NCBI GenBank assembly: GCA_951406725.2
Contig: OX597819.1
Span: 18,042,001 to 18,106,000 of the forward strand
DNA from: Octopus vulgaris
Taxonomy: Eukaryota
DNA length: 64,000 nt
Direction: 5' to 3'
This document shows, one piece after another, positions 1-64,000 of the stretch. The notes beneath the pieces are model-generated. The model worked only from the letters and a program-made list of their open reading frames with translations, had not been told where the DNA came from and did no database searches. The translations under genes and the position numbers were made by a program. Position 1 is the first letter of the stretch. Each line of letters starts with the position of its first letter.

Positions 1-544
1 TGTAGTGCAGTTAGTCAAAGTAAAGTAGAGGAAGAATATGAACATAACGATTTCTAGAAGACAGATATTTTTTCTTATCCAGAAATATAGTTTTACTAAT
101 GGTTAACACATAAAAGAGACGAAAGTAACAATTTGTTTTGAAATATCATATTAATATGACATAAGGTTGACATCTCGTGCGTTGTATACTCACCCACGTC
201 TTTGTGACAGAGCAACTTCAAAGGAATAACCGATAAGTGTTTCCAAAGATAAAATGTACGATATAGTTATGAAATATCGATTTCTTAATTCCATTATGTA
301 GCATCCGTTAAAGTTAAGCTGTAGCAGAATCAGGAAGTAGTGGTGTTAATGACCTATCTGCAGGACATTCCTCACTCAAACTGTAATCTACACTTAACAA
401 AATATTTCAAGTGATCGCTTCTTTTCTTCCATTCCTTCCCAAACAGGCAGGACTAAGCCTTTAGATAATGTGTCACATCGAGACCGTCGCAGCCGATGCA
501 CGAGAAGAGACTATTGATTTCACAATGCCAGCAAGTGGGGGTGG

Positions 545-725
545 GGAAAGGGACTAGTGGATTACATCGACCACAGTGCTCAGCTAATACTTATTTTATC
601 GACCCCGAAGGGATGGAATGTAAAGTCGACCTCTTCCGGATTTGAACTTAAAACATAAAGGCGGACGGAGAGCAGCCAAGCATGTTGCCCGGCGTGCTAA
701 CGATCCTGCCGTCCGACTGCCTTAA
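545..725 (-). mobile_element. tRNA-head SINE, family A (degenerate copy)
   Basis: Reverse complement aligns by eye to the copies at 16290-16530 and 17645-17865 (gcagGATCGTTAGCACGCCGGGC...GAGGTCGACTTTACATTCCATCCCTTCGGGGTCGATAAAATAAGTA...GTCGATGTAATC). Confidence 0.75.
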
Positions 726-1011
726 TACTCGAGATAGTATTAAAATTCTGTTAGTCATATTTAGTTGGGAAATAATTTGAAGATAAGAGAAAATATATGG
801 TGAAGGTTTTGATTTTTATGGTTGAAATGTTTTATAGACAACGAGTGAAAAAGAAAATGGTGAATCGTAACTATTAGAGGCACAGGAGCGGCTATAATTT
901 TAATAGGTGACAAAAAGATTTCGTAAACTGTCTGAAGTGTCTTCATGAATTAAGGTATCATATAGGTGGCTACATTTTTACGCTGGAAAACAGATGGTAA
1001 AGACAGTTTAA

Positions 1012-1028
1012 GCAACAACAACAACAGC

Positions 1029-1107
<79 letters not shown>

Positions 1108-1116
1108 GTAGTAGTA
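1012..1116. repeat. (AAC)/(AAT)n microsatellite
   Basis: Direct trinucleotide run; explains the poly-N and poly-I ORFs. Confidence 0.95.
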
Positions 1117-1409
1117 ACATTATTGAAAATAATTGTTGTCTTCAAGGAAGCCAACACATAGAATTTGGAGGATGGAAGGAGAAAATAGCTAATAAATAGA
1201 CAAATATATATATATAGATAAATAAATAAAAACTTATTTGGAAAAATGTTTATAAAATACCATGATAGTACGGTGGCAAGAAATGCCTCTAAATTTCGAA
1301 GACACGATTGGACAAAATATTGAAGTGGAAAAAAGAAAAAAACTGAAGTGTTTGACAAAGGCGCGGTGTTACATTGCTACGGCAGACTAAATTTTCCCAA
1401 CTCTCTCTC

Positions 1410-1470
1410 TTTTACTCTCTTTTACTTGTTTCAGTCATTTGACTGTGGCCATGCTGGGGCACCGCCTTTA
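1410..1470 (-). mobile_element. 3' tail fragment of SINE family B or its partner LINE
   Basis: tttacttgtttcagtcatttgactgtggccatgctggggcaccgcctttag matches the tail of the copy at 7181-7599. Confidence 0.75.
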
Positions 1471-2569
1471 GAGAAACTATGATAAATAAATCACGGGGCA
1501 GAATATATTCTCTCTACATGTTTGTCCATAAGGGCAGCAATTTTGAGGTAAGGTGAAAATTGATTGCATCGACTTGATTGGAATTTATTTAATCGATCTC
1601 GAAGTTACGAAAGCCAAAGTCGATCTCGGTACAGTTTGAAGACAGACCAAAGGAAAGAACCGGAAGAAATGCCACGAAACATTTTGTCCAGAACTCTAAT
1701 GATTCAATAAATAAACAATAATAAATGATAACTCCTAAACATTGTAATTGCCAAAAGACATCTCCAAAGGAAAACGATAGAATGAAGGTGTTATTACATG
1801 TGAAATTCTGAAGAGGTGTTATAAACCCATATCGAAGACTCGGGGAAGGAAGTACAACGTTTAGTTTAATATTGTTATTGCCATCAATGGCCTTATGACG
1901 ATAAATGCCTTTCGACCAAACATTTAATGACGCAGAAAGCTTCGCAAGTGATTCATTTCTGTATATTTTTTCTAGTTTCCTTTGACTAATGCAATACATG
2001 CTTATGAAGAAGGAACGAGCGACATCATAGACAAGTCTAAACTGAATTGTTACTAACCAGAATAAGTGAATTCAAATTTTGTGATCGATGTAGGGCTTGA
2101 TCGAAATTTATCAGAGAGTCCGAACAAATAGATGCCTTCAATGTTGACACCGCCAGTTCCTGGTATAAAACATAGAATCTTAAACGAAAACCCGAGGCCG
2201 GAATGTCTTATATCGAATTCTCGAAGACCTCCAGCCCGACTCCTCGTGACTCCGACTCCGAAAAAAATTGGAAATGATTTCAAATTTCTCGTTTACGTTT
2301 TGTCTCTTAGAGTAATAACTCGAAAAAAAGTATGCATTTCAAATTTTGTTAATTAATGTTAGTAATTAAATGAGAAATTATCCAGGTAAGCGGCGTTGTT
2401 CTTGTTTTGGTTACACCTAAAATATGTAGGTGTGTTTACGTGACTACAGCATATCGTTAACGTTGGGTAAACATGACAAGATATTTAATTTGATATCTTT
2501 CGCTGTGTACAAATAGGCTTTATATTGTTCTCATGCATCGCAAGAGCTTATAAAAGATTTCTCAAACAT

Positions 2570-3016
<447 letters not shown>

Positions 3017-3189
3017 TTTCCGAAATCTAAACCGCATATAACATCTCATCCAAAATATCTCATAACACCGATGTTTATCAACAGCAGGAACAATTCAATC
3101 AATATATGTTTCACGAGTCGCTCAGTATTTCTCAGTAATTCTCTCTCTCTCTTCGAATGTAGAATATTTCGTTCCTTTCAGCCACCGCA

Positions 3190-3822
3190 ACCTCCCTATT
3201 CTCTTTGACCCTTTTTTCTCTACTCACTCTTTTAACTCTCTCTCCCCCATCTGACCCTCCTTCCTTCCATCAACCCCTCCTCTCCTCTCCCCATTCCTTC
3301 TAAACCTTAATCCTTCCATTTTCTCTCTTTCAACTGTTGTTTCCTCTCCTCCACGCTTACTCTCTTTCAACTCTACTTCAACTCACCAACCCACCCCTTC
3401 ACGTGCTATACTCCCAACCTGCTCCCCCTCTCTCCTTTTATCCCCTCTCCACTTTCTCCTCACTGACTCTCTTCCCTACCTTTCTCTCCTCCCCTTTCAC
3501 CCCTCTCTCTCTCTCTCTTTCAATCCACTTTTCCTCTCACTTTCACCTTGTCTTAACCTACTCCGCCCTCTCAACCTACCCCCTTTCCTCTCATTACCTT
3601 CTCTTAACCACTTACTCTCCTCTCCTCTCCCTCCTTCACTTGCTCTCCCCTCTCAACTTACTCTACCTTCTCTTCTCTCTTTACCCCCACATACACTATT
3701 TTACTCTCCACCACGTTCTCATCCCTTCACTTTCTCCGTTTAACTCCCCTCGTTCTTCCCTCGTGCCAACTTTATTCCTTAGCTGTCTCTGCCTGTCTGT
3801 CTTTCTGTCTCTCTCTCTCCCC
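3190..3822. repeat. CT-rich (polypyrimidine) low-complexity tract
   Basis: Plus strand is almost entirely C/T; decayed (CT)n. Confidence 0.85.
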
Positions 3823-4342
3823 ATTTACGAACCAATCCCACATGTAGTCACAACCCAGAACGAAACAAAATACGTAGCGCAATTCAGATGTCGAGAAACT
3901 GGAAGTGTTCCCACATAGAATCATTCTAGTTAATCCGTGGTACTAAATACCATGGATTTATTAGATCTTGAGATCAAATAGAGCGAAAACGAGTGAGATC
4001 ATAAATATATATATATATATATATATACGTGCGCGTGTATTTCAGTGTGTGTATAATGTGTGTGAAGACGTGTATGAGATTAGATAAACTTGACATCATT
4101 CTGAAAAAATGGTGATGTTCCAAGTGAAACCCTTCACACAAACAGCATGTACAAATTCGCGAGTACCAAGCGAAAAGCGCAATAAAGGAGACAATATTAG
4201 GCCCTAACTTCGTTTCTCAGAACATTGCTGAAGACAAAGGAACCGTTGAAGTGTCTACAATCAATGAAAAAAGAAAAGGAACTGCCTTCGTGCATCCAAG
4301 CTCAGGCAGAGGGGACATTCCGATATGAGAAAATAAACATTT

Positions 4343-4735
4343 GTAGGTGCAGGCGTGGTTGTGTGGGTGCTTGTGTGACTGTGTTGTGAGGAGATTGCTT
4401 CCCAACAACAGGATTGCGTGCAGGTCCACTTCCAGTGCGTCGCACCTTAGGCAAATGTATTCAACTAAAAGCAACCAAAGCCTTGTCAGTGGAAATAGTA
4501 GAGAGAAACAAACTAAATGAAGCCTGTCAAATAATATATGTGTGTGTGTGTATTTGTCCCAAATCTCCGCTTGGCAACGATGTTTACGTCAGCGTAACGT
4601 AGTGATTAGACAAAGGAGACTGGTAGAGTAAGTACCTTGCTGTAAAAAAAATATGTTTTGGGGAGCGCTTTGGTAGATTAAATCCCTAAAAGAAGTGCCC
4701 CACAAATGGCTGCAGTCCAATGACTAAAACAAGTA
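4343..4735 (+). mobile_element. tRNA-head SINE, family B (diverged)
   Basis: Head taggtgcaggcgtggttgtgtgg; core gcaccttaggcaaatgt...accaaagccttgtcagtgga; tail atggctgcagtccaatgactaaaacaagta. Confidence 0.7.
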
Positions 4736-5510
4736 TAATTATACATACATACCTACATACATACATGCATACATACATACATACATACATACATACATAC
4801 ATACATACATACATACATACATACAAACATACATACATGCATGCATAAATACATACATGCATATATACATACATACATACATACATACATACATACATAC
4901 AAACATACATACATTCATACATACCTACCTACCTACATACATAAATACATATATACACACATACATACATACATATATATATATATTTATATATATATGT
5001 GCAAGTGTATTTCAGTGTGTCGGTAATGTGTGTGTATGTATGTGTGTGTGCACGTGTCTGTGTGTATGTGTGCGTGTATCTGTGTGTGAAGTGTGTGGCC
5101 AAGTAAATATAGCTGTGAGAGCAGGTCAAATCATAAAATAATGTTCAAAATTCAACGCAAGACAGAACCATTGTGTTAAAATTAGATTTTAAAAATACGT
5201 AACAGTAAAAACTTTTTTTTAAAAATTCATTAAAAATAATGAAATTATTAGTTTCTTAATTATGTAATTTAAACTTTGTATATTTTTGAAAGTCAAAATG
5301 TCCTGTAATAATGTTTTCATTATTGAATACACATAACGTTACTTTTAGTATGATGTTATGCAAATATTTTGAAAAATAAAAAATAAAATCCATACAAACA
5401 TGTTCTGTTGAGAAAACTTTCAGCCAAAGGCGTTTTTATATTCCTTTTCGCTTTGAAGGTGTTTGTGTGCAAGTGAAGTTCTGACGTAGGCGGTTATTGC
5501 TCCATTTGGC

Positions 5511-5568
<58 letters not shown>

Positions 5569-5595
5569 CACACACACATATATATATATATATAT

Positions 5596-5638
<43 letters not shown>

Positions 5639-5661
5639 CATACATACACATATATATATAT

Positions 5662-5692
<31 letters not shown>

Positions 5693-5929
5693 CACGTATA
5701 TATATACACTCACACGCACGCATGTATGAGTATCTATGTACGTGTGACTGTTTGTGTACATACATATATTTATTTATATGTGTGCATGTATACATGCGCG
5801 CACACGCATATATATATATATTTATATATATACTTTACACATGTATAGACATATATATATACACACACATATAACAAGTATATATATATATGTACACATA
5901 CATATATTACATATATGTATACACATGTA

Positions 5930-5974
<45 letters not shown>

Positions 5975-7139
5975 TAGGAATATATATATACCAATATTTA
6001 TGCATGTGTAAATATTTTTGTGTGAGTATAGGTGTGTATGGGGGTTGTGTGAGAGAAGTAGAGAGAGAGAGAGTGAGAGAGAGAGAGAGAGAGAGAGCGT
6101 GGGAGAGAGAATTCGCAGAAATACATTACACACACAATGAGTCTCGTTATTATGATCGTCGTCCATGGCAACGCTATCGATCTGTATTGTATGGCAAACT
6201 ATTGCACGCAGGTTACATTGGTAGCGTAACTGCTCGATCAAAGCAATCTGACTCGTTTATCGGAGCTGTGATTCATTACAGATCTTTTATAATTAGCCTG
6301 ATCATTTATTGGATCTATAAACTTGACAGTCCAACAACACATCTTATCAATTATCCTGCCCTCTCTATACACAAAACACACACAAAAAAAACATCAGTTG
6401 TTTTCTGGCCATTTGTTTTTCTTTGTTGTTTTGTTTAAAACCCCTATTGTTTCCATTTTACTCAATGACGCTTTTTAAAGTTTATATATTCTTTTGGAGT
6501 GTTTTGGTGCATTTTTCCTTTTTTTTTCTAAATGTTCACCAATGAAGTCAGTTTATGATAGAACATATTTTCTCGGTCTTTTTGTCTTCACTCTTTCTTT
6601 TTCTCTCTCTCTATCCACTCAGTTCTCTCTCTCTCCCTCCCTCTATCTATCTATCTATCTATCTCTCTTGAACATATATCTCTATCTCTCTCTTCGGTAT
6701 AAACACGTCATTTCTTTTTTCTGTATATTTGCTAAAATTCACCATTGCCACTACTAACCTAATCATCATGGAAATAATAAATATTGATCAATACAACCAA
6801 TTCCCTGCTAGAAAGAGCAGCGTAAACTCCCTTAAATAATATCGTATCTTTTCCAAAACTATAGCTGAAACGTGAATAAAGTATTTCTAGAAATTCTGTG
6901 AGTGAAACGAATATTTCTTTTGTTCCTGCACGTGATTCAGGCACAACATTGGATGGATATGATCGCTTACAGCTTGTCAAAGGCTGAAGTAGATCACATC
7001 AAAATCGCAACTAATTTGATCTCTTTTTGCCCCACTGCTAAGCTTCACAACATAAATACAGACACATCCTAAATAACAGATGGTCCCACGGATGCATTCA
7101 TGTGCATACATACAAAGACCATTACAGAGGTAAATCATA

Positions 7140-7177
<38 letters not shown>

Positions 7178-7180
7178 TAT

Positions 7181-7599
7181 TCTTTTACTCTTACTCTTTT
7201 ACTTATTTCAGTCATTTGACTGCGGCCATGCTGGAGCACCGCCTTTAGTCGAGCAAATCGAACCCGGGACTTATTCTTTGTAAGCCCAGTACTTATTCTA
7301 TCGGTCTCTTTTGCCGAACCGCTAAGTGACGGGGACGTAAACACACCAGCATCGGTTGTCAAGCAATGCTAGGGGAACAAACACAGACACACAAACACAA
7401 ACACATACACACACATACTTATATATACATATATACAACAGGCTTCTTTCAGTTTCCGTCTACGAAATCGACTCACAAGGCTTTGGTCGGCCCGGGGCTA
7501 GAGCAGAAGACACTTGCTCAAGATGCCACGCAGTGAGACTGAACCCGGAACCATGTAGTTGGTTAGCAAGCTACTTACCACACAGCCACTCCTGCGCCT
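7181..7599 (-). mobile_element. tRNA-head SINE, family B, full length
   Basis: Minus strand reads AGGCGCAGGAGTGGCTGTGTGGTAAG (A box) ... CCGGGTTCAGTCTCAC (B-box-like), an internal (TG)n, and the tail GGTGCTCCAGCATGGCCGCAGTCAAATGACTGAAAT followed by AAAAGAGT repeats. Homologous copies occur elsewhere in the window. Confidence 0.9.
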
Positions 7600-7607
7600 A
7601 TATACAT

Positions 7608-7647
7608 ATAGGCGACCCCGATTATAATTATGTATATAATTATAGAA

Positions 7648-7689
<42 letters not shown>

Positions 7690-7730
7690 TTCTATAATTA
7701 TATACATAATTATAATCAGGGGTCAGCTAT
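7608..7730. repeat. palindrome centred on a (TA)n run
   Basis: gaccccgattataattatgtatataattatagaatattta-(TA)n-taaatattctataattatatacataattataatcaggggtc. Confidence 0.85.
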
Positions 7731-7887
7731 AATTGCTTCGCCACGCACCAAATTTGAAATAGACGCTAAATGGTTATTTTAACGTACTGACTACTTGGTA
7801 AAATTATTAATCATTAACTAATTAATTGATAAATTAACGAATTAATTTTACCCTTTTATAATGATATATATACATATATCTGTCTGT

Positions 7888-7971
<84 letters not shown>

Positions 7972-7973
<2 letters not shown>

Positions 7974-8375
7974 TGTACAGCGAACTCACCACGGGATCCC
8001 GACCCAAGGGACGTCCACAGCTACGATATAGGGACATGTGCAAGCGCGACCTGAGGACTGCCAACATCTGTGTGGACACGTGGGAGGAAACAGCTGCTGA
8101 CCGCTCTGCCTGGCGTCGGACGGTGAGGAAAGGCGTTTCCATGGCTGAGGAGAGGAGAGCACAGCTGTTGTTGGACAGGCGGGACAGGAGGAGGACAACT
8201 GCAGCAACACCCCACACGTACCCATCGATGTTCGTGTGCAGCAACTGTACCAAGGACTGCCACTCTAGAATTGGACTGTTCAGTCACAGCAGACGCTGCA
8301 CATCATCAAAGTAGGCCCCACCCTTGGGGCAACCCATTGTCTATCAAGACAGACGGGGATAAAGAAGATAAAGAA
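7972..8375 (+). mobile_element. RTE-clade (BovB-like) LINE, 3' terminal fragment
   Basis: Open frame LYSELTTGSRPKGRPQLRYRDMCKRDL...WEETAADRSAWRRTV...FVCSNCTKDCHSRIGLFSHSRRC*, typical of the RTE C-terminus; short 3' UTR ending in GATAAAGAA repeats; flanked by (TA)n. Confidence 0.85.
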
Positions 8376-9072
8376 TATATATATATATAAAAATTTATAT
8401 GTATGTATTTATATATATGTCTATCAATATCTAGTGTCCTTTTCATATTCATGTATACCGAGAAGGATGATGATATAAATAAACAAATGAAGCTTCTTGA
8501 GTTAGATACGTTAAATATTCATACATATATACATATAAATAGAGATAGCTATCTCTCCTCCCTGAAGAGGGAAGCTGGATTTACTTAATTTTTACATGCT
8601 TCAATTGCGCGCTGCATATACGTAACGTTTTGCGAACTACAGCTACCAATACAATGACGTCATTCCGAGGCCCCAGTAATATCTGTTGGACTTGTGATAC
8701 CTTGCAATCACCTTTAAGATTGTTTTTTGCCCTTTTATTCTGTTAATATATGAATATCTATATATTTATTCATTAATGTTCATAACCTATATTCAGTCTT
8801 TGATTTCTCGCAATGTATGTATGTATATTCTATATATCCATCTATCCCAAGCGGTTGTATTTCTTTATTTACATTTTTATCTCCATACCTGCTCACATGG
8901 ATCCCTCTTATAGCCACTGTTTACACCGCGGACTTAATCCTCCTTTAAGGTTTTGGAGTGTATGCTCAAATCCCTTGAACGCTACTGTTTTCTCTGGATC
9001 TCATTCGTTGACTTTGTTCATATACATATACATACATACAACAAACGCACACATAACAATACACGCACCTAC

Positions 9073-9112
<40 letters not shown>

Positions 9113-9149
9113 TGAGAGATGCGGGTGCCCATGGATGTATTTGTACGTT

Positions 9150-11050
9150 TGGCTTTCCACTTGGTCAATTAGTTTCTTTCACATGGCTTTAAATGTGGTT
9201 TTAGAAATTGAATTTCTTTCCGTAGCATGCATTTGATCCTGACCAACTCCGGATTTGGTGAATGCAATGGAATTCTGAACGAGAACACGAATCTACCTAC
9301 GTCAACAGCCTCAATTTTGTCCGTAATTTACTTCTGTCTTCTTCTTTAGTGCGTATTGCAATTTGCGAAGAGCTAAGTCACTTGAGGTTAAGTAATAGAT
9401 ATTTGTGATACTTATGTGTGAAAAAATTATTAAACCATGAATGACAATGATTCGTTTCAATATGTTAACTATGGCTGTTGCAACCGAGGAATTCCTTCTC
9501 CGCACGTCGAACTAATTCATGCATGCACGAAGTGTAACGGAAAATGTATTATCCCAGGAATAATGCAAGCACCGTTTAAACGTAATCCTTCCCAATTTTG
9601 AGTTGGATGTTACCTTTAAGGATTCTGTGCTTTGGGGACTGATTTGATTCTGCATGCATAATTCGCAAGCGTTGCATATCATTTTAATATCCGCATTGAC
9701 GTTTGGTTGCCCCATCTATGGGTAACACAGGCAATAAAAGTAGCGTTATAGAATATTTGACATTTTAAGAGATACTAGTCGCACTCCTCTGATTCATTAA
9801 TCTTCGTTTCTGCCTTTCGGAGAATAATATACAGAAGAAGTTTCACTATATTCTAATGTTGATATCATATCAATTTACCCTTAAAATCATATAAACAACG
9901 TAACCGTCTCATGATGAACCAAAACGTGACTCGCAACACTTTCAAGTTCTCATTAGGAAATCTACCCATAATGCAACATTGCCAATCAATTTGTAGCTCC
10001 GTCACCTCCCCAATATAAGCTTTCAATGTCACCGATGTTTCTTGTTTATCATTCTCAATATACACTTTTCTATTTTGAAGTTTCTTAAATCCTTCACTGG
10101 GATCAGAGCTCTGATATCTCGAGAAAATCACATGCAAATAAACCTGCACCACCTAGTGTATATATATGACACACAATTGTATACAGTTCAAACATTTATT
10201 TCTCTTTGTCCTCACTACCTAAGCCATGCAACCGTAATTATCAACATGTATCTTATTTACTCTCGTCTTTCTGTCATCCTGCCTTTATACCAGATTGCCT
10301 TCTTCAGTCTTCTCACAGCCGACAGTATGCTCTACACTTTTGAATAAAAAATATTTTTAAAAAAATTATATATTTAAACGATGCATAGAGGAAAATGGGA
10401 GGCACTACTTTAGTGATAACATTCAAGTCTATTTGTCATGTCTCCTCTGAATGTTCTTGGAAATAATTTTGTGGATCACACAATTTTGTCTGATAATTCA
10501 AGAGTTTTCTCCAACTCCACGGTTCTCTTTTTCTCTGATATTACTTCTCTTTCACCTCGTTGCTAGTCTGTCTGTTTGATGTCCAATGGTCTTGCCTAAA
10601 TGTTTTTTCTGCATTATTTTGCAAATTTTGTGAGGTAATAACAGAAGGCTTCGTCTTCTATCCAATCCCTAAAGCAATGAAAACCCGTTCAAGAATCCCG
10701 TAAGATGAAATGTGAATATGTTTCTCAATTAGATGTTATAATTGGCCAAATGGTTTCACTTTCGCTCTCTTATCTGTTAGACCTCGAAGAATTTCCTAAT
10801 TTTTTACGGCAATAATTTTTAATAAAAATATGGCTCTATGCTTAATATTGCCTTCTACATATTTGGAAGAAAGATAAAACTTAGATTAACTCATATACTC
10901 CTTTCAAGCCTTTCTTCCACTTCTTTATGGATCCAGCTATATTCAACAAAGGAATTGGAACTAAAAAAATCTCAGCTTAGAATTCGCAATCTACTCTGTG
11001 AAATTACTTTCAAACAATGCTTTCCGACATAGTGTAATGTTGTAAACACG
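9150..11050 (-). mobile_element. highly decayed Gypsy-like LTR retrotransposon remnant
   Basis: Fragmentary translations resemble the gag N-terminus (KEYMS*SKFYLSSKYVEGNIKHRAIFL, ~10830-10910), the integrase zinc finger (PNVNADIKMICNACELCMQNQ, ~9645-9710) and the integrase core (LALRKLQYALKK). No LTRs identified. Confidence 0.4.
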
Positions 11051-11243
11051 GTAAAATGGATATTTGGAGTTGAAGGGTAATTATGTCATTATCCGTGTTT
11101 GAATATTTTGCTTAACTAAAATGATTCTTATTTGCGGTGACAGAAACAAATTTTGAACAATTTTCTTATAGCAATCTTATTTTAATGAAGTAAATCACGA
11201 TAAATCTAAACTTCTGCTCAAATCCTCCCTCAAGCCTACTAGC

Positions 11244-11245
<2 letters not shown>

Positions 11246-11321
<76 letters not shown>
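11246..11321. repeat. (TAA)n microsatellite
   Basis: Direct run. Confidence 0.95.
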
Positions 11322-11323
<2 letters not shown>

Positions 11324-11803
11324 TTTTGTCTTGGTATAAAAGATGGGCTACAGCAAATATTCTGCTCAATACCACAGATTTGCTTGTCAGTTGTTTGACC
11401 TTAACAAGTTGAGCATGTCCCTTAGTGGCTGACGATATGTGCATCTCTGATCACGAGCAGAAGTAGTGGGGGAGCATCATAGCCGTGTGCTGAGAAGGAT
11501 TCATTGGGGTTTGAATAATTCACCTCTGGAAACATGGGTGTGTCGTTCAACATCCTAAAGCAACCCTTATTCAGGGACCTTTTGAGCAGGATGGGCTACT
11601 CGACCTGAAGAAAATTCTAACTGGGCCCCACCTGCAAGGTCATGTGCTGTTTATCTTGATATGAGATCACCATGTCGCGCACATATGGTTGTGATGCATG
11701 TGCCTGGTGTACCCTTATCAGACGGGTAGTCATGATGGGTATACTGGGCTTCGTATATTTACCCCAGTGTCACTTTGATGGCATGAACTGCTCTCTCACT
11801 CAA
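11322..11803 (+). mobile_element. non-coding interspersed element inserted in (TAA)n
   Basis: Bounded by (TAA)n on both sides. A diverged reverse-complement copy at 45595-46125 shares ctcaataccacagatttg, aattctaactggg, tttatcttgatatgagatcac and agtcatgatg.gtatactgggctt. Confidence 0.75.
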
Positions 11804-11805
11804 TG

Positions 11806-11880
<75 letters not shown>

Positions 11881-11882
<2 letters not shown>

Positions 11883-13204
11883 CGAAAAACATCAAAAATG
11901 CAATACGGTAGAGAATTACAGGTCGATATCCTGCTTGCCACTTATGTGGAAATTATTGTCTGGAATAATCGCAGAGTCAATTTACGGACATCTGCAAAAA
12001 AAAAAAAAGATGGAAATTAAACGAACGGAATAAGATCGAATCTATCAACACCTGGGTGGTTTCCCTACTTTTATATGGAGCAGGAGTATCCGTATGGGCA
12101 GTAGACAAACAAAAAAACTTAGACAGAAAGACAAGGAAGTTGCCAGCTAGATATGGGTCACTCTACTCAACAAGTGACACAAACAGACTGTATGTACCAA
12201 GAAAAAGAGGGGGGAGAGGACTTTTTGGATGCGAACACAGCATTAGAGCAGAGGAAAGCAACAAAGCATGGTATGTAAAAAATGCTACAGAACTGCTATT
12301 ATTAGAAGAAAGAAGGTCAGGTTTGTGTAGGATGAAGGATTGCAAAAATAAAGCACTATACAAGAAATTGAAAACGAATGAAACTGAAAATAGGTGGGTA
12401 AAGAAAAGAATGCATGGACAATTTCATAGGGATGTTGAAGATAAGACAGACAGAGAAAAAAGATGACTGTGAATGACTAAAAGTGATTTAAAACCGGAAA
12501 CGGATGCTCTAATCTGTTCTGCCCAAGAACAAGCATTAAGAACGAATTACATCATATAAAAATAAACAACATATCAGAAAGTGGTAAGTGCAGAATTTGT
12601 GGACAAAGGGGCGAAACCGTATGATATATTACCAGTGAATATACGCCACTAGCCCAGAAGGAATATTAGAGACGCCATAACAATATAGCAAGAATTGTCC
12701 TTTGGGCACTTTGCAACAAATATGTACTTGACAGAGCAAAAATGTGGTACGGACATAAACACGAAGGCATCATCGAAAATGATAATGCAGAGATCGTGAA
12801 GGATTTTTTGATTCAGTGCTATCATGAGGTAGAGAATAAGAAACCAGATATAGTCTGACTTGAGAAAGAAAGCAAACGATGCATGATCATTGATATAGAA
12901 TGCCCAGCTGACAACAAGGTATACGATAAGGAAGAAAGAAATGTCGATAAATATGACAGGTTAGCTTGGGAGGTTAAGCAGTTATGGTCACTAAACAGGT
13001 GGGAATAGTACCAATGGAATAGTATATGGAACAAGTAGGGGCTGCAATAAGGGTGGAGCATTTGCAGAAAACAGCACTGCTTGTACCCGCTCGAATACTC
13101 CGGATGATGCTCGAAAAATAAGAGGTGCTACCTTAGTTTACTGGTAGTGAACAGCTGGCACCTTAATACATCTCAAGTGTTAGAAGCTGTGCAAAGACAA
13201 TAAA

Positions 13205-13205
<1 letters not shown>
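11881..13205 (+). mobile_element. R4/Dong-clade (restriction-like endonuclease) non-LTR retrotransposon remnant, internally deleted
   Basis: [21 protein letters not shown] (early RT); RLYVPRKRGGRGL; KRMHGQF; KPETDALICSAQEQALRTNY; CRICG zinc knuckle; KPDIV...CMIIDIECPAD...KYDRL (PD..D endonuclease). Contains stops and frameshifts; embedded in (TAA)n. Confidence 0.85.
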
Positions 13206-13545
<340 letters not shown>

Positions 13546-14024
13546 AAAATTATTACTTTAGCTTAAGGAGAGAATTATAGTCGATTATATCAACTTCGTA
13601 GTTTGAGAAATTGTTTGGTGTAGTTCTGCATTGGTAAGAACTGGGATGTAATAGGCTCTTGAACTGAACCCAGCATTGAACTGTCAATTATGCCATTGAT
13701 TCTGGAATTTTGATAAACAATGGTAAACTATGAAGAACTTAAGAGGATTAGGGATTTTAAGAACGGTAACTAACAATATGAAAGCGTTTTCAGTGACGTT
13801 TATACATGTTTTATCTCACTGTGAGAGCCACCATCACAACCCCCCCCACACACACACACACTGCCATAACCACACCAACGGCAACATCACCACGATCAAC
13901 CTCCACCGGCACCACCGCCGCAACCACTATAAGGAGCATTTCCACAAAAACTGCAACCATCATTTTGTCCGGAACTGGACTGATTCTGCTATCTCGTGCC
14001 CTAAAATTAAAGTAAAACATTCCA

Positions 14025-14090
14025 ACAATATTAACATTAATAAGATTAGCAAGAACAACATTAATAACAAAAGCAACAACATTAACAACG

Positions 14091-14162
<72 letters not shown>

Positions 14163-14225
14163 GTAATAATGATAATAATAATAATGATGATGATGATGAT
14201 GATGCTGCTGATGATGATGATGATG

Positions 14226-14277
<52 letters not shown>

Positions 14278-14299
14278 TAAAAATAATAATAATAATAAC

Positions 14300-14361
<62 letters not shown>

Positions 14362-14472
14362 CAACAACAATAATAATAATACTACTACTACTACTACTAC
14401 TACTAATAATAATAATAATACTACTAATAATAATAATAATAACAATAACAATAATAATAATGATCATAATAA
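14025..14472. repeat. compound (AAT)/(GAT)/(ACT)n microsatellite
   Basis: Direct reading; explains the 260-aa poly-N ORF. Confidence 0.95.
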
Positions 14473-15204
14473 ATGTCTGAAAGTTTGTCTAAAGATGAGT
14501 AGTATCTTGTGATGTGCCATTTTGAAAGTAAAACAATTCCTAACGCCATATTGTTTTCGCCCTCTACATCTGTTACACAGTGCACTTTTTATTCCTGTTT
14601 GTTTGTTATCCGTTGTTGCTTCTTTACCTGCCGCCATCACCGACCCTCCTTGCTCCGCCACTTCTTCTTCTTCTTCTTCTTCTTCTCCTCCTCCTCCTTC
14701 TTCTCTCCTTTCCATCGTATTCTATTATCTTCTCTTAAGATGCCCTGCCAAAATAATCGATGAGAAATTTTCCTATTTGTTTACCACGTCAATAATGTTG
14801 TATTGAAATAAAACATTATGACATCTCCTGAATGAGGTTGGATCGCTTCTTACCATCAAAATCTATATAGAGGAAAAAATAAAGAAAAAAAAACAAACAA
14901 TGTATATAGTAAAAAAAAAACGAAAACATAATAAAATATACTAACAACAAGCCCCTCCAAAAAACAAAACAAAAATAACAATGAAAACATACACTAAAGA
15001 AACAAAAAAGAATATAACGAAGGAAATCAACGTAAAAAAAACACTGGGGAAAACATTAGAAAAATATGAAAAATAATAAGAAATAAAAATGCTAAACAAG
15101 AAAGTTGAGAGCAAAGCTTGAGGCTGCTCCATTGTACAGATTTAGTACAATAGATAACTGGTAGGTGTCGCTGTTGTTTTTGTTGTTGATTTACTGGCTG
15201 TTTG

Positions 15205-15338
15205 ACGGTGGTGGTGGTGGTGGTTTGTAGTAGCATTGGTCGTGGTCGTCATGGCTGTGTTGGTGTTAGTAGTAGTAGCGATGAAGGTGGTGGTGGTGGT
15301 GGTCGTGGTGGTGGTCCTTGCTGTGCTGGCGTTAGTGA

Positions 15339-15369
<31 letters not shown>

Positions 15370-15627
15370 GGCGGTTGTGTTTGTAGCAGTATCGGTCGTG
15401 GTCGTCTTGGTTGTGTTGGTGTTAGTAGTAGTAGTAGCAGTCGTGGTGGTGGTGGTGGTGACGGTGGTCTTTGCTGTGCTGGCGTTAGTGTTGTTGTTGG
15501 TGGTGGTGGGTGGCGGTTGTGTTTGTTGTAGTATCGGTCGTGGTCGTCATGGCTGTGTTGGTGTTAGTAGTAGTAGCGATGAAGGTGGTGGTGGTGGTCG
15601 TGGTCCTTGCTGTGCTGGCGTTAGTGA

Positions 15628-15658
<31 letters not shown>

Positions 15659-15930
15659 GGCGGTTGTGTTTGTAGTAGTATCGGTCGTGGTCGTCATGGC
15701 TGTGTTGGTGTTAGTAGTAGTAGCGGTCGGGGTGGTGCTCCTTGCTGTGCTGGCGTTAGTAGTGTTGTTGTTGTTGTTGGTGGTGTTGGTGGTGGTGATG
15801 GCGGTGGTTTGTTGTAGTATCGGTCGTGATCGTCATGGCTGTGTTGGTGTCAGTAGTTGTAGCGATGGTGGTGTTGGTCCTGGCTGGGCTGGCGTTAGTA
15901 GTGTTGGTGGTGGTGGCGGCGTTGGTGCCA
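15205..15930. repeat. minisatellite, about five units of ~145-155 bp built from GGT/GTT/GTA triplet blocks
   Basis: Unit anchor atcggtcgtggtcgtcatggctgtgttggtgttagtagtag...ccttgctgtgctggcgttagt recurs near 15235, 15390, 15530, 15678 and 15818. Confidence 0.85.
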
Positions 15931-16289
15931 CTCGGGGTGTTAAACATATTTGTGTTACTGATGTGGCAATGTTGGTGGTGTTGACGGTGGCGTTGGCTTT
16001 AGTAATGGTCCTAACGTGACGGTGGCGTTGAAGATGGAGATGGCTCTTGCTTGGAACTGCATCTGGTGGTGCTAGTGAAGACGGTGGCTATATTGTCGAG
16101 GGTCTTGGTCTTTTACAACGGTCACTTGTAGGGGAGTTGCTTGTCATTAATCTACTGTGGAGGTGGTGGTGATGGTGGTACTGTTTTGTGATGTAGTGGC
16201 TCTTATGGTAGTACAATTTGAATTTTCGAAGTTGGTTCTGGTATAAATGCAGTGGTTGTGGTAGTGGTAGTGGTGGTGATTGTCTTAGA

Positions 16290-16530
16290 AGTGTGTTTAT
16301 TTCTTTATTGCCCACAAGAGGCTAAACATAGAAGAGACAAACAAGGACAGACAAAGGGATTAAGTCGATTACATCGACACCAGTGCGTAACTGGTACTTA
16401 ATTTATCAACCCCGAAAGGATGAAATGCAAAGTCGACCTCGGTGGAATTTGAACTCAGAACGTAGCGGCAGACGAAATACTGCTAAGCATTTCGCCTGGC
16501 GTGCTAACGTTTCTGCCAGCTCGCCGCCCT
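16290..16530 (-). mobile_element. tRNA-head SINE, family A, near full length
   Basis: Minus strand GGCGGCGAGCTGGCAGAAACGTTAGCACGCC...GAGTTCAAATTCC (B box)...GTCGACTTTGCATTTCATCCTTTCGGGG...GGGCAATAAAGAAATAAAC. Confidence 0.88.
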
Positions 16531-17644
16531 TTTTGCTTAGAAGTGTGTTGCAAGTGTGTTGCTGTGGCTGGTGTTTTGGTCTGTCGGAAGTAGATTTAGG
16601 CCGATAGACGTTTCAGTAACGTTTGAAAGTATTTGTGTTGCTAATGGGACGCATTCAATTTAAATATAGTTTCGATGTTTTCTTATAATCAGATGTACAC
16701 TTGGTGATGTTGTGGTTGTTATGTTGTCATCTTATTCTCCTTGATGTTGCGATTGTTTTTATGTTTTGTTATTTAGATCAAGTCATGCCTCAACATGCTG
16801 TTATGTACGAAGGCCCTTTCTGTGCCCCATGAAAATCTAGGATTCTTTCGCTTTCAGTAACTACAGAATATCAATTATTTGATATTTTCCACGTCTTTAA
16901 TGAATGAATTAAGGAAGTGTTATATTCAATTTGTCCCTCAATCGGTTGTCTTGTTTCTTTTGCTGAGTGATAACTAAATATCTATTCTCACGTGGTTGAG
17001 GCCCATTGAAATCTTCACACCCATGATCACCAGGTTTAATATTCATCAGTCACAGATTATCTAAGACTAAAATATCAAATGTACATGGCCATTTTGAAGA
17101 CGGTCAGGCGTGTGATGAGGGCTTTTCAGAGTGCGGGATTTTGAAGTGAGATTCTCGTAGGATTTGTTTAATGTTGTTTGTGACTCCCTGTTTGTGCAGC
17201 CTGTTCTGCAGCTGGTGGTGAAAGCAATACATATAATGGTTGAGCTGGTAGTGTCATGTAGTTGTTGCCAGCGATATTGTTTTAGTGAAGGGCATTTGAT
17301 TGTTTCCTCGTCGGTTTCAACGCTAAACTTTATTTGTTCCAGAAACTGGACTACTTTGTTATTGAATTACTATTGCACGTTTCGAGAGAGTCTCAGTCAT
17401 ATTCAGAGCATCACAAGGAGAACGTATACAATATAGCCCGACCTGTGAGCTTCCGTGCAGTTTCTACCTTCCCAGATGCAGGTCGCTTGATCAAATATTC
17501 GATCAAAACAACATGACACAAGATTCCGGGTTGTAAACCCTTACTCAGGACGTTCTAATTTGAAATAAACATTTTAAAACATTTCAGTACGGCCTGAGAC
17601 AGTAGTAAACTTACTCGTGTTATAAGGCAATAGAGTAATGAAGA

Positions 17645-17865
17645 TAGGGTGGCGAGCTGCTGGAGTCGTTAGGATATCGTACAACGCATTTTACCGGCAT
17701 TTCCTTCGACACATTAGTTCTGAGGTCAAATTCTTCCGAGGTCGACATTGCTTTTCATCATCGTCATGGGGTCGATAAATTAAGTACTAGTTTAGTACTG
17801 AAGTCAATGCAGTCGACTTAGTCCCTCCACTTAAAAGTGCTGGCCTTGTGCTAAAATTAGAAAGA
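17645..17865 (+). mobile_element. tRNA-head SINE, family A (diverged)
   Basis: gggtggcgagctgctggagtcgttag...gaggtcaaattcttccgaggtcgacattgcttttcatc...gtcgataaattaagtac. Confidence 0.75.
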
Positions 17866-18512
17866 ATTGTATGGTGATTGAAATGGAGTGTGCAGTTTTG
17901 ATGCAGAGGTTTTAGTGGCTGAGGGCCATTTAGATTGCTCTCTTCACATTAGTGCTACTTGAAGTGGTAAGAGTTTTGGTATTATATTGTTGGTGTTGGT
18001 ATAGGGTCCTCAGTCCTGTATGGTTGATGCCAGTGGCACAGCTTTTAGTGGTAAGGTTGTTATTTTTGGTGTTAGCCTGAGCGGGAGGGCAATTAGTTGA
18101 AGGATTTCAGTTTGTAGAGGTGGTAAAACATGTGCAGTGTGTCTGGTAGTGAGATATGGTTGCAGTGGTAAAGTGGCTTGCGATAAAGTTGTTACATGGT
18201 TGTGATGCAGGCTTTTAGAATTATTACTGTTTTACGTTATTTGTATTTAAATGCAATGGTATTCATTTTGTTTAACTGCTAGCAAGCGATAGTCAAGGTA
18301 AAATATATTGAAAGCGATCCCGGATATGACCAACACTTTATTGAATATTCAGAAATGCATTACTAGTGTAAGACGTAATTTGGGTTGTATTTCTAGCAGT
18401 TCATGTGACCTAAGTACAGCTCTCCTTTCCGTTTAGTGGTATTTGTAACGTCGTTGATGTTGTTCCTGTGGTTGTATGAGGGTCTACTTCGCTGGTTGCG
18501 GTAGTGCTGCTA

Positions 18513-18566
18513 CTAAGTAGTAGTAGCAGTAGTAGTAGTAGCAGTAGTAGTAGTAGTAGTAGCAGC

Positions 18567-18627
<61 letters not shown>

Positions 18628-18712
18628 ATAGTACTACTACTAGTAATAGTAGTAATTGTAATAGTAGTAGTAATAGTAGTTGTAATAGTAGCGGTGGTGG
18701 TGGTGGTGTTGT
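18513..18712. repeat. (AGT)n microsatellite
   Basis: Direct run. Confidence 0.95.
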
Positions 18713-18972
18713 AGGCGGTGATGCTGTTTGTAGCCGCGGTATTGATGGTGGTGGATAATGTGCTGGTATATCATATACATGATGTAGAATTAGCGGTATT
18801 GCGAGAATAGATTGGGAACAGGCAGAGTTGTTAAAGGATCAGGTATAATGCCTTGTGGTTTTTTAGTTTGGTCCCCCAGGTATCTTAGTTAAAAGGTCCC
18901 CAACATTAATATTGCCTTTTGAATATCGCATACCGATTCAGAGCCGTGTTTAGAAATAGAGAGGGCCCTTAC

Positions 18973-19227
18973 GTTAGTTGTGAGACAGATAAAGGAAATT
19001 GATTTTGTACTAGTTGCGGTGGCGTTAACGATCGTGTAGAAGATAAAGGTGCTGGAAAACGGCTATTAGTTGTCGTTAGACTATTGAGGGTGGGCATATG
19101 TGGGGGCAACCCATTTCGGCTCTTCGCATTCTGATTTCCCTTGTAAGTAGATCTGATCGGGCCTGGATATCGATCAGACTCCTCGACTGGAGTATCACCT
19201 AAGTCCCATTCATAAAACAAAGACGAC
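18973..19227 (-). CDS. candidate exon of an unidentified host gene (255 bp, one open frame)
   Basis: Acceptor tcttgttttgtgcAG and donor GTAAGG. One stop-free frame SSLFYEWDLGDTPVEESDRYPGPIRS...HMPTLNSLTTT...SVSQLT; higher complexity than its surroundings. No protein family recognised. Confidence 0.3.
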
Positions 19228-20588
19228 CTGCACAAAACAAGATGACCGTTAGAAGGGAAAATATAATCTCAGGATCGGTGATTCTAACGCTGTGTATTGT
19301 TGGTTACATTTTGGTTAGTTCTGATGCTAAAAGCCATTCACATGTACATAATCATTACCGCCAAGTTCAGGCGATTTCTTCCGGCCAACGTTTGTCTTCC
19401 TTGCACTGTCAGGGTATAGAAAACAAACAAACAAAAAACAAAAAATAACAGATTTCTGATATATGCACAAAGGAAAAAAAATATTTAACGTCGTGGTGAT
19501 TCGGGTATCATCGTATCTCCGTTATTGTCGTTATCACCATCATCATAATCATCACCAAATCCACCAATTCCAAATCTACCATTTTCATTCTTCCACTTTT
19601 CATCATCACAAGTGTAGACTCCCTCCTCCTCCTCCTCCTCCTCCTCATCATCATCATCATCATCATCAACGAAATTAAGACCACAATTTTCATTCTCTCC
19701 CCGCCAAGTCATCCGAGTTGTTGTCATAGACATCATCGTCGTCATCATCATCATAATCATCGCCTTCGTCGCCGTCACCGTATCAGCGTTGGCGTCGTCA
19801 GCGTCGTCGTCATCATCATCATCGTTATCATCATCATTGCCAATGCCGCCAGTATCATCATAGAAGTTTAGTAGTACTTCCAAAAAAGTTGTTAACATCA
19901 AGAGCAACAATATCAATAGACAACATTATTGATAAAAATATAAAATATTACTATTTTATACAAAAAAAAAAAAAATGATGGCAATAATAGCTATAAAATA
20001 AAAAAAAGATAAAAAATATAAACAAATAATAATGATACTACCAGCGCAACTATTACTACTACTACTATTATAATCAAAATTATTGCACTTATTATTGTTA
20101 TTATTGCTTTTATTATTATTTTTAGATTTACAACCACTACTACTTTTCTTATTACAATCATTATTACCATGATTTCTATTATGACTACTGTTGTTGCTGC
20201 AGTCATTATTATTATTATTAGTAGTAGTAGTAGTATTAGTATTAGTAGTTGATGTTGTTGTAGTAGTAGTAGTGGTGGTATTTATAATTGGCAGTTGTAA
20301 CAGAGTGACTAATATCATTATCGTTATTACATAAAGGCCGTATTTTATATTGGTGTTATCAACGAGTGTTACCCTTACACTTTAGTGAAATCTTTTGTCA
20401 AAACCAAACATTGTTTTGTGTAGAGTTTTGTTATATTGATTCAGTTGCACCTAATGACATAACCCGAGCTTAACACACACACACACACACAATTACACAC
20501 ACACACACACACACACAATCACACACGCACACACTATCACACGCCCGTACACAAATATGTATAAATGTATGTTTAATGTATGTATATG

Positions 20589-20623
<35 letters not shown>

Positions 20624-20770
20624 GAGTGTCGTGTGAAAAAATACATTCATATACATACACACGTACATACTTACGCATACATCCATGCTTAAATATGCAC
20701 ACATACACACAAAGACATGTGCGTTTAAATATGTGTGTGTTTGTATATGTGTATGGATATATATATATAT

Positions 20771-21889
20771 ATATGTTAATAAAATATATGCATATATATA
20801 AACATGTATGTACGTACCTACCTCTACATGTACATATACACGCATATATGTGTACAGGACACCAAAAGGACGTCGAACACATAGAGAGACGAAAAACATA
20901 GACACAAACCAAGGAACAAGACAAGCAAAAAAAGGAGATACAGGACAATAAGCACAACGAAAAATCCCCTTCTTCAGTCGCTAAAGTTTCATCTACTAAA
21001 CGTTTCGAAGGATAAAAGCGAGACGTATACTTCGAATGAAAAATTCCTTCCCGAGACAAGCAAATCAATTAAAATTCTGAGATCTTGTCGCGGAGGGGTA
21101 AAAAAAAGGCAAGACGGTAACGACAGTACAAACATATAAACAGTAAAAAATATATATATAAACAGTGGAAAAATAAATATATAACAGTGAGAGACAGGAC
21201 AAGGAGAACAAGATAAGAAGGGCTGTTAACGCCAGACGAAAAAAGTATTGCAAACGCTGGATTATAGTGGACGACGAGAGAGGAAGATGTCGACCAGTGG
21301 CCTTAGAAGGCAGGTGAGGAAAGACAGGAAAGCAGTTACGACGGAAGTACGTCGCAGATGGACGACGGGAATGGGGGAGGAGGAGCAAGAGGAAGAGAGA
21401 GAAGAAGGGGAATGGTGCGAGGAGACCATGAAGAACAGTGAGGGGGAGAGAGAGAGGAAGAGACAAGTTAAGTGAGGGAAAAAGGACGAAAAAGGGAATG
21501 GGAGAGAAAGAAAGAAAGAGGCAGAGTCGCGTGAGAGTTAATATCAAGGCGAACTTGATAAACAGAACAATCTTACTTAATAGGGTGCGTGCGTTTAGTC
21601 GTATAATATGTTAATAAAATATATGCATATATATAAACATGTATGTACGTACCTACCTCTACATGTACATATACACGCATATATGTGTACAGGACACCAA
21701 AAGGACGTCGAACACATAGAGAGACGAAAAACATAGACACAAACCAAGGAACAAGACAAGCAAAAAAAGGAGATACAGGACAATAAGCACAACGAAAAAT
21801 CCCCTTCTTCAGTCGCTAAAGTTTCATCTACTAAACGTTTCGAAGGATAAAAGCGAGACGTATACTTCGAATGAAAAATTCCTTCCCGA
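20771..21889 (-). mobile_element. Penelope-like non-autonomous element with two identical 284-bp direct repeats (20771-21054, 21606-21889)
   Basis: The two 284-bp segments show no visible differences. Each carries CCTTCGAAACGT...CTGAAGAAGGGG on the minus strand; a related copy lies at ~48960-49335 (+). PLE assignment is an inference from structure. Confidence 0.55.
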
Positions 21890-21921
21890 TACATACTCAT
21901 ACATACGTATATATAGAATTG

Positions 21922-21952
<31 letters not shown>

Positions 21953-21981
21953 CTCATATAGATATTTATATATACATCCAT

Positions 21982-22037
<56 letters not shown>

Positions 22038-23067
22038 TAGTATGTTGTTGAAAACAGGAAAAAAGTGAACTTAAAATCGGAGTATATGTATTTACTTATA
22101 AATATTTAACAGAGGCAACCGTGTGACTCAAGGCCCCAGGGTGTTGGGCGTTGGCATTTATGCATATATAAGATTGCATAACACACAAGCACCCACGCAC
22201 AAACACACCCATATGCCCCAATCAACATAATGACAAACCTTAATCATAAATATTAATGTAGTTTCAAATAAAATTTATTAATTCAAATAATGACAATTAG
22301 ATTCTACATATTTTTGCTAACAAGGAGTAATTTTATTACTTTCAGAGTCTTGGACTAATAAGGACTCGAACCCTGTCGCTCTTGAATTTTTCAACTATAC
22401 TTCTTTTATTTTTTAAAAACTTTCTACCTTGAAGCAATTAGGGACCGTCTTTCGTCAATACTGCGTTTGCTTCAAGAATTGTCGTCAGAAAATGGTTGCT
22501 GTCACCGCGGACGTTGGTACAGAATTTATTCATGTTCTACGCTAACGTTTTGTTTAACGAAAGTGTTGCTTCCAATTTCGAGATCTACACTTAACCTCGC
22601 TCCCTTTTTTTGTTTTTGACGATCTCTTGGCTTAATGCTCATGTTTAGCTCGTATTGCGAGCTGATTCCGTTGCTTTAATTTGGCAATCCTTTCATAAAA
22701 TATCAAGTCTTGTAATTTCTTGGTTCTGTTTTTGGTGTAACATCCTAAAAACAGAATAAAAACAAGATTCTTAACATAGCTCAATAAGATACATAACATT
22801 ATATTGTTAAATAAACGTTTATTCTACTAAGATATATGTATCGAATTTCGAAACCACAAACCCTTTGCACTCAACGCTAGAATGTGTGACAGCATCTATC
22901 TATCTATCTATCATCTATCTTATTTCTCTTTCTCTCTTTATAAGCACACTTATCTACACACTCTCTCACACACATGCGCGCGCACGCACACACACTCTCA
23001 CACACTCTCATACACCCCATCCCCGTACACACAAAATCGAAGTGTACAGTATTTTATACGCATTGCA

Positions 23068-23212
23068 GTGGAACTGAGCGATTCGGCAAAAGATATCGAT
23101 AGAATAAGTACTAGGCTTACAAATACTTAGTCGTGGTTTCGATTTGTCCGATTAAAAGCAGTGCTCCAGCATGGCCGCAGTCAAATGACTGAAACATGTA
23201 AAAGAATAAAAG
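23068..23212 (+). mobile_element. SINE family B, 3' half
   Basis: agcgattcggcaaaagatatcgatagaataagtactaggcttac...gtgctccagcatggccgcagtcaaatgactgaaacatgtaaaagaataaaag. Confidence 0.8.
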
Positions 23213-24184
23213 TATACAAACGTACATATGTCATGTGTACATACATACAAGCATACACACACTTACATACAGATATACAGGCAGGCAAACATGCACATAT
23301 GCATACATAAGTACATACATGCATGCATACATGCATACACACACATCCATCCATCCATCTATCAATCAATCCATACATACATTCATCCATCCATCCATAC
23401 ATCCATCTATCCATACATACATACATACATACATACACATACATACATACATACATACTTACATACTTACATACACACATACGCACGTTCACACACAGTT
23501 TCACACACGCGTGTGCACACACACACACTTACGCTCACACATACACACACACATTTAATCTGATTCCTTAAGTACTGCACCGAATATAATATAGTTTAAT
23601 ATTTCATTGAATTGAATTTATTTTTATTTAATAGGATATAATCTAACGGTTGTTAACCTGATATTTCTCGGTAGAAACAGCGTGGCGAATTCTTTGATTG
23701 CGTCTTCTTTCAAAGTTATTTCGCACTCAGCTGACCTCTTGTACTACACACTACTCCCAGCTTTAGACTCTCACTAAATAAAGACATCAAATACCAATTA
23801 TAATTCCCCAGCGTTTCTTCTCTCAGACTTTTGTACACAAACATTTGATAACATCTCGACCTTTCTGGACTCTGAACTTAGCGAGGAGATAACACAAAAG
23901 AGAACGATACGTCCATTATCTATTACTGCCCCCGTCTCTATATCAGTGTTTGCAGCAGGCTTTAAAAAAAAAAAGACATTTTACAGGGCAACTTTGAGCT
24001 CTGTTTAGAAGTGTTAGTGAATCGAGTGCTCCATAAATTAATTCATCGATTATGCATACAAACCATTGTATGATGTCGAGAGGGTAACTCATGCTTTTTC
24101 AAACATATTGATACAAGAAGAAATTTATGTGAAAATGTAACACTTCATTCTTTGAATACTATTTTAGTCTGCGATTAATGAAGA

Positions 24185-24515
24185 ATTTTTAGTCGAATGA
24201 AGCGACACCAGCATTTATATTTATATTTATTAAATCCTGGTACTTATTCTATCGGACACTATTGCCGTACTGCTAAATTATAAGACTAAAAACACCAACA
24301 TCGGTTGCCAAGATGTGGTGCGGTACAAATGCACACACACACACTCTCACACACGCACACACACACACACACACGACGTGCTTCTTTCAGTTTCCATTTA
24401 CCTAATTCTCTGACAAAGCTTTGGTTGGCCAGATGCTACAGTAGAAGACACCTGCCCAAGGTGCCAAGTACTGGGACTGAACCCGTAACCTTGTGACATG
24501 GAAGCTAACTTACTA
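24185..24515 (-). mobile_element. SINE family B (diverged)
   Basis: tacttattctatcgg...cttctttcagtttccattta...agaagacacctgcccaaggtgcc...gggactgaaccc matches 7181-7599. Confidence 0.78.
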
Positions 24516-25169
24516 CATATGGTGATAGGAACCGCAAAGAGGTGGATGCTTTGACAATAAATAATAGTTTATACCCAATCTCAACGGCATCTTGCGGTAG
24601 CGTCTCACATCATGTCCTATAGATATTTTAATTTCTCAAATTATTTAGTCTTTTTTGCGAAACACTGCAACGCCGGAATGGCACTTCAGTTATAATACAT
24701 TTGACATGCACATTCCTCAAATTCTTCACCAGAAACGCATTTTAAAATAAAATTCTGGGAGCGTTGCATTAAAATTTCGGTTCGCTGTTATATAAATAAA
24801 ATCTACAAACTTGAATAATTATTTTCTCGAATATATATATTCGTTAGATATTTCGAAGTTTTAAACATTGATCGTTCTGTATATAACTAAAAGAATATTT
24901 ATCTATAGACATGAAATAAATTTCAGAACTTTCGATTTTACGATGTTTTGCTGCCATTTTTAAAATCCAGTGATTTTAATTGTTTTATTTACTAGTCACA
25001 TATATCTTCAACATATTCAAATTCCCTCTCATTTTCTCACCGGTAGAATTTACACAAATGTTGTAAAATCGTAGTTGCATTTTTTGTATTCGGAGAGGAT
25101 ACACACTTTTATGACTTATTCCTCTTTTGCGATTCACTTGGTGTATATATTATGCCATCAGAAGACATG

Positions 25170-25403
25170 TCACTGTGCACTCACATAGAACGCCTGCTTG
25201 AAAACGCAATACCAATGGATTTTCAGGAAAACAAACACACACGTTCCTTTTTTTCTCTCCTTGTTTTTTTTCTGTGTACCTTTCTGTAGATGAGCGTAAA
25301 CTCGAAACGTAAAATACTTTTTTCTATTCCTGAGCGTTATACTAATACATCTGTTTCTTTTGTACACCACATGTCTTCGTCTTTTGTTTTTTTCGTAAAC
25401 GTT

Positions 25404-25408
<5 letters not shown>
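25170..25408 (+). mobile_element. short Penelope-like non-autonomous repeat
   Basis: ctttctgtagatgagcgtaaactcgaaacgtaaaa..., homologous to 48720-48955 (ttgaagaccgtaggctcgaaacgtaaaagac); degenerate hammerhead-like GAAACGT motif; next to (TA)n. Confidence 0.5.
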
Positions 25409-25462
<54 letters not shown>

Positions 25463-25533
25463 TATATACAAATTAACAGACTGAGATAAGAATGCAAGGC
25501 TGTGAAACATTTCAGAACATTTATAAAGAGAAA

Positions 25534-25581
25534 GTCTTACAGCTGTTTCCGGGATCTTTTATATATCTCTTCATCGGAAAC
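25534..25581 (-). ncRNA. minimal type I hammerhead-like motif (left arm of the palindrome)
   Basis: Minus strand gttt-CCGATGA-agagatatataaaagatcccg-GAAA-c agct g-TA-agac. Confidence 0.5.
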
Positions 25582-25952
25582 GGTGCGAGAAACTCGTTAA
25601 GCAATAGTTATTCTAGATAAGATATGAAACAGAGAGTGAAGTTGGGGAGTGAAAATAGACGTGAATATGCATGGCTATTTTATCTGCAGTTCCATTATTT
25701 AGGGAGAATGATATACATATAAGATTCCTGTACCTTGTGAGTAAGTTCCAATAGTATATCAAATTGGTAATTTCAAATACTATTGGAACTTAATCATAAG
25801 GTACAGGAATCTTATATATTTACCATTCTGCCTAAATAATGGAACTGAATATACAATATCCCTGCATATTCACGTGTATTTTCACTCCCACACTTCACTC
25901 TCTATTTAATATCCTATCTAGAATAACTATTGCTTAACCATTTTCTCACACC

Positions 25953-26000
25953 GTCTCCGATGAAGGGATATAGGAAATATCCCGGAAACAGTTGTAAGAC
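25953..26000 (+). ncRNA. minimal type I hammerhead-like motif (right arm of the palindrome)
   Basis: gtct (helix I) CCGATGA a gggatat aggaa atatccc g GAAA c agtt g TA agac (helix I). Core has U4C; helix II is 7 bp. Confidence 0.6.
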
Positions 26001-26267
26001 CTATTTATGAATGTTCTGAAATATTTCACAACCTTGGTATTTATCTCATTCTGTTAATTATCATATATACACATGCTGATATTTGACCTACGTTGAACTC
26101 CTCATTCACATAATCACCGAACATAGAGCTTAACTATAGTCTGTCCATCGCACTTACTCAACATTACCTGACACCTTTGGGTGTTATTGACACCGTTAGC
26201 TCTCCTATCCTCTATATGCATGCATACGTATATGTATATGCATGTATATATATATATATATATATTT

Positions 26268-28733
26268 TTCTTTCTAGTTTCAGGTCAGAGCTGCGGCCAT
26301 GCTGATGCACTGCCGTTTTACACTGTTATTACGACGAACCTCGTCTAATATGTGGCACTTGGTGAAGAATGGAGTTTGATATAGCTACTCTCATTTGCAC
26401 CTCATGCCGTGAGGTAGGTTCATCTGGGACTCTTGACAGAAAGATGTCCAGCTTTGATTTAAAAACCGCTACATCTACTTTGTGCAAGTTCCTCAGACTC
26501 TTTGGGATAATATTAAAAAGCTGTGGGCCCTTGAAACCCAGGCTGTTGCAGAAGCTGGTCCTGAAGCGTGATGGCATTGCTGGGATCTTTGGCACTATGC
26601 AGTGTCGTCCCGTTCTAGCATTGGTGTAGCTTACAATGCCAAAATTTGGCACAATTCCTTCCAGGATCTTCCAGACATATATTACTGTATACCTCTCCCG
26701 TCTTCTCTCCAGGGAGTAGAGCCTTAGCTGTTTCAACCTTTCCCAGTAGCTGAGCTGTTGCAAAGAGATGATCTTCTTTGTGAATCTTCTCTGGATTGCT
26801 TCAAGGTCCGCTGTTAATTTTACACTGGTGGGTGACCATAGCTGTGAGCAGTAATCCAGGCGACTGAGGACGAATGTCCGCCAGAGGACCATCATGGTTT
26901 CCTTATCTCTGGTTCTGAATGTTCTTAGGATCCACCCAGCCAGTCGTCTGCACTTTGTCGCCATCCTGGTAATGTGCACTTGGAAAGAGGTATCATCACT
27001 CATGTCGATACCCAGGTCCCTCACAGACTTAGGCTCTGGGATTGAAATTCCCTGTGGACCGGTGTATCCTGTAAGTTTAATATTCAGTTTTGGATGCTAG
27101 TAGCGCAGGGCCTGGAATTTTTCAGCATTAAACTGCATATTATTATCCTCAGCCCATCTGTAGTTTGAGTCCAACTCCTGCTGCAGGTGTGCAGCATCGC
27201 TGGGGTTCTGTTTTTTCTGCGAGACTTTCGTATCGTCTGCATAGGGGGCCAGAGTGGCTATCCGGGTATTTGAGGGCATTTCTGAGAGGGCCAATATAAA
27301 AAGCAGTGGTCCCAAGACAGTGCCCTGTGGAACACCGCTCACTATTTGTGTGTTCATTGAGGTGGCTCCATTAACCACTTCTGCCTGACTCCTATCTTTC
27401 AGGAAGTCATGCAACTACACTCCAAGTTTCCAGCTATGCCGAGGTCACGTAGTTTGTAGCATATCATACCATGATCCACCTTGTCAAAAGCTTTTGCAAA
27501 ATCAAGGTAGATTACGTCCACATTTGATTTGTTGAGTAACTGCCTCAACACCCAGTCATAATGCTGTAAGAGCTGGGTCAGGTAGCTCCTACCTGGTCGA
27601 AAACCATGCTGGGTATCACTCAGCAAGTTATTTTCCTCAAGGAATGCGATTAGTTTCTTTCTGACTATCCGTTCCATGACTTTGCTGATGTGTGAAGTCA
27701 GAGAGATAGGCCTATATTTTTTGGCATCTGCTCTACTTACCCCTTTATGTATTGGGCATATTATTCCCTCCTGCAGCTTGCTTGGCAGTTTGCCATTCGC
27801 AAGAAAGCTCTGGAAGAGAATCTTGAGGGGTTTTGACAGGGCATGCTTACACGCTTTGAGGAGGATGGCTGGAAAACCATCTGGACCAGCAGCTGAGTTT
27901 GTGTCCACTTCATCTATGGCTAGTAGGACATCTTTTTCGCTAATGTCAATACATTCTATTGTAACCGCCTCGCTGATTATAGGTGAGGCAGCAAAGAAGT
28001 CCACTGGTTCGTTCACTTGTCTGTGTTCCAACGGGGTGGTAAAGACACTTTTGAACTGGTCATTCAGCATCTCACTGATCATAGTTGGACTGTCTGTGAG
28101 GGAGCCATCCTTTTGGAGGAGGGGTCCTATCTTGTAGTGCACTGAGACTGTTTCTTTCGCGTAATGAAAGAAGGCCTTTGGGTTTGATTTAATGTTTTTT
28201 ATAACCTAGGCTTCTTTGTCTGCTTTCTCCTTCACCTAGGATTGTTGCAGCCTTTTTTCGATCTCCATCAGTGTTGTTTTTAGGCGGGACGTTTCGCTAC
28301 TTTTGGGATGTTGGTTGAGACGATTTGCAACCTTCGTCCGTCGTCTCATGAGGATCTTCCCGTCTGTTGGAATCTTGACCCTTTGTGTTTGGCCTTGTGC
28401 TCTGGGACATATTTCTGGCATACGGCTTGCACAGAAGACATGAAACATTCTAGTTTCATGTCAATGTCTGGTGTGGAGAGACATTCCGGCCAGTCCTCTC
28501 TGAGGATGTCTTTTTGGATCGATTTCCAATCTGCTTTGTGGAAGTTCAGATTGGAGAGATTTCGGGTGCTTCCTTTAGGCTGTATGTCTCGGGTTACTTT
28601 CGGCCCAAACATAGATAGCTCTATTATGTTGTGATCCGAAACTGATGTCGGTGTCACTTTCACATCATGAATGATGTCCATATTGTTCGTGAAGCAGAAA
28701 TCCAGAATGTTATTCGCCCTAGTTGGCTTGAGT
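26268..28733 (-). mobile_element. CR1-group LINE ORF2, 5'-truncated, with few disablements
   Basis: Endonuclease C-terminus (PTRANNILDFCF...SDHNII); RT motifs YRPISLTSHISKVMERI, QHGFRPGRS, YLDFAKAFDKVDH, GVPQGTVLGPLLF, YADD, RDLGI; CR1-type C-terminus SRLDYCSQLWSP...YWERLKQLRLYSLERRRER. Split into ORFs 28346-28681, 27399-28142, 27097-27414 and 26329-27024; (TA)n on both flanks. Confidence 0.93.
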
Positions 28734-28764
28734 ATGCATATATATATATATATATATATATGTA

Positions 28765-29160
28765 TTTCTTTTATTCTTTTACTTGTTTCGGTCCTGCGGC
28801 CATGCAGGAGCGCCGCTTTTAGTCGAGGATATGGACACCACGACCTATTCTTTGTAAGCCTAATACTTATTCTATTGATATCTTTTGTCGAACCGCTAGC
28901 TTACGGGGACATTAACACATCAACATCTGTTATCAAGCGAGGGTAGGGGAACAAACACGGACACAGAAACACAGAAACACACCTCCCAAATATATATGTA
29001 CGACGGGCTTCTTTCAGTTTCCATTTACCAAATCCACTCACAAGGCTTTGGTCGGCCCGAGGCTATAGTAGAAGACACTTGCCCAAGGTGCCATGCAGTA
29101 GGACTGAACCCGGAACCATGTGGTTGGTAAGCAAGCTTCTTACCACACAGCCACTCTTGC
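28765..29160 (-). mobile_element. SINE family B, full length
   Basis: Matches 7181-7599 throughout, including ccactcacaaggctttggtcggcccgaggctatagtagaagacacttgcccaaggtgcc. Confidence 0.9.
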
Positions 29161-30344
29161 GTCACACACACACACACACACACATACACACACATATATA
29201 TATATATTTACACACACACACATACACACACACACATATATAAACACACACACACACATATATATTAATATATACATATATATCTCACAAGCACATAAAC
29301 ACGCTCATGCAAACATCCCTAATCCAACAAATTGATGGTAGACTGTGTCACCAAACACTAATGTGTTTCGACTCTAATGTTATCCTGTATATATTCTTAC
29401 ATTTATACATCTAGGCAAAGCGTGTTTGGACGAAAATTTAGATTATATCTTTCGTACCGCGAATCAGCACTATATCATCGACATTTTCGTTACGTAATTA
29501 CACAAACCCTACTCAAGCACACACACACAACGTATGGACAGTACGATGACCGTCATTTCGACGCAGTCCCTCCTTTCACAGATTCCCTACACAAAGTAAA
29601 ACAAACTTTTTTCCAGTAATATCAAATCTACAACCAACATGTTCAAAGCTGCAAGCACTAAATATTCTAAAGCTACAAAGATACGGTTATGGAGGAAATC
29701 CGAGCTAATTTTTATGCCGCATCGCGCACTAAATTTTTAAATATTATCCATGCATACATATTATTTGTTTACTTTTCGAATTTTTTCTTTATCTATTTAT
29801 CGATGAGATGCAAAGAAATCCGTGCATATATTTTCGATGATTTTGTATTATTGCTTTATATATATATATTATTGTTTTATATATGTGGTTCATTTAAATG
29901 CAGTTGCACTAAAAATGGATGTAAATGCACCCAGATATCCATGTGCGACTATTCATTTCCTGTCAAAAAATGCAGTATTTATATATTCACGCTTAAAAAT
30001 GATGTCTGATAGAATTGAAATATAAAAACAACGAAAACGGCAACAGTAAAAGCTCACAAGTAGCAACAGCAACAGCAACAACAACAACAACAACAAGAAC
30101 AACAACAACAGCAACAACAACAGCAACAACAACAACAACAGCAATGATGACGACGACGACGACGGCGGCGGCGGCCGCAACTTTCTATGTGAGATTGACG
30201 AGTTCATCACGGATATGTGCTTAGGCATTAGTTTACGTAATAACCAAAAACAATAACAACTACAACAACAACAACAACAACAGGATTGAGATGTCGGAGA
30301 AGAAAAACGGAAAAACGAAACAAAAAAGAATTATGAGCCGATCA

Positions 30345-30376
<32 letters not shown>

Positions 30377-30659
30377 TATATACAGATTATAAATTCATAA
30401 AAATATATATGAAACTACGCGTCTATAATATACTTAGGTATAAAGACAATGTTATTTTATATACATACAAATATACATATATATATATATGCGCACGCAC
30501 TCACACACACACACACACACACATTTACACACATTCAGACAGACATATATGTATGTAAGTAGGGAAGGCCAAAGTGTATGGGTACGACTCTAACTCCAAG
30601 GCATAACCGATCAATTCGGATTGTCCAACCATTTGTTTGGCACTAGTTTGCAAATATGC

Positions 30660-30905
30660 ACGAATGTATGTATGTATGTATGTATGTATGTATGTATGTA
30701 TGTATGTATGTATGGATGTATGTATGTATGTATGCATGTATTATGCTTGTATGTATGTATGTTTGTATGTACATATATATGTATGTTTATATGTATGTAT
30801 GTATGTATGTATGTTTGTATGCTTGTGTTTGTATGTATGTATATATGCATGTATGTATGTGTCTCTGTATATATATACATATACATACATATCTATGTAT
30901 GTATC

Positions 30906-31001
<96 letters not shown>

Positions 31002-31039
31002 TGTATGTATGTATGTATGTATGTATATATGAATATATG

Positions 31040-31079
<40 letters not shown>

Positions 31080-31080
31080 C
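30660..31080. repeat. compound (TATG)n/(TA)n microsatellite
   Basis: Direct reading. Confidence 0.95.
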
Positions 31081-31244
31081 ATTCAATCCTCGAGTGGGGG
31101 TGCTAAATGCACCCTGTTCAAAACTATGTGAACACAGATCGTGTCATACAGCCAACTGGAGATGATGTCTCCTGGGGTTAAATTACAGCAACATACGTCC
31201 TAAACCAGGAATGTCATGAAGATGAACTGATTAACCGGCTCTTG

Positions 31245-31830
31245 GACGGTTACAACGAAGTGGCTGAGCATTCCACAGACTCGCGGACCCTTAGGTATAA
31301 AGACAATGTTATTTTATATACATACAAATATATATATATATATGCGCACGCACACACACACACACACACACACATTTACACACATTTACACACATTCACA
31401 GACAGACACCAGGACTTATTCTTTGTAAGCCTAATACTTATTCTATTGATATATTTTGCCGAATCGCTAGCTTACGGGGACATTAACACACCAACATACC
31501 AAAAGTATCAAAACGTCCCGCCTAAAAACAACACTGATGGAGATCGCAGGACTGAAACAAGGAAAAGAATAAAAGAAATACATATATATACATATATGAC
31601 GGCCATCGTACTGTCCATACGTTGTGTGTATGCTTGAGTAGGGTTTGTGTAAAAGGTTCAACCTGACGCAGAAATGACAAGGCTGGCCCCTAGAATTTGA
31701 GAAATAATTCGTTTGCCAGCTGAATGAACTGGAGAAATGCGATATAAAATTTTCTTCCTAAAATGACTCAAAATGTCTCCATGAATTGAAGTTACGATCG
31801 GGAGTGGAAAGCTCCAAGCCATGCGCCTTG
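31245..31830 (-). mobile_element. SINE interrupted by a ~360-bp templated patchwork insertion (31290-31652)
   Basis: Minus-strand head aaggcgcatggc (~31828) and core ccagttcattcagctg...ggggccagccttgtca...tgaacct; after the insert the element resumes as aagggtccgcgagtctgtggaatgctcagccactt, colinear with the family C tail. Confidence 0.7.
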
Positions 31831-32041
31831 ACCCTTACATTCAGTTTTTAGTTAGTTGTATGAAATTTATGATTTCTTTACTGCCTCAGTTCCAACCTAT
31901 ACATTTTCGTTCTTTTCACGTGTTCCAGTCATAGAACTGCGCTCATTTCGGCTCACTGCTTTCACAAGTTTGGTGGAAAAAATTGGCCCCAGTATGTTTT
32001 CATCTGTCTGGTATTTATTCTCTCGGTCTCATTTGCCGGAA

Positions 32042-32079
<38 letters not shown>

Positions 32080-33295
32080 CTGGATATTTGTGTATAACCC
32101 TACATATCATGGAATTTATATTCACATATACAACCATACCTACATATGTACACGTATACATGCACACATACATACATGTATGCATACATACATACATGCA
32201 TACACACATACACACACATATATATATATATATACATACACACAGAAAAACTTAGCCTTCATTGTCAAACATCGCGATAAGAAGTCGGGGTAGATATCGA
32301 AGTCCATCATGCGATCCATTCCGCTACATCTGGTGGATAATCGAACAAAATGCCGACGAAAAACGATGCAACTCTGCTTTGGATTAAGCAGTGACATCAT
32401 CATGATTGATGATAAAATGAATTTTGACTCTGTTGCTACGTTTCTCCAATCTCATTTGGGCCCATTAGGCACTTTTCTTCATGTCTTAGGGCACGCGCAT
32501 TATCTCTGACAAAGTAGCTTTCCTTGATCGCAAGTCAATTTAGCCGCATTTAAATCGGTTTCAATTCTTTTTCTTGGTACTTGCTCTAACTGTCTGACTA
32601 GATCTCACCATGTTCTAGTTTCCACTAGCTTCCTTACTAAATATTATCCATTCTGCTCTATAAAATGACACAAATACCTATTATATTGTAGATGCCACAC
32701 ATTATATAACATCTTATGTAACATGAAAAACTATCTAACTGCAACGAAATTACCTCCACCCCTACAAATTACACAGCTAATATTTCATGCATTCAAAACT
32801 CCACGACAAAAGCTGTAACATGAAAAATACGCCAAACCAAGGCAGTAATCAGTCACGTCAACAAATCACCTCAACAAAAATAACGGGAATTCGAATGGAA
32901 TCAGTAAAGTTAATTAGAATAAGTTATAGTTATTCCTGTCAGTAACTGACTATCGGTTAGAAAACAACCTCTTAATGAACAACATAGAATAAGGGATGCT
33001 TTAAGCAATGCACAAATGTAAATTGATCATAAAATTATAGAAACTTCCAGTGATGAAAATCAGTTAAACGGTTTCCTATAGTTTTGCATAATGAAGTCAA
33101 CAGAAAATCCATCGCAACAATAAATTTCCTTTTAGAATATGCCATTAATATACAATAGAAGATTGCAACAGTAAATTGCAATATATATTATTTATTTTAA
33201 ATAGTAAAGCAGCTAAGACAATCCAGGGGACACCAGATAACTTACCGTAGAAAATAAAGTAGGGAATGCTTTTTCTCAGATATGTAGGTTTAATA

Positions 33296-33690
33296 TCTTT
33301 ATATATAAAATTGAAGTTGTGTGTCTGTCTCCTACGATTTAGATTCCTAACTACTCCCACATTTTGCGGTGCAGTGTAATCAAAAGCGGGTATCTTATAG
33401 TCGTGATTCATATCGAGCCCTTCTGGGTATTAGCGCGCGTCTACGATGAGTCTACCATTAAAAAAAAAATTACCATAATTTTTTTCCCATTTTTAATACA
33501 TTTTTTTGCTATTATATAAGGGAAGTAACTCTCTAAAAATGTATTATTAAATCTCAGAACGTAAAAAGCTACAGTAACACCCCCCTTTATGGTAAGCCAT
33601 ATTGAGATGGCTATTATACTTTACATCTCTAAAAATGCTTATATAGTTATTTCTCTTACAAACCCGAGCAACGCCGGGCGATACTGCTAG
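33296..33690 (+). mobile_element. non-autonomous Helitron
   Basis: Starts TC(TTTATATATAAAA) after an A and ends with a GC-rich hairpin CCCGAGCAACGCCGGG plus CTAG before a T; A|T target, no TSD. Confidence 0.85.
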
Positions 33691-33824
33691 TAAATAATAA
33701 TCAAACAGAATTGCGAAGACTTATATTGTAAAAACGTTAAAAGAATCCATTTGCGGCAGAGGAAATTGGTCGTGAAACAACCTCATCAACTCAAAGAACA
33801 AAGCTTAATATTAATGCAAAAGTG

Positions 33825-33960
33825 AAGGTGGTGAGCTAGCAGAGAGGCCAGCACACCGGGCAAAATGCTTAGCAACATTTCGTCTGTCTTCATGTTATGA
33901 GTTCAAACTCCACTGATGTTCACTTTGCCTTTCATTCTTTCGGAGTCGATGCAACAAGTT
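33825..33960 (+). mobile_element. SINE family A, 5' part
   Basis: aaggtggtgagctagcagaga...cacaccgggcaaaatgcttagc...gagttcaaactcc...ctttgcctttcattctttcggagtcgat. Confidence 0.72.
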
Positions 33961-35284
33961 AGCAAAGACAAAATCGATCCAGGTCGCCTTTGTCTTAAAC
34001 CTATTCCAACTGTTTGACAGTTTCTGTGGACTGACCGAGTGATTTCACTAATTACTCCTTATATTCACACTTACTTACCTTCCACTATCTTTATTTAGCT
34101 TCAGGAGAATCCATATTTCGGAAAGGGTTTGCTGAAAGCAGTTGAAGATGAAAGGGAAATTTTAAAATTTGAATCTTCCTGTAATTTATGTCAGGAAGAA
34201 ACAGTAACAAACATAATATTCTGGTCACCGAGGAACCTTATGAGCAAAGCTGTCCCAAGTATGGACGTCTTTATTATATCATAAATAAGTTTCTTAGATT
34301 ACATTGCCTCATTACTAAATAGCTTGAAAATTTTAAAAGGCACTGGCGTTGATCTCAAGCAAAATTAGCTGCTATTTCTAACCAATCCAGCATAAAGGTA
34401 ATGTTTCCATTGTCTGCTCATAACCTCAAGAGGTATGGAAACTTGTAGATTTAACTTATAAAATGTGTAAATAGCAAACGGCCAAATACTTTAACCAAAC
34501 TCTTTACAAAAGCCAACCACTCAAACGTGCTCTCACCTCTTCTTTCTCTCCTTCACTCTAATACTCTTCCTCACGGCCAGTCGCTACTCCAAGCACACAC
34601 ACTCATCTCTCTAATCCTAACCTATTTTATTGTAAACGCATCTCAGCCATGGTGAAATATTTCCAATGTTACATCGTATAAAATCCAACTAATTACCGAA
34701 GCCACCAATCCACCACTCCAGTCTCTCTAAAACCTGTTACCATCTGTGTGAATTTCTGAGACCTTCAAAAGGAATTTCTAGACTGCATGTGCTTTCAAAC
34801 TGCCAGCAGATAAATTTCACTTCTATAATAGAAATAAAAGCGGATGTCAGATACATCTTTCATTTAAATTCATCTATTGAGTGGGCTGTCACTTCTTAGA
34901 TATCACACACACACACACACGCACACACCTATGCGTACACAACACATATTCTGCACGTATACACAAGTAGAGAATGACTCACGTATATAAATATTAACAT
35001 AGACAGAATGCTATATCAGCGCAGAAACGCGGTTGTTCGGCAAATTACGCGTGCAACGAGAATAACATACGCAAACGTAAAATATTAATAATTCCCTCAA
35101 AATTTATCATTTCATGATTGCATGTGCGTACGTATACATACATATATACATATGCATACATACAGACATATATAAATACACAAATACATACATACAAAGA
35201 TACACACGCGCATGTACACACAAACAACATATGATATAATATAACACATAAATATCTAAGCTTGTGTTTAGGTACATACGTAAG

Positions 35285-35318
35285 TATGCAAATATATATA
35301 TATATCTATATATGTATG

Positions 35319-35376
<58 letters not shown>

Positions 35377-35387
35377 TCTGTATATTT

Positions 35388-35444
<57 letters not shown>

Positions 35445-35464
35445 CATATATCTGTATATTTATA

Positions 35465-35519
<55 letters not shown>

Positions 35520-35535
35520 TTATATCTATATATAT
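35285..35535. repeat. (TA)n-rich microsatellite
   Basis: Direct reading. Confidence 0.95.
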
Positions 35536-35949
35536 TTGTGGTTTAAGTAGAATGCGCAATATAAAAACGGTTCACACATGTGCAATAATATTTAACAAAC
35601 ACGTTGAAAGAGTAACATGTAAAAGGAAAGAGAAGACGCCGGAACTTTTCCAACGTTAGTCGATCAATTACAAGAAGGTGAGAAGGAAGTTCGTAATCAG
35701 AAATGGAAATAATGAGTGGGCGAAAAACGAAAAAGTCCAAAAAGTAAAAATGTGGCAGGAGTGTCATACTATGTTGGATATAAAGTGGGGAAGCTGCAAA
35801 GATAAACAGAACTGGTTTTTCTGATAAGTTTTCCAGTTTAATCGATATTTATAAGTTTAGAATAGGTGATTCCAACAGGGGCTTAAAATCGACCTTCAAA
35901 CTGACCATAGGATTGCACCAAGAAAATTCCCCTCCAAGGCAACATTACA

Positions 35950-36215
35950 GGCAAAGTTATTTATGAAAGACCAGTAGTAGCCCATGCATGCCCACCAACT
36001 CTCCGCACGCCACTGATGTTGTGCAGGGGACAAAGCAAAAACCGATGCTGCTTGGCACCAGTGACGTCACAACTCATTTCTACAGCGGAGTGAACTGGAG
36101 CAATGTGAAATAAAGGGTCTTGCTCAAGAATACAACACAGCCCGGTCCGGGCTTCGGACTCACTACCTCCTGATTCTGTGCCCGATACTCCAACCACTGA
36201 ACCATGCGCCTTCAC
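35950..36215 (-). mobile_element. tRNA-head SINE (family D)
   Basis: Minus strand GTGAAGGCGCATGGTTCAGTGGTTGGAG (A box)...CCCGGACCGGGCTGTGTTGTATTCTTGAGCAAGAC...TTGCTCCAGTTCACTCCGCTGTAGAAATGAGT. Confidence 0.75.
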
Positions 36216-36266
36216 ATAGAATTTGTTATTCACAGTTGAAATAGGAAGGGCTTAATAAACACACAG

Positions 36267-39032
36267 TGTTGTGGTGGGAGTTACGACACCCCCTTGCGAG
36301 AGATAGACTCGTCCCAGTAAAGTATAAATAGTAACGATCTGAATGAGTTAGGGGTTCAGAGTTCGGAGTCGAGTGAAGTTCGTGTTAGCTCGCAGTGAAG
36401 TCGGAATATGTCGGTTGGTTAGTTCACAAGGAATATTGATCGTTGGTCCGTAAAGAGGTTTGTTAGTTGGTTACATTGTTTTTACTGTTGTCTGGTAATC
36501 TTCTTTATTGTACGTAACAAGTTACGTTACAACATCTGGCGGCGAGAGGGTTTCGAAGCTCACGTAGGTTATTTAACAAATTGTTTGCGATACACCTTGT
36601 TAAATACTGGAAGACCTGTTAGCGTCCATAGTACAGTTGCAAAATCAACAACAAGAGTAGCAACAGGAGTTGCAGAAACAACTATTGCAGCAACAACTAC
36701 AACAACATCAACAATTATTGGAGCTATATTCTAAGAAGTCCAGAAACGAGTTAAGTTCGTTTTCGCCAGATGGCGTATCGAACTTGGTTAATGAATTCAG
36801 TTATATCCCAGAGGTGGGTAAAACTTTTGCATCGTATTACAGAAGATACGATGAGATTTTTAAGCAAGATTACAAATCATGATCGGACGAACAAAAAGTG
36901 AGATTGTTAATGCTAAAATTAGCTCCGTTAAAGCATAAACGTTCATTACCCCCCACCCAAGTGAAGAAATTTGTTTTAAAGAAATAATAAAATTACTGTC
37001 TAACATACTCGGTGATAAAACCTCTATTTCACACTCGAATGGAGTGTTGGAATATAACGAAAAAAAAAAAAAAAGAATGATGATTTCATTCCATACCCAG
37101 GAACAGTCAACAGGATGTGTGAAAGTTTTAAACTAAAAAACTTAAACCTGCGATGTTCGAGTGATTTAATTTCGTACAAGGCCTTACAGAAAGCAAAAAT
37201 ACAGAAATTTTGGCAAGAAAGAGTTCTTTCTAAATTGGAATGAGCGTTCTCAGATCTAACCTTACACTCCATGGCAGAAGAATGCCAAAGGATGGTAAAC
37301 ATGAAAAATGATGTAGAAAGAATTCAAGAAAATGATTCATCAAAAACACATTAGGAGCTCATGTCCTAATACATGTTATAGATATAGGAGCATACATTTC
37401 AGAAAAGATCAAAAACCTTACAGTTGCAAAAGAATTGGTCACAAGAGTTCACACTGCAGAACAAGTTTTCGGAGGTCAAACGTTAAAAATACTAGAGCAC
37501 TCTCAGCAAAAACAAAATTCTACTCACAAATAAGAAAATTCCTACACGTAAAAATAAATGGAATACATATTAAATTTCAACTGGATACTGGAGGTGGTAT
37601 TTCAATTATAAATATGGACGCATGGAAGAAAATAGTGAAACATATGTTGAGAAAAGCACCGAAATCTGCACGTAGCATGACAGGCAACAAATTACATTTC
37701 ATAGGCAAAATGTGGACTAATGTAAAGCGAAAATCTTCTTTGTTAAAAATGCAACCGATTTCTTTGGTACGGATTGGTTAGAATTATTCGATGTATGGAA
37801 CCTCCCCATAAATCTCTGTTGTAAAAACTTAAATAATTGCTCCTCTAAAAATAATTCGCCTAAAGAGTTAAATGGAAAATTAAAAATGTGTTTCCCCAGT
37901 ACTCTCGGACAAACTATGTCTATGCACAATGGCTAAGAGCCCATGGTCCCAAGATACATATCGACTACGCTGGACCAGTGAACGGCGCATACTATCTAAC
38001 GGTTGTGGATAGCTATACAAAGAGGCCAGAGGTATGCAGATGTAATAAACACACAGCAAAGACAACAGCAAAGTCCCTACTTGAAGCTTTTGCTCGATGC
38101 GGTTTTCCAGACATGTTAGTTTGAGATAATGAAACACAATTCACGGGATATGAATTAAGAAATGTCTGCAAACTACATGCCATAAAGCACTTCTTTACAC
38201 CTGCCTACCCTCCGAGGTCAAACGGGTAGGCGGAAACATTTGTCGATACATTCAAAAGAGCTCTAAAAAAAGCTAGAAATGAGCTTGATAATGACGAGGC
38301 ACCAACGAAATTTTTGCGAGTTTATACAATAACGCCAAAACGAAATACCAATTCAAGAAATTCCCCAGCAGAGTTAAGGTTCGCGCGTAAAATTAAATTG
38401 ATCTTCGATAAATTATTTCCAAGTAAAAATACATATAAAAGATTTACAAAAAATATTACAAAGCTATTCGAAGTAGGAGATAAAGTTTATTTTAAAAATT
38501 ACAAAAGTGGTTGGGAGGATGGCTGTGTAATGAAAATATGAGATAACCTGATGTGTGTAATTACAGGACAGCGTTCGAAACATAAGAGACACCTAAACCA
38601 GTTAAAGATAGGACATCCAGAAAAATGAAGGGTAATGGCAATGAAAGATTTCTATGTTGTGTTTGAAGATACAACAGATGAAAAAAAAAAGACGGAGAAG
38701 TGCTGGAAAGAACAAAAATATAAGAAATTCCAATTTATCAGATTAGTCAATATCTCAAAAGGGTAGGCTTTGTGATGGGGTACGACGCTCCCTTGCGAGA
38801 GATAGACTGGTCCGAGTAAAGTATATACAGCTACGATCCGAGTGTGTTAAAAATTCCCAGTTCGGGGATGAGAGAAGTTTGTGTTAATTCGCAGTAAAGT
38901 TGGAAGGTGACTGTTGGTTTGTTCACAAGGAATATTGTTTGTTGTTTCATAAAGAGGTTTTTTAGTTCATTACAATGTTTTACTGTTGTCTGGTTATCTT
39001 AATTATAGTACGAAACAAATTATGATATAGCA
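36267..39032 (+). mobile_element. Gypsy/Ty3 LTR retrotransposon, internally deleted (no RT/RNase H seen), degenerate
   Basis: LTRs 36267-36534 (TG...CA) and ~38768-39032; PBS-like TGGCGGCGAG at 36537; purine tract aaaagggtagg before the 3' LTR. Gag FSPDGVSNLVNEFSYIPE...YYRRYDEIF, CCHC remnants, protease FQLDTGG, integrase IHIDYAGPV...VVDSYTKRPEV...PRSNG. Confidence 0.9.
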
Positions 39033-39179
39033 CATACAAACACCAACACACATACATATACCCATACATAGACACATATACATAGAGAGACATACGCACA
39101 CATACACACGTACACACGCATATATTTGGGAAGCAAGCTTCTTATCAGACACTCACGCCATATATATATATATATATAA

Positions 39180-39680
39180 CTTTGATAGGTTTCGGCTAGT
39201 ATAGGCCCAGGCCATGTCAAACTTAATAGCAGCACCTAGTGAAGTATTTTAGTCATATATGGGGTACCATGGCCAACACTACTAACGAGTTATTTTTGTT
39301 GGAGACATATCCGAGTGTAGGAGCTTCGTCCGAGATTTTATGAAGAAATTTGTCCAGTGTACTTTTGAATTTTATGGGATCCGCTTCCGTTTTGATGTAT
39401 TTTGGTATGGTATTAAAGAGAGCTGGACCGGTTGAGGTAAAGCAGCTGTAATGTAATGTTATGTGTCCTGAGTTCGATTTTTTGTAATTGCCGGATAGCA
39501 CGGGGGCCAAGTGTTGGATGGATTTTAAAATTGATTCCAACATCACTTCTGAAATGTTGATGGAATATTTTCCATATCACACAAATGAGGTAGCGCTCCC
39601 GGTGGCGTTGGAAAGAGTAAAGATTAAGTTTTTTTTATTACACGCTTATAGACTGGGGGGTACATTATCTGTATAGACTT
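39180..39680 (-). mobile_element. CR1-group LINE 3' fragment (second lineage)
   Basis: LYSFQRHRERYLICVIWKI and FTSTGPALFNTIPKYIK...FKSTLDKFLHKISDEAPTLGY resemble the C-terminus of the 26.3-kb LINE. Confidence 0.75.
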
Positions 39681-40057
39681 TAAGGGCTAGGTAGCTATTC
39701 AGTTAGATCAGTTAGGTGTTACTTATAGGCTTAGTTATAAAATTATTACTTTTGCGATGTTTTCGTACGTAGGATAAATATGGTTTCTTTGCTGTAAGTT
39801 AATTAATAATGTTAGTGTTTAATCCTTTCTAGTATCAATATTGAATGTGGTGACATCTAAAGTAAGCTTGTTCCCAAACAACAATATATTTTTAGTGCTC
39901 CTTACACCACCGGATTGAATGGTATTGCTCAGGTGTAGAAACAATGGTGATACCCGTGGTGTAGCAGATGATGGATGTGTTATGGTGGTATTGCTGTACT
40001 TGTATGTGCAGAGTAGTTTTATAAGATATCGATTTGATATATATGTATGCATCTATA

Positions 40058-40316
<259 letters not shown>

Positions 40317-40346
40317 TTTTATATGTATATATGCATGTATATATAT

Positions 40347-40725
40347 GGAGGCGCAGTGGCCCAGCGGTTAGGGCAGCGGACTCGCGGTCATAGGATCGCA
40401 GTTTCGATTCTCAGACCGGGCGTTGTGTATGTTTATTGAGCGAAATCACCAAAAGCTCCACGATCTTCGACAAGGGGATAGAGTGGCGAACCATGCTGTA
40501 CTCTTTCACCACAACTTCCTCTCTCTCTTTCTTCCTGTTTCTGTTGAACTTTTATTACAAAGGGCCAGCTTTGTCACACACTGTGTCACACTGAATCTCC
40601 CCGAGAACTCCATTAAGGGTACACGTGTCTGTAGAGTGCTCAGCCAATTGCATGTTAATTTCACGAGCCGACTTTTCCGTTGATCGGATGAAATGGAACC
40701 CTCGTTGTCGTAACCGATGGAGCAC
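40347..40725 (+). mobile_element. tRNA-head SINE, family C
   Basis: GGAGGCGCAGTGGCCCAGCGGTTAGGGC (A box)...GTTTCGATTCTC (B box); colinear with 59952-60341. Confidence 0.88.
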
Positions 40726-40769
40726 CTTGATGTATATATATATATATATATGTATATATAGTATTTTAG

Positions 40770-41676
40770 AATGTCTAATGGAAATTAAAATTATTTTTAT
40801 GCATTCAAACTAATGTACATTCAAACTAATTAAATATTATTTTACAGAATAACAGAATTAAAATTTCTTTGATTAAATCCTTCTCTAACATGGAAGTTAT
40901 CCAAATAGAATTTGAGGCACATGGTGCTTTATGAGTGCAAATAAGCAATCGCAAATCCCGAGCTGACATTTGCTCTTCTCTCCATTCGCACGAACTCATT
41001 TCACCCTTTTTGGTTAGACTTGTGACTGGTGATGAAAGATGGATCTTCTATCGAAATGTTAAATGTCATAAACAGTGGATTGGTAAAAGAGAAAAATCTC
41101 AACCCCAACTGAGAAGGGAACTTCATGGGAAAAGGTTCTTCTCTCTATCTGGTGGGATTGCAAAGGCGGAATTCACTTTGAAATGTTACCACCTAATGCA
41201 ACATTCAATCTTCAAGTCTACTGTCAGCAATTAGAGCGTTTGAACCAAGCTTTGAAGAAAGAAAGACCCGCTTTAGCGAATCGAAAAGGAGTGATATTTC
41301 ATCAGGACAATGCACGATCCCACACTGCAACGATCATATCACAGAAGATTAAAGAGCTTGGCTGGGAAAAATTCCTCATCCACCTTATTCTCCCGACCTT
41401 GCTCCTTCAGACTACCATTTATTTCGTAGTTTACAGAATCATTTGGGGGACATAACTTTCGGAAGACAGCAGGAGGTCGAAACTGACATTTCAGAGTTCT
41501 TCGCTTTGAAAGCAAGAGTTTTACATTGATGGGATTAAAAAGCTCGTAAATAGATGGAAGGAAGTCATAGATAATCAGGGAAAGTACATTGATGATTAAA
41601 TTTCAATTAAATATAACATTTGATCACTTGTTTTCTTTACTGAAAATTCGGACAGATCTTATCGTATGACCTGATA
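40770..41676 (+). mobile_element. mariner (DD34D) transposon remnant, internally deleted and frameshifted
   Basis: LVTGDERWIFY, VLLSIWWD, VIFHQDNARSH, PHPPYSPDLAPSDYHLF and NRWKEVIDNQGKYIDD* motifs; probable right TIR ending ...cttatcgtatgacctgaTA. Left TIR not found. Confidence 0.9.
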
Positions 41677-42495
41677 TTATGATTCAGGACATAGAAGAAT
41701 CTTTTAAAAAAAATAATTAAAAAATTCGGAAGCACAACAAAGAAAGCAGAGAGAGAAACCAAAAAGGAAGCCGAGTTTTAATATATTAAGCACCACCACC
41801 AGTATCACCACACCGACCCCTCCCCTCCATCGTCTTCATCAACATCGGCACCAACTAAATAACAACAGCATCACAAATCAGAAGAAAACTAATGATAAGG
41901 CACCATGCAGAATAATCATTCCACAGAACGGGGCTGGGGGTCTGTTAAAGAAATACAAGAGATGACATCGTGTTTGTAATCTAAGCAGCGTGTTCTCCGA
42001 TTTGTTTTTGGTGTCAACTTATACGCAACAACAACCCAACCTCTATGAACGACATCGCTAAATATGTCGCCTGAAGCAGAATTTCACAGCTGGTCTCAAA
42101 TAGTTGAGATTGTTGTCATCTGCAACTATGCATATGGACGCCATTTTGTTTCATTCACTCACCAATAGCGAAATGTAGTTGGCAGATTTTTTTTCAAAAA
42201 ACTAAACTTCGATATCAGATTCTCTTTTTCCGGATTCTTTGCTTCTGTACATTCTGATTGTGTGTGTGTGTGTATGTACGTGTGCGTGTGCTTATGTGTA
42301 CGTGTGTTTAAGTGTGTGCATGTGTATGTATGCGTGTGTTTATGTGTGTATGTGCGTGTGAGGTTTACAGAATTTATCAGCTGAAATACTTAAGTTCCTT
42401 TCAGCTTTCAGCTTTTCCTTCACAAGTCTACTCATACTTCATTCCTACAGAGTCAATTGATTTGTATTTATCTAAATATCTGTTTATAAACACAC

Positions 42496-42526
<31 letters not shown>

Positions 42527-43929
42527 TACATATGCACACACAGAAGCATATGTATATCTATAAGTAAGTATGCATATATATATATGTGTGTGTGTATGTG
42601 TACGTGTGTATTTATGGTAGATTTAGATATCTAGCCGGCTACTTCATTCAGCACTTCTCTGAATAGCGGCCTGCAAGGGAACATTTCTTCTTGAACGATT
42701 AATTTGAATCTCCATGTAATCTACCTCAAAATCCTCATCACACGAAAATGCTAATTGATAATTAATATGAAAAAGAACAGGAAATTCAAAAGTTACCCGT
42801 TATGAAACAATTTACATGTAAAGAAAGTGAACAACTTGATGAAGAAGCATCGGCAAACATATCTGATTCTTGTGTATTGACACATTAATAGCAATATCTA
42901 TGGGCTTATTCGTAGAAAGCTCTGAAGGTACTCTAAGCATGCTTCTTACTCTACCCTTAAATCTGTAGGGCTCAAAATTCTTAATATTAACCACGTGGTT
43001 AGGACTGAAATATATGAACTTATATAAAACTTTAGGTTTATATATTTATGTACTAACATAAAACCTTATGTGTTATATGTAACAATATAAACCTTTAGGA
43101 CCATAGACCAAATATTGACTATAAACCGTTAATTAGGCTATTTTGTCACTCAATGATGGATATTAAAAAAATTATGATCTGATAATATAGAAGTTATCGA
43201 TTGCTTTATAGACATAGAAAACTAGAAATTCGCCAATTCGTTGCGAATAGATATTTTTATTTTTTCCCCTTCGATAATACCAACCCTTCTTAACAAAGCC
43301 TTTATTTTGGCTGTAAGCATTTCTTAATAATTATATAAAACTGATACTATTACTATTCTAGTTGCTAGAAGACTTATTAAATTTAAACAAAAGATTATGG
43401 ACCCATAAATATGCGAAAATTTCTCTATATTTTTTGGAAAGTGAGTTTGCAAATTTTCCGATCTTTTGCGTGTTCAGTTAATCCATTGTATTAAAAGTAT
43501 GCGTTCACTAAAAGGAATATTCCATACAGGGATGGTGCTCTTTTCTGTATCCATAAGTATAGCAATGTAAAGTTAGAGAGGTATAGGGAAAACCCATTAG
43601 TTTTTTCAAACTTTTTAGTCTGTATATTACGGTGTGAATTAACTATAGGATAGTATGTTTCTCCATGTATCGCTGGATTAAAAGACTGGTCTGTATCGAA
43701 CATACTCCACATGGAATCACAATTTACAGTATGTTAGTCGTACTTCCTAACATCCATAAATAGTTATGAAACTAAATATTAGCGTTGTCTCTTATGGAAT
43801 TTCTCATAATTCCGCTAATGAGGAACGCTTATTTAGCTAAGTTGGATATAAGTATAAATTAGAGTATATTTACAAAAGCAAGTGGTGCCAAAAGCTCTGA
43901 GGCTGCGGTTAAAACTATATAACACTCAT

Positions 43930-45580
43930 GTTGTACAGTCAAAAATTTCCAGAGTGGCTCGATGTCTTTCTTCTCTCTGTCGCAAAAAGATCAACTTCCT
44001 ATATTCGGGATACTTTTCATTTTGTGTTTAAAGTCGAAAACTGCTTTTTGGTAACCATGTATATTTCTTCCTTATATACCAATATTGACCTCGATGAAGG
44101 AGTAGAAGCATGTATGCATGCCTTCGAAAAACCGTCAAACAAAAGTTTTCCATGTTTTTTCTAAGTAGGTTGTTAAGCTTTGTGTTACTTTGTAAGGCAA
44201 TGAAATTTGGACAAAAGTTTTAACTCCATGCCATTTAATTTCGGTAATATCTCCATGACAAAATTCGAGGCACAGTTACTGAAAACATTCAGATCCTTAC
44301 ATGGTCATAAACCAGTACTCGGGTAACGGTTCATTGATGACATTGTTTTCTTCTGGGAAGGATCACAGGATAGCTTAATTGAATTTTTGCATTTTGGTGA
44401 ATGTTTATGCAAAAACTATGGTCCAACATAAAAATTTATGTCTAATTTTCCAAAAATTAGCGCTGAATTTTTGGACACAAAAGTTTTCTGGAGTCAGAAT
44501 AGTAACAGAGTTATTTTGCGAGCCCACGTCATTCCACATTTATCCCCACATTTTATAGTTCGGTCAAATCCGAAATCCTAATTGTTGAAGATAAAATGGA
44601 TTTGTACTTATATAGGGGATTACTGGAAACATAGACATTTGCAAATGACATAGCTATGATTAGCAAAGAAAGTCAAATATTCACACATCATTTTAGCAAA
44701 CAAAGTAAAATATGTGACAAAATACATTTAGTTATTAACTGGAACCGAAAGTTCTCTGGCATTTCAAAAGTGTTACATGAAAGTTACCAGGGTTACCAGT
44801 TTCAAACAAATATTCTTCAGCCGCTTATTGTAGCCTTCAGACGTAATAAAAATATAAGAGAACTATTAATCCCTACTTTTGGCTCCTTGAAAACATAACA
44901 TTGGATTTTTTGCACGCTGCACTTTGAAACACAGCCGCAAGAGAACTGAACCCTGTTCAGTGTGCAACAACAAAAGTCAAGTCAATTCCATTTGGAATCA
45001 TAATAGAAATGTTATGATTTATATGCAAGGTGGGACGTGTAGAGAATCCCATTTGGTGTACTCAGCAGAATAAACCAAACACAACTTGATTTATGTTGGT
45101 TGTTCAGCAGAACTATTAAACAAAATATCCAATGGACACGGATATGACGTCAGGCACAATAAGAGTTTTTCGACAGAACTTGCCTAACGTTTTATATCAA
45201 ACGGTTGTAATTTTAAAACAGATTTGAAAGTGCATAATCTGAGAAAACATTCTGAATGAGTTACACTGTCAGTACTCAAAATGCATGAGGAGAAATATGT
45301 TTGTGAGTTATTAACATCATGCACTGAAAGAACGAAGAAAATGACAGGGGAATTTCATCATCTTCACACAAAACTGTTTGATTACATATTTTTCTTATTT
45401 TTCTTTTTTCTTTTTACATTCAATTTTTTGCCAGTTGTAAAATTGAAAATTGAAGACGGATGATGTCATTCCGTTAAAATGGTAACGCATATAATTTTGA
45501 ATTTCTATGTACCATGTCGCATTTTGAACTCGACAAAGACGCGTAAGTTGTCGAAATATTGTTCAAACCAATTAAAATAT
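43930..45580 (+). mobile_element. Penelope-like element remnant (RT + GIY-YIG), decayed
   Basis: SYIRDTFHF...LVTMYISSLYTNIDLDEG; RFIDDIVFFWEGSQDSLIEFL; AEFLDT; PLIVAFRRNKNIRELL; CRESHLVYS...LIYVG...NGH. Terminal hammerhead-like hairpin at 45524-45566. Confidence 0.82.
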
Positions 45581-45594
45581 GTATTGCAATCGCA

Positions 45595-46124
45595 TTGTGA
45601 GAGTGCAGTAGGGTAAAATATGCAAAGCCCAGTATACTCATCATGACTACCCTTCTAATAATGGTAGAACAGACATATACATCACGACATATAGACCAGG
45701 CATATACATCACATATACATCAAAATTTGTGCGTGACATAGTGATCTCATATCAAGATAAAAAGTGCCGCATGACCTTGCAAGTGGGACCCAGTTAGAAT
45801 TTTCGTCACGTCGACTAGCCCATCCCATACAAAAGGATGTGCTACTCACCATGTTTCCAAAGGTGAGTTATACAAGCCCCAAAGAATTTCATTCAACACA
45901 TGGCAATGTTGCTCCACTAATACTTCTGCTTGTGATCAGAATTCCAAGGGACAATCTCAGCTGTTTAAGGTCAAGCAACTGACAACCAAATCTGTGGTAT
46001 TGAGTAGAATAGTATTTGCCGTGGCCAATATTTTATAACAGGACAAAACAATAAGCATGATAACACTTCTAATATGTGAAGATCAGAATCCACGAGAGCC
46101 ACAGCCTGGAACTGCACCAATGCA

Positions 46125-46125
<1 letters not shown>
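45595..46125 (-). mobile_element. second copy of the (TAA)n-associated non-coding element
   Basis: Reverse complement of 11322-11803 with ~70 bp of extra 5' sequence, directly abutting (TTA)n at 46125-46268. Confidence 0.7.
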
Positions 46126-46268
<143 letters not shown>

Positions 46269-47117
46269 TATAACTATACTCAAGACAATTCAAATGATTC
46301 AAAGGTCAGGAATATGTCTATATGAAATGACGCTGTCATCAGCAAAACTTACAATACTAATAAGAATATCATGCTCCTTGCAGTAAGTTTTATGTGGACC
46401 CACTTTTAAAAACATCCCTGTAAGTAACAGAAACTCCACTATTTGTCTTATATCTCTTACTAATAACTTTAGAAAAAATGATAAGAGCTGACATGCCTTG
46501 TAAGGACAAATCGATTGTACAGCTGTATGCATAGACAAAAACTGACATTTGAAAAACCAATGACTCATTACAAATATATTAGCTAAACGTTCGGACACAC
46601 GGAAACATTTGGTGCTACATCGGGGGCCGTTAGGACGAGATTTAAGACGAGGTTCAATAACGAAAATTTATTTGAATGATTGTCTCGGAATTCAAAACTA
46701 TTAAGCGCTCCGTGATAAGAACTTTATTTACATATGAATGAGTCGGGTAGCATTTATTTATGTTCTTTGGAGAAGCATAACATGGTGAAATGTAAATCAG
46801 TTCAAATACATAAACAATCATTCCGAGAGTGATTCTTACTGTTTAGACGTTTGTTTAGTTGGATGGCGATGAAGACGTTTATTGTCGGACTGTGCAATAG
46901 CATTGCAATCGGGACTCTACAGCTCATGAATGGATTTCATCATCACAAAGTTGTACGTATTTTCATCCTATACATTATGCGTAATTCGAAGATAACCATG
47001 GCCCAGTGTGAGGAAAAAAAGATATTGGGAAAATAACAGGGAAGCAGAATGAATACTAATACCTATACGTGAATACAACTGTATACAGGTGTGTATCTGA
47101 ACACACACACACACATA

Positions 47118-47225
47118 AACACACACTGAAATACACACTGAAATACACACTGAAACACACACACACACACACGTATGTATACCATGTATACCATGTATAC
47201 CATGTATACCATGTATACCATGTAT
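47118..47225. repeat. short tandem repeats: ~3x ACACACTGAAAT and ~5x GTATACCAT
   Basis: Direct reading. Confidence 0.85.
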
Positions 47226-47324
47226 TTGTAAATATGTTAAAAATGTTAACAAAGTTACGAAAATGTTTTTAAATCTATGGCATTCTTAATGTAAAAGAAG
47301 ACTTTGCACCGAAAACTATATACT

Positions 47325-47380
<56 letters not shown>

Positions 47381-47563
47381 CTTAAACATAAATATATGTG
47401 TGTAGGTATGTAGATTTGTATATATATACATATACATATACATACATACAGATACACAAAGGCACAAGCATATAGATATATGTATTTTTATATATTATGT
47501 ATATATATGTGCATATATACATATATATATATATGTACATACATGTGTGTACACACATATATA

Positions 47564-47623
<60 letters not shown>

Positions 47624-47830
47624 CATAAGACTTGATTGGTTCGTTAAAGTGGCAGTCCATTAAGTAATTACTTAAATATTGATTAAACCTAACACTGGAT
47701 GCTTGGCCTGTTAAATTAGTCTGGACTCACTCACACAGTTCGACTCTTTCACATTGTTTCTGAAACACGCAGATACACACATACATTCATACATACACAC
47801 GCACACACACACATAGTTATATATATATAG

Positions 47831-47903
<73 letters not shown>

Positions 47904-48640
47904 GAGAGAGAGCGAGTGAGAGAGCGATAGATTGAGAGAGAGAATGAGAGAGAGAGATATATGCCTATATGTATGTATGTGTGAATGTATATATATGTGC
48001 GTATGTCTATGTATATAAACGCACTCATACAGGTGCTTGTGTGCACATGACTCAGCATGCGAACACGTCGTTTTCTCCATCATTTATTGTCTTCAGAGTT
48101 TCTCATTTCCAGAGAATCATAGAATTACCTGAAGAACAGATTGACTTCTAACAAAAAGATAGTCTCCTACAAGTTGTATTCTGACAATTTTTACAGAAAT
48201 AAATTTGTTGTCTCCATCCTGTCGTCACTTTCATTATAGGTCATCAGAATACTCCAACGAAAGTGTTTGCAGCAATTTCCTGTATTTCAGGAAATTATTG
48301 TATTTATGCACGGATCAGTAGTCTTTTGGACCGTGAGAAATAATTCTTTGTACTATGAATATGCTTTTCAGTCTGAAATTTGTAATTCCAAATTTCATCT
48401 TGGTGCAGAGTCAATTCGTTGTAACGATTTCCGACGCTCGTACACTTCTATAAATGTCTAGCACATTCTCGGCGTTCCCCTTGCTTTCCCATTTTCCTCA
48501 CTCTCGCTCGCGTGAGAATATTCTTCTCCACTCATTTCCATCTTGTTTGAATTTTTAATAAATACACGTGGATTATGTATGTATGTGTGTGTATATGTAT
48601 GTATATATATATGTGTGTATATATATATCTATGTAAATAT

Positions 48641-48714
<74 letters not shown>

Positions 48715-48719
48715 CAATA

Positions 48720-49335
48720 TTTCGTCCTATTTCTCCTGTCTGACCACCTCTGTCTGGCATTCGCTATGATTGATCGCTAGCCACTGAACCATTTAAAAAA
48801 AAAATTTTCTCTTGCTCTGCTTACTTCTGTCTTTCTTTTCTGTTGAAGACCGTAGGCTCGAAACGTAAAAGACTTTTCCACCTACCCGAGTGTTAAACTA
48901 ATTCATCTGTTTGTTGCTTATACACCCGTCATTTTTTTTCTTGTAAATTCCAACATACCGTCACTTCCCACATCTCGCCTTTCCAGCGTTCATAAATTTT
49001 TACATCTTTTGGCTTCACAGCCCTCACCGTTTGTTTTTTGTGTCATGTTCTCACTGTCCTGTTTTTGTTACCACTTTCACCCTCTGCAAAAAAACATTAC
49101 TTAATTTGTGTTGCGGGAAGGATTGTTTCAACGAAGTCGCGTCTTGTCCTTACCTTCGGAACGTGAAGATATGGAACGGGGTCAACTGATGAAGGGGAAT
49201 GTCCTTTATATTGCCTGTCTCGTTTCTCTGTTTGTTTTTTTTTTCGTTGTTCGAAAAAAGTTCCTTTTCTATGTTTTTGTTTTTATGCTTTCGTTTTCTT
49301 ATTGTGTGTACGTTTTTGATGTCCTGCACCCATAT
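48720..49335 (+). mobile_element. two adjacent short PLE-like non-autonomous repeats
   Basis: 48720-48955 is homologous to 25170-25408. 48960-49335 is homologous to the reverse complement of ~20850-21200 (gggaagga...ccttcggaacgt...ctgatgaagggga...tttgatgtcctgcac). Confidence 0.55.
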
Positions 49336-49383
49336 ATGCACGTATATATATATAGGTATGTACATAAATGTATGTATATATGA

Positions 49384-49529
49384 ATATATTTATATATTAA
49401 TTATATTATTATATGATCAAACACATACCTTTCCAAGTAAAGTATATATATATATATATATATATATGTACTTTACTTGGAAAGGGATGTGTTTGATCAT
49501 ATAATAATATAATTAATATATAAATATAT
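49384..49529. repeat. near-perfect palindrome centred on (TA)n
   Basis: atatttatatattaattatattattatatgatcaaacacatacctttccaagtaaagta-(TA)n-tactttacttggaaagggatgtgtttgatcatataataatataattaatatataaatat. Confidence 0.92.
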
Positions 49530-49595
49530 GCATATATACATACATATATATATATATGCATATATACATACATATATATACATATATATATATAC

Positions 49596-49648
<53 letters not shown>

Positions 49649-49893
49649 GCAATTAAGGACAACCTCTTAATAAGGAATCTTAATAAGAAATGATCAGGTA
49701 GATAGCGTGAAAAACCTCATAAGAGAAAAATTTCGAAAATAATTCTTTCTTATTTAACATATTAATTTATATATAGAGGGCATTATTATACATAGATGCC
49801 ACACGCTAAGAGGGACAAAAAGTCATTTCTACCAAAAATTTTACTAATCCTACCGAATGCAATCTTTCAAAGCAAGACATTTAAAAAATATAT

Positions 49894-49942
49894 AGACTTG
49901 TAACACATGTAATTTCGTACTTACGTACTCGTCAGCAAGCCT
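49894..49942 (-). ncRNA. type I hammerhead ribozyme, copy 1 (helix III weakened)
   Basis: Minus strand aggcttg CTGACGA gtac gtaa gtac GAAA ttacatgtgt TA caagtct. Confidence 0.7.
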
Positions 49943-50352
49943 GAACGTATCATAAATAAACGACCCTGTCTCGTCAAAGCCAAGCAGCTAACTGCTTAAC
50001 TTCAACGGAGCACATGGGGGAGTTTACATATATTACATCCGGTAAATGGCAGGCTTCTTCGAATTGCATTTCGGATAGGAAAAGTTTTTTCGGAATAAAA
50101 TTATTTAGCAATTAAGGACAACCTCTTAATAAGGAATCTTAATAAGAAATTATCAGGTAGATAGCGTGAAAAACCTCATAAGAGAAAAATTTCGAAAATA
50201 ATTCTTTCTTATTTAACATAGTAATTTATATATAGAGGGCATTATTATACATAGATGCCACACGCTAAGAGGGACAAAAAGTCATTTCTACCAAAAATTT
50301 TACTAATCCTACCGAATGCAATCTTTCAAAGCAAGACATTTAAAAAATATAT

Positions 50353-50401
50353 AGACTTGTATCACATGTGATTTCGTACTTACGTACTCGTCAGCAAGCC
50401 T
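50353..50401 (-). ncRNA. type I hammerhead ribozyme, copy 2 (intact)
   Basis: Minus strand aggcttg CTGACGA gtac gtaa gtac GAAA tcacatgtga TA caagtct; complete core and all three helices. Confidence 0.88.
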
Positions 50402-50564
50402 GAACGTATCATAAATAAACGACCCTGTCTCGTCAAAGCAAAGCAGCTAACTGCTTAACTTCAACGGAGCACATGAGGGAGTTTACATATATTACATCCG
50501 GTTGAAGTTAAGCAGTTAGCTGCTTGGCTTTGAGGAGACAGGGTCGTTTATTTATGATACGTTC

Positions 50565-50613
50565 AGGCTTGCTGACGAGTACGTAAGTACGAAATCACAT
50601 GTGATACAAGTCT
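50565..50613 (+). ncRNA. type I hammerhead ribozyme, copy 3 (intact, opposite strand)
   Basis: Helix I aggcttg/caagtct; CUGACGA at 50572-50578; helix II gtac/gtac with a GUAA loop; GAAA at 50591-50594; palindromic helix III tcacatgtga; predicted cleavage after AUA at 50606. Confidence 0.88.
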
Positions 50614-50733
50614 ATATATTTTTTAAATGTCTTGCTTTGAAAGATTGCATTCGGTAGGATTAGTAAAATTTTTGGTAGAAATGACTTTTTGTCCCTCTTA
50701 GCGTGTGGCATCTATGTATAATAATGCCCTCTC

Positions 50734-50809
<76 letters not shown>

Positions 50810-51374
50810 ATATATGTATATATATATAAATGTGAAGACCTTTCCAACTGTAAAGCAGGAGCTTAAAATTCTCTAGTAAAAACAACATTGAATGACTTAA
50901 GAGTTAAACATTTCATTAAAGGAAAATTGAATCTTACTCTACTAGCAATGTGAATAACAGAAAGTGAAAAAATATCTACATATCTGAAATATCTGAAAGA
51001 ACAGAGAACGTCATGGCTTGTAGTATTTATACATTAGCAGAAATGTAACAATTTCATATATCTCTGCATCTCTGAAGGTCATCAAAGTAGCAATTAGACG
51101 CAGTCCCGTGCTTGTCGGTGGAGTATTCTCTGCCAAATCGTTTGGATTTGTGCAAATGGGATGTCCTGCCTCTAAATTTTCCCGAATTAGACCAATGTGG
51201 TATTTCACACAACTGTCAATAGATAAGAGTCATGCTATAACAAAACAAATGGTCTATGGCACATATAATTGACATAGGGATAGCCCCAAGTGAATGTCGT
51301 AAGCATTGGACATTTTAGGGGTGTGTTTTCCATAGACATTCTGCATTCTGTAATGCGTGTGTACATTGTCTACC

Positions 51375-51459
<85 letters not shown>

Positions 51460-51601
51460 CATCCATCCATCCATGCATGCATGCATGCCTGCATACATGT
51501 ATGTATGTATGTATGTATGTATGTATGTATGTATGTATCTATCTATCTATTTATCTATCCTTCTATCTATCTAACTCTATTTCTATCTATCTATCTTTCT
51601 T

Positions 51602-51643
<42 letters not shown>

Positions 51644-51690
51644 CATCATCCATCCATCCATGCATGTATGTATGCATGTATGTATGTATG

Positions 51691-51724
<34 letters not shown>

Positions 51725-51830
51725 TGTATGTATGTATGTATGCATGCATGTATGTATATATGTATGTATGTATCTATCTAAGCAACACGATGAACTATCT
51801 CTAGTATAGGTGCCCCTACGCACACTGATT

Positions 51831-51890
<60 letters not shown>
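51375..51890. repeat. compound (TCTA)n/(TATG)n/(TA)n microsatellite
   Basis: Direct reading. Confidence 0.95.
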
Positions 51891-51891
<1 letters not shown>

Positions 51892-53357
51892 GTATGCATA
51901 CTTTTTTTGCCTCTTTCCTTGTCACCCGTTTGTCCAATACACGCCTACGAGGAAAATCCATTTAAAAAAAATTTCATACACAATGCATTTCAAAGATTTT
52001 CTTGTCTCATACGCGCATTTGTTTTATAATACATAGTAGAGTGTGTTAGTTGGGCTTAATGAAAATTAGCTGTTGTTTCTATCATGTAATGCGGATTCAC
52101 AAAAATTGGATCATGTGTCTATAATTAGATTCACGCGGCTGTAAAGCGATTTATTTTTACATTTGAATGCAATGATTATAAACAAAGTATTGTGAGAGTC
52201 ATCCCTGTTCTCCTCGGACTAAATAATTTTTTTATCATTAATCCCAAACAAAGTACGCTAACAAGAAATGACGGCTGACGTGTTTTTAAATCAACATCAG
52301 AAATAAAGTACTTAATCTTGAAGAGGTCAAAGGTACTAGGTCAAACGGTCAAAAGCTTGACCTCTGAGATTTAATTTCACACTGACCAATGATAACAATA
52401 TCGATCACCTGTAACCATATACAGATCAATCAAACATTATTTTATTGGCAATTCGCCACAGATCAATTTCTAATTATACTTGTCATTTCTAAAATAGACT
52501 TAGATTGCTGGTTGTTGTGATAGACACGATGGTGTGAAGGGGATGCAGGGGCAGTGGTAGAGATAGTTGTGTGATGGTTTAAAGTGGCGGTGATGTGTTG
52601 AGGTGGTAGTACACAGTGGTGGTAATTCTATTGTGATCATTGATTAGTGATGGTGTGTGGGGTAGCGTTTAGTTCGGTGGACATCAGCTGTGTGGAAGAT
52701 GGTGATGGTAGTTGTAGAATATGGCGGCGATGTTGGTTGCAGTATATGTAACGGTATATGGTAGTGATGATAGTTGTATAGGCAGTTGTGTGGATGTTGG
52801 CGTCGTGTAGAGTGTAGCAGTAGGTGTGATACTATGCAGCGATGATAAAGAGCAGGGGCAGTAGTCAATTTACAGGAGAGGTTGGTGTTATACGTAGTAG
52901 TTATAGAAAGATTTGGTGAAGATATCATTAAATATTGACGGCGTATAGTTCAAGCGTTCAGTAGTAGCGAGCTCGTAATAGTGGTGGTGGTGGTGGCAGT
53001 TATGGTTTGACCTAATAGTATATCTTGGTAGAATATGGTGGTGATGGTTAGAGTATTTTTTACTTCCATATCAGGATAACTTTTTATTCCTTTTTACTTC
53101 CTTATTATTTTTTAAATTCCTTATAAGGATTCACACAAATACATTTATGTATTAACCTTACAGAAAAGGAATCCATAAAATCGTCTATCTTTTACACCTT
53201 ATTTCTCTCAGTTTTAAATAATTTAAGAGTATATTGAGACGCGTGAAGGGATTAAACCAAACGAGGCGATATCACAACATTCGTTCTATTTGAAAATCCT
53301 CACTATAAATAGGTGCGCATTTGTTTCGACCATCGTTATGTTTCCTTATGTGTTGTA

Positions 53358-53581
53358 ATACATACATGCATACATACATACATACATACATACATACATA
53401 CATACATACATACATGCATACATGCATGCATACATACATGCATACATGCATACATACGTACATACATACATACATACATGCATGCATACATACATACATA
53501 CATACGTACATACATACATACATGCATACATGCATACATGCATGCATACATACATACATACATACATACATACATACATAC

Positions 53582-53612
<31 letters not shown>

Positions 53613-53651
53613 CATACATACATACATACATACGTACATACATACATACAC
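53358..53651. repeat. (TACA)n microsatellite
   Basis: Direct run immediately 5' of the LINE remnant. Confidence 0.95.
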
Positions 53652-55786
53652 AAACCTGGAAGTGGCTTAGTAATTGGATGTTGTTACAAGAAGCTAACAT
53701 TCTACCTATCAACCATATCTTATCAACCTGTACCAGAAAGCCGTTCACTCTGTTCTCCACTTATGAATGCTAGAAGCTCTTCGACCTGTTAAATTTCTAC
53801 TGAGCATTGTCAAAGTTCTGTTGAGCATTTACAAAGCCCTACCTGACCTTACTTCAGCAAGGCCCGCCATCTTGAAATTAAATACATGGAATGATTGTAT
53901 TATCACTGACAGAATACAGTATCGGTGAGGCTTATGCCAAGGAGACAGCCTCTCTGTGACGTTGTTTATACTTTCTGTAAACCCTTTGATATTCATATTA
54001 AAGAAGACTCAAGGATATATCACAGGTTCACAAGGAAGCAGAAATAAGAAAATTTCATACTGTTTGTTTGTAAGTGACTTGAAAATATATGCAAATAATA
54101 TGCATGAGATTATAAAAGAGCTATGACCTGGTTGCAACATTCTCCAAGGACACGGGGCAGGAGTTTAAATAGGATAAATGTGGTTAAATGGTTGTGAAAA
54201 TAGGGAAAAGTCTCCATCAACATCTCCCTCAATCACTTAATTGTTTCCATTATATCTGATGAAGTATGTTACAAGTAACTTGGGGTAGATGAAAGCATAA
54301 CTTATAAATAGTACCCGTAAAAAAAACACCTGTTACTAAAGAATATTACCGTCGAATAAAGAAAATTTGAACTCTGCGCATTTAATAAAATGACTCACTG
54401 TGTGTTTACAGTGCCAGATCTCATACTATCATTTGAGCTACTTGATTGGACGCTTGATGCGAGCCGAGCCAGTGAAGTGGAAGCGTAGACTATACTAACC
54501 AGCACACATGATCTTCATATCAGCATTTACGGAGACCACCTCTACCTAAAACGAAAAACAAGGCGGCAGAGGCTTATCATCGATCCAGACTTTGAACATC
54601 GTATCATATCCCTTCGGCAATATCAATTAAATACCAAGTGTCGAAGTGCAACCCTAGACCAAGTTTGCATACATGAGATTGATAAAACTTGGAAGAAAGC
54701 TCTTTGAGCAGCATTCCTTGTCTTATAAGCTTAAAGAGGTCGCGCGACTCTATCGCAACGTATCATGATGTGAAAGAATGAGCGTGTATCAGCAGAAGAC
54801 TATCATGGATATTTTAGTAGACAGCTCCGATATGATAGTAACATTTATCATCAAAAGAGTATCACGGACCAATAATCGGAATACAACCTTTCACTTTGAA
54901 GGGTAAGCGTTTGCAATTCAGGAACAGGAAGTATCAACTAAATACCTAATGCACACGAGGGACAGAGGTGCAGGAAAAGCAGCAAGATGTGACAACAGCC
55001 GATGCAGACTTTGTGGAGTTAACACCGAAGATATCACGCACATTATAAGCAATTGTCCGAAAATGTCATCACGGTATTATCTACCGGTGAGACATGATGC
55101 TGTTGCTCAGACAGTATATAACGCGACACGTCGGAAGTATAACCCTGGGGACAAAGAGATAAGAACCCACAGTATGGTGGAAGTAGTAGTGGTGAAATGT
55201 TTCAGTGAAAACCTCAATAAAATGTAAACACAATAGAAAAGGTATAATGGTTTAAGACAGAGAAGGAAAACTGTGTACATTTGCGGAAATTAGCTGCTCG
55301 GCTGATGTTAACATAAAGCTGAATATCAGTGAAAAAGAGGACAACTATGCTGAACTATTGAGAAATCTGCAGTTCCTCTATCTAGATGACAAATTAAGGT
55401 TTATACCTGTAATTATTGAGGCACTGGGACGTGTAACACTCTGCTAAATTACCAAGCTTGGAGAATTAGGCTTCTTAAAACCAGAAAGGAGCAAGCTGAT
55501 TCGAACATTACAGATCCAATCCATCACTGAAACTGTAAAGATCTGTAAAATTTTCCAGAAGTTTATTATTTAAGTACACATGAGTATGTCTAGACATGCA
55601 ACTATGTGCAAGAGAATACACGCATAAAATAAACCATACAAATCTGCACGTATACATACGTACATGCATACGTACAAAAATATCCTGTTGATGCTGGTGA
55701 AATTCCGTTGGAGGAGGCTTGGATCTAGGTTAGACACTGGCTCTTTCTGTATTGGCAAGAAAACTTGAAAGAAAACTGAAAAATGA
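53652..55786 (+). mobile_element. R4/Dong-like non-LTR retrotransposon remnant, 5'-truncated, inserted in (TACA)n
   Basis: GLCQGDSLSVTLFILSVNPL; LFVSDLKIYA (YMDD-like); QGGRGLSSI; AFAIQEQEVSTKY; CRLCGVNTEDITHIISNC...RHDAVA (CCHC); AEISCSAD...KEDNYAEL; FIPVIIEALG. The 3' end is followed by catacatacata. Confidence 0.85.
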
Positions 55787-57991
55787 CATACATACATATA
55801 TTTTATAGTATCTGATGGAGAAGCCGACGACCAACGTAACCAAAGATTGCCTTTCTTTTCTTTTCTCTTATATAACTTTGAACTTAATTAATTATCTATT
55901 TACATATTCCTGCTTAATGGGGACATTGTCAGTGTGAAACTAAAGGATTCATACCAGTTGTCTAATGGACTCCATAAACGGCCGTCGAATTGCTTCATAT
56001 TGACGTTATAACTCTCTATAAATATTTCGTCGAAACTCCTCTAAACTTTTCAATCCATAATTAAGATTTCTCACAACTGCCGATCTATCTTAAAACTTTT
56101 ACTCATTAATTCAACGTTTTAAAATTTAATATGATTTTTAATCGATATATCAACGTTAATTTATTTCTACTTTCCACATACATTTTAACCTTATATAACT
56201 CTTATTTATTTCTAAATAATATATAAATATATTTCTTATCTTGATGTAATTTCATGTCTTTATGTATTTAATAAAATGATTATTTAAAGTTTTACCTCTT
56301 CTTAAACCTAATTATATAATGTCAAACGTCTCGGGTTCGACCTGAGTACTTCCAACTAATTATGTAAATAAAAAAACTTTCTCGAAAGAAAAAAAACAAC
56401 ATTTTATACATACATACATGCATACACACACAAACACACTTTCTCGAAAGCAAAAAACCCAATATTTTATACACACATACATACTTGCATGCATACAAAC
56501 ACACACACGCACGCACACATACATACATGCACACGCACACACACGCACACACACACACACATATAGTGAACTTGATCTGATATTTCATAATTTATGTTTA
56601 TTATGAACACAGACCGCTGTAATCTTAGATTTCAGTGAGTTACTTGAGATCTTATGGGCGATGTCCCGCCTTTGTTTCACTAATTTTTATATCTAAAAAT
56701 ATTCCAGCACAATCTAGGCGCATGCGTGTGTAAGAGCCATCATATGTTTAAGTATTCATTTGAGAGATTATTCTGACGAAACGCACTTATACTTAAACGC
56801 ATACATCAGGTGAAATACTCTTCCAGCCTGTGCTTCTAATAGACAAACGCCTGCAAACTCACACACGCGTAGTGAGTTCATTCGAAATATATTTAACTTC
56901 AATTATAGTTATTTCCATGTCATCTGCTTATATGTAATATTATCAAACAAATCTATCTGATGAGTCACGCATCTGTTTCGAACTTGCTGTATGGATGTGA
57001 AGAAAAACGATTCGTTGTTTGTATGTGGAAATTGTTCTTAAATGAAACGATGCTTTTTACTTAACATTACGATTTACGATTTCTATAAGAGTAATTTTGT
57101 GGTTGAAAGATATTTGCTTGGAATGGAATAAAGCCATTCTCAGTAATGAAACATCATCAAAAAAAGAAAGCAAAAAATAAAATTGAACAAATATACAACC
57201 AATAATATACATACATTTACTAGATATATTGCTCGCAGACAATTTAATAGCTTTCCGAAGAATTGGAGTTTTAAAGAAATTTACTGGTTTCTTTAGGTAG
57301 AATATTTAGAAATATCCTAACCATGAAAGTCGAAAATTGGCGAAAAGTCTATAGAATTGCATCATAACCTTAACCAATCTTGGAATATAATCAAGTAAAT
57401 TTCGATTTATCTCCTTATTATATATGTATACACACACGTGTGTGTATATATATTTATATATAAATTTATATATATGCCTACACACAAATATATGTATGTA
57501 TGTACAGTTTATCCCGATACAACGTCCATAAATGCATACATATATATATATATACATACATATATTACATACTTACATACATATGTGTGTATATGTGTGT
57601 GTATGTGCGTGGATAAGTAGATAGGTAAATAGATGTAGCCAAATGTGTTTATATGTGTGTTAGTACACAAATGTAAATATGTGCTTCGCTTAAATGTGTA
57701 GATATATTAATGCGTTTAGGCCTTGTGTGTCGTAACATCGCACGTTTTGTATTTCTGTTGTATTGCTTTCAAGTAATTTATTTCCTCATTAACGAATTCT
57801 TGCTCTTTACGGAATTATTGACGACATTAAAAAGTTAGACATACTTGCTGTACGTGCGTCTACGTGTGTATATTTCTTAGGGCTTGCGCGTCTTTGTGGT
57901 ATCTTTGTATGTGCCACCTGAGTGTGACTGTGAGTGTATGTGTGTGCATATGTTTGTTTAAGGTGTTGTTTAATATCCCCATTACAAGTAC

Positions 57992-58031
<40 letters not shown>

Positions 58032-59117
58032 GACAACAATATATAGAAATATATATGTGTGTAGAAACGTAAGTATATGATTTTAAGTACACATACTTAT
58101 GTAAGCAGTCTCATATACACACATATACACATGTTCCTCTTTCTCTCTCTATCTCTATTTGTGTGTATGTATTTGCATTTGTGCCTGAACGTTTGAATAT
58201 ATATGTAAAGATTAACACGTTCTTACATATGAATATATGATTTTGTACGAAGTATTTCCGACGTAATTCTAAATTCCGTGAAAGATAGCATGGTAGATAT
58301 TTCTAGAATCACTCGTGAAAAAAATAAGTTCAATGACATTCCTGTTGTGTAATGTTTTGCTATCCAATGAGAAATCATGTAGTATTTATTGAAGATAACA
58401 AAAACGATTTTTTAATGTTGCAATAATTGTTTATATGTACATACACACAGGTGTGAAGGCACATATATGTGTGCGACGATGTATACATCACATTTGTTCA
58501 CACTTACAAATATATACATTTAGAAAATAGAAGATAAAAATGCGCTGGGAATCGTTTAGATTTTAAAAGACTGAACTAGTTACACAGATTTCTCTGGTTT
58601 TCAAAAGTTTAGACAGAAAGACGTGGAGCTAAGCTACAAATGAGTGGAATTCAAATATTGTCATGTGTTTATAGAAAGAACATTGCTCAAATTTGTATCT
58701 AGTTTGGGAACTTTTGATTGGCTGAGAATGATCATGTGATATGGTTTATAAATGCTTTTAAGTTGTCCTCTAAGTTTTAACGTGACGATATGTTTGGTGC
58801 CGTTAATTAAAACTGTCACATATCAGCAGACATGTGCACTGATAAACCCTTGCAAGAACGTCTGATTTTAGTCTGTAAGATGTAGGGGATGAAAATCTCA
58901 CGATTAGTAGTAATCTTAGAAATGTTTGTAGGTTTTCCTCTACGACCGTGCCAATAGTTTTTGCGCCAAAAATCAACATTGGCGCGGTCCAATGATAATA
59001 TCTAGTGACACTCTCAATATAAAGTTCTCTATGTTTAACCTGTCGAGTGGGAAAGTGGATAGGAGTTGTTTCTATGGAGTCTAGTGGTTGAATAGTTATG
59101 GTTTACGTTTATATATT

Positions 59118-61108
59118 TGCTGTGGGGATAATAGTAATAATGGTACACCCCTCTCACGTGATGAGTGGTATGTGCTGGTCGTTATGTATATAACTTGACG
59201 TCGGTCAGTAAAGACAGAGTATGAAGTAGACGTTCTTAGATAGTTGTGTCTTTACTCGTCTAACAACTATACTGCTATACTGAAGGGACTGTTATAACAA
59301 TCTGATATTAAGTTTCACAACAGTGGCTACGGGGAATTAGTAAATTCACGAGCAATTGACAAATTCACAAAAGATTTTATTGTGCAAATTTTACGGAAAA
59401 ATATCGTAAAATTATGGAAAATGCATTGGCCAGTTTGCTCGAGTTGGAGAAGCAACAACAAAAGCAACGACAATTCCAAGAACAACAGGAGAAACAGCAA
59501 CAGCAACAACAACAACAGAATCAGCAACAGCAGTAGGTACAACTGCAAGAACAACACGAGAAGCAACGGCAATTACTATTACTGCAACAAATGCCGCAAT
59601 TAATGAAGAGTAAGCCTTCAGAAAATGCTGAAAGAAATTGTTCTCTCCAGATTATATTGCGAACTCGATAACAGATTTTAAGTACGAACCAGACGAAGGC
59701 GTTACCTTCTATATGTTTGGCATCTCAGTCGTGATAGTGCCTGACAATGGAAGGCAATTTGTGTCATTTGAATTTAAAAGGTGTCTGGGAAAGTTCGCTG
59801 TAGAACATGTAACTACAACACCATACCATCCCAGATCTAATGGACAGGCAGAACACTTTGTTCAAGAGAAACATAAGAAAGTCGAATAAGGAAGTTCACA
59901 AATGAGGTTGCTCTACAAAAGTTCTTAAGAGTATACCGTGTGACACCAAATGTGGAGGCGCAATGGCCCAGTGGTTACGGCAGCGGATCGCGGTCGTAGG
60001 ATCGCGGTTTCGATTCCCAGACCGGGCGTTGTGAGTGTTTATTGAGCGAAAACACCTAAAAGCTCCACGAGGCTCCGGCAGGGATGGTGGTGATCCCTGC
60101 TGCACTCTTTCACCACAACTTTCTCTCACTCTTACTTCCTGTTTCTGTTGTACCTGTATTTCAAAAAGCCGGCCTTGTCACTCTCTGTGTCACGCTGAAT
60201 ATCCCCGAGAACTACGTTAAGGGTACACGTGTCTGTGGAGTGCTCAGCCACTTACACGTTAATTTCACGAGCAGGCTGTTCCGTTGATTCGGATCAACCG
60301 GAACCCTCGTCGTCGTAACCGACGGAGTGAAAAAGGAGGGAGTGACACCAAATCCAAATACACCAGCGGAGTTGTATGTCACCCGCGGAGTAAAGTAAAA
60401 TCAGTCTTCGACAAATTGCCACCAGGGAAGAAAAGGAAAATTGCAATGGAAAATACAAGGTCTTTCAAAATTTGTTAGAAGTTATTTGTGAGGGAATATT
60501 AGAAGGGAAAACAGAGTTGGGAAGACGGCGCGATTACCAAACACATAGGAAAATGCTATACTTTGTAAAAAGTAGAAAAGGCATATAGAAGAGGCACATG
60601 AACCAACTGAAAAAAAGATTTGTGTATAGCGAACCCAAGAGAATGTAAGAACCAAAGGAATGATTATATAGTATGTCACAAGTACCAATGCCGTTACAGG
60701 TGATTGAATCCAGACACATAAATTAAGAAAAAGAAAGTGTACAGAGTCCCTGAAAGTGGATGTCAAACGAAGAAATATTAAATGTGTAAGTGTACGAAAA
60801 AAAACAACCAGAAAAAAGGGGAGGTGAGATGATGTAAAAATTATTATTATTAAAAGAAATATAAATACATTCCCTAAGAAAAGAGAAAACTTAAAAGTGG
60901 AGATATTGTGGAGATAATAGTAATAATGGTACACCCCTGCCGCGTGATTAGTGGTATGTGCTGGTTGCTATACACCTAAGGTGACGTCGGTCAGTATAGA
61001 GAGAGTAAGACGCCGACGCTTTTAGATAGTCGTGTCTTTACTGGTCTAACAACTACACTGCTATACCGAAGTGAGCGTTATAACAATCCCATATTAAGGA
61101 TTAGAACA
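59118..61108 (+). mobile_element. Gypsy/Ty3 LTR element, strongly internally deleted, carrying a nested SINE
   Basis: LTRs 59118-59322 and 60904-61108 (both end in ACA); TGGC PBS-like start; purine tract aaaagtggaga; flanks ATATT/ATATG. Gag MENALASLLELEKQQQ...FSPDYIANSITDFKYEPDEGVTF is joined to integrase VPDNGRQFVS...PYHPRSNGQAE. Confidence 0.88.
59952..60341 (+). mobile_element. SINE family C nested in the Gypsy integrase, with a 12-bp TSD
   Basis: GTGACACCAAAT at 59940-59951 and 60342-60353; removing the SINE restores KFLRVYRVTPNPNTPA. Confidence 0.92.
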
Positions 61109-61723
61109 ATATGCAGGCATCAAATTTAGCTATTAAATGTCATTTTGTCTACCATTCAACACTTAAGTACATGTAGAATCCGCCAGTTATCAGTCATAAT
61201 TGTATGCAACGTTTAGGTTGTTGGTTGTATAAAGTCAACATGTCAAGCAGAAGACTTTGTGTGTGAAGAATTGTTGGTGAATATAGTTTGTTGAAGTTTA
61301 TTCAGTTTTGGTTTGTAATTTTCTATGAATATATTTTCTTTATTTATCCGAGTCTGGTCTGAGGATTTGATTGAAGGCAATGGAAAGAGTCGTAACTTGG
61401 GAATCTTATTTGTTTCACATATGTCAATATGTCTGTCTCCATAAAAAAATGTTTATATATAAATGTATATACACACACACACACACATACACATATAAAT
61501 GGTTCTTTTTGTTGATATCAACGTATATATATATATACATACATATACACATACATACATGTATATATATAAGAGAAAAAAATCTATCAGAAAGGAACTC
61601 TATCTCTCTTAAAAAAATATCTTTTGATAAGCATAACAAATGCGCAACCGGTAAAAAGAACTTTCACCTAATTAAATACACTCTCCCTTACTTAAATTAT
61701 TTTGTCAGCATTTTCTTCATTTC

Positions 61724-61772
<49 letters not shown>

Positions 61773-61774
61773 TA

Positions 61775-61823
<49 letters not shown>

Positions 61824-62770
61824 AAATACATACTCACACACACAGACACACAAACATGCCTATATGTGATAGAAGGTTTGCAAATATCAAGCATGGCCGT
61901 AGTCAAATGACGGAAATTAATAAAAGAATAAAAGAATAAGGACATAAATTTTCTTTTCTAGAAATATACGTTAAGTACATAATAAAAGTAATGTGGGTAA
62001 ATGCAAATAGCTCAAATCTCGTGTTTATACGTTTACCAAAGACTCGTGTTTATCCCTTCCCACGTTGTTTTGAAAACGTAACAACGGAAACGCTAAATCA
62101 CAAGGCGAAAGTTTCCTTCGAAACGGTTCATGTGATTCTGTTTTTTTTTCCTTCTTCACACATGCAGGCACATGCTCGCATCACACACACTCACATCCAC
62201 CACACACACACACACACGTTCACACACGTACATTCATACACATCACACACACACAAACACACACATATATCTGCATATCTGGCTCTATATATCGCTAGTG
62301 GCTTCAATGCTTGTCGCCTGAGGAGCAGGGAAATTTTAGAATTATTTCGTTGGCTGCGTGAATAAGAACAGAAGCAAAACCACGAATATTTAATTCAAAT
62401 AACAATTGGTGGACACAAAGATATTTGGAGTTGGTGGTTTAGAATATAAATCACATCAGTGACTGCAAACTGGTAGAGAGGGAAAAAAAACAAGCGGCAT
62501 CTGTAGAAGTTAGTTATGAAACATTACGTGAACGTTCAAAAAGGATCTGTCCGTGTGCCTGGCAAAGTCTGCGCAAATTTCACTCTACGGTTACAAAAGC
62601 GTCAAAAGCGTTTTTTGTAATATAATGGACAAGAAGGACTTTCAAGAAAATCATATCACGACACAGCCATACGCTCATAGGTCGATTAATAGATCGACCA
62701 CATGAAACTACGGTGGTGTGCTGGTGTTGTCTGACTAAGTATCTAACGGTTAGGTTTTGATACATATGTA

Positions 62771-63067
62771 TTCCTTCTCGAGCCATGCCTGGCTCATAAG
62801 GGCCGGTTTCCCGGTTTCTTGGCGTATAGGTTCCCCACCTGGACGGGACGCCGGTCCGTCGCAGATGAGCTGCAAGATGCAGGAGGAAAGAGTGAGAGAA
62901 AGTTGTGGTGAAAGAGTCAGCAGAAGTTCGCCATGACCTTCTGCCGGAACCACGTGGAGCTTATGTGTTTTCGCTCATAAACATACACATCACCCGGTCT
63001 GAGATTCGAAACCGCGATCCCTCGACCGCGAGTCCGCTGCTCTAACCACCAGGCCATGTGCCTCCAC
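62771..63067 (-). mobile_element. SINE with a family C head and a different (MetaSINE-like) 3' part
   Basis: Head GTGGAGGCACATGGCCTGGTGGTTAGAGCAGCGGACTCGCGG matches family C up to ctttctctcactctt, then continues CTGCGACGGACCGGCGTCCCGTCCAGG...GAAACCGG. Confidence 0.8.
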
Positions 63068-63091
63068 ATATGTATTAATACATGATTATAT

Positions 63092-63122
63092 TGATAGATA
63101 GATAGATAAATAGATAGATAGG

Positions 63123-63181
<59 letters not shown>

Positions 63182-63189
63182 ATAGATAA

Positions 63190-63245
<56 letters not shown>

Positions 63246-63262
63246 AGAGAGAGATAGAGAGA
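63092..63262. repeat. (GATA)n microsatellite
   Basis: Direct run. Confidence 0.95.
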
Positions 63263-63489
63263 TATTCTCCGTACAAAATACACTTCATAATGTTCAAAAG
63301 GTTTAAACTTGAGTAGGTAGAGGAGTAAATGTAAGGATAAGAAAGTCAGGTAAGTCGATATACAAGAAATAGTGAATACATTTAATAGAACGTTATATAT
63401 ATTTACATACAAAACGGTGGGACTTACTCGAAATAGAAACGATATCACGAGTTAAAGGAGTTATACAATACACACAAATACACATATAT

Positions 63490-63990
63490 TTGCACTGATT
63501 GACCCTGTGCTTATACCAACCTTATGAGCAACTTCCTGGATTGTTGAACGACTGTTTTCCATGAATATTCGCCGAACACTATGAATCACATCCAGGTTTG
63601 GGCTTGTGAACGGCACACCTCACTGTGTCTCGTTTTCCACTGAGATGCGGCCATTTTGTGCCACTCCTTAACCTGAGTTTTTCCCCCACAACGTCATCGC
63701 GAACGGTCAAATGTATTTCTTGAATGACTCGACTAGAAGCAATCTTTTGTCGAAGCTTGATGGAATGTCTTTGCTTGATGCGTTCGGAGAAAGCGAAAAT
63801 CAGATCAGTGCGCACTACAAATCTGTATTCTAGGCACAGCTGCTGGGATCTGACGCCGCCTACTGGCGAGAAAGTCTCATTCTGTGCGCAAGAAGGGTGA
63901 CTTCATATCTCACCCAAACATTTTCGCCCGGTTGCATTAGATTTGGAGGGAAAATATAAAGTTGGATACTTTCGGAACGCACTTCGTCCA
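63490..63990 (-). mobile_element. mariner transposon 5' remnant (TIR-like end and HTH region)
   Basis: SERIKQRHSIKLRQK...GKTQVKEWH...GRISVENE...ENSRSTIQEVAHKVGISTGS resembles the mariner N-terminal HTH; TIR-like acgaagtgcgttccgaaagtatcc near 63990. Confidence 0.7.
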
Positions 63991-64000
63991 TGTACGCACA

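Follow-up and report, generated by a model that had tools for sequence, protein, structure and literature searches.

A dispersed 459-nt hammerhead ribozyme repeat in the Octopus vulgaris genome with insertions of the Penelope type

Animal non-LTR retrozymes are described, in the parts of the source paper considered here, as non-coding head-to-tail units of a few hundred bases with low GC content, each bearing one type I hammerhead ribozyme and giving a self-paired monomer, in genomes where Penelope-like elements (PLEs) co-exist (Cervera and de la Pena 2020, PMC7229834). The same paper demonstrates retrozyme circles in coral, mussel and axolotl, and proposes PLEs as the mobilisers. A preprint makes the case that retrozymes derive from PLEs as non-autonomous elements (Li, Clavereau and Pollet 2026, 10.64898/2026.07.22.740005); in its parts considered here, one of nine frog retrozyme dimers cleaved, and no mollusc is named among the sampled classes. 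The mobiliser of animal retrozymes has so far been argued from co-occurrence and from terminal-repeat similarity. The 459-nt family described here adds insertion footprints on a protein-less ribozyme unit, namely the two-end rule of PLEs, inverted arms and microsatellite targeting.

Insertions of endonuclease-bearing PLEs comprise, according to parts of two papers, a partial tandem, an inverted 5'-truncated copy and a one-sided tail (PMC8557442, PMC3846280). Circular templates have been proposed (PMC4209133), as has self-priming on an antisense template for the head-to-head repeats (PMC3846280), again going by parts of these papers. The lizard PLE Poseidon of Anolis, studied in vitro, has two internal starts, extends both strands and is predicted to give a dimer; it uses uncleaved RNA, and its hammerhead is dispensable (PMC11167929).

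The octopus family shares each of the retrozyme features listed above, and its assignment to the animal non-LTR retrozymes, judged by head-to-tail units, one type I hammerhead per unit and the lack of coding, appears well supported. It differs from the retrozymes of PMC7229834, as far as that paper was considered, in several respects: the unit of 459 nt lies slightly above the 150-450 bp first described; it occurs as dispersed insertions of at most 2.4 units, not as long arrays; and the octopus insertions document inverted arms, two fixed ends and targeting of (TA)n, whereas "inverted" and "microsatellite" each have 0 occurrences in the main text of that paper. No sequence link to a PLE terminal repeat was found for the octopus family among the three PLE families compared. 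With canonical PLE insertions, as given in parts of PMC8557442 and PMC3846280, it has in common the head-to-head inverted arm, the tail at one end, the microsatellite target and the hammerhead upstream of the ends; it differs in having no ORF and a tail of about 115-125 nt, as compared with 30-40 nt in those papers. As in Poseidon, two fixed starts that would be internal to the RNA lie downstream of the hammerhead, the target is AT-rich and both strands would be extended. The octopus starts resemble the target in being TA-rich, whereas those of the lizard are located in an AC-rich stem-loop that differs from its target, and the lizard enzyme shows no strand preference of start site in vitro, whereas the genomic octopus copies pair one start (site A) with the other (site B) (PMC11167929).

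No description of the 459-nt family was found in the literature searched, which consisted largely of open papers, repeat databases being outside its scope. Searches with three short family motifs in the supplement of PMC8557442, and with two of them in that of PMC13282606, gave no match; the latter paper makes no mention of ribozymes in the parts considered. The retrozyme class is already known, and the 459-nt family appears to be a new member of it, whose PLE footprints are unusually clear and whose tail is long; the gain is therefore mechanistic, not categorical.

Architecture of the locus and its hammerheads

The window, i.e., the whole stretch of 64 kb that was analysed, holds the element between a (TA)n-rich left target microsatellite (49516-49642) and a right (TA)n target microsatellite (50734-50828), both strandless features from the tandem-repeat call. 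The long arm (49643-50502), in which the ribozyme sense is the minus strand, was called as a tandem repeat of period 459 with about 1.9 copies; it comprises 1.87 head-to-tail units and has its 3' end at site A. The short arm, an inverted-repeat call of 240 nt on the plus strand (50501-50740), has its 3' end at site B, and the 5' ends of both arms meet head-to-head at 50501-50502 with a 2-nt overlap. These boundaries confirm the original prediction of a 459-bp head-to-tail unit and an inverted partial copy within (TA)n. Exactly six substitutions (49692, 49762, 49903, 49911, 49981 and 50017) separate unit 1 from unit 2 (+459), the inverted arm is 99% complementary to unit 2 and 98% to unit 1, and each of the three unit copies carries private substitutions. 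End A of the long arm (49643-49650, minus strand, unit positions about 453-7) adjoins (TA)n and would be the outer start of reverse transcription. Site B is present internally at 50218-50227 and 49759-49768 (minus strand, unit positions 117-126), as a TA-rich stretch following a hairpin. Within the A-B tail, a 24-nt motif at 49703-49726, with a second copy at 50162-50185 (minus strand), is a candidate protein-recognition element. In agreement with the claim that the unit is non-coding, ATG ORFs within the element are 38 codons long at most, and no PLE protein match was obtained in the 64-kb window. The element at this locus is protein-less, without an RT/GIY-YIG ORF between its repeats, and hence is not an autonomous PLE.

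Other repeats lie in the same window. A palindrome at 49333-49580, to the left of the element, has 124-bp arms and is centred on (TA)n; similar sequence follows PLE ends at two other loci (L221 and L233), and the palindrome probably represents another repeat family. Matches to RVT_1, aspartyl protease (below cut-off) and Transposase_1 at 27402-28205 (minus strand), 37317-37778 (plus strand) and 41087-41452 (plus strand) belong to unrelated decayed transposons.

When both strands of the 64-kb window were scanned in full, the three type I hammerhead cores noted beforehand were recovered, and no further ones. Copy 1 (49894-49942, minus strand) would cleave between 49901 and 49900, copy 2 (50353-50401, minus strand) between 50360 and 50359, and copy 3 (50565-50613, plus strand) between 50606 and 50607; copies 2 and 3 are intact. 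The 459-nt distance between the two minus-strand sites follows directly from the sequence, and gives a predicted monomer at 49901-50359 (minus strand). Each unit has one ribozyme in one polarity. Since the plus-strand core is the same motif in the inverted copy, it does not indicate an RNA with two polarities, and the earlier reading of hammerheads on both strands fails in this sense. Viroid-like RNAs are small and self-paired, with hammerheads in both polarities; the octopus unit differs from such RNAs in its single polarity, its integration in the genome and its retrotransposon footprints.

When copies 2 and 3 were folded in isolation, the hammerhead was the minimum-energy structure, at -9.6 kcal/mol with a z of only -0.57, and in longer context it was 0.2-2.2 kcal/mol worse than an alternative fold. 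Copy 1 has the two helix III changes that had been pointed out (49903 and 49911), and its minimum-energy fold in isolation is not the hammerhead; sequence inspection places a U-U mismatch beside its core in monomer and dimer folds alike. Because helix III of copy 1 is damaged, the locus is probably a crippled or weak donor, from which efficient release of a unit monomer is doubtful; the predicted release from a read-through transcript would accordingly be weakened to a probably inefficient one. The perfect helix III palindrome, together with N7=C, is private to this locus and common to all three copies, whereas the family norm differs in one loop base and is only near-palindromic. The palindromic helix III noted previously thus stands for copies 2 and 3 of this locus and not for the family. 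The proposed hammerhead scan recovered the core by pattern, whereas Rfam gave no hammerhead at gathering level, the best hit being Hammerhead_3 with E=0.33 and 16 bits as compared with a gathering score of 48.5. Self-pairing of the monomer reached z -6.8 as a linear molecule; as a circle, it reached -10, as compared with -3.8 for the antisense and -0.6 and +0.6 for the flanks (25 shuffles each).

A dispersed family and its ribozyme

The genome searched comprises 2.8 Gb in 227 contigs. The unit search returned at least 108 matches, from 40 of 2201 candidates scored, and a 37-nt core pattern gave 167 matches as compared with 0 for the reversed control; the hammerhead cores are therefore not a product of chance. 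The anatomy counts rest on 124 loci fetched, from which 22 duplicates were removed to leave 102 distinct loci, most of them picked by length or core pattern, so that one pass of the cleavage site is forced and core conservation is inflated. The 459-nt unit is a dispersed non-coding family, and the suggestion to look for further genomic copies was answered by these 167 intact-core matches and 102 loci. The 459-nt period and both fixed ends are found again at independent loci on many contigs, which, with the exact six substitutions between units, upholds the earlier argument against an assembly duplication. Within subfamilies, loci differ by 2.2-2.7% on average in a star-like pattern, and the overall median is 5.4%.

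The family belongs to a wider group of related closed units of about 460-495 nt that are about 65% alike. The 24-nt tail motif is common to families with only this level of similarity, and gave 925 exact matches, 30 of which were read, as compared with 0 for the control. Assembled contigs of eight runs, seven presumed to be RNA and one of unspecified type, contain family variants over much of the unit; one contig spans the unit junction and one spans the core, while strand, ends and circles are not readable from them.

Twelve core positions are near-invariant over about 100 loci, which were partly core-selected, and N7 takes all four bases. As many loci were selected by core, covariation provides stronger evidence than core invariance. 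For the 26 distinct variants found among 94 copies, pairing held in 95.6% of cells, three of 15 pairs were changed on both sides, and helices I and II co-vary. None of 500 shuffles scored as high, and slid controls reached 19-41%; relatedness inflates this score. In the wider group, helices I and II have their letters swapped, with pairing, core and helix III preserved. These data indicate that the hammerhead is under selection across subfamilies, and the ribozyme looks functional at the family level.

In several copies of the older 495-nt family (L142-L170), an extended helix II has a U-U pair at its base. Further hammerhead motifs, unrelated and with a palindromic helix III, were observed near TA tracts at L236:1349 and 4534, L246:3607, L311 and L298, which suggests that the genome may hold many more ribozyme-bearing repeat families.

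Anatomy of the insertions and the template

At the 102 loci, 156 of 161 arms, read in the ribozyme sense, end at site A (72) or site B (84), located about 255 nt and about 135 nt downstream of the cleavage site, respectively; the two lie about 120 nt apart, and the stretch between them forms the tail of about 115-125 nt. Arm ends run into TA in 149 of the 161 cases, and the exact start points are blurred because the sequence there is TA-rich. Where target-site duplication was looked at, the arm ends were found embedded in (TA)n. The 56 head-to-head pairs consist of 50 A+B, three A+A, no B+B and three with an off-site end (p=3e-12 for A+B pairing as compared with random pairing), and most of the junctions have an overlap or a filler of only some bases. 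Arms shorter than 45 nt were left uncounted, and several "single" B arms carry such short A stubs. The family thus displays the hallmarks of PLE-type insertion, i.e., an inverted 5'-truncated head-to-head copy, two fixed 3' ends, a one-sided tail and a microsatellite target. The original prediction of a non-autonomous, ribozyme-bearing retroelement is supported by the two-end rule, the (TA)n targets and the lack of an ORF.

Within the 50 A+B pairs, the B arm reaches further upstream in 31 and the A arm in 16, and the two arms do not overlap in 10. Since either arm may reach further and 10 pairs are non-overlapping, the arms are not, as a rule, fold-back copies of one another, suggesting two priming events and not fold-back. 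Nor do the arm-reach counts favour, in this family, the self-priming from an antisense template that is proposed in the part of PMC3846280 considered. Within-locus divergence was 1.26% between arms and 1.36% between tandem units, and 39 of 40 arm pairs were within 4% of each other, as compared with 34% of random pairs; this low divergence argues that both arms were copied from the same template variant. The main set showed no enrichment of symmetric junctions (6 of 56 within 15 nt, p=0.18). Copies at 12 loci selected by tail alone and at five from the motif sample are often short and end at unit positions 124-247, short of the cleavage site; many of these tail-selected short copies have symmetric junctions at unit positions 177-247, and none ends at the cleavage site.

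More than 470 nt are present in 54 of the 161 arms, all of which return to the 459-nt unit and never enter an ORF; 18 arms span two cores, and three exceed two units, the longest having 1087 nt (up to 2.4 units). One arm stop fell within 5 nt of the cleavage site in 150 passes, where 3.8 were expected, and in the subsets less affected by locus choice, one of 27 shorter arms and none of 20 second passes stopped there. Because the arms run through the cleavage site and for more than one unit, a cleaved linear monomer would not be the usual template, leaving a circle or an uncleaved multimer.

The reading that we prefer, with a probability of about 0.72, is that the locus belongs to a dispersed, protein-less 459-nt hammerhead family, a non-LTR retrozyme for which a PLE enzyme, probably of the Neptune type, does the copying in trans in a circle cycle. 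A copy longer than one unit would be transcribed, and its hammerheads would excise a monomer that is then ligated into a circle. The PLE enzyme would nick both strands of a (TA)n tract, with one target end priming at internal site A and the other at B on the same RNA variant. Each cDNA would extend upstream for a variable distance, past the ligated cleavage site and sometimes for more than one round, before the cDNA ends join head-to-head, in most cases with a short overlap or filler. A short repeating unit in 100-odd copies constrains the PLE mechanism in this way to two RNA-templated arms from one template variant, with no general fold-back and no stop at the ribozyme site. A broader reading, which we put forward tentatively and at somewhat below even odds, is that several or more circular ribozyme RNAs of 460-495 nt parasitise Neptune-type PLEs, and that their insertions record the PLE mechanism through two-site priming and rolling-circle copying. 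The conserved 24-nt tail motif would then be the recognition signal, and the tandem, inverted and tail structures of PLEs would be brought into one model without fold-back or antisense templates.

The strongest competitor retains the family and the PLE enzyme; in it, a tandem master array is transcribed into a linear RNA that serves as template uncleaved, with no need for a circle and with the hammerhead kept for another reason. Read-through of the cleavage site fits it equally, the lizard PLE prefers unprocessed RNA (PMC11167929), and the star-like subfamilies, 2.2-2.7% apart between loci, count in its favour. Divergence within loci was 1.28% as compared with 1.47% to the nearest locus (34 loci, p=0.10, not significant), so that this comparison does not separate a circle from an uncleaved array transcript. 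On the other hand, no array of more than 2.4 units is present among the 102 loci, and no locus has more than two same-strand cores among the first 100 of the 167 core matches listed; arrays could only become shorter if there were no circle. Locus-private variants are common to all copies of a locus, both here and at L180, and the compensatory changes in the hammerhead imply a role in copying. We therefore regard an uncleaved array as improbable, at roughly one chance in six.

It is distinctly less probable that the copies derive, as truncated pieces of its terminal repeat (pLTR), from an autonomous PLE that escaped sampling or has since been lost. Their architecture is canonical for PLEs (PMC8557442, PMC3846280, in the parts considered), and the sample is limited to 102 family loci and 30 of the 925 tail-motif sites. 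Against this reading, however, the 54 longer arms all lead back into the unit and not into an ORF, 15 single arms with non-TA 5' flanks have no common continuation, ATG ORFs in the element do not go beyond 38 codons, and the related families are also closed units of 460-495 nt. No PLE ORF was contiguous with the unit at the 89 loci tested, nor at 17 further loci, one of which had a separate fragment nearby. A local duplication, fold-back or assembly error after a simple insertion, which the microsatellite-rich region with its other palindromes and the symmetric junctions of some short insertions might suggest, is already largely refuted by the recurrence of period and ends at independent loci on many contigs, by the 10 of 50 A+B pairs in which non-overlapping arms cannot be copies of each other, and by the private substitutions of the three copies.

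Penelope-like elements as candidate mobilisers

A GIY-YIG search of the genome, in which 150 of 6136 candidates were scored, together with protein searches revealed two intact PLE families of 781 and 775 aa, with RT and, at the C terminus, GIY-YIG domains; a third PLE family is older and abundant. Both intact families have a CX2-5CxxC linker, which the part of PMC8557442 considered ascribes to Neptune and Nematis elements. They insert in (TA)n, follow the one-tail rule in 8 of 8 inverted pairs (6/6 and 2/2), and have tails about 30-40 nt long. In the 775-aa family, a hammerhead-like motif lies 132-139 nt upstream of the inner end, a distance comparable with the 123-132 nt from cleavage site to B in most variants of the 459-nt family. 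On the basis of these sequence features, the most likely mobiliser of the 459-nt family would be a Neptune-type PLE. With a predicted 459-nt RNA and intact PLE ORFs in the same genome, the mechanism is testable with the existing in vitro assay.

No convincing match to the 459-nt unit was found in the two intact families or in the older third one, the three compared out of a sampled PLE diversity. As to the question raised beforehand of whether the unit is merely the terminal repeat of an autonomous PLE, it is not that of either young intact family. A 65% antisense match over 133 AT-rich bases between the unit and one PLE end was judged to be due to chance. Copies of the intact families differ by only about 0.6% and 0.1%, as compared with about 1.3% within loci of the 459-nt family. 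The predicted recent activity is qualified in that the family, with copies of one locus about 1.3% apart, is older than the two intact PLEs.

The 781-aa family (L091:930-6172, protein at L091:2745-5090) is likewise young and has an upstream ORF and a 40-nt tail, with no canonical hammerhead core near its end. The 775-aa family (L231:2637-4964) is very young, with copies 99.6-100% identical and at least 150 places listed; core position 4 of its hammerhead-like motif is C in 40-odd young copies and the canonical U in three older ones. In the window, 48733-48950 and 25249-25390 (both plus strand) are 3' end fragments of the abundant older PLE family, and contain a minimal hammerhead-like motif that lacks the canonical base at the first core position.

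Head-to-head chimeras with a PLE were found at three loci in the older families and at none in the 459-nt family. At L285:2745-5400 (= L147), L079:264-580 and L153:1220-1926, arms of older related families meet a 5'-truncated copy of the older PLE head-to-head, with no TA spacer in between. A possible explanation is co-integration of two RNAs in one event; if this is true, the chimeras would name the mobiliser of the older families. At L145:1265-1934 and L142:1919-1950, pieces of the older PLE are directly joined to the 3' side of older-family arms, and these joins, which lie near one recurring sequence, are possibly template switches.
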